Source: Rebecca billardiae RCC1528
Lineage: Eukaryota > Protista > Haptophyta
Direction of reading: 5' to 3'
DNA length: 64,000 nucleotides
Assembly: GCA_965240325.2 (NCBI GenBank)
Contig: OZ251243.1
Span: forward strand, 558,001 to 622,000
Position numbers and translations under genes: made by a program
Shown: in pieces, positions 1 through 64,000 of the stretch
Position numbering within the stretch: position 1 is the first letter of the stretch
Layout: each line of letters opens with the position of its first letter
Notes under the pieces: model-generated
What the model was told of the DNA's origin: nothing
Database searches by the model: none
The model's input: only the letters and a program-made list of their open reading frames with translations

Positions 1-251
1 CCGCCGAGCGCGCGCTGCTCGGCACCATGCGGCGCGAGCTGGGCATGCGCTGCCTGCGTGGCCAGGCCAAGATGCTCATCGCCCGCGCGCGCATGGCGCA
101 CGTGCGCCCGGGGGCACGCGCCCGCGGGGGCACTGCGTACGACGACTGCTTCGAGACGACGGCTGACGACGCGTGGCACCGCGACCACCGCGGTGGCGCG
201 CGCGCGTCGACGCCAGACGGTGCGTCGAGCTTCCGCTCGGCGATGGAGTGA
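1..251 (+). CDS. 3' end of an unidentified CDS entering from the left edge
   Basis: GC3-rich open frame ending at TGA 249-251, followed by AT-rich intergenic sequence; no recognisable domain. Confidence 0.45.
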   Translation, partial: AERALLGTMRRELGMRCLRGQAKMLIARARMAHVRPGARARGGTAYDDCFETTADDAWHRDHRGGARASTPDGASSFRSAME

Positions 252-1805
252 TGGGCGACTACGAGGGGGGGGGGACGACGGCGAGGAGCGCTGATCCTGG
301 TGTTTGTCTCTGCTGCTCGATCTGCCGCTACAGCTTGCTGACTCTGACGCCTGCCCGTTGCATACCACGTCGTTAATATATATATATAATAAGCAGTCGT
401 AGATCGAGTGATGAACGACGAATAAGTAATGCCCTGGTGCCAGCTGATCTCTCTCTCTCCGTCTCTCTCTCTCTAGGTTACTCTATCTCTCTCTCTCTCG
501 GCCTGTTTTATTTCTACCAGATTCCATTTACTATGTCACGGCGACAAACCCGTGCCCGCCAGTGGGAATCGGTGTCACGCCCCGTTCAGTGTACCTCTCA
601 CGGCCGATCGCCCGATGGCGGCCTCGGCGTGCGCGAGGAATGCGATTCCTGCACTCCTCGGTGACCGGTGAGTGCAGGAATCCAGTTGCGGCGCTCGTCC
701 GCCTCGTCGTCGTCGCACACGAGGTACACTGAAGAGCACGGGTCAGAAGCCAGATCTCTCTGCGCGCTCGCGCCCGCGCGGCGAGGCACTGGCAGGCTTG
801 TTCTGGCATCATCTTGGCCAAGACTGCAGCCTGCCAGATGCGCGAGGACGCGTGTGCACGCCTTTCCCGCGTCATGGGTGCGCGTGGCACGCACCCTGTC
901 GTCATCTACGCCGAGGAGGCCTGAGCAACCAGCCCACCAACCTGCCGTGACCACGTTCAAATGCAGGCGGCAAGCTGCATGCGAGCGCACGCAACGGAAG
1001 CATCTCACGCTCGACAAGGAAGTGGCGGCGGAGCGAGTGTAGCTGGTATCGTTTGCAGCCCATCGGTTGTTCAACAATCCTGGTTCAACAACTGACACGG
1101 GCGCGACGCAGCCAAGGCAGAGTGCTTGCAGCTCGCAGCGCGCCCGCAACTGCGGTTTGCCGCCGCGGCGCGGCGATCGTCACACCGCCGTGCGCTGCGA
1201 GTGACCTCTGTGTCATGGCGAAGCACCATGGCAAGGCTAAGCAGCATGCCTTGGCAACACCTTTCGCTACAGCTCAGCGCCCTAGTACGAACATCCGCCA
1301 ACGACGTGCCATCCCTACTCCGCAATCGCGCCGGCACCCACCACCAGCGGGCAAGCCGCCATTTTACCCGGTTTTGGCGAATGTCGCCGTTGGGCTCTCG
1401 TAGAAATAAAACAGGCCCCTCTCTCTCTCTCTCTCACTCTCTCTATATCAGTTAGTTTTGAACGTGATGGTTATAGTGCAGTAGTGCCCGCGCTGCGCGG
1501 GCTCCACGCTGCGAGCTCCACCCTGCACCGCGGGTCATAATTAATCAGAATGTCGGCCGGCTGTCCAGGTCCAGGCCTGCGTGCGCGGCACTACTCCGTA
1601 ATCAGTACTCGGGCTCGGCCGGGGCGGCGTCCGTGACGGCTCGGAATCCGCGCAGCAATCGGCCTGCCAGCAGCACTAAGCCCAGCAGCTGCGGCAACGG
1701 CAGCTCAACCCGCGCATATTTGGGCTCGCCGGCTCCTTGGCGATGGAAGGTGGTGGCGCCGTCGCTCCCCAGCCGTGGCCCGGGATCTGCTGACTGAACC
1801 TCACC

Positions 1806-2909
1806 TCAGAAGATGTGTGCGGCCATGGCGGCGCTCTGAGCTCCCGGCGTGGGTGGGCCCGGGTCGCCTTCGCCGTCCGATGCATCCCCAGACGGCGGTG
1901 CCGCCGCGCTGCGCGGAGGGAGCGGCTCCCCGATGCCGACATGGAGCAGTAGCCGCTTCGACGAGACCTCCGCCGTCGCCTCCACGTCGATCGCCTTGGC
2001 GCGCGCGCGCGTCGGCCGCACGACCTGCGCGTAGTACGCTTCGTCGTCGAGCGCCTGCCTGGGGTCCGTGAGGTCCTCGAGCGGGTCTTCGGGGTCCCGC
2101 GAGGCGCGGGTGCCCCGGATGCGCAGGCTGGCGAATGTGAGCATGCAGATGAGCACGACGCCCACGATGATGCGCACGATGATCGAGCCCACCGAGAAGA
2201 TCCGGATCACGATGAACACGCCGACCGCTGCAAAGCCCATCAGAATCAGCTGAATGCTTGAGCCAAAGATGAGGCAGCGGCGCTTGATCACGGGGACAGG
2301 CGAGGGCCCGTCGGCCGTGCTCGCCGCGACGGGGATAACGTATTGCTGCGCGCACACCTGGCAGGTCAGCCGCTCGTGCAGCTCGAGGTGCCGGCGCGCG
2401 CGGCTGTTGAAGAGCTTCTCGAGGCACGCTCCGTGCACGTGCGTGGTCGTGCAGCCACACACGCTCGAGAGGAGCTCGCCCTCCTCGGCGCCTTCGAGGC
2501 AGACGTAGCAGTGCACGTCGGCGTCGCCCCGCGCCGCCTCAGGGTCAGGCGGCGCTGCCACGGGGGGCGGCGCAATCGGCGGCGCTGCTGGTGCGTGGGC
2601 CAGTGCGGGCTCCGGCGCGCGCGCTGGGGCGTGCATCGTGTGAGCTCCGCCGGGCTCAGATGACGCCTCCGCCGGAGCACCCGGCGGCTTCGACCATGAC
2701 ATCCAGGACCATAAACTACCAGCACCCCACGAGGATGACGGCGTCGCGGGGCTCGCCACCGCAAGCGCCTGCGCCGGAGTTGCGGCGACAGGTGCGGCGC
2801 CCGCTTCTGCCGATGTCGCAGTGGCAGGCGCCGCGCGCGCGTTGCCCTCCTCGATCACCACCTCCACCGGAGCGCCTGTTGGCTTCGACCACGGCGCCCA
2901 AGACCACAT
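1806..2909 (-). CDS. RING-CH (RINGv/MARCH-type) membrane E3 ubiquitin ligase
   Basis: C4HC3 pattern CYVC..VCGC..VHGAC..CQVC followed by two hydrophobic TM segments. Confidence 0.85.
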   Translation of the reverse strand: MWSWAPWSKPTGAPVEVVIEEGNARAAPATATSAEAGAAPVAATPAQALAVASPATPSSSWGAGSLWSWMSWSKPPGAPAEASSEPGGAHTMHAPARAPEPALAHAPAAPPIAPPPVAAPPDPEAARGDADVHCYVCLEGAEEGELLSSVCGCTTTHVHGACLEKLFNSRARRHLELHERLTCQVCAQQYVIPVAASTADGPSPVPVIKRRCLIFGSSIQLILMGFAAVGVFIVIRIFSVGSIIVRIIVGVVLICMLTFASLRIRGTRASRDPEDPLEDLTDPRQALDDEAYYAQVVRPTRARAKAIDVEATAEVSSKRLLLHVGIGEPLPPRSAAAPPSGDASDGEGDPGPPTPGAQSAAMAAHIF

Positions 2910-3985
2910 GGTGCGGACGCGCCTGGCGTGGCCCCGCGATGTTGCCCGCCACCACGGCCCACCGCGACGCGCTCGTCAACGCGCGTCCCGTATGTTCACG
3001 CCCACCCTCACCAGGGCAATTCGCGACCCTACTAGGATACCATTTTCTGGTCTTGGTCATCAGTTCCAAGCTTCTTCACCCGGGCAAGGGAGTCCCTTAT
3101 TCCGGCTCTCTTCCCCAGCCCGGTCCGGACTGCGCCGCCATCGTGCGAGTGCGATGGCGAGGCTACCAGCCAGAGCATGGGTGAGGGCAGCGGCCGCCTC
3201 CCGCCTCGCGGCGCCCGCGCCATCGCCCGTCGTCCTTGCCCCACACGCTACTCGAGTTCTCTTGTGGACGGGGGTGTCACCCACCGTTTCAGGAGTGTCC
3301 CTTAGTCGCGACTGGACGGCGCAGCCGGCTACGCTTGGGGCTCGCACCCTGGCGCTCATCCTCGCTACGATGCGATCAGACGCGGCGCGACTGGAGCACA
3401 CATTCGCGCACGAGATCGCGCCAAATGCGTTGGCGACCTACCATGGCGGCGGCGCAGCCGTGCGCGAGCGGACGCGTGAGAGCAGTGGGAGCCATCGTGC
3501 GCCAGCAGCGAGCATCTGAGACACGTGTGGCACACGTGCTTCGGCCACTGGGGGCGCGCGTGAAGGAGCTGCGAGCAGTGATCGCGACAAACGGCTGCCC
3601 ACTCCCCGTGCGAGCGGACGCCGAGCCCGCCACGTGGGAAGCGTGCCGTGTGGCTGCGCAAGAGGAGTACGCGCCGTCGTTGTCGACCGGCACAGCGCGT
3701 CGAGATGGATTCTGAGATTGTGCAGCTCAGCTCGGGGCAGCCGGCAGGCACGGGCTCCTTCCTGCTGCGCGCGATGCGCGCGATGCGCGCAGCCGGTGCT
3801 GCACGAGCGGGCGTCTCTCGCTCCTCTCGATGCGCACGTCCCACGCTATGATGGCGCGTATCCTCGTCGCCGGGAGCGCCTTGCCCAGGAATTGATGGGA
3901 ATCGATCGATTTTCGCTGAAAAGTTTCGTCGACGAAGAACTACACGCCTTAACCAAGTGTGCACGTTAAAACATAGTAAACTGTA

Positions 3986-5749
3986 GTGATGGAGCCCGTC
4001 GTCTTCACGACGACCTCTTATGGCTCGCTTGACGACTGGCGGTGCCAGCTGGCGCTGGCCACGTGCTCGGCGTGCGCAGCGCTGGGGTACCCACTCATCG
4101 TCTGCGACGCCTCGCCCGACGCCCAGATCGGCGCGCGCTTCGCCGCCCTCGGCGCGACGGTCGTGCGGCAGGTCGGCGCCGGCGCCAAGGGCGACGCCCT
4201 CCGGCAGGCGCTCGCGCGCGCGGCTGAGCTGGCTCGCGGCGCGGCGGGACCGCGGCTGCTCGCGTTCCAGGAGCCTGAGAAGACCGACATGGTCTCGCAC
4301 TGGGCCGCCGTGTGCGCGCACGTGTGTGCGTGCGGCCCGCCGACCGGCGTCGCCGTCGTGCCGGCGCGCCACGGCCGCCTCTTCCGCGACAGCTACGCGC
4401 GCGAGCAACACGAGTCGGAGACGTTCCTGAACACGGCGCTGAACGCGCTCGCCGCGGGTGCCGGGCTGCGCACCGCCCTCGACTGGGCCTTCGGCCCGTT
4501 CGCGCTCAGCCCGGACCTCGCGCACGTGTGGCTTTCGTGTGATGGAGCGCTCTGGGAGGCGCAGCTGGCTGGCATTGCGCGCGCGTGGCGCGGCGGCGCG
4601 CGCGTGCTCGCGGTTGAGGTGGCGTACCGCCACCCGCCCGCGCAGAAGGCGGCGGAGGAGGGCAAGGTCGAGTGGGTGCTCAAGCGTGCCGAGCAGCTCA
4701 GCCGCCTGGTCCCCCTGATGCACGCCGAGTTTGCGCGCGCGCCGCAATCGTCGCTGGCGCGCGACGGCGGCGCACCCGGCTCCGACGGCGGCGGCGGCGC
4801 GGGCAAGCTGGTGCTGATCACGGGCGCGGGCGGGAACCTCGGCGTGAAGATTGCGCGGCACCTGCTCGTACACGCCCAGCCGCACCGCGTGCGCCTGCTC
4901 GACCGCCTCGATACCGACGCGGTGCGCGCTCGGCTGCTTGGCGGCGCGGCCGCCGCGGTCGTCGCGGCGGTCTCGGCCGCGCCGGAGCGCGTGGAGGCGT
5001 TACAGCTGGACCTGTGCGAGTGGAGCGGCGCGCTCGTGCGCGCGATGCACGGCGTGGACGCGTGCATCCACCTCGCCGCGCAGAACCCCTTCCCCGAGGC
5101 CAGCTGGGCGGACTGCGCCGCCTCGTGCGACATCCACGCACACGTGCTCGAGGCGGCCGCACGGGCACACGTGCCACGGCTGCTGCTGGCGTCGTCCAAT
5201 CACGTGCTCGGGAACCACTGGCGGGACGGCGCGGAGCTGCGGCCGGAGGAAGGGGCGGGCGCGCTCGGCGCTGGCGCGGAGCTGCGCCCCGGCACGCGCT
5301 TCGACCTCGCCCCCGTCGCCGCGATGGACTGCATGCCCTACGCCGCCGCAAAGCTCTTCGGCGAGCGTCTGGGCGCGGCGGTGGCGCGCTGCTCGCCGTC
5401 GACCCGAGTGCTGGCCGTGCGGATCGGCTGGTGCCAGCCCGGCGAGAATCGGCCCGCGACACTCTCGGTGACGGGCACGCCGACCATCGCGGAGGGCGCG
5501 TCGGCCGAGCCGCCGCACGGGCCCGACGCCGCGGCGCGGCACACCATCGAGGCGTGGTTCAAGTCGATGTGGCTCTCGAACGCCGACCTCGGACGGCTGG
5601 TCGACGCAGCGCTGAGCGCCGACCTGAGCGCGCTGCCCAGATCCGATCTCGTCGTGCTGAACGGCGTCTCGGCCAACGCGCGCTCGCGCTGGAGCGTGGA
5701 GAACCCGATCGGGTACGGGCCCCAGGAGGACGTGCACGCTGCGGCGTGA
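3986..5749 (+). CDS. Fusion of a GT-A-like N-terminal domain and an NAD-dependent epimerase/dehydrogenase (uronate dehydrogenase-like extended SDR)
   Basis: C-half has LITGAGGNLG, HLAA, ASSNH, YAAAK, RIGW and MWLS..D; N-half has LIVCDASPD, KGDALRQA, FQEPEK and DWAFGP; Gly linker between the halves; intronless. Confidence 0.8.
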   Translation: MMEPVVFTTTSYGSLDDWRCQLALATCSACAALGYPLIVCDASPDAQIGARFAALGATVVRQVGAGAKGDALRQALARAAELARGAAGPRLLAFQEPEKTDMVSHWAAVCAHVCACGPPTGVAVVPARHGRLFRDSYAREQHESETFLNTALNALAAGAGLRTALDWAFGPFALSPDLAHVWLSCDGALWEAQLAGIARAWRGGARVLAVEVAYRHPPAQKAAEEGKVEWVLKRAEQLSRLVPLMHAEFARAPQSSLARDGGAPGSDGGGGAGKLVLITGAGGNLGVKIARHLLVHAQPHRVRLLDRLDTDAVRARLLGGAAAAVVAAVSAAPERVEALQLDLCEWSGALVRAMHGVDACIHLAAQNPFPEASWADCAASCDIHAHVLEAAARAHVPRLLLASSNHVLGNHWRDGAELRPEEGAGALGAGAELRPGTRFDLAPVAAMDCMPYAAAKLFGERLGAAVARCSPSTRVLAVRIGWCQPGENRPATLSVTGTPTIAEGASAEPPHGPDAAARHTIEAWFKSMWLSNADLGRLVDAALSADLSALPRSDLVVLNGVSANARSRWSVENPIGYGPQEDVHAAA

Positions 5750-6001
5750 CGTGGCCGCGCAGCTTGGCGCAGAGTAACACGGGCACCGGTGACCGGAGCT
5801 CTTGTCGGAGTCTTGTCCGGAGTCGTCTTCGGTCTTGTTACTACTTGTAGTTGTACTCTTGATCATCAGATCTGCAGCAGTCTCATGTAAAGTTCGCTCA
5901 CGATCCGACGACACGCGCCCTGGGACGGACCGACACGCGACCTGCACAGTGGCCGTGCCGGGCGTGACGACCGTGGTCGGACGGCTCCGATATATAGCAG
6001 T

Positions 6002-6110
<109 letters not shown>

Positions 6111-6496
6111 TAATATAGTCGTAGTATTGACTATAGTTCTGGACTCAGCAAAATTTCGTTCCGAAGGGCGGCGTATATATATAAGTTAGTTATGCCATCG
6201 CCGAGGCTTCAATTATGCTGCCCGTGAAGTGCGGTATCACTGACTGACTCTCAGTCTCATGCCGACATTGCAGTCCGGCGCGGCGGCCACCGCGCGCGCG
6301 GCGGTCACGGGTCACTAGTTCCGAGCCGCGACAGCCGTGTCTGTCCGCCCGCCCGTGACCGAGGCCCGCGGCGCCGCGGGCCGCGCAGCAGACTGTCCGC
6401 CGGCCCGCAAGCGCTGCCAATAATCGGCCCATCGGAGCCGCGGATGCCATGAGCGGGGCAGCGGCGGATGACGAGGACTAAGACCTCAAATTACTA

Positions 6497-7156
6497 CTAA
6501 GACTGAGACCACAGCCAAGGAGCCTGCACTGTAGCTAGATGGCGCCGCCTGGCGCCGGGGCCTGCCATGTGCGTCGGCAGCTTGGGTGCCACCTCCGCGA
6601 GAGCATCTGTGCATTCGCGCTCGTTCTGCTCGTCCTCGAACGCCGCCCAGCACTGCGGCACGCCCTCCACGCACGTGTCCCAGATCCTCGCGAGCACCTC
6701 GTACCCAGACATGTCGACGTGGGACACGTCTGGCTGCGGGGTCGCGTTTGCGTCCGCCGGCTGCTCTTCGTCAAACGCTGCGTCAAGCACGCTGGCGGGG
6801 AGCGCCGGGTCGGGGCACGACTCGTCGAGCGTGGACGCGATCGTGGCGTCGATCTGTGCGCGGTACTCCGCCCGCTTCTCGATCATGACCCGCCTGGCCT
6901 CCGGTATGCTCATGCCGCGCTCGTTCACACCGTAGAAGGCCACTATCGACGTGCATGAGAGGTCAGCCAGCACTTCCATGGAGCACATCGCCGCAGCGAG
7001 CTGGGCAGTCTCCGTGGCGATCAGCGCTGTACCGGGCGGGTCGCCGCCGCGAGGCCGCAGCCCGAGCCAAAGCCCGAGCCCGAGCCCGAGGCCCAAGACG
7101 ACGACGCAACCCAACGCGCCGATGGCATGCCGCTTCGAAAGCTCCATGGGAAGCAT
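6497..7156 (-). CDS. Hypothetical type II membrane/secreted Cys-containing protein
   Basis: ATG at 7156 or 7147; N-terminal hydrophobic segment AIGALGCVVVLGLGLGLGLWLGL; coding-like composition; ends ARRRHLATVQAPWLWSQS. Confidence 0.6.
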   Translation of the reverse strand: MLPMELSKRHAIGALGCVVVLGLGLGLGLWLGLRPRGGDPPGTALIATETAQLAAAMCSMEVLADLSCTSIVAFYGVNERGMSIPEARRVMIEKRAEYRAQIDATIASTLDESCPDPALPASVLDAAFDEEQPADANATPQPDVSHVDMSGYEVLARIWDTCVEGVPQCWAAFEDEQNERECTDALAEVAPKLPTHMAGPGARRRHLATVQAPWLWSQS

Positions 7157-7292
7157 GAATTTGAGCCTCGCCTTTCGCGCTCCGACGACGACGGTTGGTC
7201 GAACGCGTTTTACGCGAACACACGCAGTTTCGTCACATTCAGGAGCACAGCCACAGGGAGGGGCTGCCGGACCAGCTGTCAGCGTCCGAAGT

Positions 7293-9248
7293 TCAGTACC
7301 AGTTGACCGCATACGGCGCGTTGTCGCACCCCTTCTCGCTCAGCTCTCGGAACGGGAACATGTGCAGCCAGTAGTTGGCTGCGTACTTGATGCCGCGCTC
7401 GACCTCGAGCGCCTCGTGGTCGGTGCGGTCGTCGCGCTCGAACGGGTCCGCGTCGAGCACCGACGTCCAGAGCAGCGCGCGCCCCTTCTTCGGCTCCACG
7501 GTGATATTCAGCCTCGGGAAGCGCGTGCCGCCCCCGGCCTCGACATCTGAGAGGTACATGAAGAACGTGTACAGCCGCGGGCCCCACGCGGAAGCGCGCG
7601 GCGAGTTTTGGTCCTGCGGCGTACGCAAACGCGCAACAGCAAAAAAATCCAAATACATGTAGTCGTTGTGCCATCAAACATACGACGATTATGGCACCAT
7701 GGCAGGGGCCGGGCACGGGCGTGCCACGAGTGGGCGGGTCCCGTGAGAGGTCGCAGGGCGCAGGCAGCCGGTACGCAGCCGGAGAGGCACACTCGCGCGC
7801 ATGGCCCTCAAGCTTAGGCAGCACGTGCGCACCGCGCAGCCTTTATATTCTTGATGCCGTTTGCGCGCGCGCCGCGCGCTCACGCGCGGGCCTCTGCAGC
7901 GCGCTGCACGCACATGGTGTGTCTTGTAGAACTGGCCCGGCTCGTACCTGCAGCGCGAGCGGCGAGGCGTGCGCGCACGCAGCGTGGGGGCACACGTCAT
8001 GCTCAGCAGGCCCATCACACCGCACGCCAGCGCCCGCGCGCTCGCTGCAACAGCAACCATTTTCTGGGCAGTGCCCACGGCGCCGAGCGCGCGGCGCGCG
8101 CGACACCACGCCGCCGCGCGCGCGTCCAGCGCGCACCGCAAGGCCTGCATGAACTCCGCGTTCTCGGTGGGCACGCCAGTGAGCCGCTCCACCCGGTTCT
8201 GCACGTCGATCACCGTCGCATCCCGCAGGCAGCGCCGGCGGCACCAGGAGGTCGAGGATGTGCGCACCGCCTGCTCGCCGTCCCCGGCCAACGAGCGGGA
8301 CCAGTTGTCTGAGCCGGCGGCCAGGACCGCGTCCGCGTCCTTCGAGCTGAGGAAGTCGTCGATCGTGAGCACCCATGGGTCGGTGGAGTGCACGTGGACC
8401 TTGCCGCCAGCCAGCGCCGCGCGCACACGCGCGACCGCCTCCGCATCCTCCGCGGCGGCGCCCTCGCCACCCGCCTCCGCCCCGGCTGCACCGCCGGCCG
8501 CTCGGATCAGTTCGAACATTCGCTCGACGCTGCCCTTGACCGCGGCGGCGGGTCGGGAGCGGTCGCGCGTGCACTGGGTCTCGTTGCTCACGTCGCACGA
8601 GACGCACGACCACGCGCACTCCTCGCGCATCCGCGGGCGCGTGTAGCAGCCGCCGCCGCGCGACAGCTCCTCGCAATCGTCACGCTTGTCCGAGCACGCC
8701 TCCGACTGGCAGAGCCGGCACGCGACGCGGCACGAGGAGTTCATGAAGCTCGGGTTGGTGCCGCACTCGCCGATGGAGGCCCACGTCGCGCACATGCGGT
8801 GCGTGTCCGCGCACGCCGGCGCGGCGCTCGGCGAGCCCGGCGGTGCCGTGCACAGGCCGCACGCCGGCCGGCACGCCTTGTGCATGTAGCCTGAGTTCTT
8901 CTCGCACTCGCCGCTCTGCGCCCAGTTCACGCAGTCGGGCGATTCGTTTTCGCAAGGGAGCGCGACCGACTCTGCCTTGCGCACACGCTCCACGTGCGCG
9001 GCCACGTCATCCTCTGAGAGATCCTCGCTCGCGAGGCGCTGCCCGCGCTCCGACGGCGTGCGGGCCGGCGTCGTGCTTGCGCCGGCGTCGCCGCCGAGGA
9101 GCCACGGGCGCAGACCCGCCAGCTCGAAGGCGAGGACGCCGATCACGACGGCACCGACCCACGCCACGTAGTTCACCGGCTGTGGCTTCGACGCCGCCCG
9201 CTTGGCGGCGGCCTGCGCAGCGGCGGCCTTGTCGCGCTTCTGCCCCAT
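7293..9248 (-). CDS. Prolyl 4-hydroxylase with N-terminal anchor and three ShK-like domains; exons 9248-8137, 7947-7914, 7613-7293
   Basis: ShK pattern (C..CVNWAQSGECEKNSGYM..C...C..C); RTSSTSW; the spliced junction gives YKTHHDQN (HxD); TFFMYLSDVEAGGGTRF; HEALEV..GIKY; GT-AG introns 7948-8136 and 7614-7913. Confidence 0.92.
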
Positions 9249-9446
9249 GCTGGTGGGCGCGAGTGCGGTAGCGACAAAGGGCGTGTAAAATGTTCTAAAA
9301 TGTTTATGCCCGCCTTTTCCACCTCCCGCCCGCACGCGCCTTGGTGAGTTCCTCGGTCGGACTCCGCCGCTCCGCGACGAGCACGGCGCTTCATCGATCG
9401 CCGGGCCGCCGGGGCACCTAGTCCTATGGAGACTCAGCACGCTCGC

Positions 9447-10757
9447 TCAGTCAGCATGGCTGTGCGCCGCCCGCGTCGATGCGCGTGGCTGACCGCCTCT
9501 ATTCCACTCACCAGCCTTCGCGCCACCGCCGCCGCCGACGCGCCCACGCGCGCCCGGCCGCTGCGCTCGCCTGTCGAGCCTTCGGACGAGCCACAGGCCG
9601 AGGCGCTTGCTCAGCGCAAAGAGGGGCAGCCTGCGCGGCACCCGCGCGCTGTGCGCGTGCGCCCGCGGCTCGGAGACGGTGGCGAGCACCACAAAGAGCG
9701 GGAAGACGAAGGCGACCACGCCGTAGCTCACGAAGGCGGGGAACGCCACCGAGAGCAGCGCCAGCGGCAGCCCGAACCCCGCCATAAACACCCACTGCCC
9801 CTCGAGGGCCGCCAGCCGGTCGTCGATGCTCCAGCCGTGCAGAGCCCAGCTGTACTCGAAGCAGAAGAACGCCCAATACCACGCGAGGTGCAGTACGTGC
9901 AGCACGCCGCCGACGAAGGGCAGCGCGTATACGGCGTACGTCTGCAGCAGGAACGAGTACGTGAGCAGGAAGCTGCGCGCCGCGCGCGCGGACGCCCGGC
10001 GCGACGGGCGGGCGCGCACGCGCGGGCGAGCGGGTGAGAGGGCTGGCCGAGCGTGGGGCGGCGGCGCAGCCATCGCGGAGCCGATGGCGGCGGCGGCGGC
10101 GGCGGCGCACGCGCGCGCACCGCCACGCCTCGTCGCGCAGCACGCGCACGAAGCCGACCACCACGTTGGCCGGCACCTCGCGCCTCTTGCCGAAGCGCAT
10201 CGTGTACGCTCGGTTGGCGATCTCCATGTACCACGTGCAGGAGACGAGGAAGCTGATGAAGTAGGCGGGGAAGACCCAGAGGAGCTGGTAGAGGGCTGAG
10301 AGGAGCTGCTCGAGCGGGAGGTGCATCCGGCTGGTTAGCGGGCTGTGCCTGAGGAGCTGCTCCAAGTGGAGGCGGCCGGACCACGCGCGCGCGCGGGCAG
10401 GGCGTGAGCACGGCGCGTGGCGCGGCGGCGCGCACGGCGCACGACGTGCGGGCACGGCGCACCAGCCGAATGCACGGCATGATCGCATAGTCCATCACAA
10501 GTATGCTCCCGAGGAAGAGAAGGCCGTTCAGCACGAAACACTGGAACGTGCGCACGCGGATGCGCTCAGAGTCTGCGCATGGCGCGAGCGCGCAAAGCAC
10601 AGGCCGCACGGTCAGCGGTGCGCCGTGCGGCTAGCGGGCTGGGGCGTTGCGTGGACAGCGCACCCCAAAGGTACTGCAGAAGCTGCCGCCCGTGCGATGC
10701 CGCTCGAATGCCGTCCCAAAAAACGCGCCACGGCCGCGCGTCGTCATGGCTGGCCAT
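9447..10757 (-). CDS. EI24: Etoposide-induced 2.4 (EI24) family membrane protein; exons 10757-10664, 10572-10463, ~10356-10121, 9972-9447
   Basis: FQCFVLNGLLFLGS, LWVFPAYFIS...WYMEIA, YCFEY-like FCFEYSW and W.FMAGFGLP motifs; three GTGCGC..AG introns restore the frame (acceptor 2 is uncertain). Confidence 0.85.
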
Positions 10758-12097
10758 CAGCCAGAAGGCACCGTCCTGGCGGTGGCCAGGCGGAGGGGCG
10801 GCCGGTCGCCTAAAGCCGGAGCCATGAATTCGTCATCTTCACGGCCGCCATTTTTTCTACCGTACCGAAGCTTGCCGGATGAAAACGCCACGAATTATGA
10901 TGGCGGCGCGGCCCCGTCCGCGTGCTCGGTAGTAGGAGGTGGTGGCGGCGGTGGTAGTAGTAAAGGGCCAACCCAGTATACCTTTCAGGCAGCCGCCATC
11001 GTGCGCTCACGTGCCCACGTCGTGGGGCGAATTTGTGGACCGTTTCCAGCGACGGGTCGCCGTCCCCGACTCCACGGCCAGTTCTGACGCGCCGCGGACG
11101 GAGTGTGCCCCGCGTGGCCGCACTCCGCTCACGTTCTGACCCTCGTACTCGTCGACGGGCGGCGGCCGGAGCCGATCTGCAACTCGCGTGCACGTCCGAA
11201 GCCGAGCTCGAGAGGATGTGGCAGCTGAGCTTGCGCGAGGAGAGGCGGCTCGTGCCCGAGTGGCACGACGCCGCACGCGGCACGGTCGCACCCGGGCCGG
11301 CCCGTGTGCGCCGCAGGCTGCCTCGGGCTCGGCCGGTCGCGCCGCCGGAACAATCTATAACCTGACCGATCATCAGCAGCCTTGCGCCAGCTCAGTCATT
11401 CACGACCTCAACGATAGCTGACGCTACTGATGCTGTGTCCGAGCTCGGTAGCCGGCAGTTGCGCGGAACCGCGGCCCGGTGCCGGTTTCAGCTGCACTGA
11501 CGTAGTCTCAAGAGTAGTACAAGTCCGGTACCGGGTGACGCAAGCCACTGCCTGGTCGGAGAGGCGCAGACCGGCCGTGACTCACCGCGGGCCGCGTTCA
11601 GCGTATTTCAGCGCCAGAATGCGGGACCAAGTCGCCGCTGTTGGCACTGTTGTAGTACGTACGGTCCGATCAGAATTGATCGTCAAGTTTCGCACGCGCG
11701 GTATGCCACCCATTGACCGCGAGACGCCGGCTCTGGCTTCGGTTGACCCCTGCCAGAGACGGGCACTGTGAGCTCCTTCATGAAGTCACTCGTGAAAACT
11801 AGACGGGACGAGGACCCCAATGGGTGCCTGCTAGATGATGACTTTGTCAGAGAGTTCTGTTACATGACGAGACGAGCGACGCGATCGACGTCGTAAATAC
11901 AGTAGTAATGTATATCATCACGAATAACTACAATAATTACAAGTCGTAGTAGTATGTGTGTATGTCAGTACTATGTGAGTACGTATAATAATGAGACATC
12001 AAGGAATATATAGCTTGGCCGCATGGGCCGCCGCCATCATCAACATCAGCAGCAATCAGCAGCCTTGGCATCATCTAATGCATCACTATCTCTGATA

Positions 12098-12099
<2 letters not shown>

Positions 12100-12144
<45 letters not shown>

Positions 12145-12163
12145 TACATATATATATATATAT

Positions 12164-12200
<37 letters not shown>
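12100..12200. repeat. Compound (CA)n-(TA)n-(TG)n microsatellite, self-complementary
   Basis: Direct reading. Confidence 0.95.
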
Positions 12201-12202
<2 letters not shown>

Positions 12203-12677
12203 TCAGTGGCTCTCAGCTGCTTTACAACTCAGACTTGATGATATGAGTACTCAGTCTCATCTACGACTCTAGTCTCTCTGCTCTGCATGAGCCGGATCAC
12301 TCTCTCTGCTGCTTATATATATATATAATTGGGACGGACGCCGGTGGCCTATAACAGTACAAGTATACGAGTACGATCGGATCATCGGTCATAGTGGGGT
12401 CAGAGCCCCGACCGTTACACTCCCGAGTGACACAATCTCCCGAAATCTCGAAATATGAAATATATCCTTGATGTGTAACTGTCTATGAGTCCGTTTACGC
12501 TCGTTTAGGCTTAATTCCAGGGAGTAGAATCCGCCTGTGCCAATTGCAGACTGCCAAAGTGTGATCTAGCCGGTGCGATTCTGGTGCAAATAGCGAGATC
12601 ACCTTGAAGATCGTGTATCTCCCCTACTAAAGCTGCCGAGATCGCGTCGAGATTGAGGTCGTATATCTCCAGCAGTA

Positions 12678-12679
<2 letters not shown>

Positions 12680-12727
<48 letters not shown>
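12680..12727. repeat. (TA)n microsatellite
   Basis: Direct reading. Confidence 0.95.
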
Positions 12728-12732
<5 letters not shown>

Positions 12733-12777
12733 ACATTTTTTCGCGCAGCAAAACTACGTGTCAGCGTGACCCCAGCA

Positions 12778-12827
12778 GGTCATTTCAGGCTCGAATATTG
12801 ACGGTCATTTCAGGCTCGAATATTGAC
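12778..12827. repeat. Perfect 25-bp tandem duplication GGTCATTTCAGGCTCGAATATTGAC x2
   Basis: Direct reading. Confidence 0.95.
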
Positions 12828-13021
12828 ATCCCGAAGTTTGAGAGCCTCATCTCAAGACGACAGAAAGCTGGATTTTGGGCCACACAACCCACAGACAGTC
12901 GGGTTGGTGTGAGTGAGGACCCTCTGGCCCTTTAATGTATATATATATATATACATACATACACACACACATATATATATATATATACAAAGCCTTATTT
13001 ACAATCGATCGTCATCGTAGT

Positions 13022-13062
<41 letters not shown>

Positions 13063-15018
13063 CCAGGTCGTTCCCCGTGCACTGGGAATCCGCGGTTTCG
13101 CCCTATTCAGAGCGCGAGGCCGCGGCATAGCAACGCAGATTTAGTCTTCCGCTTCGTCTATCAGACCACTTGAACGATCTAATCGAGCTTTCCAATTGAA
13201 AATGACGAAACTAGATCCATCCATTGGAGAAGCCAAATCCCGAGCGCGGCAAAGCCGTGGAACGCAGTAATCAGCCTCGTCAGCGATAGTCCGCTCACGA
13301 AATCGATCATCGATGCGCTGGAAATGAGTTCTTCGTGTGCAACCTGGAGGCGGGAGCCCTCCGCCGCGGGTGCGGAGCACCGATTCTGACCCGCCCCCTG
13401 CGGCTGCGGCCGGGCACGAGTGCGATGCCGCTGGCCCCGGCTGGGGGGCGCGCCCGGGCCAGGGCACTGCGGGCGCGGATGTGCTCGCGGAGCCGGCGTG
13501 CGTGGACGGGCTGTTGCGGGAGAGTATCTGCCGCCCTCCTGCGCCGTGCGACTTGCGCCACGCCTCTTTCGCCTCGGCTCAGGGCAGCGCACACGCGCGC
13601 GCCGCCTCCGAAGGCCAGCCTTGCCTGCGCCGCAGCCGGTCGCGCGCGCGCCGTGCGCGGCGTGGTCGGGAAGGAACGGGGGGTGCTGCCGGGCGAGATG
13701 GCGACATCATGTGCGCACGCCATGCCGCCGCGCCACGCCTTGCCGAGCGTGTCGCCGGTCCGTTTGCACGCCTCTTCCAGTTGTCACAAATGGTGTCAGG
13801 TGTGCCGCACGGCCTCGCGGTCAGGACCGCTGGGGGGCGCGCCCGGGCCAGGGCGCTGCGGGCGCGGATGTGCTTGCGGAGCCGGCGTGCGTGGACGGGC
13901 TGTTGCGGGAGAGTATCTGCCGCCCTCCTGCGCCGCGCGACTTGCGCCACGCCTCTTTCGCCTCGGCTCAGGGCAGCGCGCACGCGCGCGCGCCGCCTCA
14001 AGGCCAGCCTTGCCTGCGCTGCAGCCGACCGCGCGCGCGCCGTGCGCGGCGTGGTCGGGAAGGAACGGGCGCGGCTGCCGGGCGAGATGGCGATATCATG
14101 TGCGCACGCCATGCCGCCCCGCCACGCCTTGCCGAGCGTGTCGCCGGTCCGTTTGCACGCCTCTTCGAGTTGTCACAAATGGTGTGCACGCGGCCTCGCG
14201 GTCGTGACCGCCTTGTCGGGACGATCATTGAGACACAGAACAGTGCCAGACGGGCACGCGGGAAACTCTTACATGAATGTTCATCACTGCGTGGTCATGT
14301 AGAAGTGCTGGGTGCGACGCTTTCCTCGCGCGGATGCACTTTCATCATCTTCTTCGAGCTCAGGTCTGGCTTCAGGCACGACAAGAAAGCAGCACTCGTC
14401 AACAGCTGTGCGGATCCGTTATCGTGCCCTTTCGCGGCGCCGCGGGGCGGCATGGCGTGCGCACATGATGTCGTCATCTCGCCCGGCAGCACCCCCCGTT
14501 CCTTCCCGACCACGCCGCGCACGGCGCGCGCGCGGTTGGCTGCGGCGCGGCAGTGCTCGGGCCTCGAGGCGGCGCGCGCGTGCGCGCTGCCCTGAGCCGC
14601 GGCGAAAAGAGGCGTGGCGCGAGACGCGCGGCGCAGGAGGGCGCCAGATACTCTCCCGCGACAGCCTGTCCACGCAAGCCGGCTCCGCGAGCACATCCGC
14701 GCCCGCAGCGCCGTGCGGCGTGCCCCGGGCGCGCCCCGCCAACGGCGCTCGGCCGCCTTGCCGCTGCCCGCCTGCCGCCGAGGGCAAAAGGTCAAGATTT
14801 GGTCGGCCCTCGCCTGCCGAGCCGCCACCGGGGGCTCCGCCCTGCCTTCTATCTCGTTGCGGCTCAATTTTGGGATTGCGAGACCAGCTCATCGATTGAC
14901 GCACATCCGCACCCGCGAGACCTGAAAATCTTATTCGCGGGTAGCGACGGGTGCGTCCTGCGGCTGTTTTTCTCGTATGTCCAAACCGCGGATTCCCAGT
15001 GCAGGGGGAACGACCTGG
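13063..15018. mobile_element. Non-autonomous TIR (fold-back-like) DNA element, ~1.96 kb, TA-flanked
   Basis: 36-bp TIR CCAGGTCGTTCCCC(G/C)TGCACTGGGAATCCGCGGTTT with 1 mismatch; TA on both sides; internal direct repeats of 389-bp period (13441-, 13830-) plus an inverted copy at ~14446-14738; no transposase. Confidence 0.9.
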
Positions 15019-15138
15019 TAGACGAATAAATAATCATCGTCGGATGATGATCATGGTCGCCAGGTCGGTCTGTACTCTGTACAGTTCGACTACTACTACA
15101 AACGGACGATATCGCGAGCGATGCCTGCGGCAGCCGAG

Positions 15139-17959
15139 CTAGCATCCCATTCCCGCGGCGGTACTATCGTACGACCCTGCCGCCACGGCCACAGCCACAG
15201 GCCCGGGGCCCTGGCGTGCCGTGCCCCCCGCCTGCAGCTGCGACGATGTCACTGAGGCGGCGGCCAGCGGCGGCGGCTGCGCCGATGGCAGAGAAACGGC
15301 GCCCGGCGGTGCGCCTCCCGGCGGCGGCCAGCGCGTCGATGAGACGGCGGGCGGTCCGCGCGTGCCCAAGGCGTGGCCGTGTGCGGCCTGGGGCGTGGCC
15401 GCTGCCTGGGGCTGGGCCATGGCGCTTGGTGGCAGATGGGCCGCCGGGCGGGCGACGGCTACTACTGGCATCGCGCGCGCGGCGCTAGCCGTGGAGGATG
15501 CGCCCGCCGCCACGCCGATCGGTGTGTCCACCTCCGCCCTCCCCACGGGCGGCGGCTCTGACGGTGACAGTGGCTGCGGCGGCAGCGGCGCCGGCCCCGG
15601 TGGCGCAACCGTCTGGACAGCCTCAGCTGCGGCGCTGTCCGCTGGGCCCCCAGCCAGCCGCTCGCCCTCGCCGCCGGCGACCGGCGCCGCGCCGGCCTCC
15701 GCCGGCGCTGCCGCCGCGTCGCTGAGCTCCCCGCTGCACGCGCGCACCGCCGCCAGCGCGGTGCGGACGCATTCCGCCTCCACCGCGCTCGAGCCCTCGC
15801 CGCCCATCCCGGCCGCGCCAGTCAGGAACGGGTGCGCCGCCGCCTCCGCCGGCGTCCACCTCTGCTCCGGGTCGAGGATGAGAAGGTTCTCGACAAACGC
15901 CGCGAACGCGCCCAGCTCGTGCAGCGCTCGGCTGCTCCGCGTGCTCCGACCCGGCTGCGGATCCGCCGCGGTGCATGGCGACGGGCCGCCCCCCGCTGAA
16001 GCCTCGGGAGGGAGCGGCGCGCCGGAGTCGGCAGGGGCCTCCGCACAGGGCGGGCGTCCAGCGCAGGCCGCATCCGCAGGGGGCTGCGGCGCGGGCTCGG
16101 GCGGAGCAGCCGCATGCGCTGCGCCATCTGGCGCGGTGGGATCCGACGGCCCCGCGGGCGCGCCGGCCAGCGGACGTGACACAGGCTCCGTGCTCGGGAG
16201 CAGCGGTGGCAGCCGCCCAGCCGCCAGCGCTCGCAGCAGCAAGTGCGCTCGCACGCTCGCGCGTGCGATCGGGAACGCGCCGGCATCAGCCGCAGCCGGC
16301 GCGTCGACGGGCGTGTACGCTGCCGCCATGCGAGCCGCCACCTCCTGCGCGAAGTCCACCGCCGTCGCGGGCCCCGCCACTGCCGCCGCCGCCGAGCTCA
16401 GCTGCGGCCGTTCTCGGCTGCGATCTCGGCTGCGCGATGCGCGCTGCGCGGTGTTTGTCTCATCCGCGTGTGCGAGCGCGGCGCGCAGCGCGTGCGGCGC
16501 GTCGTGCGGGGCCTGGGAGGCCTCGGAGGTCGCGCGCGCCCTCGCCACAAGGGCAGGCAGCAGCTCAAAGCAAACCGCTGCGACCGGCGGCGAGGCCCCG
16601 GCCTCCGCCGCTGCTCCCGCCGCCACGGCCGCCGCAGCCGCCGCAGCCGCAGCCGCGCCCGCAGCGCACTGCGCGCCGCCGTCGCCGTCCGCGGCTGCAG
16701 CTACGGCCGGCTGTGCGACGTCCGCGGCGTCCGCCGCGGCGTCCGCCGCGGCCGCTCCTCCACTCTCGGCCGCGCCCTCCGCCGCGCCCTCGCCGCCCTC
16801 CTCCGCGACGACCACGGCCCGGAAATAACGGCCGGCACGCGCGCCGCCCAGCAACATGTGCGCTGGCGGAGTGCCGCACGCGCCCACGATACGCGCTAGT
16901 TGGCCCTCCTCGCTCTCACCGGCGAAGAGCGGCGTGCCGAGGAAGAGCTCGGCGGAAATACACGCCGCGCTCCACATGTCCACCGCCCGGCCGAAGCGCA
17001 GCCCCAGGATCACCTCAGGCGCGCGATAATAGCGCGACTGCACGTACACGCGGCAACGCTCGCGGTCGGCGCGCGCGCCCGCGCGCTCGCGCACGGCGGA
17101 GCCGAGGTCGATGAGCTTGACGCGCGGGCGCTGGCCGTCGACGAAGAGGATGTTCTCCGGCTTCAGGTCGCAGTGCGTCACGCCCGCCTCGCCCAGCACC
17201 GCCAGCGCCTGCAGCAGCTGCGCGGTGATTGCTCGAACGACTGACAGCTCGAAGCCGCGGTGCCCCGCCAGCCGCAGCGCCTCATACAGGTTGACGCCGA
17301 GGCGCTCGAAGACGAGGCAGAGGTGGCGGCGCCAGACGAAGTGCTCGTGCAGCCGTACGATCACGTCGAAGCCGCGCGCGTCCTGCGTCTTGTTCAGCTG
17401 CGCGCGACGCGCGTGCGCGCGCGTCGCGCGCGCGCGCACCGTCGGCCGCGCGATGGCAGGGTGGCATAGCGCGCGCGCCCGGGGGCCGCGCCGCCGCGCC
17501 GCGGCAAGGCGCGCGCACAAGGTACAGGATGTTGATCTCCGCGAGCGCCTGGTTGAAGTACGCCGTCCGGCTCTTCACCACCTTGACCGCGCACACCGCC
17601 GGCGCGACAGCTTTGCTCTGCTGCGCGGCCGCGGCGCACGCGCGCCGGCAGCGGTACACGTGGCCAAAGGCGCCGAAGCCGAGAAGCTCCTCCACGTGGT
17701 ACTTGCTCCCTGAGTCGGAGTTGAACGTGTCGTGCACGCGCACGACCAGGTCGCCCTTCGCGCTGTCGTACGCGCCCGCGGGCAGCGCGCCGACGTCGTG
17801 CGTCAACACGCGGACTGGCATGCGCGCCACGTCAAAGGCGAACGCGGGGTTGGTGCGGCGGTAGGTCTGCACGAGCTGCTCGGTGACGGCGCGCAGCAGC
17901 CAGCCGTGCCGTGGCGCCGGGGGCAGGGCTGCCCCCGGCTGCGCCGCGCTCGCCGACAT
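15139..17959 (-). CDS. YAK1-like DYRK-family kinase; exons 17959-17519, 17397-15139
   Basis: Yak1-type pre-kinase segment (LVQTYRRTNPAF..RVLT..YD..DLV); GFGAFGHV, AVKVVK, HCDLKPENIL, DLGSA, YVQSRYYRAPE; intron 17398-17518. Confidence 0.9.
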
Positions 17960-18620
17960 GCGGCGAATTCCCGCGCCCCGACGGGCGCGGCGTCCACGCC
18001 CACCGCTGTGGCCCTTTGGAAGTGCTTGGTGTCGTATCATCGTGACGACGGCCGCTGACTTGAAGCAGCGCGGGAGCTCGCGAGCGGTCCCGCCTCGGGA
18101 GGTCGCCGGTGGCTCTCAAGATCGGCATTCGTGAGCGAATGCGCGCGGGTAATTTCGCCGAACGAATGGGGGAAACCATTGGGGGGTGGTGCTCGCCACC
18201 GAGAGCGGCCGGGGCCCCGCCGCGAGGGCCATCGCACCCCCCCCGCACCGCACCCCAACCCTAGGCCATGCCCACCCCGCCGACTAAACTGTCAGGAGGG
18301 TGGGAGGGCAGGGAAGGAACCTTCCCAGGGAGAGGCAGCCGCCAACGCGGAACGCCGCCGCGACTGGGCCCGCACCGCGCGCGCGCGGCTGCATGCGTGC
18401 CGGCGCGGGTCGGTCCGGGTCAGGCTGCGAAGCACGGCCAAGTGCTGGAGCGACACGTGGCCCGCCTGGAGGGCTCCCGCCTGCTGGGCCCGGACGGGGC
18501 TGCCGGTGAGCTGTACCGGCATAAGCGAACGATTATGCAACCACAGTTTATTAAGAATAATGAGACGCACACGTAGTCCGGCACGTAACGTAGTACACCG
18601 GGTCACAAATTCTGGCAGGC

Positions 18621-18780
18621 AGGCCTGAGCTCAAGCCATTCTATCGTGTTGCAGGCTATCAGGCTATGCTCTGCCGCCACCAACGCCGACTTGTCGACGA
18701 TCGGGAGCTGCCGCCGACGAATCACGAGAGCTGCGCCGTCCCACCTAGGTGTCGTTAAATTCGGAAACATAGAATGAGTC
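18621..18780 (+). mobile_element. Unclassified dispersed element, copy A (3' fragment)
   Basis: Aligns by eye to the reverse complement of 23213-23350 and to 30683-30747 and 61140-61229 (core GACGAATCAsGAGA...TGTCGTTAAAT..CATAGAAT). Confidence 0.85.
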
Positions 18781-19307
18781 GTAGACGAGCATAAGAGAGG
18801 GTCGTCACCGCCACTTAACCGATTTTATTCCGTTTCGGACTTCAATCAATGCGGTGAATGGGGGTACAGTACGGTCAGTACTCGCGGCTTACAGAGTAGT
18901 GAGACTCACGGTTAGTGCTCATACAGACACATACACCAGCAGGCAGCAGTCGTCGTAGTGTTTGCTGATGGCGTAGGTATGCGTGGCGTTATAGGGAACC
19001 TATAACTGAGTGTCTATGAGCGACGCCAAGAATCCGGCTCGCATGGCATTCCTGCGTTGTCCCGCGCGCGCGGGCGCCCTCTCGACCCCGGGCAGCAGCT
19101 CAACCGCCACGCCGCTGCCAGTGCCAGCGCCCGGTGTCGTTCGTTGCTCGATCAAATCCCAACATAGCTAACTTGATCGTTCTACATGATCATCGTGGTC
19201 GTCTACTCCACGACGCCACGCGCCGCGACCATCCAGCTCCAAAGTCCAGTCGTACCCGACGCCTTGTACCAGCCGGGCATTATTGGCGGAGTGGCTAGAC
19301 TGTACTA

Positions 19308-19329
19308 GCACACACACACACACACACGT

Positions 19330-19420
<91 letters not shown>
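19308..19420. repeat. (CA)n microsatellite
   Basis: Direct reading. Confidence 0.98.
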
Positions 19421-19423
<3 letters not shown>

Positions 19424-19744
19424 TATGTACACAGTGACTGACCATGACAGTCATGCAGTAGACTACTACTTAGTGAGTCAGAGACTATTAGAGTGAGTAT
19501 ATATATATAGTAGTATTAGTAATAGTGACAGTCGTCTGCAGCTCAGAAAGTCTCAGACTCAGTACTGTCTGTCAGTAATATATATATATATATAAGTTAG
19601 CTAATATATATATATAGCTTAGTACTACGTGTACGACGTAAATATAGCTACGCGTGATATATGATAATGAGCTTCAAGCAGGACTTCTGGCGACGGATGG
19701 TGCTGCGCGCCGCCTCTTGCGGGCCCCGTGGGCTCGGCCGGAAT

Positions 19745-21199
19745 TCACTCGTCGGTCGACGACGCGGCGCCGGGCGCGAGCACGCGGTTCACGAGCGCGA
19801 GCGTGGCCAGCGAGCCGAGCGTGGTCATCACGCGCTCGCCGAGCGTGAGCGCGCGCTGCACGAGGGCACGGTACCTGCCGTACGTGCCCGACGCGTCCTC
19901 GGCGACGATGCGGAACACCATCGGCACGCACAAGCCCTCGAGGAAGCGCACGCTCGTCACCGACGTGACGAGCAGCGCGCACGCCGCAGGACCGGCGCAC
20001 GCCGCCGCGCGCTCGCCCGCGAGCGCGAGTGCGAGCGGCACGCTGACGAGCAGCGCCATCGCGCCCATCTGCGCGTTGAGGGAGTAGCGGTGCGTCTCGG
20101 TGCGCAGCGAGAGCAGCGCGCCGCCCAGCAGCCCGAAGAAGCTGAGCTGCTGCGTCAGCCCCAGCAGCTCGTCTGCAGCGCCCGCGCGCGCGTGCGCAGG
20201 CAGCGCGCGGTGCGCGGCATACGGCAGCACGCCGGGCGTGACGCCCCAGACGACGCTCTGGATCGCGGTGTAGCGCAGCCACAGGCTGAGCGCGCACGCG
20301 ACCCACGGCGGCGGCGGGAAGCCGAGCCGCGCGCTCGCCGGCGGCGCGACGAGCGGCGTGCGCAGCGCGTGCTCGCCGCACGCATCGGCGGCGCACGTGC
20401 CGTCCCCCGCCGCGTGCGGCCGCGGCCCTGCGGCCATGGGACTCTGGTCCAAGGCTGGTGAGTGCGCGAGCGCGTCCTTGAGCGCCGGCGCGCGCTCGGC
20501 GTGGCGCGGCGAGACGGGCGCCACCCCGGCACGGCGCAGCCCGATGCCCCACCGCTTGATCGCGCAGAGCGCGAACGCGCTCGGCAGCGCCAGCATCGCC
20601 ACAGCTGCCAGGAAGGCCGATGGGGAGAAGCGCGGCGCCGAGCCCGGGCGCTGGACGAGAGCGAGCAGGGCCGTAGCGCCGGCGGCGAGCGTGCCGCCGA
20701 GCACGGTGGCGCCGATCAGCCGCGGCTCGTGCTGTAGCTGCCAGGGCATCATGATCACCATCTTGGCGCTGCCCAGCAGGCCCGCCACGAAGCTCAGGGC
20801 CAGAAGTGCATGCGAGTGCTGCGCCGAGTGCTGGTGCCAGCACAGCGCGCCCAAGCCCAGCCCGAGGAGTGTGGTCGCCATCGTGCCCACCATGAGGCAC
20901 TCGTCCAGCCGGTGCCGACTGCTCCGACGCAGCGCGCGCGAGCGCCCGCTGCTCGCGCGCTGGTTCGCAACAAAAACTCCGAGCAGCAGCGGCACCGAGC
21001 AGAGCGAGCCCGCGCTTGTCGCCGAGCCCATCCACGCGGCGAGGGCGAGGCCCTCGGGCTGCACGCGCTGGAAGCACGGGATCTGCATCATCAGCGCGTC
21101 AAGGAGCAGCCAGCCCTGCCCCAATGACACCAACGCGAACGCCGCAAAGGCCACGGGCTCGTGGCCTTTGCACATCGGCGGCACAGCCGCGTCCGCCAT
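19745..21199 (-). CDS. SLC52/RFVT (riboflavin transporter)-like multi-pass membrane protein
   Basis: N-terminal LGQGWLLLDALMMQIP..QPEGLALAAW resembles SLC52 GMGSW..NG.W.ELP...PEGWSLPSY; RFSPSAF motif; ~11 hydrophobic segments. Confidence 0.75.
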   Translation of the reverse strand: MADAAVPPMCKGHEPVAFAAFALVSLGQGWLLLDALMMQIPCFQRVQPEGLALAAWMGSATSAGSLCSVPLLLGVFVANQRASSGRSRALRRSSRHRLDECLMVGTMATTLLGLGLGALCWHQHSAQHSHALLALSFVAGLLGSAKMVIMMPWQLQHEPRLIGATVLGGTLAAGATALLALVQRPGSAPRFSPSAFLAAVAMLALPSAFALCAIKRWGIGLRRAGVAPVSPRHAERAPALKDALAHSPALDQSPMAAGPRPHAAGDGTCAADACGEHALRTPLVAPPASARLGFPPPPWVACALSLWLRYTAIQSVVWGVTPGVLPYAAHRALPAHARAGAADELLGLTQQLSFFGLLGGALLSLRTETHRYSLNAQMGAMALLVSVPLALALAGERAAACAGPAACALLVTSVTSVRFLEGLCVPMVFRIVAEDASGTYGRYRALVQRALTLGERVMTTLGSLATLALVNRVLAPGAASSTDE

Positions 21200-21338
21200 C
21201 GGTCCGAGCACTCCGACCGGTCACGCGCTGTCCGCCATTGTTCCCGAGGAGTAAGTACTGAGCAGTCCGGGCACGAAATCACTCCGGCAGGAAGTGGCGC
21301 GCATCACGTCACCTGCTTCCGCCATCCGGCGTCACGCG

Positions 21339-22970
21339 ATGCTCGCGCTGCGCGCTCGGCGGGCTGGCGCGTGCCGTGCCACCGGCGCGCCGGCGGGCCC
21401 GTGGGGCCGCGTGCTAGCCGCACGCCCCTTGCACGCCACCCCCGCCCCGCGCATCTGGCCGCTCGTCGCCGGCATCGGCGTCGCGACCGCTGCATACGCC
21501 GTGAGGCTGGCGCTGAACGCCGCGCGCGAGCAGGAGGCGGCCGAACGGCGGGGCGAGTCGGCGCGCGACGACGCCGAGGGTTCGTCGGCCTCGTCCAGCA
21601 CACATGCCGCCTCCGCCTCGGCCGCGGCGTCCGCGCAGGCCGCGGCCGCGGCCAGCGCGGCGACCGGTGGCGGTGGCGGCGTGCTTGCCCCCGTCCTGGC
21701 CATCTCCGTGGGCGACAGCGGCCTACGGCTGGCGCTGGCGTCGGCCGGCGCGGCCGGCGCACGGGTGATCGAGACGCCCGAGGGTGCCCGCGCCTTCCCG
21801 GCCGCGTACATGGTGGCGCGTGACGGCGAGGTGGTCGTCGGCGCGGCCGCGCTCCGCCGCCGCTTTGAGGCCGGCGCGGCGGTCGCCACTGACGCCACCA
21901 TGCGCCTGGGCGCGCGGATGGCGAGCGGCGATGGCGCGGAGGAGGGCGCGGCGGGCGGCGCGGCCGAGGCCGCCGACCCTTGGGCCTCCGCATTCGGCGC
22001 AGGCCGCGCGCCCCTCGTCGCCGCGCCCGACGGCAGCCTCGCCTACCGGCTGCACTCGGCAGTGCGCACCCCCGCACACGCGGTCGCGGCCGTCCTCGGG
22101 CACGCCAAGGGCGTGGCGGAGGAGGCGGCGGGGCGCAAGCTGTGGCGCGCGGTGCTCGCCGTGCGCGCGGGGGCGGACGACACGCACGTCGACGCCGCGC
22201 GCGCCGCTGCCGCGGAGTGCGGGCTGCTCGGCGCCGCCGTCGTGCCGGCGCCGGTCGCGGCGTTGGAGGCGGCGCGCGCCGTGGCCGGCGACGGCGGCGG
22301 CGGTGCGGCCAGTGCCGCCGACGGAGTCGCCGTCGTGTATCACATGGGCGCGCGGCGCGCGAGCGCCACGGTGCTCTCCGCGACGGGTGCGGAACCCCCG
22401 CGCGTGCTCGCCGTGGCCGAGACCACGGCCGCCGGCGGCGACCGTTACGACCGCTCGGTGGTCGACTGGCTCGTGGGCGCGTTTAGTCGGGAGCATGGCG
22501 AGGGCATTGAGCTGCGCGCAGACCCTCTCGCGCTCTCGCGGCTGCTGGACGCGGCGAGCAAGGCGCGGCACGAGCTGTCGAGCGCGCCCGCGACGGTGGT
22601 CGAGCTCCCGTTCATCACCGCCGACGCGAGCGGGCCGAAGCACCTGCGCGCCGAGCTCTCACGAGCGGCCTTTGAGTCTCTCGTCGCGGACGGACTGACG
22701 GAGGCGGCGGTGGCTGAGACGGTGCCGCGAGCGCTCGCGGCCGCGGGCGTGGACGCGGCGGCGGTGCGGGTGCTCGTGCTGAGTGGCGGGCTGCTGCGCA
22801 CGCCGCACGTGCGCGCGCGCGTCAGCGCGGCGCTCCCGGCCGCACGCGTGCTGCCGGCCGGCGCGGACGCTGCGGCCGTCAGCCCGGAGGAGCTGTCAGT
22901 GCTTGGCGCCGCGCTGCCGCGCTTTGCGCCGCGCGCGGCGACAGCCGCCGAGGCGTCTCAGGCTGCGTAG
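21339..22970 (+). CDS. Degenerate mtHsp70/DnaK-derived nucleotide-binding domain with presequence and TM anchor, no substrate-binding domain
   Basis: VIETPEGAR, DPLALSRL..AASKARHELSS, LPFITADASGPKHL, LSGG..RTP and VSPEE..LGAA, then stop; Arg-rich leader and TM segment WPLVAGIGVATAAYAVRL. Confidence 0.85.
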   Translation: MLALRARRAGACRATGAPAGPWGRVLAARPLHATPAPRIWPLVAGIGVATAAYAVRLALNAAREQEAAERRGESARDDAEGSSASSSTHAASASAAASAQAAAAASAATGGGGGVLAPVLAISVGDSGLRLALASAGAAGARVIETPEGARAFPAAYMVARDGEVVVGAAALRRRFEAGAAVATDATMRLGARMASGDGAEEGAAGGAAEAADPWASAFGAGRAPLVAAPDGSLAYRLHSAVRTPAHAVAAVLGHAKGVAEEAAGRKLWRAVLAVRAGADDTHVDAARAAAAECGLLGAAVVPAPVAALEAARAVAGDGGGGAASAADGVAVVYHMGARRASATVLSATGAEPPRVLAVAETTAAGGDRYDRSVVDWLVGAFSREHGEGIELRADPLALSRLLDAASKARHELSSAPATVVELPFITADASGPKHLRAELSRAAFESLVADGLTEAAVAETVPRALAAAGVDAAAVRVLVLSGGLLRTPHVRARVSAALPAARVLPAGADAAAVSPEELSVLGAALPRFAPRAATAAEASQAA

Positions 22971-23212
22971 GCTGCCGCCGGGGGAAGCATCATCAGCCGC
23001 CTGGGCGCGGAGTCCGCTGGACTCTCCCGACGCTGCTGCCGTCGGGCGTGTCGGAGAGGCACGCGGTCGCTCTGACGAGAGGCACAGTCTGGCGAGTCGC
23101 AGCGGTGCATCGCACCTTTGTCGGGAGGCGTCTCGCCAGTCTGTGACTACTCATACTGACTGTGTCTGTGGGAGCGCCTTCGGCCACAGCTATTGCGCTG
23201 ATAAATTTATTA

Positions 23213-24430
23213 TAACGACACAGGTAGGACGATAACGCGGGTCTCCTGATTCGTCCGGGCGGCAGTGCCCGATGCCTTGTCGACACGAAGTCGGCGCTGG
23301 TGGCAGAGCATAGCCTGCACCGCGATCGTAAAGCTTGAGCGCGGCCTTGAGCTGCTGAACTTGAAGCGCGATCCACCTGCGCTGCGCGGCTCGCATGGAT
23401 TGCGCTGGTTTTTCGGCGGCGCTCGGAAGTCGGAAAAGATCGAAGAAAGAAGACGAATATAAACTGTGCCCTGGCGGGCGGGGGGGTCGGCGGGCCGTGC
23501 CAGTGCTGTCGCAATGTATCCTCTGCGGGTTCGCGTCTTTCCACATTCGCTTGTGGCCGTGGGTGACGGACAGTCGAGTGCAAGGACCAGTGACACGTGA
23601 AGTTGGCTCCCCGACGTGTACACGTCTCAGTCTGTCACTCTTATGCGCATCAGCGAGGCCCCACACCCACGAGGGAATGTGCAGCACGCGGGGCGGGACG
23701 GGTAGCCCGTTGCTCCGCGCGAGCGCGGGTACGCGCTGTATGTGCCGCATCTCGACCGCGATGGCGTAATCGAGCGCCTCGCCGCCGCCGAAGCCGCCAG
23801 AGTAGATCATGTGCATGTCCTCCTGCCGCCAGCCGAGAGCGGTCGTCGCGAGGATGCTTGCCGATGTCCGCTCCAGGCACGATGGGCTCGGCGCAGGTCG
23901 CGTTGACGTCGTACACGGCCGCCACGCTGAGCACGAGCGCGTTGACGTTCACGCGGTCGTCGCTCTTCGCATCTTTCGACAGGTCTGGCGCCTGCGTGCT
24001 CGGGGGCACGAGGAGCTGTTGGTTGTGCGCGCGCGCGCGCCACAGCGACAGCGTGTGCCACTCGCGATCGAGAGTAGACAAGCGCTGCTCACGCGGGCAC
24101 ACGAATCGCAGCGCATCAGTCACCGGCGTGACGACTTCCGCCTCGTCCCGCAGCGCCTGCGCCATGGACGAGGATGACGCGGCGATGTTGCATGCTCGAC
24201 GTTTCATCTCTCTGCGGATGGCATCACGGGCTTGTCTGTGTCGCGCTGCGGCGAGGGTCGCCAACTCGCGATGACGCGGTTGCTGCCACGGCGACAGACC
24301 CGGGAGGTGCGTCGGTTGCTGCCACGGCGACAGACCCGGGAGGTGCGTCCGATATGTTTTGCGCCCGCATGCATGCACCGCGGCGCGCGCTCGCTCGGTC
24401 GGGAGCGACGCAAGCTCGGACCTTGCCAAC
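23213..24430 (-). pseudogene. Unclassified dispersed element, copy B, with a frameshifted homolog of ORF 29147-30250
   Basis: Shared terminal DNA motif at 23213-23300; peptides APDLSKDAK, EPIVPGADIGKH, IYSGG and HIPSWVWG match AADLATQAK, EQIVPDINKY, IYSGG and RVPHNLWG; frameshift near 23855; 36-bp tandem duplication at 24277-24348. Confidence 0.65.
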
Positions 24431-24493
24431 TGACGTTACGGCTTGCAGCGCGTCCGCGGCGGCCATCGTGGAGTGTCGTTGGGCCTTGGCGCC

Positions 24494-27400
24494 ATGGCGA
24501 TGGAAGTGCGCCGCGTGATCACGGACGCGCACGACGCGTCCATCCTGTGCGTCACCTTCAACCCGCACCGCCGCGAGCTCATCACAGGCGCGCAGGATGG
24601 CCACATCAAGGTTGGCGCGCGAGAGCGCGCAGCGCGCGCACGTGTGTGCGCGGGACGCGAGCGCACCCGCCGACGCGGCGCGCGCGCCTCGGCGGGCGCC
24701 TGCGCGCGGCGGCGCGCGCAGATGTGGGACAATGACACCGGCAAACACACGCGCACGCTCGTCGACGGCCACCTCGGCTGGGTCACGGGGCTCGCGTACG
24801 GGTCGGCGCAGCGCATGCTCTTCAGCTGCTCGATCGACTCTCAGCTCATCGTGTGGGACACGCGGAACAAGGGCGAGTGGTTCCAGAAGGTGAAGACGGG
24901 CGGGCAGGCGCACTGCGTCGCGTGGGACAACCGCCGCCAGCTCGTGCTCGTCGGCGGCGACTCCGTCATCCGCATGTTCGCCGTGCTAGCCGATAACGCG
25001 ATCGATCCGTCGCGCCGGCCCGAGCGTCCGATCCTCAAGCTGGCGGCGACGGTGAAGAACGCGCACGAGGGGCTGGTGCGCGGGATCTCGGTGAACGAGT
25101 CGGGCCGCGTCTTCTCCGCTGGGTACGACGCCACGCTCACGATGTACGACATCGTCGACGCGCCGCAAGCGCGCGCGCGCACGGTGGACCGCGCGGACGG
25201 CGCCGCAACTGACCTGGAGCTCGCCTCTGGCGGCACGGCGGCGGCCAAGGCGGCGGCGGCGAAGGGGGCGGCGGCGAAGGGGGCGGGTGGCGCCGGCGCG
25301 ATCTCGAAGCTCGCGCTGCCCTCCGCCGCCGGGCCCAAGCCAACCGCCCCGCCGGCCGGCTCGGACGAGCGCATGCCCATCCTCGAGCAGCGCGGCGGCG
25401 CGCTCCGAGGCCACTCGGGGGCGATCTCTGCACTTGCGTTCGACGGCGAGAACAGCCTGACGATCACGGGGTCGTTCGACAAGCAGGTGAAGATCTGGTC
25501 GCCCGAGGGCAAGCTGCTCCAGACCTTCGGCCCGCTCGTCGACACGCTCACCGGCGTGTGCTACGTCCCCGCCAACAAGTCGGTCTGGGTCGCGACCAAC
25601 TCGATCACACCGGTCGTCTTCGACGCTCGCACCGGGACCAACATCACGGGCTTTGTGCAGCCGCCGACGGTGCGCTCGATCGTGCGCGGCGTGCGCGCGT
25701 CGGGGAACGTGCCCGCCGGGACCGCCGACGACGAGGCCGCCGCGCTCGACGAGCGCGGCGGCACGCGCGGCCCGGCCATCCCCGCCGAGCGGCTGCTCCG
25801 CCTCTTCTCGAACCCACTGACGAATGAGGTGGTCGGCGCCACCTCGACGCGCGACCTGGTGATCTGGCGCTTCAACCCGCACGGCGCGGCGTCGGTGCTG
25901 TCCGGGCACTCGGACTGGGTGGAGACGGTGTGCTTCACGCACAAGCCCGAGCTGGAGGTCGCGGCCGAGCCGCTCGTCGTCCTCTTCTCCGCGGGCTCGG
26001 ACGGCACGGTCCGGCAGTGGGAGCCCACCTCCAGGCTGAATGCGTACCTGTACACTGAGGCGGGCAGCTCGGTCGGACACGACGGGCCTATCCTGTGCGG
26101 CGCGTTCTGCGAAGCGGCGAACGCGTACGTGAGCGGCTCTGACGACTGCACGATACGCGTGTGGTACCAGCCGACCACCGCGCAGGCCGCCGCCGCCGCG
26201 CGCGCCGCGCACGGCTTCGGGGTGGAGGAGGAGGCGGAGGCGGCGGCTGCGACGTCCGCAACGGCCGCCGCGACCGTGCCGGCGCGCGCGCCGGCCGCGC
26301 ACGCGCCCGCGGCCGGCGCGCCGGGCAGCGCGGCGGAGGCCGACGCGCCGGCGAGCGACGAGGCCGGCGCGCCAGCCCCCGCCACCGATCCGCTCGACGG
26401 CGCGTCCTTCGGCCCGGCCCACGCCGCCGGCGGCGCCGCCTCCGCCTTCGTCCCGCCGGGCACCGCAGGCTCGACCGTGACGACCACCACACTCGCGGGG
26501 CTGTCTCTGGTCGCCCTTGGCCTTGACGACCACGCGCCCGCGGCCGCGCCGTCGGCGGATGAGCTGCTCGCCGCGGCGGAGCTCGCGGGCGCCGCCGCCG
26601 CCGCCGAGTATGTCGAGGCCACCGTCTGCGTGCTCGAGGGCCACGAGGAGCGCGTGACCGGCCTCGTGATCCTCGGCGTGCCGAGCCCGGCCGGCACGAT
26701 CGTGTCGTGCTCGTGGGACCTGACTGTGCGCTGGTGGCAGCTGATGCCTGGGAGCGCGGTCGGGTACGAAGAAGTGCACACGATCGAGAACGCGCATGAT
26801 GACCACATCCACGGCATCGCGTACGCGCCGAGCACGCACCAGGTCGCCACCTGCTCGGCGGACCAGGGCGTCAAGATCTGGGACGCCTCTCGGTACAGCC
26901 TCGTCGCGACGCTCTCCGGCCATCTCTCCGACGTGACGGAAGTCTCGTGGAACCCCGTGTTCGGCGTCTGGATGACGGGCTCGGACGACCAGACCATTCG
27001 CGTGTGGACGACGCTCGGGCAGGAGCTGCGCGCGATCGACGCGCGCGACGCGGTCTCCGCCCTCGCCACCGACCTGAACCACGGGTACCTGCTGGCCGCG
27101 TGCAACGAGCGCCAGTGCGGGCTGCGCGTGTACGACCTGGGCCTCGAGCTGAGCTCGACCGCTGTCTCGGCCGGCGCGGGCGTGGCCGGCAGCGGGGAAC
27201 GCGGCGCCGAGGGGCCGGGTGGGGCGGAGCCGAGCGCGGCGGCGGCGGCGGCGAGCAGCGGCGCCGCCGCGCCCGCGCGCCGCGCCTCGGCCGGCGGCGC
27301 GCTGCTCCGCAGCCGCGGCTCGCACGCCGAGCTGCTCGGCGTGGGCGTGCGCACGGTCGGCGAGTATTTCCTCCTGCAGACGCACTACGGGCACACCGAC

Positions 27401-28104
27401 TGCATCCGAGACATCGTACACGTGGCCGAGAAGGGGCACTATGTGACCGCGTCGTGGGACCACACGCTGCGCACGTGGCGGCAGGCGGGCGGCAAGCGGC
27501 GCGGCAGCGGCGCGCCGCCGGCCGCGCGCGGCGCGGCGCACGGCGCCGCCGCGCGCCGCGCCGCGCTCTCGTCCACAGTCGGCAGCCGGCCGACCACCGG
27601 CGCCGACGGCGCGGACGAGGAGGTGACGATGACGTACGCAGACAAGCACCCGCTGCAGAAGCCGAAGGCCCTGCAGAAGGACCTCTCGCAGCTCGGCGTG
27701 GGCACGCGGCAAGAAGGTGGCCAAGCGGTGAGCGCGCTCGGCGCGCGCCCCCTCCTCGCCATCCCCCGCGCGCGGTGCTCACGCGCAGCCTCGCGCACTC
27801 TCTCTCTCGCGCGCGCGCGCGCGCGCAGGCGCGCGGGCGGCGGCAGCGCAAGCCGGTGGATGAGCTGCTCAGCAAGTCCGCCGGGCAGACGGGGATGGCC
27901 CTGCGGCTGAACGATCTGCTCACGGACAAGCAGACGCAGCTCGACACTCAGATGTTCCGCGCGCTCTCGCAGATGCCGCCTAGCACCAAGCGAAATGTGT
28001 CTGGCACCACCGGCGGCGCCGCGCCGCGCAAAGCTGAGACGCTCGCGCCGAAGCGCGGGAATGTGCGGCGGAGCTTCACGGCGCAGCCGTCGGGCCATCC
28101 TTGA
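24494..28104 (+). CDS. Large WD40-repeat protein; exons 24494-24610, 24722-27727, 27829-28104
   Basis: More than 12 GH..WD-type repeats; in-frame intron 24611-24721 (joins HIK|MWD) and phase-0 intron 27728-27828. Confidence 0.88.
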
Positions 28105-29146
28105 TGTTGAACTAGTGATGCCTGATGGCGCGGCACTCACTAGTCACTGCTGCGTCTGCGCCGTCTCGTCCGCCGCTGCCCCGTCATAACTTACATATGA
28201 GTCTCAGTCACTCACTACAACTTGAACGCTATACTGAGTATACAGTATGAGTATACAGACACAGTCACTCACTCACTCACTCACTCACTCACAGTCAGTC
28301 ACAGTCACACACAGACAAGCCTCACACTCACACTGGCTGTCAGTCACAATTCACCGAGCCGGAAGGAACCGTGTCTCAATTTCAAACTCTCAATCAATAA
28401 ACGACTGTTTGATCAACCAGCCACCGCGTACCGCGAACCGCTCTGATTCTTCGGTTCACTGCGGCCCGAATAAGTATTATAATTAATATTATAAGTAAGA
28501 CTCGGACGGACTGAGCCAGCCGCGGCGAGATCGATGAGTCGGCCATGTCTTCCAGCGCCTCGCGTTCGCGAGGCGTGCCCGAAACAGCTACACACTCACC
28601 GGTGCCCTGGGGCACCGGCGCAACCCGCATCCAACACTCCGCATATCGCAGACACGACATATCCACCCGCGCTTGCACACGCACGCCCCCCCCCCGCCTG
28701 CTTGCTGACCATGAAAGGACTGGCCCCGGGTGCGGACGCCAAGCGCATGCTCATCCCGACACGACGGCGAACACCTGCGGTGTGCCTGTGCGGAGGCACT
28801 GGGGAGCGACACGCGGAGTGTGGGCCGCCCTCCTTCCTGAGCAGCGCCCGGCCCTCAGGTGGAGACCGCGCCCGTCCCGGCCTCCCCGCGGCGGCCGCGA
28901 GCCCCCCCCCCCCCCCTTTTCCCCATCCTGCCCGTTTCGCGACAAACCCCTCTCCCCCCGAAACGCACGACGGGCCGCCGTGGTCCGGGGGACCGGCGGG
29001 GCCACTCCGGACCTGGGTTTTGAAATTTGATTTCAACCCCGCGCGCCGAAATGCCTTTGGCACCAGCACCGACCTCGCTCGCACCGCAGTGCTTCCGCAC
29101 CCGCCCCCCGGCCCTCCGCAGCCCCGCGCCCGCCACACCGGCCACC

Positions 29147-30250
29147 ATGCCCCCTTACCAGCACGGCTTTTTCCGCGACCGTCTCAACAGCAGGAGCGCC
29201 TTGAGCTTCTTCCCCTCTTCCAACAACTTCGAGCGCGGGCTGCAGGTGGAACGGCCGAGCACCCCCACCGCCAGGCGGGATGCGGGCCAGCAGATGTGCA
29301 CGACGATGATCAAGCTGAGCGCGCGCTGCCTGAGCGACGTGGCGCCCAACTCGCAAGGCGGGCGACTGCTCTCAGGACTCACCCAGGACCCCAAAGGCAA
29401 TAAGCACGTTTTCTCCTTCACCGGCTCGGTGCTCGAGAACATGACCATCTGCCGCCGCCTGGCCACCAGCCTGTGCATGCCGAACATTCTCACGGCGTGC
29501 ACCACGGAGCTCACGCAGGAGATGCTCGCGCTGTCGGCGGCCGACCTCGCAACCCAGGCGAAGGACGTGTCCCTCACGCTCCCGGTTAGCCCCACGATGA
29601 CGCTCGTGCAGTTTCACAGGGCCCTCTACGAGCAGATCGTGCCCGACATCAACAAGTACGTGACCAACGGTGAGCACGTCGAGACCAACATCTACTCCGG
29701 CGGTGTGAACCTGATCTTCCTCCGCCTGCGTTTCATGCCCATCGACCCCGAGCACCCCATCTTCTTCGCGCCGCTCAAGCCGAGCCGCCGCATCGCCGGC
29801 GCCGCCCGCGTCCCACACAACCTGTGGGGCGTGCCGCCCGCGCCGCCTGTGCCGCCCGCGCCGCCCGCCGCTGCGCGCCGCCCTGCTCCTCAGCCGGCCG
29901 ACCAACAGGCGGCGGACCCCGCCGGCCCGGAGGCGGAGGAGCCCGAGGGGGAGGGTTCGGACGATGCCATCCCGCCACCCCAGCCACCAACCGCGGCCGC
30001 GCCGTCGGACGGGCCCGAGGTGCAACAGGCCAGGCCGGCGCTCGGGGAGTCCAACTACCGCCTGGTCCTGCCCCCCGGCGCCGCGGCAGCCGGCAAGCGC
30101 GCGGCGACCGAGCCGTCCACGCCGGCGGAGGAGGATGGGCCCTCCTCCGCTGGCGGGAGCGACGCCAAGCCGGCCAAGCAGGCTCGCACCGCGTCCCTCG
30201 GCGACCCCCCCCGTGACCTGGCTGCCGCCGCGCCGCAGTCGCTGGCGTAG
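29147..30250 (+). CDS. Uncharacterised intronless protein inside element copy C (alternative ATG at 29051)
   Basis: GCCACCATG start; strong C/G third-position bias; ~230-aa globular region followed by a Pro/acidic tail; degraded paralog at 23.6-24.3 kb. Confidence 0.8.
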   Translation: MPPYQHGFFRDRLNSRSALSFFPSSNNFERGLQVERPSTPTARRDAGQQMCTTMIKLSARCLSDVAPNSQGGRLLSGLTQDPKGNKHVFSFTGSVLENMTICRRLATSLCMPNILTACTTELTQEMLALSAADLATQAKDVSLTLPVSPTMTLVQFHRALYEQIVPDINKYVTNGEHVETNIYSGGVNLIFLRLRFMPIDPEHPIFFAPLKPSRRIAGAARVPHNLWGVPPAPPVPPAPPAAARRPAPQPADQQAADPAGPEAEEPEGEGSDDAIPPPQPPTAAAPSDGPEVQQARPALGESNYRLVLPPGAAAAGKRAATEPSTPAEEDGPSSAGGSDAKPAKQARTASLGDPPRDLAAAAPQSLA

Positions 30251-30309
30251 AGCCGCGCGCGGCGCTGGCGCGCCAGACGCGCCCGGTTGGGCAGCGCAGG
30301 CACCCTCAG

Positions 30310-30430
30310 CGGCCAGGACGACGACTTCCTCAACGGCAAGGGCGACGACTTCCTCTGCGGCCAGGGCGACGACTTCCTCAACGGCAAGGACGACGACTTC
30401 CTCAACGGCAAGGGCGACTACTCCCTCAAC
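30310..30430 (+). repeat. 24-bp minisatellite x~5 (CGGCmAGGrCGACGACTTCCTCAA)
   Basis: Direct reading; encodes G(K/Q)(G/D)DDFLN in the same frame as the upstream ORF. Confidence 0.95.
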
Positions 30431-31130
30431 TCGGCAAGGCCACTAGGCCGCGCACACCGGCCCGGGCGACCACATCCACTACCTGCACTACGGCATCAAC
30501 TTGAACAGCCTCGGACGACGACGACACGGGCAACTACATGATGACCAAGGCCGACGACGACTGCAAAACAGCGGCATCCCCGGGCGCCTACTACCTCAGT
30601 GACCGTGTGATCAGCATCGGTTACGACGACTCCCTCACCCGCGGCCAACGCGCTCCGACATCCTCCATTAACTCCATTCAGTACTTCGACAGACGAATCA
30701 GGAGAGCTGCGCCCTCGTGCCTGTGTCTTTAAATCATAGAATTAGTCACGGACCGCGTGTCGGTCCGGAGCTAAGTCAACCTTATTCAGGGTCGAAGGCG
30801 GGGCCCAGCTGAACGCCAGCTGAACGCGTGACTCCAGGGTCTGAGATCGGGCGAGCCCTCCACAAGGCCGCTCCGACCGGTAGTCCGTACCCACAGCAGT
30901 CCCGCGACCGCGGCGCCGCCACGCCGACGCGGGGCGCGGGCGCGCGGTCCGGGCCGCGCGCAGGCCGCACTCGCCGCTCCGATGAGCAGAGCAAAAGGGC
31001 GTAGATATACGCCAGAGAGGTTTTGCCAGAATGGCAGCGAGCGGGACAACTCCACCGGGGAGCGCCCCGCCCGCAGGATGTCGCGTGCCCTCCCAGGGTC
31101 ACTGGTCATCGGGCACAGCCGACCGAGCGC

Positions 31131-31852
<722 letters not shown>

Positions 31853-33927
31853 TCATCATCCGGATTTCATCGTCGTCCGACTGCCGCCTCGCGCCAACGC
31901 GCGCTACAATAATGGCGGTGACGACTGTAGTCGGCAGACTTGGCAATGATGAAGGTTTTGAGTGAGTGAGAGTGCGTGCCGACTCCGGCTGCGGCAGGGC
32001 CGTCATGAGTGAGTGCGTGCAGAGTCCGGCTGCGCGGGGCCTGCGAACGAGTGAGTGCGTGCGGGGCCGGCTCCGCCGGCCAGTGAGTGCATGCACTCGA
32101 GTGCCAGGCGGTGGGACACCTCCACGCGGCGGCGCGCGCACGCGTCATCGCTATGACGGTGCGTCGGGCTTGCGCTCGGCAATGAATTGATGGGCAATGG
32201 CTACGAGGGGGGCAGGGGAACGCCTGCGCCGAGCGCTATCTTGGTGTTTCTTGCTGACAGATCCGCTGCCGTTCTGTCGCTGGCGCCAGCCCGTTGCATG
32301 CCACGTCGTGAAAGTGTAGTCGATGAGCGAGCGCGCGGCGCCTGCAGCGGCGCCACTCGCTGATCGCTCCCCGAGCTCGGTGAGTAACGCTCCTCACCGA
32401 GGTCAGTGAGGAATGCACGGGCCTCGCCGAGCCCACGCATGCAAGGAAGAAGCGAATCGAGGCCGAGCTGGAGTTCCGCATCGAGTGAGGTTAGGCCGGC
32501 TACAGTATCCGTGACTGACTGACCGGCAGGTGAGACCGGTGAGTGAGTGAAGCAGACCGGCTGACGACGACCAGGATGATGGCGAAGCTATGCCAGCGAT
32601 GGCGGGGATGATGCGTGCTGTAATATGCTGAGAGCAGCACCGTAGCTGTGTAGATTCATTGCCACGCGCAGCGTGTCACAGGCACAGCTTAGCTCCGGAG
32701 GGTCCCAATGATGCTCCGCAATCCGGGCTAGATGGCGCTGCCCGCCGCCTGCCCCGTGCCCGGGGCATCCGGCTGGCGCGCGCGCCGCAGCGCGCGCGGC
32801 ACACGCCGCGGCCGCAGGCGGCGCCGCACTCACAATCCACACTCCCTGGAGTGAGTGCGTCAGCGTGCGACAGGATCAGGACTCGTGGGGTGGCAGGACC
32901 GGCACTTAGTGGCAGCCACCAACTACCATTTACCAAGCGAGGGCGTGCAGTCTGCAGAGTGACTCGTGGGTCGTGAGACTGAGAGACAGAGAGTACGGCT
33001 CGGCCTCGGGCACCGCCGTCGGCGTCGCCCGTCAGTTGCGGGTGCGGCCGGCGCGGGCCCGGGGCCGCCGGCGGCAGGGCCTGGCCCTGGCCCCGGGCCG
33101 CCCGGGGCGGGGGCCGGGCCCGGGGCCGCCCGGTCAAGTGCTGATGACTGTTAACTATAGGTCTAGTCCGTCCAGTGAGTCGTGCGTGAGAGTAGTCCCG
33201 CCGGGAGGCGGGAGCGAGTGCGGCCTTACGCACTCGAGAGTAACCTAGCTGTCCTCTCCGGACTCTCCGGTCTCCCGGTCTGCGAGTCTCCGCCGTAATT
33301 TATTATTCGGGACGACTGGGTCATTCTCCTTATAGATCGAACTAGAAGGATCTCGGCGCTCACGGGCTGACTCACGGCTCAGAGTGTCTCAGACCGACAG
33401 ACGGCTCTGTCGGCTGAACGGTGAACCCGTCTCCCCGGCTCGCTCGGCCCCGATGGCGGCGGCCAGCGGCGCCCTGCGCCGGCCAAGTTCATTGTCGCGT
33501 CATCACGCCGTCAGCAGCGTCGGCGTCGGCATCGGCATCGTCCGGCGGGCCGCGGAGTTATGAGACGCTGGCCACTAGCAGACAACTGTAGGCGCTCAGC
33601 GCCCAGCGGCCTGAGGACCGTCCGCGACGCGGGTGGCGGGGGTCCGCAGGCGAAGAGTGGACGCGACTTGCGCGTGCACGGGGCGCCGCGTTGGCCGGGG
33701 TGCGTGGGGCCGCCCAGGGCTCTGCAGTGTGGCGCAGTCCTCGACGCGTCCGGCCGGTCCCATACGGCAGCCAGCAGCCGCAGCCGCAGGCACCGAGCCC
33801 CGCGGACCGACTCAGGCGATCTGCGAGCATGAGCGCGGCCAGGCAGACACGGCGAGCAGGGCAGGCGGCCGTCATCGAGCGCCGCGCCGGGCGCGCGCAC
33901 GCGCGGCACGACGATCGGCGCGCACCA

Positions 33928-35143
33928 TCACCGGAACTCGTCGTACATCTCGCCGACGCAGCCGGGCCAGTCGCTGCGCACGCCGCGCTCCAGCTGGCGC
34001 GTCGGCGGCGCCTCCACGCGGAACATGGAGCACAGCCGCCGCTTGACGAGGTTCCAGTACGCGACGCGCTCGCCCTCGGAGCGGAACTTGAGGACGAACT
34101 CGCGCGCCACCGCGTCGTCGACCTCCTCGATGCACGTCGAGCGGTCCGAGCGCTCCGGCCGCAGCACCGACCAGCGGAACGTCTCGTAGTTGTCCGCAGT
34201 GATCGAGTGCCACTTCACGTAGTGCCAGCGCAGGTGCAGCGGCGCCGCCTGCATGTTGTGTGCGCACCACCAGTTGTACAGCTCCATCGTCATGCGCGCG
34301 TCGCCGCACGCGTCGTGCGCGGCGCCCTGCCGCCCGAAGATCTCGCGGTACGCCTCGGACAGCTGGCACTTGTTCCCCTGGGTCGTCTTGAAGTGCTCGG
34401 ACAGGTCGACGATCTGGTCGGGGCCGGCCGAGTCCAGAAGCTCCTCGAGCTTGAGACCGCGCAGGTCGCCCTCGATCTGCCAGCCGACGAGCACGTGGCC
34501 GTCGTCGATGAACTCGCGGACGAGGGCGCACGCGATGTCCACGCGGATCCCGATTGACCAGTCCGGCTCGAGGTTGCCCACCGTCCGCGCGAACGAGTCA
34601 TCCCACACCTGGCAGCGCGGTGGCTGCTTGACCCTCGCGTACAAGATAGTCTCTAGCATCTCGGAGACGATGCCAACGGAGACGGTGACGTTGAACGCGC
34701 GCGCGTCGGGGCCCTTACCCTGGCGCACTTGGATGAACTCGCAGTCCACGGCGTACGCGCGCACGTGCGAGCCCGGCTCGGCCGCGATCGCGAGCGACGA
34801 CATGGGCGCGCCGAGCTGCGACGGCAGAGGGCCGCCGAGCGCTGCGCCCGCGCCGCCAATGTGCTCGATGGGGCTGCCCGACGAGTTGATGAAGCCGGGC
34901 TCGTAGCCTGGCTCGTAGCCCGGGTCATACCCCGCGTCGTCGCGCGGCATGTCATCCACGTCGTGGCTCCATGGGCACGTCGCGCCATTGCGGCAGATGC
35001 CTGCGGCCACGCCACACCGCGCGCGCCCGCGCGCGCGCGCGCACCGCCGACCGCTCGGCGCAGGAGCGCGGTCGCGCGCAGCGAGCGCCCGCGCGCCGTG
35101 CTCGCGCACCCTGCTGGTAGTACTTGCACGGGCCACGGCTCAT
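33928..35143 (-). CDS. CCCH zinc finger plus DEDDh 3'-5' exonuclease (REX4/REX1-like); exons 35143-35110, 35000-33928
   Basis: Splicing builds CKYYQQGICRNGATCPWSH; AVDCEF, LVGW.IEGDL and AHDACGDARMTMELY motifs. Confidence 0.88.
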
Positions 35144-35377
35144 GCTGCCCGGGTCCGTCCGCCCTCGCGCCGGCGCCAGAGCGTGTCGCGCCGCCAATCC
35201 GCCTCGTCCAGGGCTGGCGCTGGGGGTCCGGTCGTGAGCACCTTCAACCTCGGTCGGGAGGGCACCGGACCCAGCCCTGAGCGAGCGGGGCTCGGTCTCG
35301 CGCGGCTGCGCGCGCCGCCCGCGCGGTCGCGCTCGAGAGGCGACGGTGCGAACTCGGGTCGAACGACTGCTCGAACC

Positions 35378-38300
35378 ATGGGCACGCTCGAGGCGGCGTG
35401 GGGCAAGGCGCCGTGGGTGTCACATGAGGGGCGGCCAATCTTCTCGGTGGACGTGCACCCCGGTGGTGAGCTCTTCGCCACCGGCGGCGGCGACGGCCTC
35501 GTCAAGCTGTGGCACCTGGAGGCGCTCTTCGCGCCGGCGCCGTCTGCGGGCGCGAATGCGCTGCGCGCGACGCTCGACGCGCACACGGGCGCGGTGAACG
35601 TCGTGCGCTTCTCCGCCTCGGCGAACCCGATCCTGGCATCGGGTTCGGACGATCACGTCATCATGCTCTGGCGCCGCGCGCCCGACGGCGCTCCGCCGGC
35701 TGCGCCGGCATTCGGGGCCGCGCCGCGCCCGCCCGACGCAGAGCCCTGGCAGTGCGTCGCCGCGTTGCGCGGGCACCGGAGCGACGTGACCGACGTGGCG
35801 TGGGCGCCGTCGGGGAAGCTGCTTGCATCGGCCTCGCTCGACAGCACCGTGCGCGTGTGGGCGGTGTCGCGCCTGACCGGCGGGCCTGCGCGGCCGGCGG
35901 CCGATCCGGACCGGCGCGGCGCTGCGGACGGCACAGGCCCCGTGCAAACCGCGGCCGTCGCCACGCTCAGCGAGCACACGGGCATGGTGAAGGGCGTGGC
36001 GTGGGACCCGACGGGCCGGTACCTCGCCTCGCAGGCCGACGACCGCTCCGTCCTCGTGTACGCGCGCCCCAGCTACCACGTGCTCACGCGGATCACCGAG
36101 CCCTTCCGAGGAAGCACCACTCGCACGTTCGCGCGCCGGCTGAGCTTCTCGCCAGACGGGCAGTTCCTCGGCGCGCCGCACGCGTACGCGCAGCCCGCGC
36201 ACGTGGGCGCGGTGCTGCAGCGCCCGCGCGCGCACGACGACGAGTGGCGCATGCAGTACCAGTTCAAGGGCCACCGCTCGCCGGTGAGCGTGATGCGCTT
36301 CTCGCCCAAGCTGTACGGTTACCCGCGTTACCCAAGTGGGTACCCGAGCGGGTCGGCGGCGGCGGAGGGCGGCGGCGAGGGCGAGGGCGGCGAGGCGCAG
36401 CGCCAGGCGCTGTGCGCGTGCGCCGTCGGCTCGCAGGACAACACCTTCTCCATCTGGCTCACCTCGCACCCCCGGCCTATCCTCGTGTGCGCCGACGTCT
36501 TCAGCTCGGCCGTGAACGACGCGGCATGGGCAGGCGACGGACTCACGTGCCTGTTCGCGTCTGTCGACGGCAGCGTGAGCCACGTGCGGCTGGTGGAGCG
36601 CACGTGCGACTTCGACGTGCTGCCCACGGGCACCGTCGCCGCGCACCTCCGCGCCATGTACGGCGCGCCCGCCGACGTGGACGAGGCCGGCGAGGAGCTG
36701 CCCCTGGCAGAGGCGGTGTCGCAGATGGCGGACGAGGCGGCGGGCCGTGCGCTCGCCGCCGCGGACGGCGCGGCGCGCGCGGGCGGCAGGGCGGCGGAGG
36801 GCTCGAGGCCGCCGGGCCAACTTGAGCAGCGCACCGCGAGCGGCAAGCGGCGCATCACGCCGCAGCCGCTCGGCGAGTCGCCGAGCCAGTCACAGCTGCC
36901 GACGGCGGCGGCGGCGGCGCGCGCGCCCGGCACGGCGGCGGGCGGCAGAGCGGCGGCCGACGCAGCCGGCGCGCCGACGGACCCGACGGCCGCGCCGGAG
37001 GCGAAGCGCGCACGCTCCGCCGCCGCCGCCGCCGAGCTGCTCCTCGCGCCCGCGACGGGCCGCGGCGCCTCGTACGCCTCGCCGCTCACGCCGCTGAGCG
37101 CGGCGCGCGGCCTCGTCGAGTGCTCCTTCACCCTCGCGCCCGAGGCAGACTCGGTCGCGGCGGGCGGCGCGGACGCTGCGCAGAGTTCGGCGGAGCCGGG
37201 CGCGCGCACGTGGGCGGTGCAGGCGCGCGCGACGCCCGACGGGCAGAGCGCCGTGCGCGCCGTCGCCGGCGGCTCGGAGCGATGGTCCGCGCGCGTGGGC
37301 GGGAGCGTCGTGGCGATCGCTGGGTGTGCTCACTTTGTCGCGCTCGCGTGCGCGGACTGCACGCTGCACGTGCTAAGCGCCCGCTCGGGCGCGCGCCGAT
37401 TGCCGCCGCTGCTGCTCGGCGCGCGAGCGGTCGCGCTGCGCGTCGACGCGCGCGCGGCCGCGCTGCTCGCGCTCACCGCAGACGGCGAGCTGCGGGTGTG
37501 GGCGCTGCACGCGGGCGCGGCCTCTGCCCCGGCCGCGACTGCGCTCCCCGCGCAATATCTCGGGCCGTATCTCGCGCATCGGTCGAGCGTGCTTCCGGTC
37601 CTCGCGACGACGGCGGCGCCGGTCGTGTCCGTCGTGTGCACGGCGCCGCCTGGCACGGCGCGCGCCGCGCTGGCCGCGGAGGGCGGCCCCGCGGCCGCGG
37701 CGCCGCCGCTCGCCGAGCCCGGCCCGCCTCTGCTGCTTCTCGAGAACGGGCGAGCGTTTCTCTACAGCGACGCGCTTGAGGGATGGCTCGCGCTGGCGGA
37801 GCCGTGCGAGCGCTCCGAGTATTGGTCGTCCCTGCCGGAGATCGCGATCTCGGAGATCTCGGAGATTGCGATCTCGGAGGGCGCGGCGGGCGTGGAGGAG
37901 GGGCTGAGGGGCGGCGCTGAGCCGCTGCGTGCGCTCTATGAGGCGGCGCGCGCCGCCGCCAGCGAGGAGGGCGGCGCAGACGGCGCCGGCGCCGCGGCCA
38001 ACGGGCCGCTGAGCGGCGGGCTGGACGAGGCGACGCAGCGCACTGAGAATCTGCGGTGCGCCGCCGCGAGCGCGCCGCGCGCGACGCCGCATCGCTCGCC
38101 CCCCCCGCCGCCGCGCCTGTCCGAACGCCCCGCCACTGCCTACCTGCCGCCTCGCAGCGAAGCGCATGTGTGCTCACCGCCCGCCGCCGCCCCGCACCGC
38201 GCGCTGCCCGCCCCATCGCGCACGCGACTCCGCCGCCGCTCGCTCCGCCGCCGCTCGCCGCCGCCGCCGCCGCGTGCGCCGCCGCAGCCACCTGGAGGGC

Positions 38301-38615
38301 GCCCTGTGCAGCGCGGCCGCGCTCGGCTCCGTCGCCGAGTATGCCGTCTGGGCGCGCTCGTACGCGCTCTGCCTCGCGCAGCTGGGTGACGAGCGGCGAG
38401 CGCGCGAACTGTGTGAGGGCCTCGTCGGCCGGGCCGTGGCCCCGGCCGCCGAGGAAGAGGCGGGCACGCAGCCGCCGGCCTGCGAGACCGCGGCGGTCTG
38501 GACGCCCGTGCAGGCGCGCGCACTTCTGGAGGCGACCGTGTTGCCCGCTCTCGCCACGAACCGCGCGCTGCAGCGCCTCGTGCAGCACTTCCGCGCCGCA
38601 CTGCCCGTGCTGTAG
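35378..38615 (+). CDS. HIRA: HIRA/Hir1 histone chaperone; exons 35378-38055, 38288-38615
   Basis: WVSHEGRPIFSVDVHP..FATGGGD, VKGVAWDP.GRYLASQADD, RRLSFSPDG, B-domain QRTASGKRRITP, RRLPPL; C-terminal HLE..L after intron 38056-38287. Confidence 0.93.
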
Positions 38616-38772
38616 CCTCAGTCTGAGTCTGTTACTCTGTTACTCACTAAGCTACTCAGGCGATCGACTGGCACGATGAGTCACGACAGTCACGAGTCTC
38701 GGATATCGCAGTTATTATTATAATTGCCCGCGCCGTCTGAATGGTATTAATTGCTGGTAATTTATTGTCGTA

Positions 38773-38987
38773 CAGGCAATCGCGGGCCAATGCGGCAATC
38801 GGCGGGGCATGCAATTATAAGAAGTCAGAGATCTCACGGCTACTAGTCTCGGTTTCTCACGGCCGCGACGACGTAGTCCCGCGGTTTCTTTATTCTTAAA
38901 TCGCTAGTCTCAGTTTCTAGGCCAGATCCGCAGATAGCAAGCCCCAGTTTCTTAACGTGACAGCTCCTTATTGCCCGCGATTGCCTG
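38773..38987. mobile_element. Tc1/mariner-type MITE, 215 bp
   Basis: TA|CAGGCAATCGCGGGC...GCCCGCGATTGCCTG|TA terminal inverted repeats with TA target duplication. Confidence 0.85.
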
Positions 38988-40223
38988 TATACTAGGAATA
39001 TAGTTAAATTATATAATATATATATAACTATTTACTCGACGCAGTGCTGATTACACAGCAGCTAGTACACCGTACTCGCTGTGTAGCCGAGTAAACTAGC
39101 AGACTACGGCTACTCAGTGAGTTATCTGTACTGATGCGGCACCACTGGCAGCACAGCATTGACACGGACGTCGAGACGACAGACGGTAGTGAGACACTGC
39201 ATCAGCAGATATATCGCTAGTGATCTACATATATATATATATACATATACACACACACATATATATATATATATATATGAATGCGCGCATCATCTCTAGA
39301 CTCTACAGTAGGGATATAATGTAGGGATGAGTTAGCAGTCTGTGACTAGGAGTAGGATTAGACTGACTGACGAAGCGCGCGTAGGACGTCGCTACTGAGA
39401 CGTACGGTGCGGTTAGTGCGCAATGCGGCCGGCCGGCAATAGTCTGATTGATCCGAGTCTCACCGTTGACATCGTCACTTCTAATACTGATAATAGCTTA
39501 CGATCAGACTCAGCGTAGTATGTCAGTCGTCAGTGTCATCAATCACTGGATGGATTACTTGGAAGCACAGACTCTGCAGCGGGGAGCCGGGGACTGAGTC
39601 AATCAACGAACGGACGGACTATTAATTTCCCCTATATATATAACGGGCTCCGGGTGATCAGACTGGCGGCCGAAGCCTCCAGCCCTAGCCTGGCCAAGCC
39701 CCCAACCAACCACCACTCCCACCCAACCTCAAACCACTGTCACTGACCGAGACACCTAGTGCCCTGACACCACTCCACTGTGGACAGCCCGCCTCCAGAG
39801 GAGGCGGGGGTACTGGTACAGTTTATTTGTTTTAACGTGCGTAAGGCTCACGGTGGCAGGTTGCCGCGCCATCCTTCATCGCACGCTCTCCGAAGAGAGA
39901 CCAGTATGACTGACTGAGTTCATTCAGAGTGACTGACAAACCGGTTCCCCCCGCACCAAGGGCGTTCCCGGGATCCTGCCACACGCTCCGAACGGCATGC
40001 CCCCCCCCTGGGGGGCCATGGCTACCGGACTGGCGCGGGCCGTAATATCAAATGTACCCGCTTGAAATAGAGAAAGCCAATTTCAATAGGAACGCGGTTC
40101 GATTTGGCGTATGACCAGTGCGGGGAACGCCCCTGTTGCCTGATGTCCTGTCGTTCGTCGTCGTGTACTCGTGTTCACCGCAGGGTCGATGATCGATCAC
40201 GTGATCCGCCCGAAAGTCGCACG

Positions 40224-41156
40224 ATGCGCGCGCAATCAGCCTTGCCGACGACACGCCGATGGGCGGCGTTTGCCGCGCTCGTCGTGGCGCTGACAGGCCT
40301 GGTGGCCGATTGTGATGGTCTTCGTGCGCCCATCTCGCGCGTTCATTCCGCCAGGACTCAGGCGGCTCCGCCGCGCGCTCCGCGCACGCCGCGTGCGTGC
40401 ACGCTGATGGGCCGCAAGTTTGAGAACAACAAGCTCAAGATGGCAAAGTCGCAGGCGATGTACGCGAAGAAGGCGGCGTATATCGGGAAGCAGGTGGTGA
40501 TCGCGGTACGAGCCTCCGGCTCGGACCCCGATACCAACCGCGCGCTCGCCAACATCATCCGCGAGGCGAACGCGCTCGACGTCTCGAAGGATGTGATCGA
40601 GCGCAACATCAAGCGCGCACTCGAGCCCGACACGTCCGACTTCAAGGAGCTGACGTACGAGGCGTACGGCTTCGGCGGCGTGGGTTTCATTATCAACTGC
40701 CTCTCCGACAACAACAATCGCGCCACCGCCGACGTGAACAACGCCGTGAACAAGGCGGGCGGCAAGCCGGCCTCTCCCGGCAGTGTCTCGTTCAACTTCG
40801 AGCGCAAGGGCCGGCTGTGCATCAACGCCGAGATGGACGACGAGCGGCTGCTCGAGCTCGCGATCGAGGCAGGGTGTGACGGGGACGTCTCGCTCGAGGC
40901 GCCCGATCCAGACGGCCGTGGCGACCAGGAGTCCGTCAGGGCCGTCGCGCTCACCGCGCCGACCGAGCTGGGCGCGCTGCAGGCGGCCATGCAAGCAGAG
41001 GGCATCGAATGCTCGGGCACGCTCGTCTACGTGCCGATGGCGACGGTGGAGTGCTCGGATGATGACGAGGAGGCGAACTTCAAGGTGATCGACCGGTTGG
41101 AAGAGCTGGACGACGTGGTGAGCGTCGAGCACAACATGGCCGTCTCGAGGGATTAG
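40224..41156 (+). CDS. YebC/PmpR/TACO1-family protein with signal peptide plus transit peptide (plastid-targeted)
   Basis: GSDPDTNRAL, IERNIKRA, TYEAYGFGGVG, SDNNNR, SVSFNFERKG and LEELDDVVSVEHN motifs; hydrophobic leader then an R/S/T-rich segment before MGRK. Confidence 0.92.
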   Translation: MRAQSALPTTRRWAAFAALVVALTGLVADCDGLRAPISRVHSARTQAAPPRAPRTPRACTLMGRKFENNKLKMAKSQAMYAKKAAYIGKQVVIAVRASGSDPDTNRALANIIREANALDVSKDVIERNIKRALEPDTSDFKELTYEAYGFGGVGFIINCLSDNNNRATADVNNAVNKAGGKPASPGSVSFNFERKGRLCINAEMDDERLLELAIEAGCDGDVSLEAPDPDGRGDQESVRAVALTAPTELGALQAAMQAEGIECSGTLVYVPMATVECSDDDEEANFKVIDRLEELDDVVSVEHNMAVSRD

Positions 41157-42226
41157 CTCAGGCAGCCGCACGGTTGGCGCGGTTCCCGCCGCGCTCCGCC
41201 CACTCAACGCCGAGGCTGTGCTGCCAGCATTATCAGTGGCGGGCGGAAAGTATCATCGCCGATCGACGGTAACTACTAAGAACTCGATCACGTTGAACCG
41301 GGGTCCGGATACCGGAGGACTCGTCGGCGGCCCGCCCCGGCCGGCCGCCGGCCGCCGGCCGCCCGATGGCCGATTCAAAGTAGAATTTATAATAATATAT
41401 TCGCAGGATCGTCGTGATGACGACAGAGTCTCATATCCTCGTTGCCCGCGATTCAGCCTGTAGGCGGCGCAAGTCTCAACTTCGTCTTACAATACAAATA
41501 ACATTATTATTGCAATTATATCTCAGCCTGTGGCGACAGCACTCCGCCGCCATCAGTCAGCACTCAGGCTTAGCAGCAGTCTCGGACGAATTGATGACTG
41601 TCTTATAATAAGTAGTATGATATTGAGTCGCGGCAAAGTCCCGTCCGGGCCCGGTTAGAAACGACCGCCGTTGGGACGTACGTATAGCAGTAATGACCGT
41701 GACTATCTGCGGATCAGGCAGACTGAGACGATTCAACTGAGATATGATGACTATATAGCGATTTGAGGCTGCTTCGCTGACACTGCTAGTACGTGCACAG
41801 TCCCACTAACTTCGAAAGGCGAGACTACATGCATCCTCGCCGGCGGAGCCCCGCGTCGGGAGACGCGTCACTAGCCGCTAGCGGCGGTCCGCGGTCAGTG
41901 AGTCACGGCGGTGATGCCGGGGCGGCGCGCGCCAAATAAATAAAATTTGCCTGGACTCGCTCCAAGCGTCACGTCATCAGCGCGCTTCGTTCTGACTGAC
42001 AACTGGCAGACTGGCTGCGCCGGCATCATGCAACATAATGCCAGATTTGTTCCAAAAGTGCCCCAATCTTTTCTTCGGCCTCGCCGGCCGCGCCTAAATA
42101 AAGACTCCGCCGGGCGGGGCCGTCTGCCCCCCCTGCGCCCCCGCGCCTGCGCGGCGGGCCCGCGGATTACCTAAGAAACATTTACTGAGTCTGAGACTCC
42201 GTAGGCGCTCGGGCTACCGAGCGGCT

Positions 42227-42287
42227 AAGAAACCGAGACTAGCCGTGGGATCTCTGACTTCTTATTGCCGCCCGCGATTGCCTGCGT
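42227..42287 (-). mobile_element. Relic end of the 38773 MITE family (another TIR relic at ~41441-41462)
   Basis: Reverse complement CAGGCAATCGCGGGC..AATAAGAAGTCAGAGATCCCACGGCTAGTCTCGGTTTCT matches 38773-38857. Confidence 0.8.
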
Positions 42288-42428
42288 AGTATTTGCGGAT
42301 GGCGCGGCGCAGTACGACGGGCCTGTCACTCGTCGTCAGTACGCAAATGCCTACGCAAATGCCAGGGCTCGGCCTCGGCCTGTCGGGTCACGCTGGCGCT
42401 GCTGATGTCGCTTATTATTCAGTATATA

Positions 42429-42447
42429 TAGATAGATAGATAGATAG
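42429..42447. repeat. (TAGA)n tract, segment 1
   Basis: Direct reading. Confidence 0.95.
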
Positions 42448-48857
<6,410 letters not shown>

Positions 48858-49473
48858 TATTGGGTAAACGCGAGCTCCGAGCGCCTCGAGCCCTGCTAAG
48901 TGCTAAGAGCTCACCGGCGCGTCCTCGGGCGCGTCGTCGATGTTGACCACGAGAGGCAACCTCCTTCCCTTCGCTCCTTTACGAAGACAAGCTAACCTCC
49001 CGCCGACCTTTTGGTCGCGGGGTGACCACGTCGCGGCCGGCTCCGGGGAATGCGTTACCTTCCCGAAAACCGCCCGTCCCGACGTAACTCCCGGACGTCC
49101 TCGTCCGTCCACCCTCAGCCGGATTCCCACTTTTCCGAAAGTGGAAATCCGGATGGACTCCCACGATGGCGTCCGGGCCATGCCCGTGCGACGTCACCGT
49201 GCCGCGCTGCGCCGGGCCGTACCGCCCGCGCACGCGCCGCGTCCGTGTCGCTCCGCGTCCGCGCTGCCGCGTCCGCGCTCCGCGTCCACGTCGATCCGCG
49301 CCAGCGCTGCTGCGCTCGCGCTCCTGCCGCCGCGCGCGCCGCGCGCGCGCGCCGCCAGCCAGCCACTGCTCCGTAGCTGATGACGCCGGCCCGCCTGGTG
49401 CGGCGCCGGCCCTGACGTCCCAGCGGCGACGCCATCTGCTGAGATGCGCGCCCCAGGCCGCGTCAGCTCAACA
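48858..49473 (-). repeat. 3' LTR (616 bp)
   Basis: Direct repeat of 55406-56014; carries an extra TGCTAAG duplication and one substitution seen by eye. Confidence 0.95.
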
Positions 49474-49482
49474 CCCCCCCTC
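49474..49482 (-). promoter_or_regulatory. Polypurine tract GAGGGGGGG
   Basis: Abuts the TG start of the 3' LTR on the minus strand. Confidence 0.85.
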
Positions 49483-49509
49483 GACAGCCATAGCCGCGAG
49501 CTGCGCCGC

Positions 49510-52500
49510 TTACCGCGCGCGCGTCGGGTGTCGGTCCACCATGATGGCGTCGACGTGCCGCTTGAACGTCGCACCGTCCGTCGCCTTCGTCATGATGTCA
49601 GAGTGGTTGAGTGAGGTGTGTACCTTGACCACCTTCACCTTGCCACCCTCCTGCGCGTCACGCACATAGTGATGCTTGATCTCGATGTGCTTCGAGCGCT
49701 TGTGGTGCACAGGATTCTCCACGAGGTCGATTGCCCCCTTGTTGTCCTCTCGCACCTCCGTCGCGCCCCGCGGCGGCTGCCGCATGGACTCGAGTATGCT
49801 CCGCAAGTAGCTCACCTCGCGGCAGCAATCGCTCAGCGCGACGTACTCCGCCTCCGTCGAGCTCAGCGAGACTGTACCTTGCAGCCCGCTGTGCCACGAC
49901 ACCGGCGCACCATTGTAGAACACAATGTATCCACCCGTCGACCTGCCCTTGGTCTCCACCGGATTGCTTGCCCAATCGGAGTCAGCGAAAGCAAGTAGGT
50001 CGGGGTGCTCGGAATCTGTCGCAAACTTGAACAAGATTCCCAATCGCGGGCATCCGCGTAAGTAGCGCAGCACGCGCTTCGCACTTACCAGATCCACCGC
50101 CCGCGGACGTGACATGCGTCGCGTCAGCATGTTCACCGCGTGCGCGATGTCCGGCCGCGCCGTGACCATCGCAAACATGAGACATCCCACCATCGCCTGG
50201 TAGTTCTCAATCTCCGCGCGCTGCAGCAACGCCTCATCGTCGTCGCTCAGCTGCGCCCGCGCCGCCGGCTCCGGCGTGCGCGCCGGCGTGCTCGCGTTCA
50301 AACCGAACCGCTGAAGCACGCTCTCGACGTACGGCCCCAGATGCATCAGGATGCCGTCGTCATGAACTTCAAACACGGCGCCCAGGAACTTATCGAGCCG
50401 CTCACTCAGCTTGATCTCGTAATGCTCCTTCAGGTCAGCCGCCAGCTTCTCCACCGCGCGCGCGTCGCGCGTCAGGTTGAGAAACAGCAAGTCGTCGACA
50501 AAGCCGCCCGCGATGATGAACTCGCCCGGCGCCGACTCCTTGACGTAGATGCACGGCGCACTCGGACACTCCGAGAAGCCGCGCGCGAGCAGCTGGGTGC
50601 GGTGCGTGCGATGCCACGCGCGCCCAGACTGGCGTAGACCCGGATACGCCTTGAGGCTCCGGCCCACGACTTTGTACCCCGGCGGCGCCTGCGTGCTCGG
50701 CACGTAGCCCGGCGGGAATGAGAAGAGAGGCCGCTCATCCGGCTTCAACTCCGAGTTGAGGTACGCGTCCTTGACGTCGCCCTTCGACAGTATGCCCAGC
50801 GCCGCAACCGACGCTGCTCCCAAGTCGACCCTCGCGCCCGCCTGCTGAGCGGCGATCGCAACGAGTAGTCGCACTTGTTCCGGCCGGATCGTCGGAGCAA
50901 AGACCTCCTGAAAGTCGATCCCCGGCCGCTGTAGGTTCCCCAGTAGCACCGACCGCGCCTTGAAGCGCGTCACCTCGCCCTCCGGGTTCGACTTGACGTC
51001 AAAGACCCATTGGCTCGGCAACACCCGCGTGCCCTCCGGAACCACCACCTCTTCCGAGGTGCCGAGCAACTTGTGACCTTCCAAGTGCTCGAGCATGGCG
51101 CCCTGCCACTGGGGCGCCTCCGCCGACCGCATCGCCTCGCGATAGTTCGTCGGCACCTTCACGTTGATCTTCTGGAACACCGACGCGGCGCTGACGACGG
51201 CAGTAAGCAGCTGCGGCCGTCGGCGCGACGTCCGATCCCTGCGAAGCGGATCGTGTCCCATATCCAGACCGGGCGGCGGCGCGTCCTCGATCACGCCGTC
51301 GTCACCGTCTGCGCCGCGCGGCGGCCCGCCAGCATCTGCTGCGGCCCCGCGCCGTGATTCCGTCGGCGGTATCTGATCCTGCCGACCCGGCTGCGTCATC
51401 GACGCGCCTGCCCCGTCACGCCCGCCCTGCGGCGTCGGCGTCGACGGCTCTGCGCCAGCGCTGCTGCACCCGCGATGTCCCGCGTCCACGCTGCTGCGCC
51501 CGCGCCCCGACGTTGACGCATCTGCGTCGTCGTCGTACCCGACGTCGAACTCTGTCGCGTCGTCATTCCCGGCGTCGGCTGGCGTCTCGCCGCCGTCGCC
51601 GTCCTCGTCCTCACAGTCGGCGTCACCACCGACCGGACGAAGTCCGCCGCTTACCGCGGCGCCGTCACCATCACCCACGTACGCGCCACCGTCAGGTGCG
51701 CCCAGCGACGAGTGCCCCCCCTCGACCAGGTCGGTCTCGTCGATGCGTACGTCACGTGAGTGAACGAGACGTCCGTCGTCTAAACGACATACGTACCCGA
51801 GTACGTAGCGCCATGTACCGCGCCACTGCACGCCGTGCCCACCCCAGAGATAGACACGTCCGGGTAGTGCGCGCTGCCTCAGCTGCCCCAATGCATTGCG
51901 CCGTGCGCCCAGCATCAGCACGCGGCAGCGCGCTCCAAACGCCACGTGATGCTTCCACGTCGGGCGTTTGCCAAAGAACAGCTCATCCGGCGTGAGCCAC
52001 TCAATGTCGCCATCGTCACGAATGATACCACGTGACGCCAGTCGATTGCGCGACGCGCATGCGTGCCACGCCGCGTAGTGCCAATCGACCCTCGAGACTC
52101 CACGCGCAACGACCGTGGCGCGCAGTCTCGACTTCAGCGTGCGGATAGCGCGTTCCGCCACGCCATTCGAGCTCGGCGAGTCGGGCGCCGACGTGACCGT
52201 CGACGAGAACCCAAGCTTCGCCAGCTCACCCTCGACGTACGTACTCAGCAGCGTCGAGCCACCGTCGGTGTGAATATGGCGTCGCGCCATAGTACACCCC
52301 GACGCCAGGACCCAATGCGACATGTGCATGGCCCCTGTACCAAGCAACTGCGCGTACCAGCGGAATGCCCGACCAACCTCGGCGTCATCCAAGCTGCGTA
52401 GCGCGTACACTTGCCATCGACGTGAATGCCCATCGATGAATATGATCCCATGAGGATACCCTCCACGCGCGCCATCGGCCCCAACTGGTAAGTCGATGCG

Positions 52501-52764
52501 TGCCATGGAGAAGATGTCGACGTGCGTCACCTGCCCAGGGTAGTGCGCCGTCGGCATTGCGTCCGCGAACGGCCGCCGCGTCATGCCCGCCGCCGACTGC
52601 TCGTCGAGCGACTCACGCCGCGCGTTCGCCCCCTCCATCCCCTCGGCCACGCGTCGCGTGCGCTCGAGTAGACGTTGGTCATTGGTGCCCGTTCGAACCG
52701 ACCAAGTGCGCAACCACGCCGGATCAGCGCCTCGCGCCGCCTCCGTAGTGTTTGTGGTTCGCAC
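49510..52764 (-). CDS. pol: Copia pol exon: integrase, reverse transcriptase, RNase H
   Basis: THVDIF / HTDGG / NGVAERAIR (DDE); RFKAR, DFQEVFAP, DVKDAYLN, FVDDLL; FADSDWA, STEAEY, EDNKGA, KHIEIKHH. Confidence 0.95.
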   Translation of the reverse strand: MRTTNTTEAARGADPAWLRTWSVRTGTNDQRLLERTRRVAEGMEGANARRESLDEQSAAGMTRRPFADAMPTAHYPGQVTHVDIFSMARIDLPVGADGARGGYPHGIIFIDGHSRRWQVYALRSLDDAEVGRAFRWYAQLLGTGAMHMSHWVLASGCTMARRHIHTDGGSTLLSTYVEGELAKLGFSSTVTSAPDSPSSNGVAERAIRTLKSRLRATVVARGVSRVDWHYAAWHACASRNRLASRGIIRDDGDIEWLTPDELFFGKRPTWKHHVAFGARCRVLMLGARRNALGQLRQRALPGRVYLWGGHGVQWRGTWRYVLGYVCRLDDGRLVHSRDVRIDETDLVEGGHSSLGAPDGGAYVGDGDGAAVSGGLRPVGGDADCEDEDGDGGETPADAGNDDATEFDVGYDDDADASTSGRGRSSVDAGHRGCSSAGAEPSTPTPQGGRDGAGASMTQPGRQDQIPPTESRRGAAADAGGPPRGADGDDGVIEDAPPPGLDMGHDPLRRDRTSRRRPQLLTAVVSAASVFQKINVKVPTNYREAMRSAEAPQWQGAMLEHLEGHKLLGTSEEVVVPEGTRVLPSQWVFDVKSNPEGEVTRFKARSVLLGNLQRPGIDFQEVFAPTIRPEQVRLLVAIAAQQAGARVDLGAASVAALGILSKGDVKDAYLNSELKPDERPLFSFPPGYVPSTQAPPGYKVVGRSLKAYPGLRQSGRAWHRTHRTQLLARGFSECPSAPCIYVKESAPGEFIIAGGFVDDLLFLNLTRDARAVEKLAADLKEHYEIKLSERLDKFLGAVFEVHDDGILMHLGPYVESVLQRFGLNASTPARTPEPAARAQLSDDDEALLQRAEIENYQAMVGCLMFAMVTARPDIAHAVNMLTRRMSRPRAVDLVSAKRVLRYLRGCPRLGILFKFATDSEHPDLLAFADSDWASNPVETKGRSTGGYIVFYNGAPVSWHSGLQGTVSLSSTEAEYVALSDCCREVSYLRSILESMRQPPRGATEVREDNKGAIDLVENPVHHKRSKHIEIKHHYVRDAQEGGKVKVVKVHTSLNHSDIMTKATDGATFKRHVDAIMVDRHPTRAR

Positions 52765-52781
52765 CTGCGCGGGTTCCGGGC

Positions 52782-55405
52782 TTAGGCGTTTGGGGGCGGC
52801 GCAGCGCCAATGCGCCCCCGCCCCGCGCCCACGCGCCGCACTGGCGCCCTGCGCCGTGCGCGCGCCTCCGCCGGCGCATCGCCGACGTCTGGCCCCACCT
52901 GGCGCCGTACGATCTCGGCGCGCAGCGTGGAATCGCGCGGCAGCTGCACGACGCCGCCTCCCAGCGCCGTAAAGTCCGCAGTGTTGCCGCGCTGCGAGTA
53001 GTGGAACTCGATGCCTGCGTCCGCGCAGTGCTCGACCGACAGCAGCGGCGCCGTGACGCGCTGCGACGCCCACGCCTCGATCTCGAGCGTGAGGACCTTG
53101 TCGCTGTCGTCGTCCGCCGCAAGCTTGACCACCAGGGTCCCGCGGTGAGTGACCTGCTCCCGCGCACCGTTCCCCCACTCGATCTGGCATGCGCCGTGCA
53201 CCGGGGTAAGGTTCGTCAAATCCTCGGTCATGGCGATGTTCTTCCGTGCGCCAGTGTCAAACACCAACGCCCGCGTGTTGTCCTCCGGCTGCGCCACGCG
53301 TGCCTCGGCCGCCCGCGCCGCGACGATCTCGATGTCCTCGTCGCGCTGCGCCCTGCCGCCGATAGCCGCGCCAATAGGCGCCAAGCCGAGTCCGGCGCCG
53401 GTGCCGCCGCCGTCTCCGGCGTCTGCGCCACCGTCGCCACCAACGGCGCCGTCGGGCTCGTCACCCTGCTCGGGAGCGAACGCGACCTGCGTGCGGACCG
53501 TGCCGCCGCCGTTGCCATTACCGACCACGGCGCGGGTGCTCCCCCCGCTGCCGCCGCCGCCACCGCTGCCGCCGCTCCGCAGTGAGCCACGGCTGCGATC
53601 CGACCGCGTCGACGCCGCGTCATCGCCAGCGTTCGAGTCGCGATCAGCCTGCGTCACCTGCGGGCAGTAACGCTTGATGTGCCCCACGGCGCCGCACTTG
53701 TAGCAGCGCGGCCCGTGCGCGTCGTCGGAGTCGCCGTGGCCTCCGCGGCCGGTGCCGCGGCCAGCACCGCCGCCACCGCCGCCGCCGCGACCTCCGCCGC
53801 CGCCACCACGGCCAGCCGGCGACGTCGCGTCGCCGCCGCCGCCACCACCCGCCGCCGCCGCCGCCGCCTGCGCCAGGCGGAGCCCGTCGATTGGGTGCGC
53901 GCGGGTAGCGCCGCCGCCTCCTGGCGTGCGGCCACCCGCCCCTGGGCGCCCAGGGCCGCCGCGGTCAATCCGCTTGCCCTTGGAGAAGTCCCAGTCCTCG
54001 AACTTGCCGTTGAGCTCGTGCACGAGCTCCTGCACGTCGAAGTTCGTCACGGTCCTGTAGTCCTTCGACTCGTACCGCGTCCGCATCTCGATGCCCGCGC
54101 CCACCGACGGAATGAACTCGATGAGCCGCGCAAGCGTCTCCGCCGCTGGCGCTGCGTCACTCAGCTCCTGCAGCAGCACGTGGTTGTGCTGTAGCACCTG
54201 GAAGAGCTCGAGTGCGCCGACGCCGTCCTTGCCGCAGTCCGGCAGGACCGTCCGATGCCAGCGTGCCCGCACCGACATGTACTTCCGCATGTCGTCGGGC
54301 TTGCGCATGCGCAGGATCGCCTTCCACAGGTACAGGAACTCACGCCCCGGCGTAAGTGCGCCCAGGCGCGCGCGCTCCTCCTGCACCTCCGGCTGCGTCT
54401 CCATGAGGCGGTTGATGTGCTGCCACGCAGCCTCCGTCACCCACGACCGCAGCTCGGTGCGTAAGAAAGCCGTCCCTTTCTCGTACTGCGCCGCGGCGTA
54501 CTTGGCGGGGTCCGCCTCGTCGCCGTCCGGCGCTGCCTCCAACACGCCCTGTCGGAGCTTGATATCCAGCATAGCATGCTCGCTCGCCTGGCGCTCATGC
54601 ATCTGCTCCTCGGTCTCGCGCTCGCGGCGGTAGAGCTCGCGCGCGCGCGGATCGAGCGTCACGGCAGCGCCGCCCGTGGGCGCCGCGCCACCGATCCCGC
54701 CGACGCCGCCCGTAGGCGCCGCGCCGACGCCGGCACCGCCCGCAGGCGTCGCGCCGTCAGTCCCAGCCGGCGCACCTGCCGCGCCGCCTGTGCCCACACC
54801 CGGACCGGGTGTACCGGCCGCCGGACCCGGAGAAATTCCGGATCCGCCGCCCGCCGCCGGACCTGAACCCAGTCCGGTCGCCGTCGGGCCGCCCGGAGTG
54901 GTTAAGCCACTCCCCGCGCCCGCCGAGGCAGCTTGCGCGTAACTGGGCGCCTGCCTCGCCCCCGCCGCCGCCGCCGCGCGCTCCGCCGCGGCCCGGCGCT
55001 CGGCGTGCTCGCGGCGCTCGTGCTCGTGGCGATGCTCGAGCAGCCGCTGCTGCAGCACGTAGTTCTCACGCGCCAGATCCATCCGCTCTGCACTGACCTT
55101 GATCATTTTGGCAGCTGCAGGGTTGAATGTTGTCCACGTCGAGCTGTACTCCTCGAACGTGTTGATGCGGTGCTCCGCGTTCGGGCCGTGCGTCACGATG
55201 ATGCCGTTCAGTGCGGACATCGTAGCACCTTGCCCCGCCGGTAGCGCCGCCAGCCTGCTCGCCGATTGCGCGAGCCAGCGCTGCTGATTGCCTTTGTCGT
55301 TCAGCATCCCAACGTCGACCGAGCCGTAGTACCGGCCGCTCGTGCCCATCGGCGCGATCGATGAGAAAGCGCCGCGCGTACGATCCCTCCCGATCGCTGC
55401 ATGCA

Positions 55406-55406
<1 letters not shown>
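52782..55406 (-). CDS. gag: Copia gag-protease ORF (stop lies inside predicted intron 52765-52898)
   Basis: CYKCGAVGHIKRYC zinc knuckle; LVFDTGA protease motif; LLSV; ATG at 55406 or 55349. Confidence 0.92.
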
Positions 55407-56182
<776 letters not shown>

Positions 56183-56686
56183 TATATATATGTATATATA
56201 CTTCGAGCCGTAGTGTCCGTGACTCACACTTCGTCACAGGCTTCAGTGAGCGCTGGCAACTGCTCAGACTCTGACGTACTGCTGAGCCTGATACCGGGCT
56301 GACCGCCACGCCCAGTGCCCACAGGCACAGGGCAACTCCGTGGCCGCACGGATTGACAGCGCCGGGCCCGGCGCCTACGACGGAGCAGCTAGCATCAGTG
56401 ACTGATGATGTACTCGTCTCTCGTCGTGAATGTATTTGATGCGTGAGCAGACTGATCGGATGAGAGTGATATGCTGAGAGACTTGTAATGGCGGCGGCAT
56501 TATTATATTATTATGGCCGTCACATATCAGTCATCACTCATCAGTAGCGGCAGGGACCCGCGCGCGGCGTCATCATTGCAGCGTCAGAGCCCCCGGACGT
56601 CGTCCCGCGTACCTGCGGGCGCGAGGCCGCTTCCGACGGCTCCGGCCCGGGTCATCACCGCCGGGACCGTGCATCGCAGAATGTCG

Positions 56687-59440
56687 TCAGCGGGTCCGCC
56701 GCCTCTGGCTGTCGTGGGCTGACTTGGCTCCCGCCGGCGGCGGTCGATGCTGCTGCCCCGCCACGTGATGCTGTTGAACCAGGCCCACAGTAGCTGCTTC
56801 GCCGATGCGCAGGGTCGGACCGTCGTCGCGGCTGTCCGCAGCGCCAGCCGCCTTTGGTCCAGCCTGGGCCGTCGTCGTGTCGTCGGCCGCTCGCGCGCCG
56901 CCCACGCCCAGCCAGACATTGACCCACCCACCGCTGAGGAGCCACGCCACGTCGCCGCCGCACGCGTCGACGGTCGCCGTCACGAGGTAGCAGTATGGCC
57001 GGCACATGCTCGTGCCGCACTTCTCCTGGTGCGGCCTCAGCATGTTGCGGCAGCAGCGGTCGTCGACGCACAGCCCGCCCGCCGAGCAGCGCTCGTGTGT
57101 GCCGCCAGCTGAGCCCGCGCGCGCGCACGTCTCTGAGAGGTAGACCTCCCGGGCGGCGCCGCCGAGGTTGGCCTTCCAGCCGAACGTTTCGCAGTTGCCG
57201 AATGCGCGCGATGCCGATGCGTCGAGCAGGCCGACGAGCGACTCCACGCCGCCGTCGGGTCCACAGTCGAAGCCGTCGTCGCCCGCCGCCTCGTCGCGCG
57301 TGAGGCAAACGCCGCCGTCGCGGGAAAAGACGAGAGCGCTGGGCTCCGCGCCCTCGGCTGCGCCGGGCGGGGGAGGCGCGAGCGCGCGGCGCGCGGAGGC
57401 GTGCTCCACGCCGAGCTGGGCGAACTCCCACGCCCCGCCGGCCTCGAGCGGTCTCGCGACTCGCCAGTCGTCCGGTCGCCACGAGGCGGGCTGCATGCCG
57501 GCGTCGCCACCGCCGTCGGTGCCACTGCCACTGCCGAGCGCGCCGCCATAGTACGTGAGGAGGACGTGCGCGCCGCCGCCGAGGGCCGCCTCCTCTGCCG
57601 GGTCGAGCGGGAGCGCCGCGCGCTTGTACGCGGCATCGAGCGCGGGGATCCGCCCAGCCACGCCCGGGAGCGCTCGGCCGAGCTCCGCGCCCCACGGCGG
57701 CCACTCGGCCGGCCCGCGCCACGGCTCCTCCGCCCAGCCGCCCCCCTTTGTCAGCACGAGCGTCCACGCGAGTGCACGCTCGCCCTCGCCCTCGAACGCG
57801 CAGCGCACGCGCTCGCCGGCCGCGTCACCGCCGTTGAGCACGTACTCGCCCCCGCCTTCGTCGACGCTCGGCAGCCTTGCGCTCGATCGGTCCGCGGCGA
57901 GCAGCACGTCTGCGCACGAGGAGAGGAGGCGTGGCGGTGGCGGCGGCGGCGGCGGTGGCGGCGGCGGCGGCGGCGGCGAGCTCGGCGGTGGCGGCGGTGG
58001 CGGCGGCGCCGGTGGCACGGGCGGCGCCCGCGGTGGCACTGGCGGCGGCATCGGAGGTTCCGGCGGCGAAGGCGGTCGGCGCGGCGGCAAGTGTGGCGGT
58101 GGGCTTGGCGACGGCGGCGGCGGCGGACGCGATGAGCTCCCGGCGCCGGTGCCGGACGCCGCCGAGCCATCAGTCGGACGGCCAGGCCCCTCCTCACCGC
58201 CGCCGCCGAACGGGAGCGTGCTCTGCACCGAGTCCGGCTTGAAGGAGACGATGATGATGAGCGCGACCAGGAGGATGATCCCGCACAGCGAGCAGACCTG
58301 CCCACAGTCCACCGCAGCGAAGAAGCCTCCGCGCTTGCGCCGCCTGCGCCGCCGCCGGCCGGGCCTCACGTTGCCTCCCGTCGCTTGCGTGTGCGCAGCC
58401 AAGGCCTCGCGCGTGAGCGGCGGAGGCACGCACTGCGCGGACGCGACTGAGCACGTATCGTCGGCCGGCGCGCCCTCAGACGCCGGCGCGCTCTGCTCGC
58501 CCCCCGCTGCCGCGCACGCGCTACTGCGCTCGCCCTCGCGCGCGGGCTGGTGGCGCAGTGTCTGGGACAGCCAGCGCACGGCACTCGGCTGCTCATCCGT
58601 CGCGAGTGCGGAGCCAGCACCGGCGATCGCGGCGGCAGGCGCCGCCTCGAGCTCGCGCAGCATGCGATCGAGCTCATGCGCGGCCGTGGACGGAGGCGGC
58701 GACCGTAGCGGCTCGCCGGCGGCACCGCCCTCGCCGGGGTCCGCCGGGTCTCGGCGAGGCGGCGGCGGCCGCCGCGCACGCGCCGCAGCCGTCCCGGTGC
58801 CACCGCCGCCTGGGACGACCGGCGAGAAGAGGTTGCGCAGCGAGGTGGCGAGCGTCCACGAGAACATCGTGTGGCCGGTTGAGTCTAGCATGTCCGTCCC
58901 GCACGCCGCCGCCAGCTCCGCCTCCTGGAACTCGTGCTCGTCCCGCTTCCGGTCGAGAGCCACAGACATGCCGCACAGCACGAGCCAGGTCGCGAGCGTG
59001 AATGATGCGAAGACGGTGAGCACGACGATGTGCGTCTGCTTGTCGGCGCCCGCATCCTGCGCGAGGAGGAGGAGGAGCGCGGCGATCAGCAGCAGCACGC
59101 CCGACAGCGCGAAGTGGCCCAGCTTGAGCTTCTCATGGATGCGTCGCCGCTGCTCAATCTCGTCTTCGCGCGCGAGCGCCGCAGAGTCGGCGCTGGCGGG
59201 CGGCGGCGGGCGGGCGTCGACGGGGGATGTTATGGGCGGGACGGGGGTCACGGCATGCGCTGACGCGCCCCCGCCCGCGCCACTCGCGCCTCCGCGCGGC
59301 TTCGCCGTGCCGCGCTCGCCGCCAACGGCCGGCCGCCGGGCGCGTGATTCTCCCGCCACGATTGCGGCGGCCGGCCCGGCGGTCCGGGAGGTGCAGACCT
59401 GCATCGGCGCCAGGACTCCCAGCCGCACGGGCAGGGTCAT
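56687..59440 (-). CDS. Membrane protein: 3 TM segments, poly-Pro stalk, fibrinogen-C-like/Cys-rich ectodomain
   Basis: Three hydrophobic stretches; PPPSP runs; SCADVL..GEYVL..VRC.F....WTLV pattern typical of the start of fibrinogen-related domains; start codon uncertain. Confidence 0.7.
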   Translation of the reverse strand: MTLPVRLGVLAPMQVCTSRTAGPAAAIVAGESRARRPAVGGERGTAKPRGGASGAGGGASAHAVTPVPPITSPVDARPPPPASADSAALAREDEIEQRRRIHEKLKLGHFALSGVLLLIAALLLLLAQDAGADKQTHIVVLTVFASFTLATWLVLCGMSVALDRKRDEHEFQEAELAAACGTDMLDSTGHTMFSWTLATSLRNLFSPVVPGGGGTGTAAARARRPPPPRRDPADPGEGGAAGEPLRSPPPSTAAHELDRMLRELEAAPAAAIAGAGSALATDEQPSAVRWLSQTLRHQPAREGERSSACAAAGGEQSAPASEGAPADDTCSVASAQCVPPPLTREALAAHTQATGGNVRPGRRRRRRRKRGGFFAAVDCGQVCSLCGIILLVALIIIVSFKPDSVQSTLPFGGGGEEGPGRPTDGSAASGTGAGSSSRPPPPPSPSPPPHLPPRRPPSPPEPPMPPPVPPRAPPVPPAPPPPPPPPSSPPPPPPPPPPPPPPPRLLSSCADVLLAADRSSARLPSVDEGGGEYVLNGGDAAGERVRCAFEGEGERALAWTLVLTKGGGWAEEPWRGPAEWPPWGAELGRALPGVAGRIPALDAAYKRAALPLDPAEEAALGGGAHVLLTYYGGALGSGSGTDGGGDAGMQPASWRPDDWRVARPLEAGGAWEFAQLGVEHASARRALAPPPPGAAEGAEPSALVFSRDGGVCLTRDEAAGDDGFDCGPDGGVESLVGLLDASASRAFGNCETFGWKANLGGAAREVYLSETCARAGSAGGTHERCSAGGLCVDDRCCRNMLRPHQEKCGTSMCRPYCYLVTATVDACGGDVAWLLSGGWVNVWLGVGGARAADDTTTAQAGPKAAGAADSRDDGPTLRIGEAATVGLVQQHHVAGQQHRPPPAGAKSAHDSQRRRTR

Positions 59441-59919
59441 CAGTCCGTCGCTGCTGCGCAGTTGATGAGTCGTTGCCAATCGACAGTTTTCTATCGCCCA
59501 ACGACATTCTTAATCGGCACATATTGACCATCTTTCAGACTCGCGCGGGTCCCTTGCAGCATCGGCTCGCGATTGGTCGATGTGCAATTTCGTTCGATGA
59601 CAGCATATGGAGATAAGAGTACCACACTTCATCATTTCGGGGCATTCCAACCAATCGCGAGTGTGCGAAGCTCTCAGTTCATAATTCGCTTTCCTATACA
59701 CCGAGCACTTCACCGCGCGGACCAATGAGCGCGAGGATGTTGATGACAATCGGCTCGCGTTCGAAGGAATGGGTTAAACCAAGTAAGCGTGGAGAACGGC
59801 AGGAGCCTGTGTGGAACTCTGGGCCGCGCGCGAACAGCAAGTAGAAGCGCTGCTGACAAATCGACCATTCATCCATCAATCTATCGAACGCGACGTCCTC
59901 CTCCCCCCTCACGAACACC

Positions 59920-60324
59920 ATGCAACTGAACGCTCTCGACGACCTGGAGATAGACCATGCCTCGGAGGTGATCACGATGTTCGAGTCCGACTTCAGGGCA
60001 TATTTCGCGACGCTCCGTGCCGTCGTGCGCAACGGCGCTGACGCACGCAACTCGCTGCAGAGCGACGCAACTCACGCGATGCTGCACCGGCTCAAGGGCG
60101 ATTCTTCCACCCTGGGCATGATGGAGGTGGCGAAGCTCGTCGACCAGCTGCGCGCGGGTGGCGACGCAGACATTCTTCTCGACGCTTTGCGCCAGCACGT
60201 CTGCGACGGCCTGGATGCACTGCGCGAGCGCCTCAACTTCAGGAGGCAAACAGACACGATGCGTAGAACGCTCTTCAGCACAGCAACAAGCGATTGGGAT
60301 GAGCGCGTGTCCGTGAGGGCGTGA
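59920..60324 (+). CDS. Stand-alone histidine phosphotransfer (HPt) protein
   Basis: MLHRLKGDSSTLGM matches the HxLKGxS..LG signature; helical; EVITMFESD upstream. Confidence 0.82.
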   Translation: MQLNALDDLEIDHASEVITMFESDFRAYFATLRAVVRNGADARNSLQSDATHAMLHRLKGDSSTLGMMEVAKLVDQLRAGGDADILLDALRQHVCDGLDALRERLNFRRQTDTMRRTLFSTATSDWDERVSVRA

Positions 60325-60810
60325 GCCGAGCACCCGGCGCACGCTCAAGACCAGGCGTGCGCTTTCTCGCATGTGATCCCGCCGCCATGGGGTTCTCGAT
60401 GCCTGCTGGCCACCGCGGGCGGCGGCCGGCGACCGTAGCCGCGGACCGACGGCGGTCACCGCTGCTGCGGCGTGACTACCGTCGCCCGTCGCGCGCGACT
60501 GCCAGTCCGGCGCCGGCCATGAGTCCAAGTGGCGCGGGAGTCTGAATGTTTGTACATAGGCTGTGATTGGAGCGTGTCTGATTGCTGACTGAGGAGGAGT
60601 GTACTGACATTAGTTCGAAATTCTGTCGTCATTTTAAAAAAATAAATTAAATTAAAGAGTCACTGAAAATAAAACCGCACTACTGCTGCTCGGCCCGACG
60701 ACTCTCGACACGAGGCCGAGCGCTGCGGCGAGCGCTCTCACACGGCAGTCCGACCGTGAGAGCGCTCGTGGCCGAGTGCTGAATAACAGTCGCGAGGCTC
60801 AGGTTCCAAC

Positions 60811-61229
60811 ATTATAATTATAATTATAACTCACTCTACACTGGTCCGTCGGCTCTCGCGCAGGCAGACCGATGACCGGCGGCACCAGGACCCGGTGGCC
60901 GGTCCCGGAACTAATCTGACTCCGCGACGTGCCCCAGCCGCCTGGCACTTCACGGGCAGACGGGCGACGGCCAGACAAGTGAAGACTGAAGACAGTGACC
61001 AGCACACAGGGACCGTCCCGTCACGACGGTCACGGAGTCTCGGACGGCCTCCTCACTCTCAGCAACAGCGGTGCACACTGAGCCCGGGTCTGGGACGCGG
61101 TCCCGCGGGATTTAATCAATGGGTTGCGTCGCTGCTGCAAGTCTTCGTGTCGACGATCGGGCACTGCCGCCGACGAATCAGGAGACCCGCGTCGTCCTAC
61201 CTGTGTCGTTAAATCGTCATAGAATGAGT
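60811..61229 (+). mobile_element. Unclassified dispersed element, copy D (internally deleted)
   Basis: Left ATTATAATT..ATTATAA, GGC(G)AGAyCGATGA, TCCCGwCACGACGG and CGGAGT..GG.CG.CCTCCT patches are shared with 28475-28835; 3' motif shared with copies A-C. Confidence 0.7.
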
Positions 61230-62370
61230 GCAAGGCTTGCCCGCGAAACGGCCGGTTTGACTCGATCACCGCTCTTCCTCCACTTACAGCACCACTACCA
61301 GCTGGGTCCACGGTCGGCCGTCAGCCACTCACTGCTAGACACTATAGACACTGCTCCGAGTGCTTCATGATCCAAGGAGACCTTAAAGACCCCTTGCATG
61401 ATCATCAGCTCTGCACTATCATGCACTGATGCACTTGATGGCTACTAGGTGCGGCGCTAGGCCGGAGTGCCAGAATCCGTAGTATCTATTATTTATGATA
61501 CCGGTAGTGATAGTAGGCAGTGTCGTTCCTGAGTCAGGGACCGGGCCGCCAGTCATGTGTGCTGCACAACTCGTATGGACGGGCCCGGCCCAGGCGGCTC
61601 CGGGCCCGGGCGTGTCCGCGGGCCGACTGGGCCTGGCCGTCGAACCGTCGCTGCGCTCCCGGCCGGTCGAACTTCTGCCTCAGGCCTTACTGGCCCGGCC
61701 TCTCCCGTGGCTGGCAGGGGACGGCCGCCACCGCCGCCAGGTCTCGATCGCCGCCGGGATCCGCGCGATGCGTGTCAGGAGTCACGAGCCGACTTGGACG
61801 GCTGGCACGAGCCTCTCAGGACCTTTTGTGCACTCTCTGGTGCTCTCTGCGAAAACGCACGGCTGCTTCAAGCCCGTTACTGAACTCAAGGCCGCCAGTT
61901 TGGGGCACCATTACGTCATATTCTGGTCTGTCAGCGTCTCAGCTTGGCACGTCCATTTACGCCCGCCGAGCTGCCATCTACACCCTGTGTCCGGACTGGC
62001 GTGTGGGGACTCCGTGCGAGGCATGTGGCGGCGGCCACGACGTCGACTTGAGCAGCATGCTTGCGCACGGCCAAGCGATGAGAAAACTACCGTTCCACTG
62101 CCCGGCGTAGCCGACGCGGGCGGGACTCTTCACATGGCTCAAGGGCTACGTACACTACAAGTAGCCGGTTGGGCTGGCCGCGCCCGCCGGCCGTCATTCG
62201 TTCTTTGGGCTTTGGCCCCCAAGACAGTGGCCCAAGCGGGCCAAGCACGCACTTTTGTAACCGTCGTGCAGTGCTCGCCGTACATACGGAGTCTGTTACA
62301 CGGACCCAGCGGCCGGAAGCTGGGCTCGTTCGTGAGCTTTGCACCCGACTCGCGCCCCCCTGGTCGGGGC

Positions 62371-62529
62371 ATGCAAGCGAGCGACGTCCTCATCATCGTG
62401 GCCAACCGCTGCGTGTGGGTGCTGTGCGACCAGCTGATCGGCGAGAGCATCTTTGCCAACGCGACTGCGCTCCTCATCCTCATCCCCGCCATCTGGCTCG
62501 TCTTTGGGGCCGACCGCAGCATCGCCTAA
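62371..62529 (+). CDS. Short hydrophobic ORF or last exon of a small membrane protein
   Basis: MQASDVLIIVANRCVWVLCDQLIGESIFANATALLILIPAIWLVFGADRSIA*; strong coding codon bias; upstream exons not resolved. Confidence 0.45.
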   Translation: MQASDVLIIVANRCVWVLCDQLIGESIFANATALLILIPAIWLVFGADRSIA

Positions 62530-62550
62530 CGCCGAGGACGCGTCAGCACG

Positions 62551-64000
62551 ATGGCTGCAGATGTGCACTCTGGAGAGCAGCAGGCAGAGGAGGGCGGCGG
62601 CGGCGCGCGCGGCGGCGCGCGCCACGCGGGCGAAGGCGGCTCGGCGGCCTCGCCCGCCTTCCCGCTCGGCCTACTGCCCGACATCATCGCCGCGCGCACC
62701 GTCGACGTGTCGTTTGACGTCGTGCCGGGTGGCGTGCGCTGGGGCACCGCGGCCTCGCCGGCGCGCGCGCTCTCGCCGGGCCACTTCGGCGCGCTCGAGA
62801 CGCCGCGCGAACCGTACGCGTCGATCGACCTCGGCCTCACCTCCGGCCGCCCCGAGTCGCGCCAGGCCGCCGCCGCCGGCGGCCGCCGCCTCGACGACTG
62901 GAAAGTGCCTTCGACGCCGGCCGCGGCGGCGGCGCTTGCCCGACACGGCATGCTGCCGCCGCGGCACGCGCAGACGGCGTGCGCCGAGGCGCGACCGCCG
63001 GCGACGGCGGGGGCGGCAGTGCGCTCGCCCGCGCCGCGCGCCGCGCTCGCCGCGCCGCCGCGCACCGCCGGCGCGAGCTCGCCGCTGCCGGCCGCGGCCG
63101 CGCGCGGCCGCGCGCCGCCCCCCGCCACGGCACACAGCGGCGATCGGCATCGGTCGCCGCCGCGCGTCGCCACCGCCGACGGCGTGGTCGCGCTGCCGAC
63201 GTGCGCGCGCTCGATCTCGGCGCTGACGTACCGCGCGAACACTGCGCTCGAGCCCGCGATCGCCGCGATCCAGACCGACCCGCGCGTCTCCGCCGCCGAC
63301 GAGATTGCAATCTCGTCGGCGGCCGCGTCTGCGTCCTTTCAGCGCCGACGGACGACGCTGCCGGCGGCGGGCGGCGCGCTCGGCGCGAGCTCGAGCGCGC
63401 TGGCGGTCAGCGCGGCGGCGGCGCGGAGCGCACGGCTGAGGATAGAGGCGGACTACGGCCAGCTCGCGGCGGCGGTGCAGCAGCACGCCTCGAGCGCCGA
63501 GACGGGCAGCGCCGCCGCCGCCGCGCTCGTCGACGCTCTGACTGCCCTGAGCGGTGGCTCGTGTGGCGGCGGCGGCTGCGGCGGCTGCGGCGGCGGCGGC
63601 GGCGGCGGCGGCGCGGAGGCGGCAGGCGGCGGCGCGGCGGGCGGCGCGCGCGGGCTGGTGCGCGCGCAGACCGCCGCGTCGAGCGCCGTGCTCGGCGGCG
63701 GCGGCGGCGCACGCTCCACCTCGCCGGGCCGACGGCGCGGCGGCGCGGCCGCGGCCGCGGGCTCGGCGGCGGCCGCGGCGGCCGCGGCTGGCGGCGGCTC
63801 CTGCACCGTCCGCCTGCCCACCGCAGCATCGGCGGCGGGTGCGCGCAGCGCGCGCGTCTCCGCCGAGGCCGACGCCTCCGCCGACGCCCTGCCGCGCCTC
63901 CCGCCGCGCCAGGCCGTGCACGCCGACGTCGTGAGCACAATCCTCCGCTGTCGATCCTCCGCCGATTATCGCGCCGAGTTTGACGCGAGAGCGTTGGAGC
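62551..64000 (+). CDS. Ala/Gly-rich hypothetical protein, runs off the right edge
   Basis: ATG 62551 (MAADVHSGEQ..) with an open frame to the window end; absent from the ORF track because it has no stop. Confidence 0.7.
   Translation, partial: MAADVHSGEQQAEEGGGGARGGARHAGEGGSAASPAFPLGLLPDIIAARTVDVSFDVVPGGVRWGTAASPARALSPGHFGALETPREPYASIDLGLTSGRPESRQAAAAGGRRLDDWKVPSTPAAAAALARHGMLPPRHAQTACAEARPPATAGAAVRSPAPRAALAAPPRTAGASSPLPAAAARGRAPPPATAHSGDRHRSPPRVATADGVVALPTCARSISALTYRANTALEPAIAAIQTDPRVSAADEIAISSAAASASFQRRRTTLPAAGGALGASSSALAVSAAAARSARLRIEADYGQLAAAVQQHASSAETGSAAAAALVDALTALSGGSCGGGGCGGCGGGGGGGGAEAAGGGAAGGARGLVRAQTAASSAVLGGGGGARSTSPGRRRGGAAAAAGSAAAAAAAAGGGSCTVRLPTAASAAGARSARVSAEADASADALPRLPPRQAVHADVVSTILRCRSSADYRAEFDARALE

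Follow-up and report, generated by a model that had tools for sequence, protein, structure and literature searches.

A conserved, membrane-anchored pseudo-Hsp70 of the DnaK class without catalytic lysine or substrate-binding domain in haptophytes and stramenopiles

Can an Hsp70 ATPase domain that lacks the catalytic residues and any attached substrate-binding domain (SBD), and that carries a membrane anchor, still be a working protein, and what would it do? This question is raised by one gene in a 64,000-nucleotide stretch of the Rebecca billardiae RCC1528 genome (contig OZ251243.1; hereafter the window). The frame is open over positions 21,294–22,970 of the forward strand, and the ATG at 21,339 gives a protein of 543 aa that ends at a TAG codon. 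An independent assembly contains a 99%-identical copy of the gene, and the two copies share an upstream SLC52-like gene and differ at five positions, three non-synonymous and two synonymous. A synteny comparison did not find the SLC52-like neighbor on the contig of a 46%-identical orthologue. DNA around the locus is 70–79% GC, and long spurious open reading frames are common there. The coding sequence and its main parts are as follows.

21,339–22,970, forward strand: complete single-exon coding sequence of the membrane-anchored pseudo-Hsp70, 543 codons plus the TAG stop
21,339–21,455, forward strand: Arg-rich presequence (aa 1–39), with seven Lys+Arg and no Asp+Glu before the transmembrane (TM) helix; disordered in the AlphaFold model
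21,456–21,518, forward strand: TM helix WPLVAGIGVATAAYAVRLALN (aa 40–60), rich in small residues, Kyte-Doolittle 1.6 over 19 aa
21,519–21,683, forward strand: basic juxtamembrane stretch, then an acidic or Ala/Ser-rich variable linker (aa 61–115), pLDDT 46–63
21,684–22,919, forward strand: Hsp70 nucleotide-binding domain (NBD) of the DnaK class with all four subdomains (aa 116–527), from profiles, AlphaFold, Foldseek and tree
22,920–22,967, forward strand: C-terminal tail of 16 aa in place of interdomain linker and SBD, from alignment

The NBD belongs to the bacterial and organellar DnaK class and not to the eukaryotic cytosolic/ER Hsp70s. Pfam HSP70 (PF00012) matches aa 243–498 with E=1.6e-32 (112.9 bits; cut-off 20.6), and the NCBIfam DnaK model matches aa 138–526, equivalent to DnaK 21–369, with E=2e-45 and a score of 155 bits that lies under the equivalog cut-offs of 648 and 822. 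The nearest solved structure is the E. coli DnaK NBD (1dkg_D; E=1.3e-35, aa 120–498 aligned with DnaK 5–356), with PDB E-values of 1e-35 for DnaK versus 1e-12 for human Hsp70. AlphaFold models most of the NBD at pLDDT >90, and Foldseek comparison with the DnaK and mortalin NBDs gave E-values of 1e-31 and TM-scores of 0.81–0.90. In a tree that took in only the first exon of the genome's spliced mtHsp70, the protein falls inside the DnaK clade, in the alphaproteobacterial/mitochondrial neighborhood, and is split with support 100 from the cytosolic and ER Hsp70s of the same genome. Among the genome's paralogues the two-exon mtHsp70 of contig 12 is nearest, at 32% identity.

An earlier note on this DNA had described a protein with neither interdomain linker nor SBD, and this description stands. 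The protein stops 16 aa past the NBD and has no VLLL linker, and tails of 4–24 aa end every family member, transcript-derived ones included. When the whole genome was scanned in six frames with PF00012, the locus on contig 26 showed only the NBD and no SBD near it, which speaks against the spliced downstream SBD exon that the note had considered.

A profile search recovered a family with the same architecture in the haptophyte Diacronema, in Mallomonas, in the oomycetes Pythium and Nothophytophthora and among Tara Oceans sequences. Database entries for the named members all read "hypothetical" or, where the label was assigned automatically, "DnaK". The earlier note had made its reading depend on orthologues and expression. 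Orthologues with intact frames are present in five or more named species from two phyla, and one family member is expressed, the Mallomonas sequence being a transcript from the MMETSP transcriptome. Orthologues are 44–50% identical and share the catalytic-site substitutions. In the tree the family is monophyletic (SH-aLRT 99) and forms a separate, long-branched clade. It also has a weak link to NBD-only, DnaK-like proteins of bacteria. Thus the gene is intact and no pseudogene. The note's suggestion of a lineage-specific component proved too narrow, as the family covers haptophytes and stramenopiles, non-photosynthetic oomycetes included. Further word-based protein searches, a method swamped by DnaKs, added no named members, and the ESM Atlas returned for the Pythium member only generic eukaryotic Hsp70 clusters of 434–556 aa, which are no evidence of membership. 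Full-text literature, covered in part and hence no proof of absence, yielded no organellar, TM-anchored, NBD-only Hsp70; the family of anchored pseudo-Hsp70s without SBD is undescribed.

The basic presequence and the TM helix, both already recognized in the earlier note, are family traits. Before the TM most members have 4–11 Lys+Arg and 0–2 Asp+Glu. Of 14 members scored, 12 show this bias, and the other two have long N-terminal extensions. By motif alignment, the presequence ends in a family-conserved R-x-[FL]-[HR]-[AT]-T motif (R29–T34) that is likely a processing site. The TM consensus, P-[LI]-x-A-G-x-G-V-A-x-A-A-Y-G-x-[RK], is kept across haptophytes and stramenopiles; the segment is of moderate hydrophobicity throughout the family (1.6–2.2), rich in Gly/Ala and opened by a conserved Pro. 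The AlphaFold model extends the helix over aa 40–79. Many members have a basic stretch right after the TM, and the charge balance flanking it is ambiguous as to topology. We infer that the Arg-rich presequence directs targeting and that the destination is mitochondrial rather than plastid, based on the Lys+Arg-rich N-termini, the DnaK-class ancestry near alphaproteobacteria/mitochondria and the membership of oomycetes, which are without a plastid.

A resemblance of the anchor to that of Pam18/Tim14, as had been proposed, was rejected. Against the family anchor profile, the TM exon (exon 1) of the genome's own Tim14 scored 6.0 bits for the best domain (E about 1.7), inside the chance range set by a 354,488-residue GC-rich six-frame decoy. 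This Tim14, on contig 20 with the motif HPDKGGS, was picked out among 85 J-domain matches. A genome search with the N-terminal 69 aa gave only chance matches, to a PP2C-type gene and low-complexity DNA, and a family profile scan found no DnaJ domain, and no HPD-bearing J domain, in the pseudo-Hsp70.

Within the NBD, the nucleotide-handling motifs are altered at the following sites.

21,696–21,722, forward strand: degenerate phosphate-1 loop LAISVGDSG (DnaK IGIDLGTTN), with D8>S, T11>D and T12>S
21,894–21,905, forward strand: site of the catalytic Lys70-Arg71 pair, here T187-M188, from alignment
22,242–22,262, forward strand: VPAPVAA replacing INEPTAA, with catalytic Glu171>Ala and T173>V
22,335–22,364, forward strand: degenerate phosphate-2 loop VYHMGARRAS (DnaK VYDLGGGTFD), with D194>H, G198-T199>R-R and D201>S
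22,782–22,805, forward strand: partly kept adenosine motif SGGLLRTP (DnaK VGGQTRMP), from alignment

All four erosions listed in the earlier note are present (GIDLGTT to AISVGDS, K70 to T/M, NEPTAA to PAPVAA and DLGGGT to HMGARR), and D8, K70, E171, D194 and T199 in E. coli numbering are S, T/M, A, H and R in this protein. Lys70 is absent from every family member, and the phosphate-2 Arg-Arg pair is conserved within the pavlovophyte-type clade, that of the window. The adenosine motif includes G483, invariant in the family, and G484 and R487, nearly so; P489 is invariant in an eight-row DnaK alignment. Because catalytic residues are lost, the pseudo-Hsp70 is predicted to be unable to hydrolyse ATP. 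Nucleotide binding in the normal mode is probably absent in the pavlovophyte-type clade.

Preservation is instead concentrated in one subdomain.

22,431–22,688, forward strand: subdomain IIB (about aa 365–450), the best-kept part by identity, invariant columns and dN/dS; contains helix DPLALSRLLDAASKARHELSS
22,605–22,646, forward strand: hairpin LPFITADASGPKHL of subdomain IIB, in the best-kept part

Consistent with what the earlier note had seen, identity to DnaKs is 0.55 in IIB compared with 0.31 in IA, 0.18 in IB and 0.26 in IIA, and IIB keeps 77% of DnaK-invariant columns versus 33–45% in the other subdomains. IIB is the most DnaK-like part in every family clade (43–54% identity versus 16–44% elsewhere) and holds about 16 of the 22 residues invariant across the family. 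Working cytosolic and ER Hsp70s of the same genome display the opposite pattern, with IIB least DnaK-like (0.37–0.38). Pairwise Nei-Gojobori dN/dS, by itself weak evidence as dS is compressed by a GC3 of 0.79–0.90, was moderate overall (0.4–0.6), 0.6–0.95 in the linker and lowest in IIB (0.26–0.51), a comparison by subdomain that the note had proposed. Linker identity among orthologues is 8–30%. These sequence comparisons support the view that IIB has been singled out by selection; its conservation could derive in part from retained adenosine binding or fold stability.

Twenty DnaK residues contact GrpE in 1DKG (PMC2940730, Table S1). At these positions the pseudo-Hsp70 is identical in 8 of 20, against a background of 33% (p=0.34). 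Kept contacts comprise an IIB patch of L257, R261, E264 (as D), P284 and Y285 (as F), together with E28, E31, E128, G132 and R56. Q57, T60, P53, Y130, L131, Q260 and N282 are replaced; the first five make up the IB/IA half of the interface, where family-specific residues such as F/W at position 59 partly take over. In M. tuberculosis, the ClpB M-domain likewise contacts the L257 and Y285 positions (PMC8209680). Their equivalents here are L397 and F425. Two GrpE genes are present in the genome, one on contig 7 near 2,397,934 and the other on contig 10 near 2,546,231, along with several ClpB-type genes and genes for Tim44, Pam16 and Tim14. GrpE and ClpB are DnaK-class-specific and matrix-resident, and both are absent from the intermembrane space. 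A role as GrpE decoy, put forward in the earlier note, is a plausible hypothesis.

The explanation that we favor, tentatively and at somewhat less than an even chance, is an inert docking platform of the mitochondrial inner membrane, with its NBD in the matrix and IIB binding a DnaK-class co-chaperone. The pseudo-Hsp70 would lie in the inner membrane with the NBD on the matrix side, an orientation that we assume. Its IIB lobe, under DnaK-specific constraint, would bind a co-chaperone that normally docks on IIB of mtHsp70, with Mge1/GrpE as the leading candidate, followed by Hsp78/ClpB. The partner would be held or concentrated at the membrane by a scaffold or buffer, and this holding would be nucleotide-independent because ATP cannot free a partner from a dead NBD. 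A more specific form of the docking platform appears unlikely: haptophytes and stramenopiles would possess an extra part of the mitochondrial Hsp70 system whose dead NBD holds Mge1 (or Hsp78) at the membrane beside the TIM23 motor, with no release by ATP. Pam16 is a "pseudo-J" protein, and if the family holds Mge1 or Hsp78 in this way it would be the "pseudo-Hsp70" counterpart of Pam16.

A possible but minority alternative is an accessory or structural subunit of an inner-membrane complex (a translocase, a respiratory or ATP-synthase supercomplex, or a ribosome tether) that docks no co-chaperone. The dead fold would then serve as a building block, a small-xxx-small TM would pack against partner helices and IIB would form a new interface. 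Dead enzymes are well known to have been recruited into mitochondrial complexes. Conservation of the TM helix in sequence, beyond hydrophobicity, across haptophytes and stramenopiles suggests specific helix packing, and conserved family-specific residues lie off the canonical interfaces, namely the F/W at DnaK position 59 and W269 in pavlovophyte-type orthologues. The GrpE contacts, moreover, are not enriched for conservation. However, a new interface is not expected to stay DnaK-like, and IIB here keeps 77% of DnaK-invariant columns and resembles DnaK more closely than does IIB of working cytosolic Hsp70s.

That the NBD instead faces the intermembrane space and acts there, its TM arrested in TIM23 by stop-transfer and its presequence in the matrix, seems quite improbable. 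A cleavable presequence directly before a TM usually does act as stop-transfer and exposes the C-terminal domain to the intermembrane space. Presequence, TM and large C-terminal domain are the layout of proteins of the Tim50, Mic60 and Sco1 type, all stop-transfer proteins, and the ambiguous charge balance around the TM is compatible with it. Yet IIB is under DnaK-like constraint, and we know of no DnaK-class partner in that compartment. The moderate hydrophobicity, Gly/Ala content and initial Pro of the TM go with passage into the matrix and re-insertion, and the basic stretch that follows the TM in many members also argues against an intermembrane-space domain.

We strongly doubt that the protein is a nucleotide sensor or switch, binding ATP or ADP without hydrolysis so that affinity for a partner follows matrix adenylate status. 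Precedents exist in Ssz1 and the DnaK K70 mutant, which bind nucleotide without hydrolysing it. In stramenopile-type members Lys70 alone is lost, with D8, E171, D194 and the adenosine-motif GG still in place, and the equivalents of K270 and S274, which contact adenosine from IIB, are mostly kept. In the window's clade, by contrast, all Mg/phosphate ligands are replaced and two Arg occupy the phosphate-2 loop, which makes canonical nucleotide binding unlikely there, yet the protein is conserved. Finally, a decaying pseudogene or a chance open reading frame is effectively refuted: the prevalence of spurious frames in such GC-rich DNA, the eroded catalytic motifs and the three non-synonymous to two synonymous differences from the 99% copy would suit it, but it was rejected on the frame-intact orthologues with shared derived substitutions in one monophyletic family, and the confident AlphaFold model, the transcript-derived member and the uneven constraint along the protein also contradict it.

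The pseudo-Hsp70 shares its NBD fold and class with mtHsp70 (Ssc1/mortalin) and DnaK, including the hairpin LPFITADxSGPKHL of DnaK-type IIB, and differs from them in the missing SBD and hydrophobic interdomain linker, the replaced catalytic residues and the added N-terminal TM anchor. Ssz1 and HSPA14 of the ribosome-associated complex serve a co-chaperone as stable partners or scaffolds rather than acting as ATP-driven chaperones. As scaffold-type atypical Hsp70s they resemble the role proposed here, but they reside in the cytosol, derive from the eukaryotic class, bind ATP, retain a truncated SBD and lack a membrane anchor. A single TM rich in small residues with a matrix domain is also the layout of Pam18/Tim14 (DNAJC19) and Pam16, and Pam16 shows that a degenerate, "pseudo" co-chaperone can be part of the TIM23 motor; unlike Pam18/Tim14, the pseudo-Hsp70 has no J domain, has a cleavable-looking presequence and matches that anchor only at chance. 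HSPA13/STCH has lost the C-terminal peptide-binding domain and kept a peptide-independent ATPase (PMC12692333). This animal microsomal "ATPase core" is likewise NBD-only, starts with a hydrophobic leader and associates with membranes or organelles, but is of the eukaryotic cytosolic/ER class, whereas the pseudo-Hsp70 is of the DnaK class, probably mitochondrial and without the catalytic lysine. Truncated Hsp70s have been named in plants as Hsp70T-1 and Hsp70T-2 (PMC10687569). Unlike the pseudo-Hsp70, these have lost a C-terminal motif alone, are of cytosolic class and have no anchor.

Collectively, we are highly confident that this is a functional, conserved, single-copy gene of an undescribed haptophyte/stramenopile family with the order presequence, TM, linker and NBD and no SBD, in which Lys70 is lost family-wide and D8, E171, D194 and T199 are lost as well in the pavlovophyte-type clade, with no ATP hydrolysis and, in that clade, probably no normal nucleotide binding. 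Few molecular machines are as well studied as Hsp70 systems. To our knowledge, the known degenerate Hsp70 relatives (Ssz1, HSPA13, HSPA14 and Hsp110) are all of the eukaryotic cytosolic/ER class. The family would be the first organellar, DnaK-derived pseudo-Hsp70, anchored, without an SBD and with its catalytic lysine lost. Its members occur in two large groups, to which major marine primary producers and the oomycete pathogens of plants and animals belong. The retained DnaK-type IIB offers a testable partner hypothesis, GrpE or ClpB, and the family represents a natural experiment on what the IIB lobe does once uncoupled from ATP hydrolysis. If the protein resides at TIM23, the inventory of import-motor components in mitochondria outside opisthokonts would change.

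The pseudo-Hsp70 is encoded by a single-copy gene in a eukaryotic source assembly of 72 Mb (41 contigs, 65-75% GC), whose contig 26 supplies the window (558,001-622,000), and, from the ATG at 21339 to a TAG stop, comprises 543 aa. Its parts, and the motifs of its nucleotide-binding domain (NBD) that depart from DnaK (E. coli numbering), are as follows.

21339-22970 (+): pseudo-Hsp70 gene, one unbroken reading frame (ORF 21294-22970)
aa 1-39: presequence, 7 Arg/Lys and 0 acidic residues
aa 40-60: transmembrane (TM) helix WPLVAGIGVATAAYAVRLALN, small-residue-rich, of moderate hydrophobicity
aa 61-115: linker, low-complexity and charged
Phosphate-1 loop: GIDLGTT>AISVGDS (D8>S, T11>D)
K70-R71: replaced by T-M
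NEPTAA>PAPVAA: E171>A
Phosphate-2 loop: DLGGGTFD>HMGARRAS (D194>H, G198-T199>R-R, D201>S)

Pfam HSP70 matched aa 243-498 (E=1.6e-32), and NCBIfam DnaK models aligned aa 138-526 with DnaK 21-369, scoring 155 bits where the cut-offs are 648-822. The nearest solved structures were the E. coli DnaK NBD (1dkg_D; E=1.3e-35, aa 120-498 aligned with DnaK 5-356) and then human mortalin, with human cytosolic Hsp70s ranking lower (~1e-12). The protein ends 16 residues past the last NBD helix, without a VLLL-type linker or substrate-binding domain (SBD), and when the whole genome was scanned for HSP70 in six frames, the NBD alone was found at this locus, with no SBD-type match nearby. An AlphaFold2 model built from a 16-member family alignment (mean pLDDT 79.7, pTM 0.75) displayed an NBD mostly above 90 pLDDT, a disordered presequence and a helix at 40-79; by Foldseek, the modeled NBD overlays those of DnaK and mortalin (E ~1e-31, target TM-score 0.81-0.90). 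Every ATPase motif that the earlier note listed as eroded was found in that state. Collectively, motif, N-terminal, AlphaFold2 and Foldseek results therefore confirm in full its observation of a membrane-anchored, degenerate NBD, likewise its absence of linker and SBD.

Two frames lie beside the gene.

19745-21211 (-): multi-pass membrane protein of 488 aa; weak Pfam match to SLC52 riboflavin transporters
24443-27910 (+): very long open frame directly downstream (1155 aa), WD40-like repeats interrupted by Ala-rich low-complexity stretches

The SLC52-like gene is divergent, with only ~127 bp between its start and that of the pseudo-Hsp70; the two genes may therefore share a bidirectional promoter. 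Elsewhere in the assembly, contig 41 is AT-rich (GC 35%) and plastid-like, with a clpC-type gene alongside dnaK; the encoded DnaK (630 aa) had no cluster mate at >=90% identity among 15 billion proteins.

A word-based search recovered three relatives: a copy from an independent assembly (ERR14847148), 99% identical, and two orthologs with 46% and 44% identity. The copy has the same divergent SLC52-like neighbor, a pairing absent on the contig of the 46% ortholog. A 30-aa Arg-rich presequence is visible upstream of the 44% ortholog, cut off by the called start. All three share the anchor and identical catalytic-site substitutions. Because the proposal that the protein is lineage-specific depends on absence of relatives, an exhaustive profile search was run; apart from DnaKs in the thousands, its matches included a group of proteins, 415-736 aa long, that share this architecture. 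Their presequence ends in R-x-[FL]-[HR]-[AT]-T and precedes an anchor conserved in sequence (P-[LI]-x-A-G-x-G-V-A-x-A-A-Y-G-x-[RK]), a linker that is basic then acidic, a DnaK-type NBD and a tail of just 4-24 aa. Named members, each identified by exact look-up, are annotated "hypothetical protein" or, automatically, "DnaK".

Diacronema lutheri KAG8470469.1: haptophyte, Pavlovophyceae
Mallomonas marina MMETSP1167: synurophyte transcript
Pythium oligandrum TMW68390.1: oomycete
Pythium insidiosum KAJ0399291.1: oomycete
Nothophytophthora RLN72340.1: oomycete

A Tara Oceans cluster of 28 members also belongs to the family. As the Mallomonas member is a transcript, the SBD-less form is expressed. 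The ortholog search that the earlier note had suggested in haptophytes and stramenopiles thus yielded orthologs and a wider family, oomycetes included, and lineage specificity was not upheld. Two oomycete proteins, P0101 (P. insidiosum, 736 aa) and P0157 (Nothophytophthora, 623 aa), carry N-terminal extensions of ~160-330 aa before the presequence-like segment, and P0101 has no recognizable TM helix; the extensions may be genuine, or may come from gene models merged with a gene lying upstream.

In a maximum-likelihood tree of NBDs, 15 family members formed one clade (SH-aLRT 99) inside the DnaK class, well away from the cytosolic and ER Hsp70s of this genome (support 100), with the window protein joining Diacronema-type sequences (support 100). 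A sister relation to the genome's mtHsp70, represented by exon 1 only, was not resolved. The nearest neighbor, weakly supported (SH-aLRT 80), was a bacterial NBD-only DnaK-like protein, P0059; this placement puts the origin in the DnaK class, in the proteobacterial/mitochondrial neighborhood. P0059 (418 aa, on a bacterial contig of 225,898 bp) lacks the anchor and has derived states in common with the family: T11>D (GIHFGDA), T173>V (DEPVAA) and a replaced K70. A truncated DnaK paralog of bacteria, and not mtHsp70, may be the family's ancestor.

Subdomain IIB is the best-preserved part, as the earlier note had held.

Identity to DnaKs by subdomain
Window protein: IA 0.31, IB 0.18, IIA 0.26, IIB 0.55
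Genome's own cytosolic and ER Hsp70s: IA 0.66, IB 0.42, IIA 0.50, IIB 0.38

The window protein retains 77% of DnaK-invariant columns in IIB versus 33-45% in other subdomains, and ~16/22 family-invariant residues of the 16-member alignment lie in IIB. IIB was the most DnaK-like subdomain in 9/9 members compared, covering all tree clades (identity about 0.43-0.54), whereas in the genome's working Hsp70s it is the least. Thus, the catalytic core has drifted while IIB is under DnaK-specific constraint. Pairwise dN/dS among three pavlovophyte-type genes, the subdomain comparison proposed earlier, was 0.26-0.51 for IIB, 0.43-0.58 for the NBD and 0.6-0.95 for the linker, values that are overestimates because GC3 of 0.79-0.90 compresses dS.

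GrpE/Mge1 and ClpB/Hsp78 are DnaK-class-specific matrix residents; the genome encodes GrpE (two genes), ClpB-type proteins (several), Tim44, Pam16 and Tim14. We mapped the 20 DnaK residues touching GrpE in 1DKG (PMC2940730 Table S1) onto the family alignment. Retained contacts comprise an IIB patch (L257, R261, E264 as D/E, P284, Y285 as F/Y), G132 and the E28/E31 loop, joined by R56 in the haptophyte clade; Q57, T60, P53, Y130, L131, Q260 and N282 are replaced, some by family-specific residues, and position 59 is F/W. Contact identity was 8/20 versus a 33% background (Fisher p=0.34). By sequence, the IIB half of the GrpE interface appears compatible, and the interface as a whole is not specifically preserved. 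Validated ClpB M-domain contacts M229 and Y257 of M. tuberculosis correspond to two hydrophobic positions of this IIB patch, E. coli L257 and Y285 (PMC8209680), and sequence therefore does not tell the two partners apart. We tentatively propose that the window protein would sit in the mitochondrial inner membrane, NBD toward the matrix, as a predicted inert docking platform whose IIB lobe would hold Mge1/GrpE, alternatively Hsp78/ClpB, regardless of nucleotide. A structural role within some other membrane complex seems rather unlikely.

The matrix orientation is the least secure part of this proposal. Having a TM helix straight after a presequence is classic for stop-transfer proteins, and would place the NBD in the intermembrane space. 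An NBD facing that space, with a different partner, is considered improbable; the DnaK-type constraint on IIB, the modestly hydrophobic helix with its N-terminal Pro, and the basic stretch past the helix in many members would favor the matrix orientation. The anchor's proposed resemblance to Pam18/Tim14 was not supported: the family anchor profile scored 6 bits (E ~1.7) against exon 1 of the genome's true Tim14 (contig 20; beginning MATPFFVGCGVAAGAMALKGLL...), and several unrelated frames of a 354,488-residue six-frame decoy set from the same GC-rich genome matched equally well. What the two anchors have in common is being helices rich in small residues, and homology is not demonstrable. The Tim14 gene (contig 20, 510500-516500, minus strand; reverse-complement coordinates ~3945-4200) has an intron separating the GGF..ILG segment from the HPDKGGS J exon, and the frame entering that exon contains a direct duplication (unit ~24 codons, ESARAESARGPAHEGARLSRITLA twice).

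Lys70 is kept in 0 family members, being T, S, Q, H or P, or R in oomycetes. Stramenopile-type members retain D8, E171 and D194, all lost in the pavlovophyte-type clade, where Arg-Arg is fixed in the phosphate-2 loop. The window gene is an especially eroded member. A nucleotide sensor without hydrolysis is slightly more doubtful than the intermembrane-space reading, and a pseudogene is hardly credible.

Ssz1-type pseudo-Hsp70s are among the closest analogs of the family. HSPA13/STCH, another of these, is NBD-only with a leader, but is of the ER/cytosolic class and active (PMC12692333). A literature search turned up no published description of the family. Membrane-anchored, SBD-less, lysine-less NBDs of the DnaK class are a conserved, undescribed family in haptophytes and stramenopiles.

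Follow-up and report, generated by a model that had tools for sequence, protein, structure and literature searches.

The window analysed here is a stretch of 64,000 nucleotides from Rebecca billardiae RCC1528. At positions 28512–30747 of its forward strand lies a discrete mobile element of 2.2 kb, copy C, which is flanked by a 6-bp target duplication. The hexamer ACGGAC occupies positions 28506–28511 and is repeated directly after the last base of the element, at 30748–30753. Copy C belongs, as a full-length copy, to an ORF-bearing family of probable retroposons, with more than 40 copies at 98%–100% identity in the genome, and every copy ends at the same base, position 30747 in copy C (…CATAGAATTAGTC). 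An earlier note had placed the element at 28475–30747. Its right end stands, and the duplication moves the left end to about 28512. A CCAGCC motif at the 5′ end is found also in a second subfamily and in a 362-bp family described below. Terminal direct or inverted repeats were looked for at the ends of copy C and none were present, which excludes an LTR, DIRS or TIR layout. There is also no poly(A), in agreement with what had been read from the letters alone. A search of copy C against Rfam, at E values up to 10, returned no matches, and the element accordingly lacks a head related to tRNA, 5S or 7SL RNA as well as a hammerhead ribozyme.

The 5′ untranslated region of copy C (28512–29050, forward strand) has no codon periodicity. 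It differs by ∼6.5% between the two subfamilies, versus 1.6% in the ORF, and is 75%–77% identical to related families. The single ORF lies in the sense orientation between this region and a 3′ untranslated region. It runs on the forward strand from 29147 to 30250, encodes 367 amino acids and closes with a TAG stop; if translation started at the in-frame ATG at 29051, the protein would have 399 amino acids. The reading frame is intact, as previously claimed. GC content at codon positions 1, 2 and 3 is 0.58, 0.47 and 0.91, compared with 0.67, 0.48 and 0.89 in a histone H4 exon of the host. The ORF is a real coding sequence with the codon bias of the host, and its third-position GC is like that of a host gene. 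Its codons differ between the subfamilies by 11 non-synonymous and five synonymous changes, which is only weak evidence that purifying selection may act on the protein. Beyond the stop codon, five 24-bp tandem repeats (30304–30427, forward strand) continue the frame of the ORF as (GDDFLNGK)n, with a third-position GC of 1.0. This stretch may be reached by read-through of the TAG.

The encoded protein has no detectable relative outside its own genome. No domain was found in Pfam, NCBIfam or PHROG, and neither these databases nor the PDB gave any match, which bears out the initial observation that RT, DDE, HUH and YR motifs are lacking. Word-based searches, the ESM Atlas and metagenome or viral loci likewise yielded nothing. 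An exhaustive HMMER search produced one marginal match to a repeat protein (E = 5e-5), whose score is inflated by four repeat units, and homology was not accepted. An AlphaFold model computed with no alignment supplied was poor (pLDDT 42). About half of the protein is low-complexity sequence rich in Pro, Ala and Glu; the N-terminal 110 amino acids are 35%–45% identical across four sister families. Divergent paralogs of the ORF lie at C7:597111–597422, C29:951173–951478, C14:1651756–1652049 and C1:2111086–2111334. When the genome itself was searched with the protein at E values up to 1, all 53 candidates (53 of 53 scored) belonged to the C family or to sister elements of the same layout, and none of them adjoins a reverse transcriptase (RT) hit.

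The C family has about seventy copies and is very young. Thirty-three full-length copies, all with the ORF intact, are spread over 20 contigs, and 27 of them are 99%–100% identical. These data support the original description of a mobile, dispersed family, and the family has been active recently. The 5′ ends of full-length copies are ragged, falling at positions equivalent to 28532–28543 or further upstream. About 35 additional copies are truncated at distinct 5′ points, from 28590 to 30641, and all end at the same 3′ base.

Target sites carry several marks. Besides the 6-bp ACGGAC around copy C, a 5-bp duplication, GCAAG, flanks the short element called copy D. Other copies have duplications of 4–6 bp that start with AGTC, and one has a duplication of 32 bp; roughly two thirds of the insertions have no clear target duplication. 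The mean match between the two flanks is 3.39, versus 2.30 in re-paired controls, and none of 200 re-pairings reached the observed value. This signal emerged only with matches anchored at the 3′ junction, and a longest-common-substring search was negative. AGTC, which is also the element's own last four bases, occurs at 10 of 30 5′ junctions against an expectation of 3.3% (p = 2.4e-8), and truncated copies also have it in their upstream flank. Some truncated C copies sit directly behind the tail of another element (loci L024, L050 and L041). The first base downstream of the element is A in eight copies, C in 12 and T in 10.

The host is a GC-rich marine alga with a genome of 72 Mb, in which the tail of copy C is found on hundreds of short elements too. 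This tail is a module of ∼57 nt (30692–30747, forward strand) made up of a conserved core, GACGAATCAGGAGA, a possible hairpin and the terminal AAATCATAGAATTAGTC. A 14-nt version of the core, GACGAATCASGAGA, occurs in the window at 18716, 23242 (reverse strand), 30692 and 61172. Four matches compare with 0.73 expected, and none of 100 shuffles reached four. The motif had been reported as recurring four times, and the four copies indeed align over ∼60–90 nt. Genome-wide, the core has 720 occurrences, versus none for a reversed control. A consensus fold of the tail contains 15 pairs, three of which show compensatory changes, and the stability of the hairpin is not above that of shuffled sequence. 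The tail pattern was absent from the metagenome contigs searched. Within the genome it is attached to otherwise unrelated element bodies, and it is the sole part of copy C that is found also in copies A, B and D.

Copy A (18621–18780, forward strand) is an old copy, diverged or 5′-truncated, of a 362-bp SINE-like family, to which it is 77%–83% identical. All 39 other matches found in a search with copy A start between query positions 310 and 360, with 34 starting at 322 (window position 18621), and they coincide with the 3′ portions of 362-bp copies. Copy B (23209–23399, reverse strand) is an older member of the same family, 87.7% identical over 187 bp. Copy B has lost the terminal CATAGAAT, in agreement with the earlier note. 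The 362-bp family is non-coding, and no fewer than 40 of its copies are identical. The 5′ portion of this element matched only further copies of itself, and a search of the element against Rfam at E values up to 10 found no match, hammerhead, tRNA, 5S and 7SL included.

Copy B had also been said to hold a frameshifted homolog of the copy C protein. The peptides concerned (IVP.., IYSGG and ..WG) are located at 23669–23883 on the reverse strand, inside a separate high-copy repeat with 917 candidates that ends at 23461. When the peptides of B and C were formally aligned, a test that the earlier note had itself named as a possible refutation, shuffled sequences scored at least as high in 39 of 300 trials with a single frame and in 18 of 200 with a frameshift-tolerant method. 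The similarity is not significant, and the homology is not supported. Copy D (61143–61229, forward strand; GCAAG at 61137–61141 and 61230–61234) was thought to join patches from the left end of C to the common right end. The best local alignment between the DNA upstream of D and the body of C scores 23, as good a score is reached by 76 of 300 shuffles, and copy D instead belongs to an 87-bp family with 572 candidates. Forty of these were scored and are 93%–99% identical; 39 of the 40 start at the same base and one starts four bases earlier. To our knowledge, this family would rank among the shortest retroposons known.

The view that the four copies in the window are coding, decayed and deleted members of one family is thus not supported. 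They belong to at least three families, of 2.2 kb (C), 362 bp (A and B) and 87 bp (D), that have only the ∼57-nt 3′ tail in common. Most of the 720 tails belong to the two short families taken together, neither of which has the ORF of copy C. Therefore, the tail alone suffices for spread.

The fixed 3′ end, the continuous series of 5′ truncations, the ragged 5′ ends of full-length copies, the short target duplications and the microhomology at the target are all typical of retroposition of the LINE type. We infer that copy C is a young, non-autonomous, protein-coding retroposon that moves through an RNA intermediate and uses a LINE-type enzyme encoded elsewhere, and we regard this reading as likely. 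Of the two possibilities raised at the outset, mobilization in trans is thus favored, and the LINE-type marks speak against a mechanism of unknown kind. Transcription would probably begin at the element's own 5′ end, near the CCAGCC motif. A LINE-type RT would recognize the last ∼57 nt of the RNA, comprising the core, the possible hairpin and …CAUAGAAUUAGUC. The enzyme would cut the target, frequently just ahead of an AGTC, and the terminal AGUC of the RNA could pair with the nicked DNA, where reverse transcription would begin (target-primed reverse transcription). Early stops in copying would yield the 5′-truncated copies, and a second nick 4–6 bp away would produce the short target duplications. 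All elements end in AGTC or GAGT, and an old copy could therefore serve as a new target, which would account for the head-to-tail stacks. Since the 2.2-kb, 362-bp and 87-bp families carry the same tail, they would compete for one enzyme.

Several known systems resemble this arrangement. One published account (PMC5786205) describes SINE tails as deriving from the 3′ region of a LINE and as the feature that the LINE machinery recognizes. SINEs that carry the tail of a partner LINE (“stringent” pairs) share with the C family a fixed 3′ end, 5′ truncation, short target duplications, a conserved 3′ module on unrelated bodies and the lack of an RT of their own. Unlike them, copy C is 2.2 kb long and encodes a protein, and its sharing of a tail with a LINE is presumed. 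Classical SINEs also have a Pol III head derived from tRNA, 5S or 7SL RNA, whereas copy C and the 362-bp element have none. HAL1 (half-L1) of mammals likewise keeps one ORF, has no RT and needs the enzyme of another element. However, the HAL1 ORF is recognizably L1 ORF1, whereas that of copy C matches no LINE in this genome (no match adjoins an RT) and no database entry; unlike HAL1, copy C also has no poly(A) tail.

The genome encodes at least three families of LINE-type RT with long intact ORFs, whose best relatives of solved structure are R2 and L1 ORF2p. RT groups with ORFs of 2170 and ∼2090 amino acids are represented, for example, at C5:284276 and C35:789110. On contigs C1 and C3, which the comparison of RTs with tails covered, none of five RT hits (RVT_1) is followed by the 14-nt core within 10 kb; RT groups 2 and 4 are absent from these contigs. 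A scan of RT loci L051–L081 found no tail downstream of an RT. Its only match, an unrelated tail end in locus L074, precedes a LINE fragment by ∼190 bp. A tail pattern that leaves out the abundant families matched at 38 sites, and not one of these tails adjoins an RT. Across these searches, no RT-encoding element with the tail of copy C was found. RT group 3, considered as a partner, proved to be an LTR element, and RT group 5 an RT-RNase H element of the LTR/DIRS type.

A Penelope-like element, and not a LINE, might supply the borrowed enzyme, in which case the C family would be a Penelope-dependent non-autonomous retroposon that still moves through RNA. Penelope-like elements typically show 5′ truncation, partial tandems arranged head to tail, and target duplications that are short and variable, all of which are seen in the C family, and two unclassified RT groups in the genome have short ORFs of 575–585 amino acids with weak RVT_1 matches. 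However, Rfam gave no match at E values up to 10, to a hammerhead ribozyme or otherwise, for either the element or the 362-bp family, and single copies lack the pseudo-LTRs that, like the hammerhead motif, mark Penelope-like elements and retrozymes. Each of the two short-ORF RT groups has one copy on contigs C1 and C3, with no tail within 10 kb downstream. We therefore consider a Penelope-like partner quite unlikely.

Alternatively, the family might move as DNA through a rolling-circle or HUH-type mechanism (Helitron, Helentron/HINE or IS91-like), with an enzyme that cuts after AGTC at the end of the element and in the target. Such elements lack TIRs and frequently also a target duplication. 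They have a hairpin near the 3′ end, form head-to-tail arrays and carry different cargo between shared ends. The C family matches them in the absence of a target duplication from most copies, in a possible hairpin ∼20 nt ahead of its end, in its arrays and in the presence of the same ends on different cargo. AGTC occurs at both the element end and the insertion point, and five intact Helitron-like Rep ORFs of 2606–3640 amino acids exist in the genome. This model nevertheless needs an initiating 5′ end, whereas in the C family it is the 3′ end that is fixed and the 5′ end that varies continuously. The AGTC in the upstream flank of truncated copies points to a target duplication, not to recognition of an end, and duplications of 5–6 bp and of 32 bp do exist. 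The ends read (G)CCAGCC…/…TTAGTC rather than TC…CTRR, and the bases next to the element do not fit A and T. No Rep match was placed beside a tail; tails were listed for contigs C1 and C3, and all five Helitron_like_N hits lie on other contigs. We know of no Rep-encoding copy with this tail. We regard rolling-circle movement as very improbable. Full autonomy, in which the 367-amino acid protein itself would catalyze transposition by a new mechanism, could draw on the integrity of the ORF in 33 of 33 full-length copies, on the conserved N-terminal region in the four sister families and on the fact that no known domain accounts for the protein. Against it stand the spread of the 362-bp and 87-bp families with no such ORF, the low-complexity half of the protein, and the failure of any search to detect nuclease, polymerase or recombinase motifs. 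We give this explanation hardly any weight.

As to the role of the protein of copy C, a tentative guess is that it binds the RNA of its own element in the manner of LINE ORF1 proteins. A more specific and rather doubtful proposal is that it represents a new type of retroelement accessory protein, unrelated to known ORF1 or Gag proteins, that binds its own RNA in cis and thereby lets an element with no RT compete for the enzyme of a LINE. Were this true, the fast-changing N-terminal domain would reflect an arms race.

Almost nothing has been described of the mobile elements in haptophyte-like and other GC-rich marine algae, and the literature we found on them consists only of general surveys. 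The C family adds a retroposon that combines a SINE-type tail with a protein gene but no copying enzyme, and that probably uses one borrowed from a LINE. All three very young families appear to rely on one and the same 57-nt tail. An active RT is therefore to be expected in this genome and should be identifiable from the tail. Strains are probably polymorphic for these elements, which could act as markers. In genome annotation, the 33 intact ORF copies should be treated as genes of a transposon and not of the host. More generally, the protein-coding member suggests that a parasite of LINEs can retain a gene of its own that does not come from any recognizable LINE gene.

In the genome (72 Mb in 41 contigs, ∼68% GC), the window is C26:558001-622000. 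It contains the 14-nt core GACGAATCASGAGA at all four sites where the earlier note had described a recurrent motif. Only 0.73 matches would be expected in the window, and four or more were reached in none of 100 shuffles. Genome-wide, the core has 720 matches, versus none for a reversed control pattern. The four copies (A–D) can be aligned over ∼60–90 nt, ending in ...GTGTCKTTAAATC(n)CATAGAATKAGT(C). A consensus fold of six sequences of the shared ∼57-nt 3′ module (the tail; 30692-30747 in copy C) pairs GACGA with UCGUU, CAGG with CCUG, and GAC with GUC. In copy C the last stem is GAG/CUC, with both sides changed relative to the consensus. This covariation gives modest support for the fold, and single tails are no more stable than shuffled sequences (z from −0.3 to +1.6), so we regard the tail as a conserved module that may form a hairpin. 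An Rfam search with the tail returned no match.

Upstream of the tail, the copies differ. Copy D (61143-61229) is an 87-bp unit with GCAAG on either side. Its family has 572 candidates; 40 were scored and are 93%–99% identical, with 39 of them starting at the same base. DNA upstream of copy D has no significant similarity to copy C, contrary to the proposal that D joins left-end patches of C to the tail. Copy A (18621-18780) is 77%–83% identical to 3′ parts of a 362-bp element. Copy B (23399-23209, minus strand) is 87.7% identical to the same family and has indeed lost its last bases. The copies of the 362-bp element in loci L024 and L050 do not differ from each other over 365 bp. Over its 5′ 208 bp, at least 40 copies among 299 candidates are 100% identical and share the same start base. 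This uniformity points to a very recent burst. The element lacks a tRNA-like head and has no Rfam match; the copy at L024:1123-1484 (C12:2052638-2052999 of this genome, G000) is non-coding.

The peptides once read as a decayed ORF homolog in copy B lie further upstream, inside a different repeat (917 candidates; 39 other copies scored, 91%–100% identity), and their formal alignment with the ORF of copy C, whether ordinary or frameshift-tolerant, is no better than shuffled controls. This repeat runs on the minus strand from 23461 to at least 23900 and ends ...GGCACAGTTT at 23461; its string CACAGTTTAT also occurs upstream of copy A (∼18542-18551). Given the distinct bodies of A/B, C, and D and the failed homology of B, the window holds three families that have the tail alone in common, rather than a single one. 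Also present are perfectly identical 300-bp direct repeats at 48901-49200 and 55442-55741, 6541 bp apart, which are probably LTRs, and a cluster at 13440-14715 of 94%-identical direct repeats with 389-bp spacing plus 110–113-nt inverted repeats.

The C family is a real, very young retroposon family. Genome queries with the tail, 5′ end, and ORF place copy C in a discrete family whose homology ends in every copy at window position 30747 (...CATAGAATTAGTC). Copies that appear full-length start within a few bases of 28532–28543, and many others start anywhere from 28590 to 30641. A protein-level search with the ORF, in which all 53 candidates were scored, yielded 33 copies in which the N-terminal domain is complete and the frame stays open for at least 397 aa; 27 of them are at 99%–100% identity and six at 94%–95%. 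A dozen 5′-truncated copies start at residues 8, 103, 127, 130, 139, 160, 161, 173, 174, 177, 181, and 192. Together, the DNA- and protein-level starts amount to ∼35 distinct 5′ truncation points and a single fixed 3′ end. Comparison of 5′ junctions revealed a CCAGCC motif near the start of subfamily 2 of the C family, copy C, and the 362-bp family, which places the start of copy C at ∼28512. Terminal direct or inverted repeats are absent, as the earlier note had observed.

The reported ORF (29147-30250) is open, and its composition shows that it is real coding sequence: GC at codon positions 1/2/3 is 0.58/0.47/0.91 over the N-terminal 235 codons, near that of the host histone H4 exon (0.67/0.48/0.89), and both element UTRs are flat. 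The encoded orphan protein has no relative in Pfam, NCBIfam, PHROGs, the PDB, 5.8 billion clustered proteins, the ESM Atlas, or metagenome and viral contigs; HMMER against 1.84 billion representatives likewise gave none, with one marginal repeat-driven match. Its C-terminal 130 residues are Pro/Ala/Glu-rich, and a single-sequence structure model was poor. The two subfamilies differ by ∼6.5% in the 5′ UTR and 1.6% in the ORF, without indels or stops. Among 16 changed codons (window 29147-30192 compared with L033, L035, and L038), 11 are non-synonymous, all within codons 5–115 together with one synonymous change; codons 123–349 have none and four synonymous changes. This pattern suggests that the N-terminal domain evolves fast. 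Residues 13–121 are kept at 35%–45% identity, in open frames, in four sister families (on C7, C29, C14, and C1). Three of these also resemble the C family in the 5′ UTR (75%–77%), and in the fourth a tail core lies 500 bp downstream. The protein is therefore part of the element lineage and has long been retained. Within 30248-30541, codon periodicity in the ORF frame continues past the TAG stop to ∼30430, through five (GDDFLNGK) repeats with a position-3 GC of 1.0; beyond these repeats comes a similar unit, GYDDSLTRGQ, which is read in another frame until a TAA within the tail. This stretch is either what is left of an ancestral ORF that was once longer or a read-through extension. One contig from a run labelled as a second organism (X2) matches 209 nt of the 3′ UTR (30434-30642) exactly, so another sample may contain the C family, or the species itself.

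The hexamer ACGGAC precedes copy C (28506-28511) and recurs directly after its last base (30748-30753). An unanchored duplication search at C-family insertions was negative except for one 32-bp case. In that case, two truncated copies (L021 and L022; C15:747279-750883) stand in tandem with a 32-bp sequence between them that also precedes the first copy and ends exactly at the second copy's 5′ end; such a length is unusual for a target duplication. When anchored at the 3′ junction, flank matching averages 3.39 for real insertions versus 2.30 for re-paired ones, a value reached by none of 200 re-pairings. The flanks match better because AGTC, the tetranucleotide with which the element itself ends, lies within 4 bases of the 5′ junction in the upstream flank of 10 of 30 insertions (3.3% expected from the neighboring 96 positions; p = 2.4e-8). 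In these insertions the next one or two bases match those past the element end, giving AGTCT, AGTCTA, or AGTCA. AT content within 50 bp upstream of insertions is ∼50%, versus a 35% background.

Such junctions are the expected product of target-primed reverse transcription, in which the 3′ end of the element RNA would pair with the nicked target and prime synthesis, and a second nick 4–6 bp away would create a short duplication starting with AGTC. The principle is the same as in L1, whose poly(A) pairs with a T-rich target. Pairing of the RNA end with AGTC would also account for truncated C copies directly behind another element's tail (L024, L050, L041, and L012) and for the tails stacked at many genome places.

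A PF00078 search for a partner reverse transcriptase (RT) matched 55 sites, which form about seven groups. Groups 1, 2, and 4 are LINE-type, with R2 and L1 ORF2p as closest solved relatives; in group 4 an RNase H accompanies the RT. Group 3 is bounded by terminal repeats, and group 5 is an RT-RNase H with YLDD. None of the RT loci examined has a tail in the right place. The tail comparison covers contigs C1 and C3; the 10 kb downstream of each of the five RT matches there contain no tail, which argues against group 1 and the two short-ORF groups as partner. No ORF homolog lies beside any RT when the 53 scored candidates are compared with the PF00078 matches.

The main rival explanation is that a rolling-circle mechanism moves the family. 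Five Helitron-like Rep ORFs are present in the genome (C39:342498, C7:282420, C13:616682, C23:65118, and C33:783174); their open frames, 2606–3640 aa, are far longer than usual Helitron proteins. However, the 5′ end is the variable one in the C family, the AGTC duplication is present at truncated copies, and neither the element ends nor the flanking bases match those expected of this mechanism. A Penelope-like element could conceivably supply the enzyme, but there is no hammerhead motif. The orphan protein is unlikely to act autonomously in transposition, given that the 362-bp and 87-bp families spread without it. These elements are best read as moving in trans by LINE-type retroposition, the C family being an unusual member that codes for a protein.
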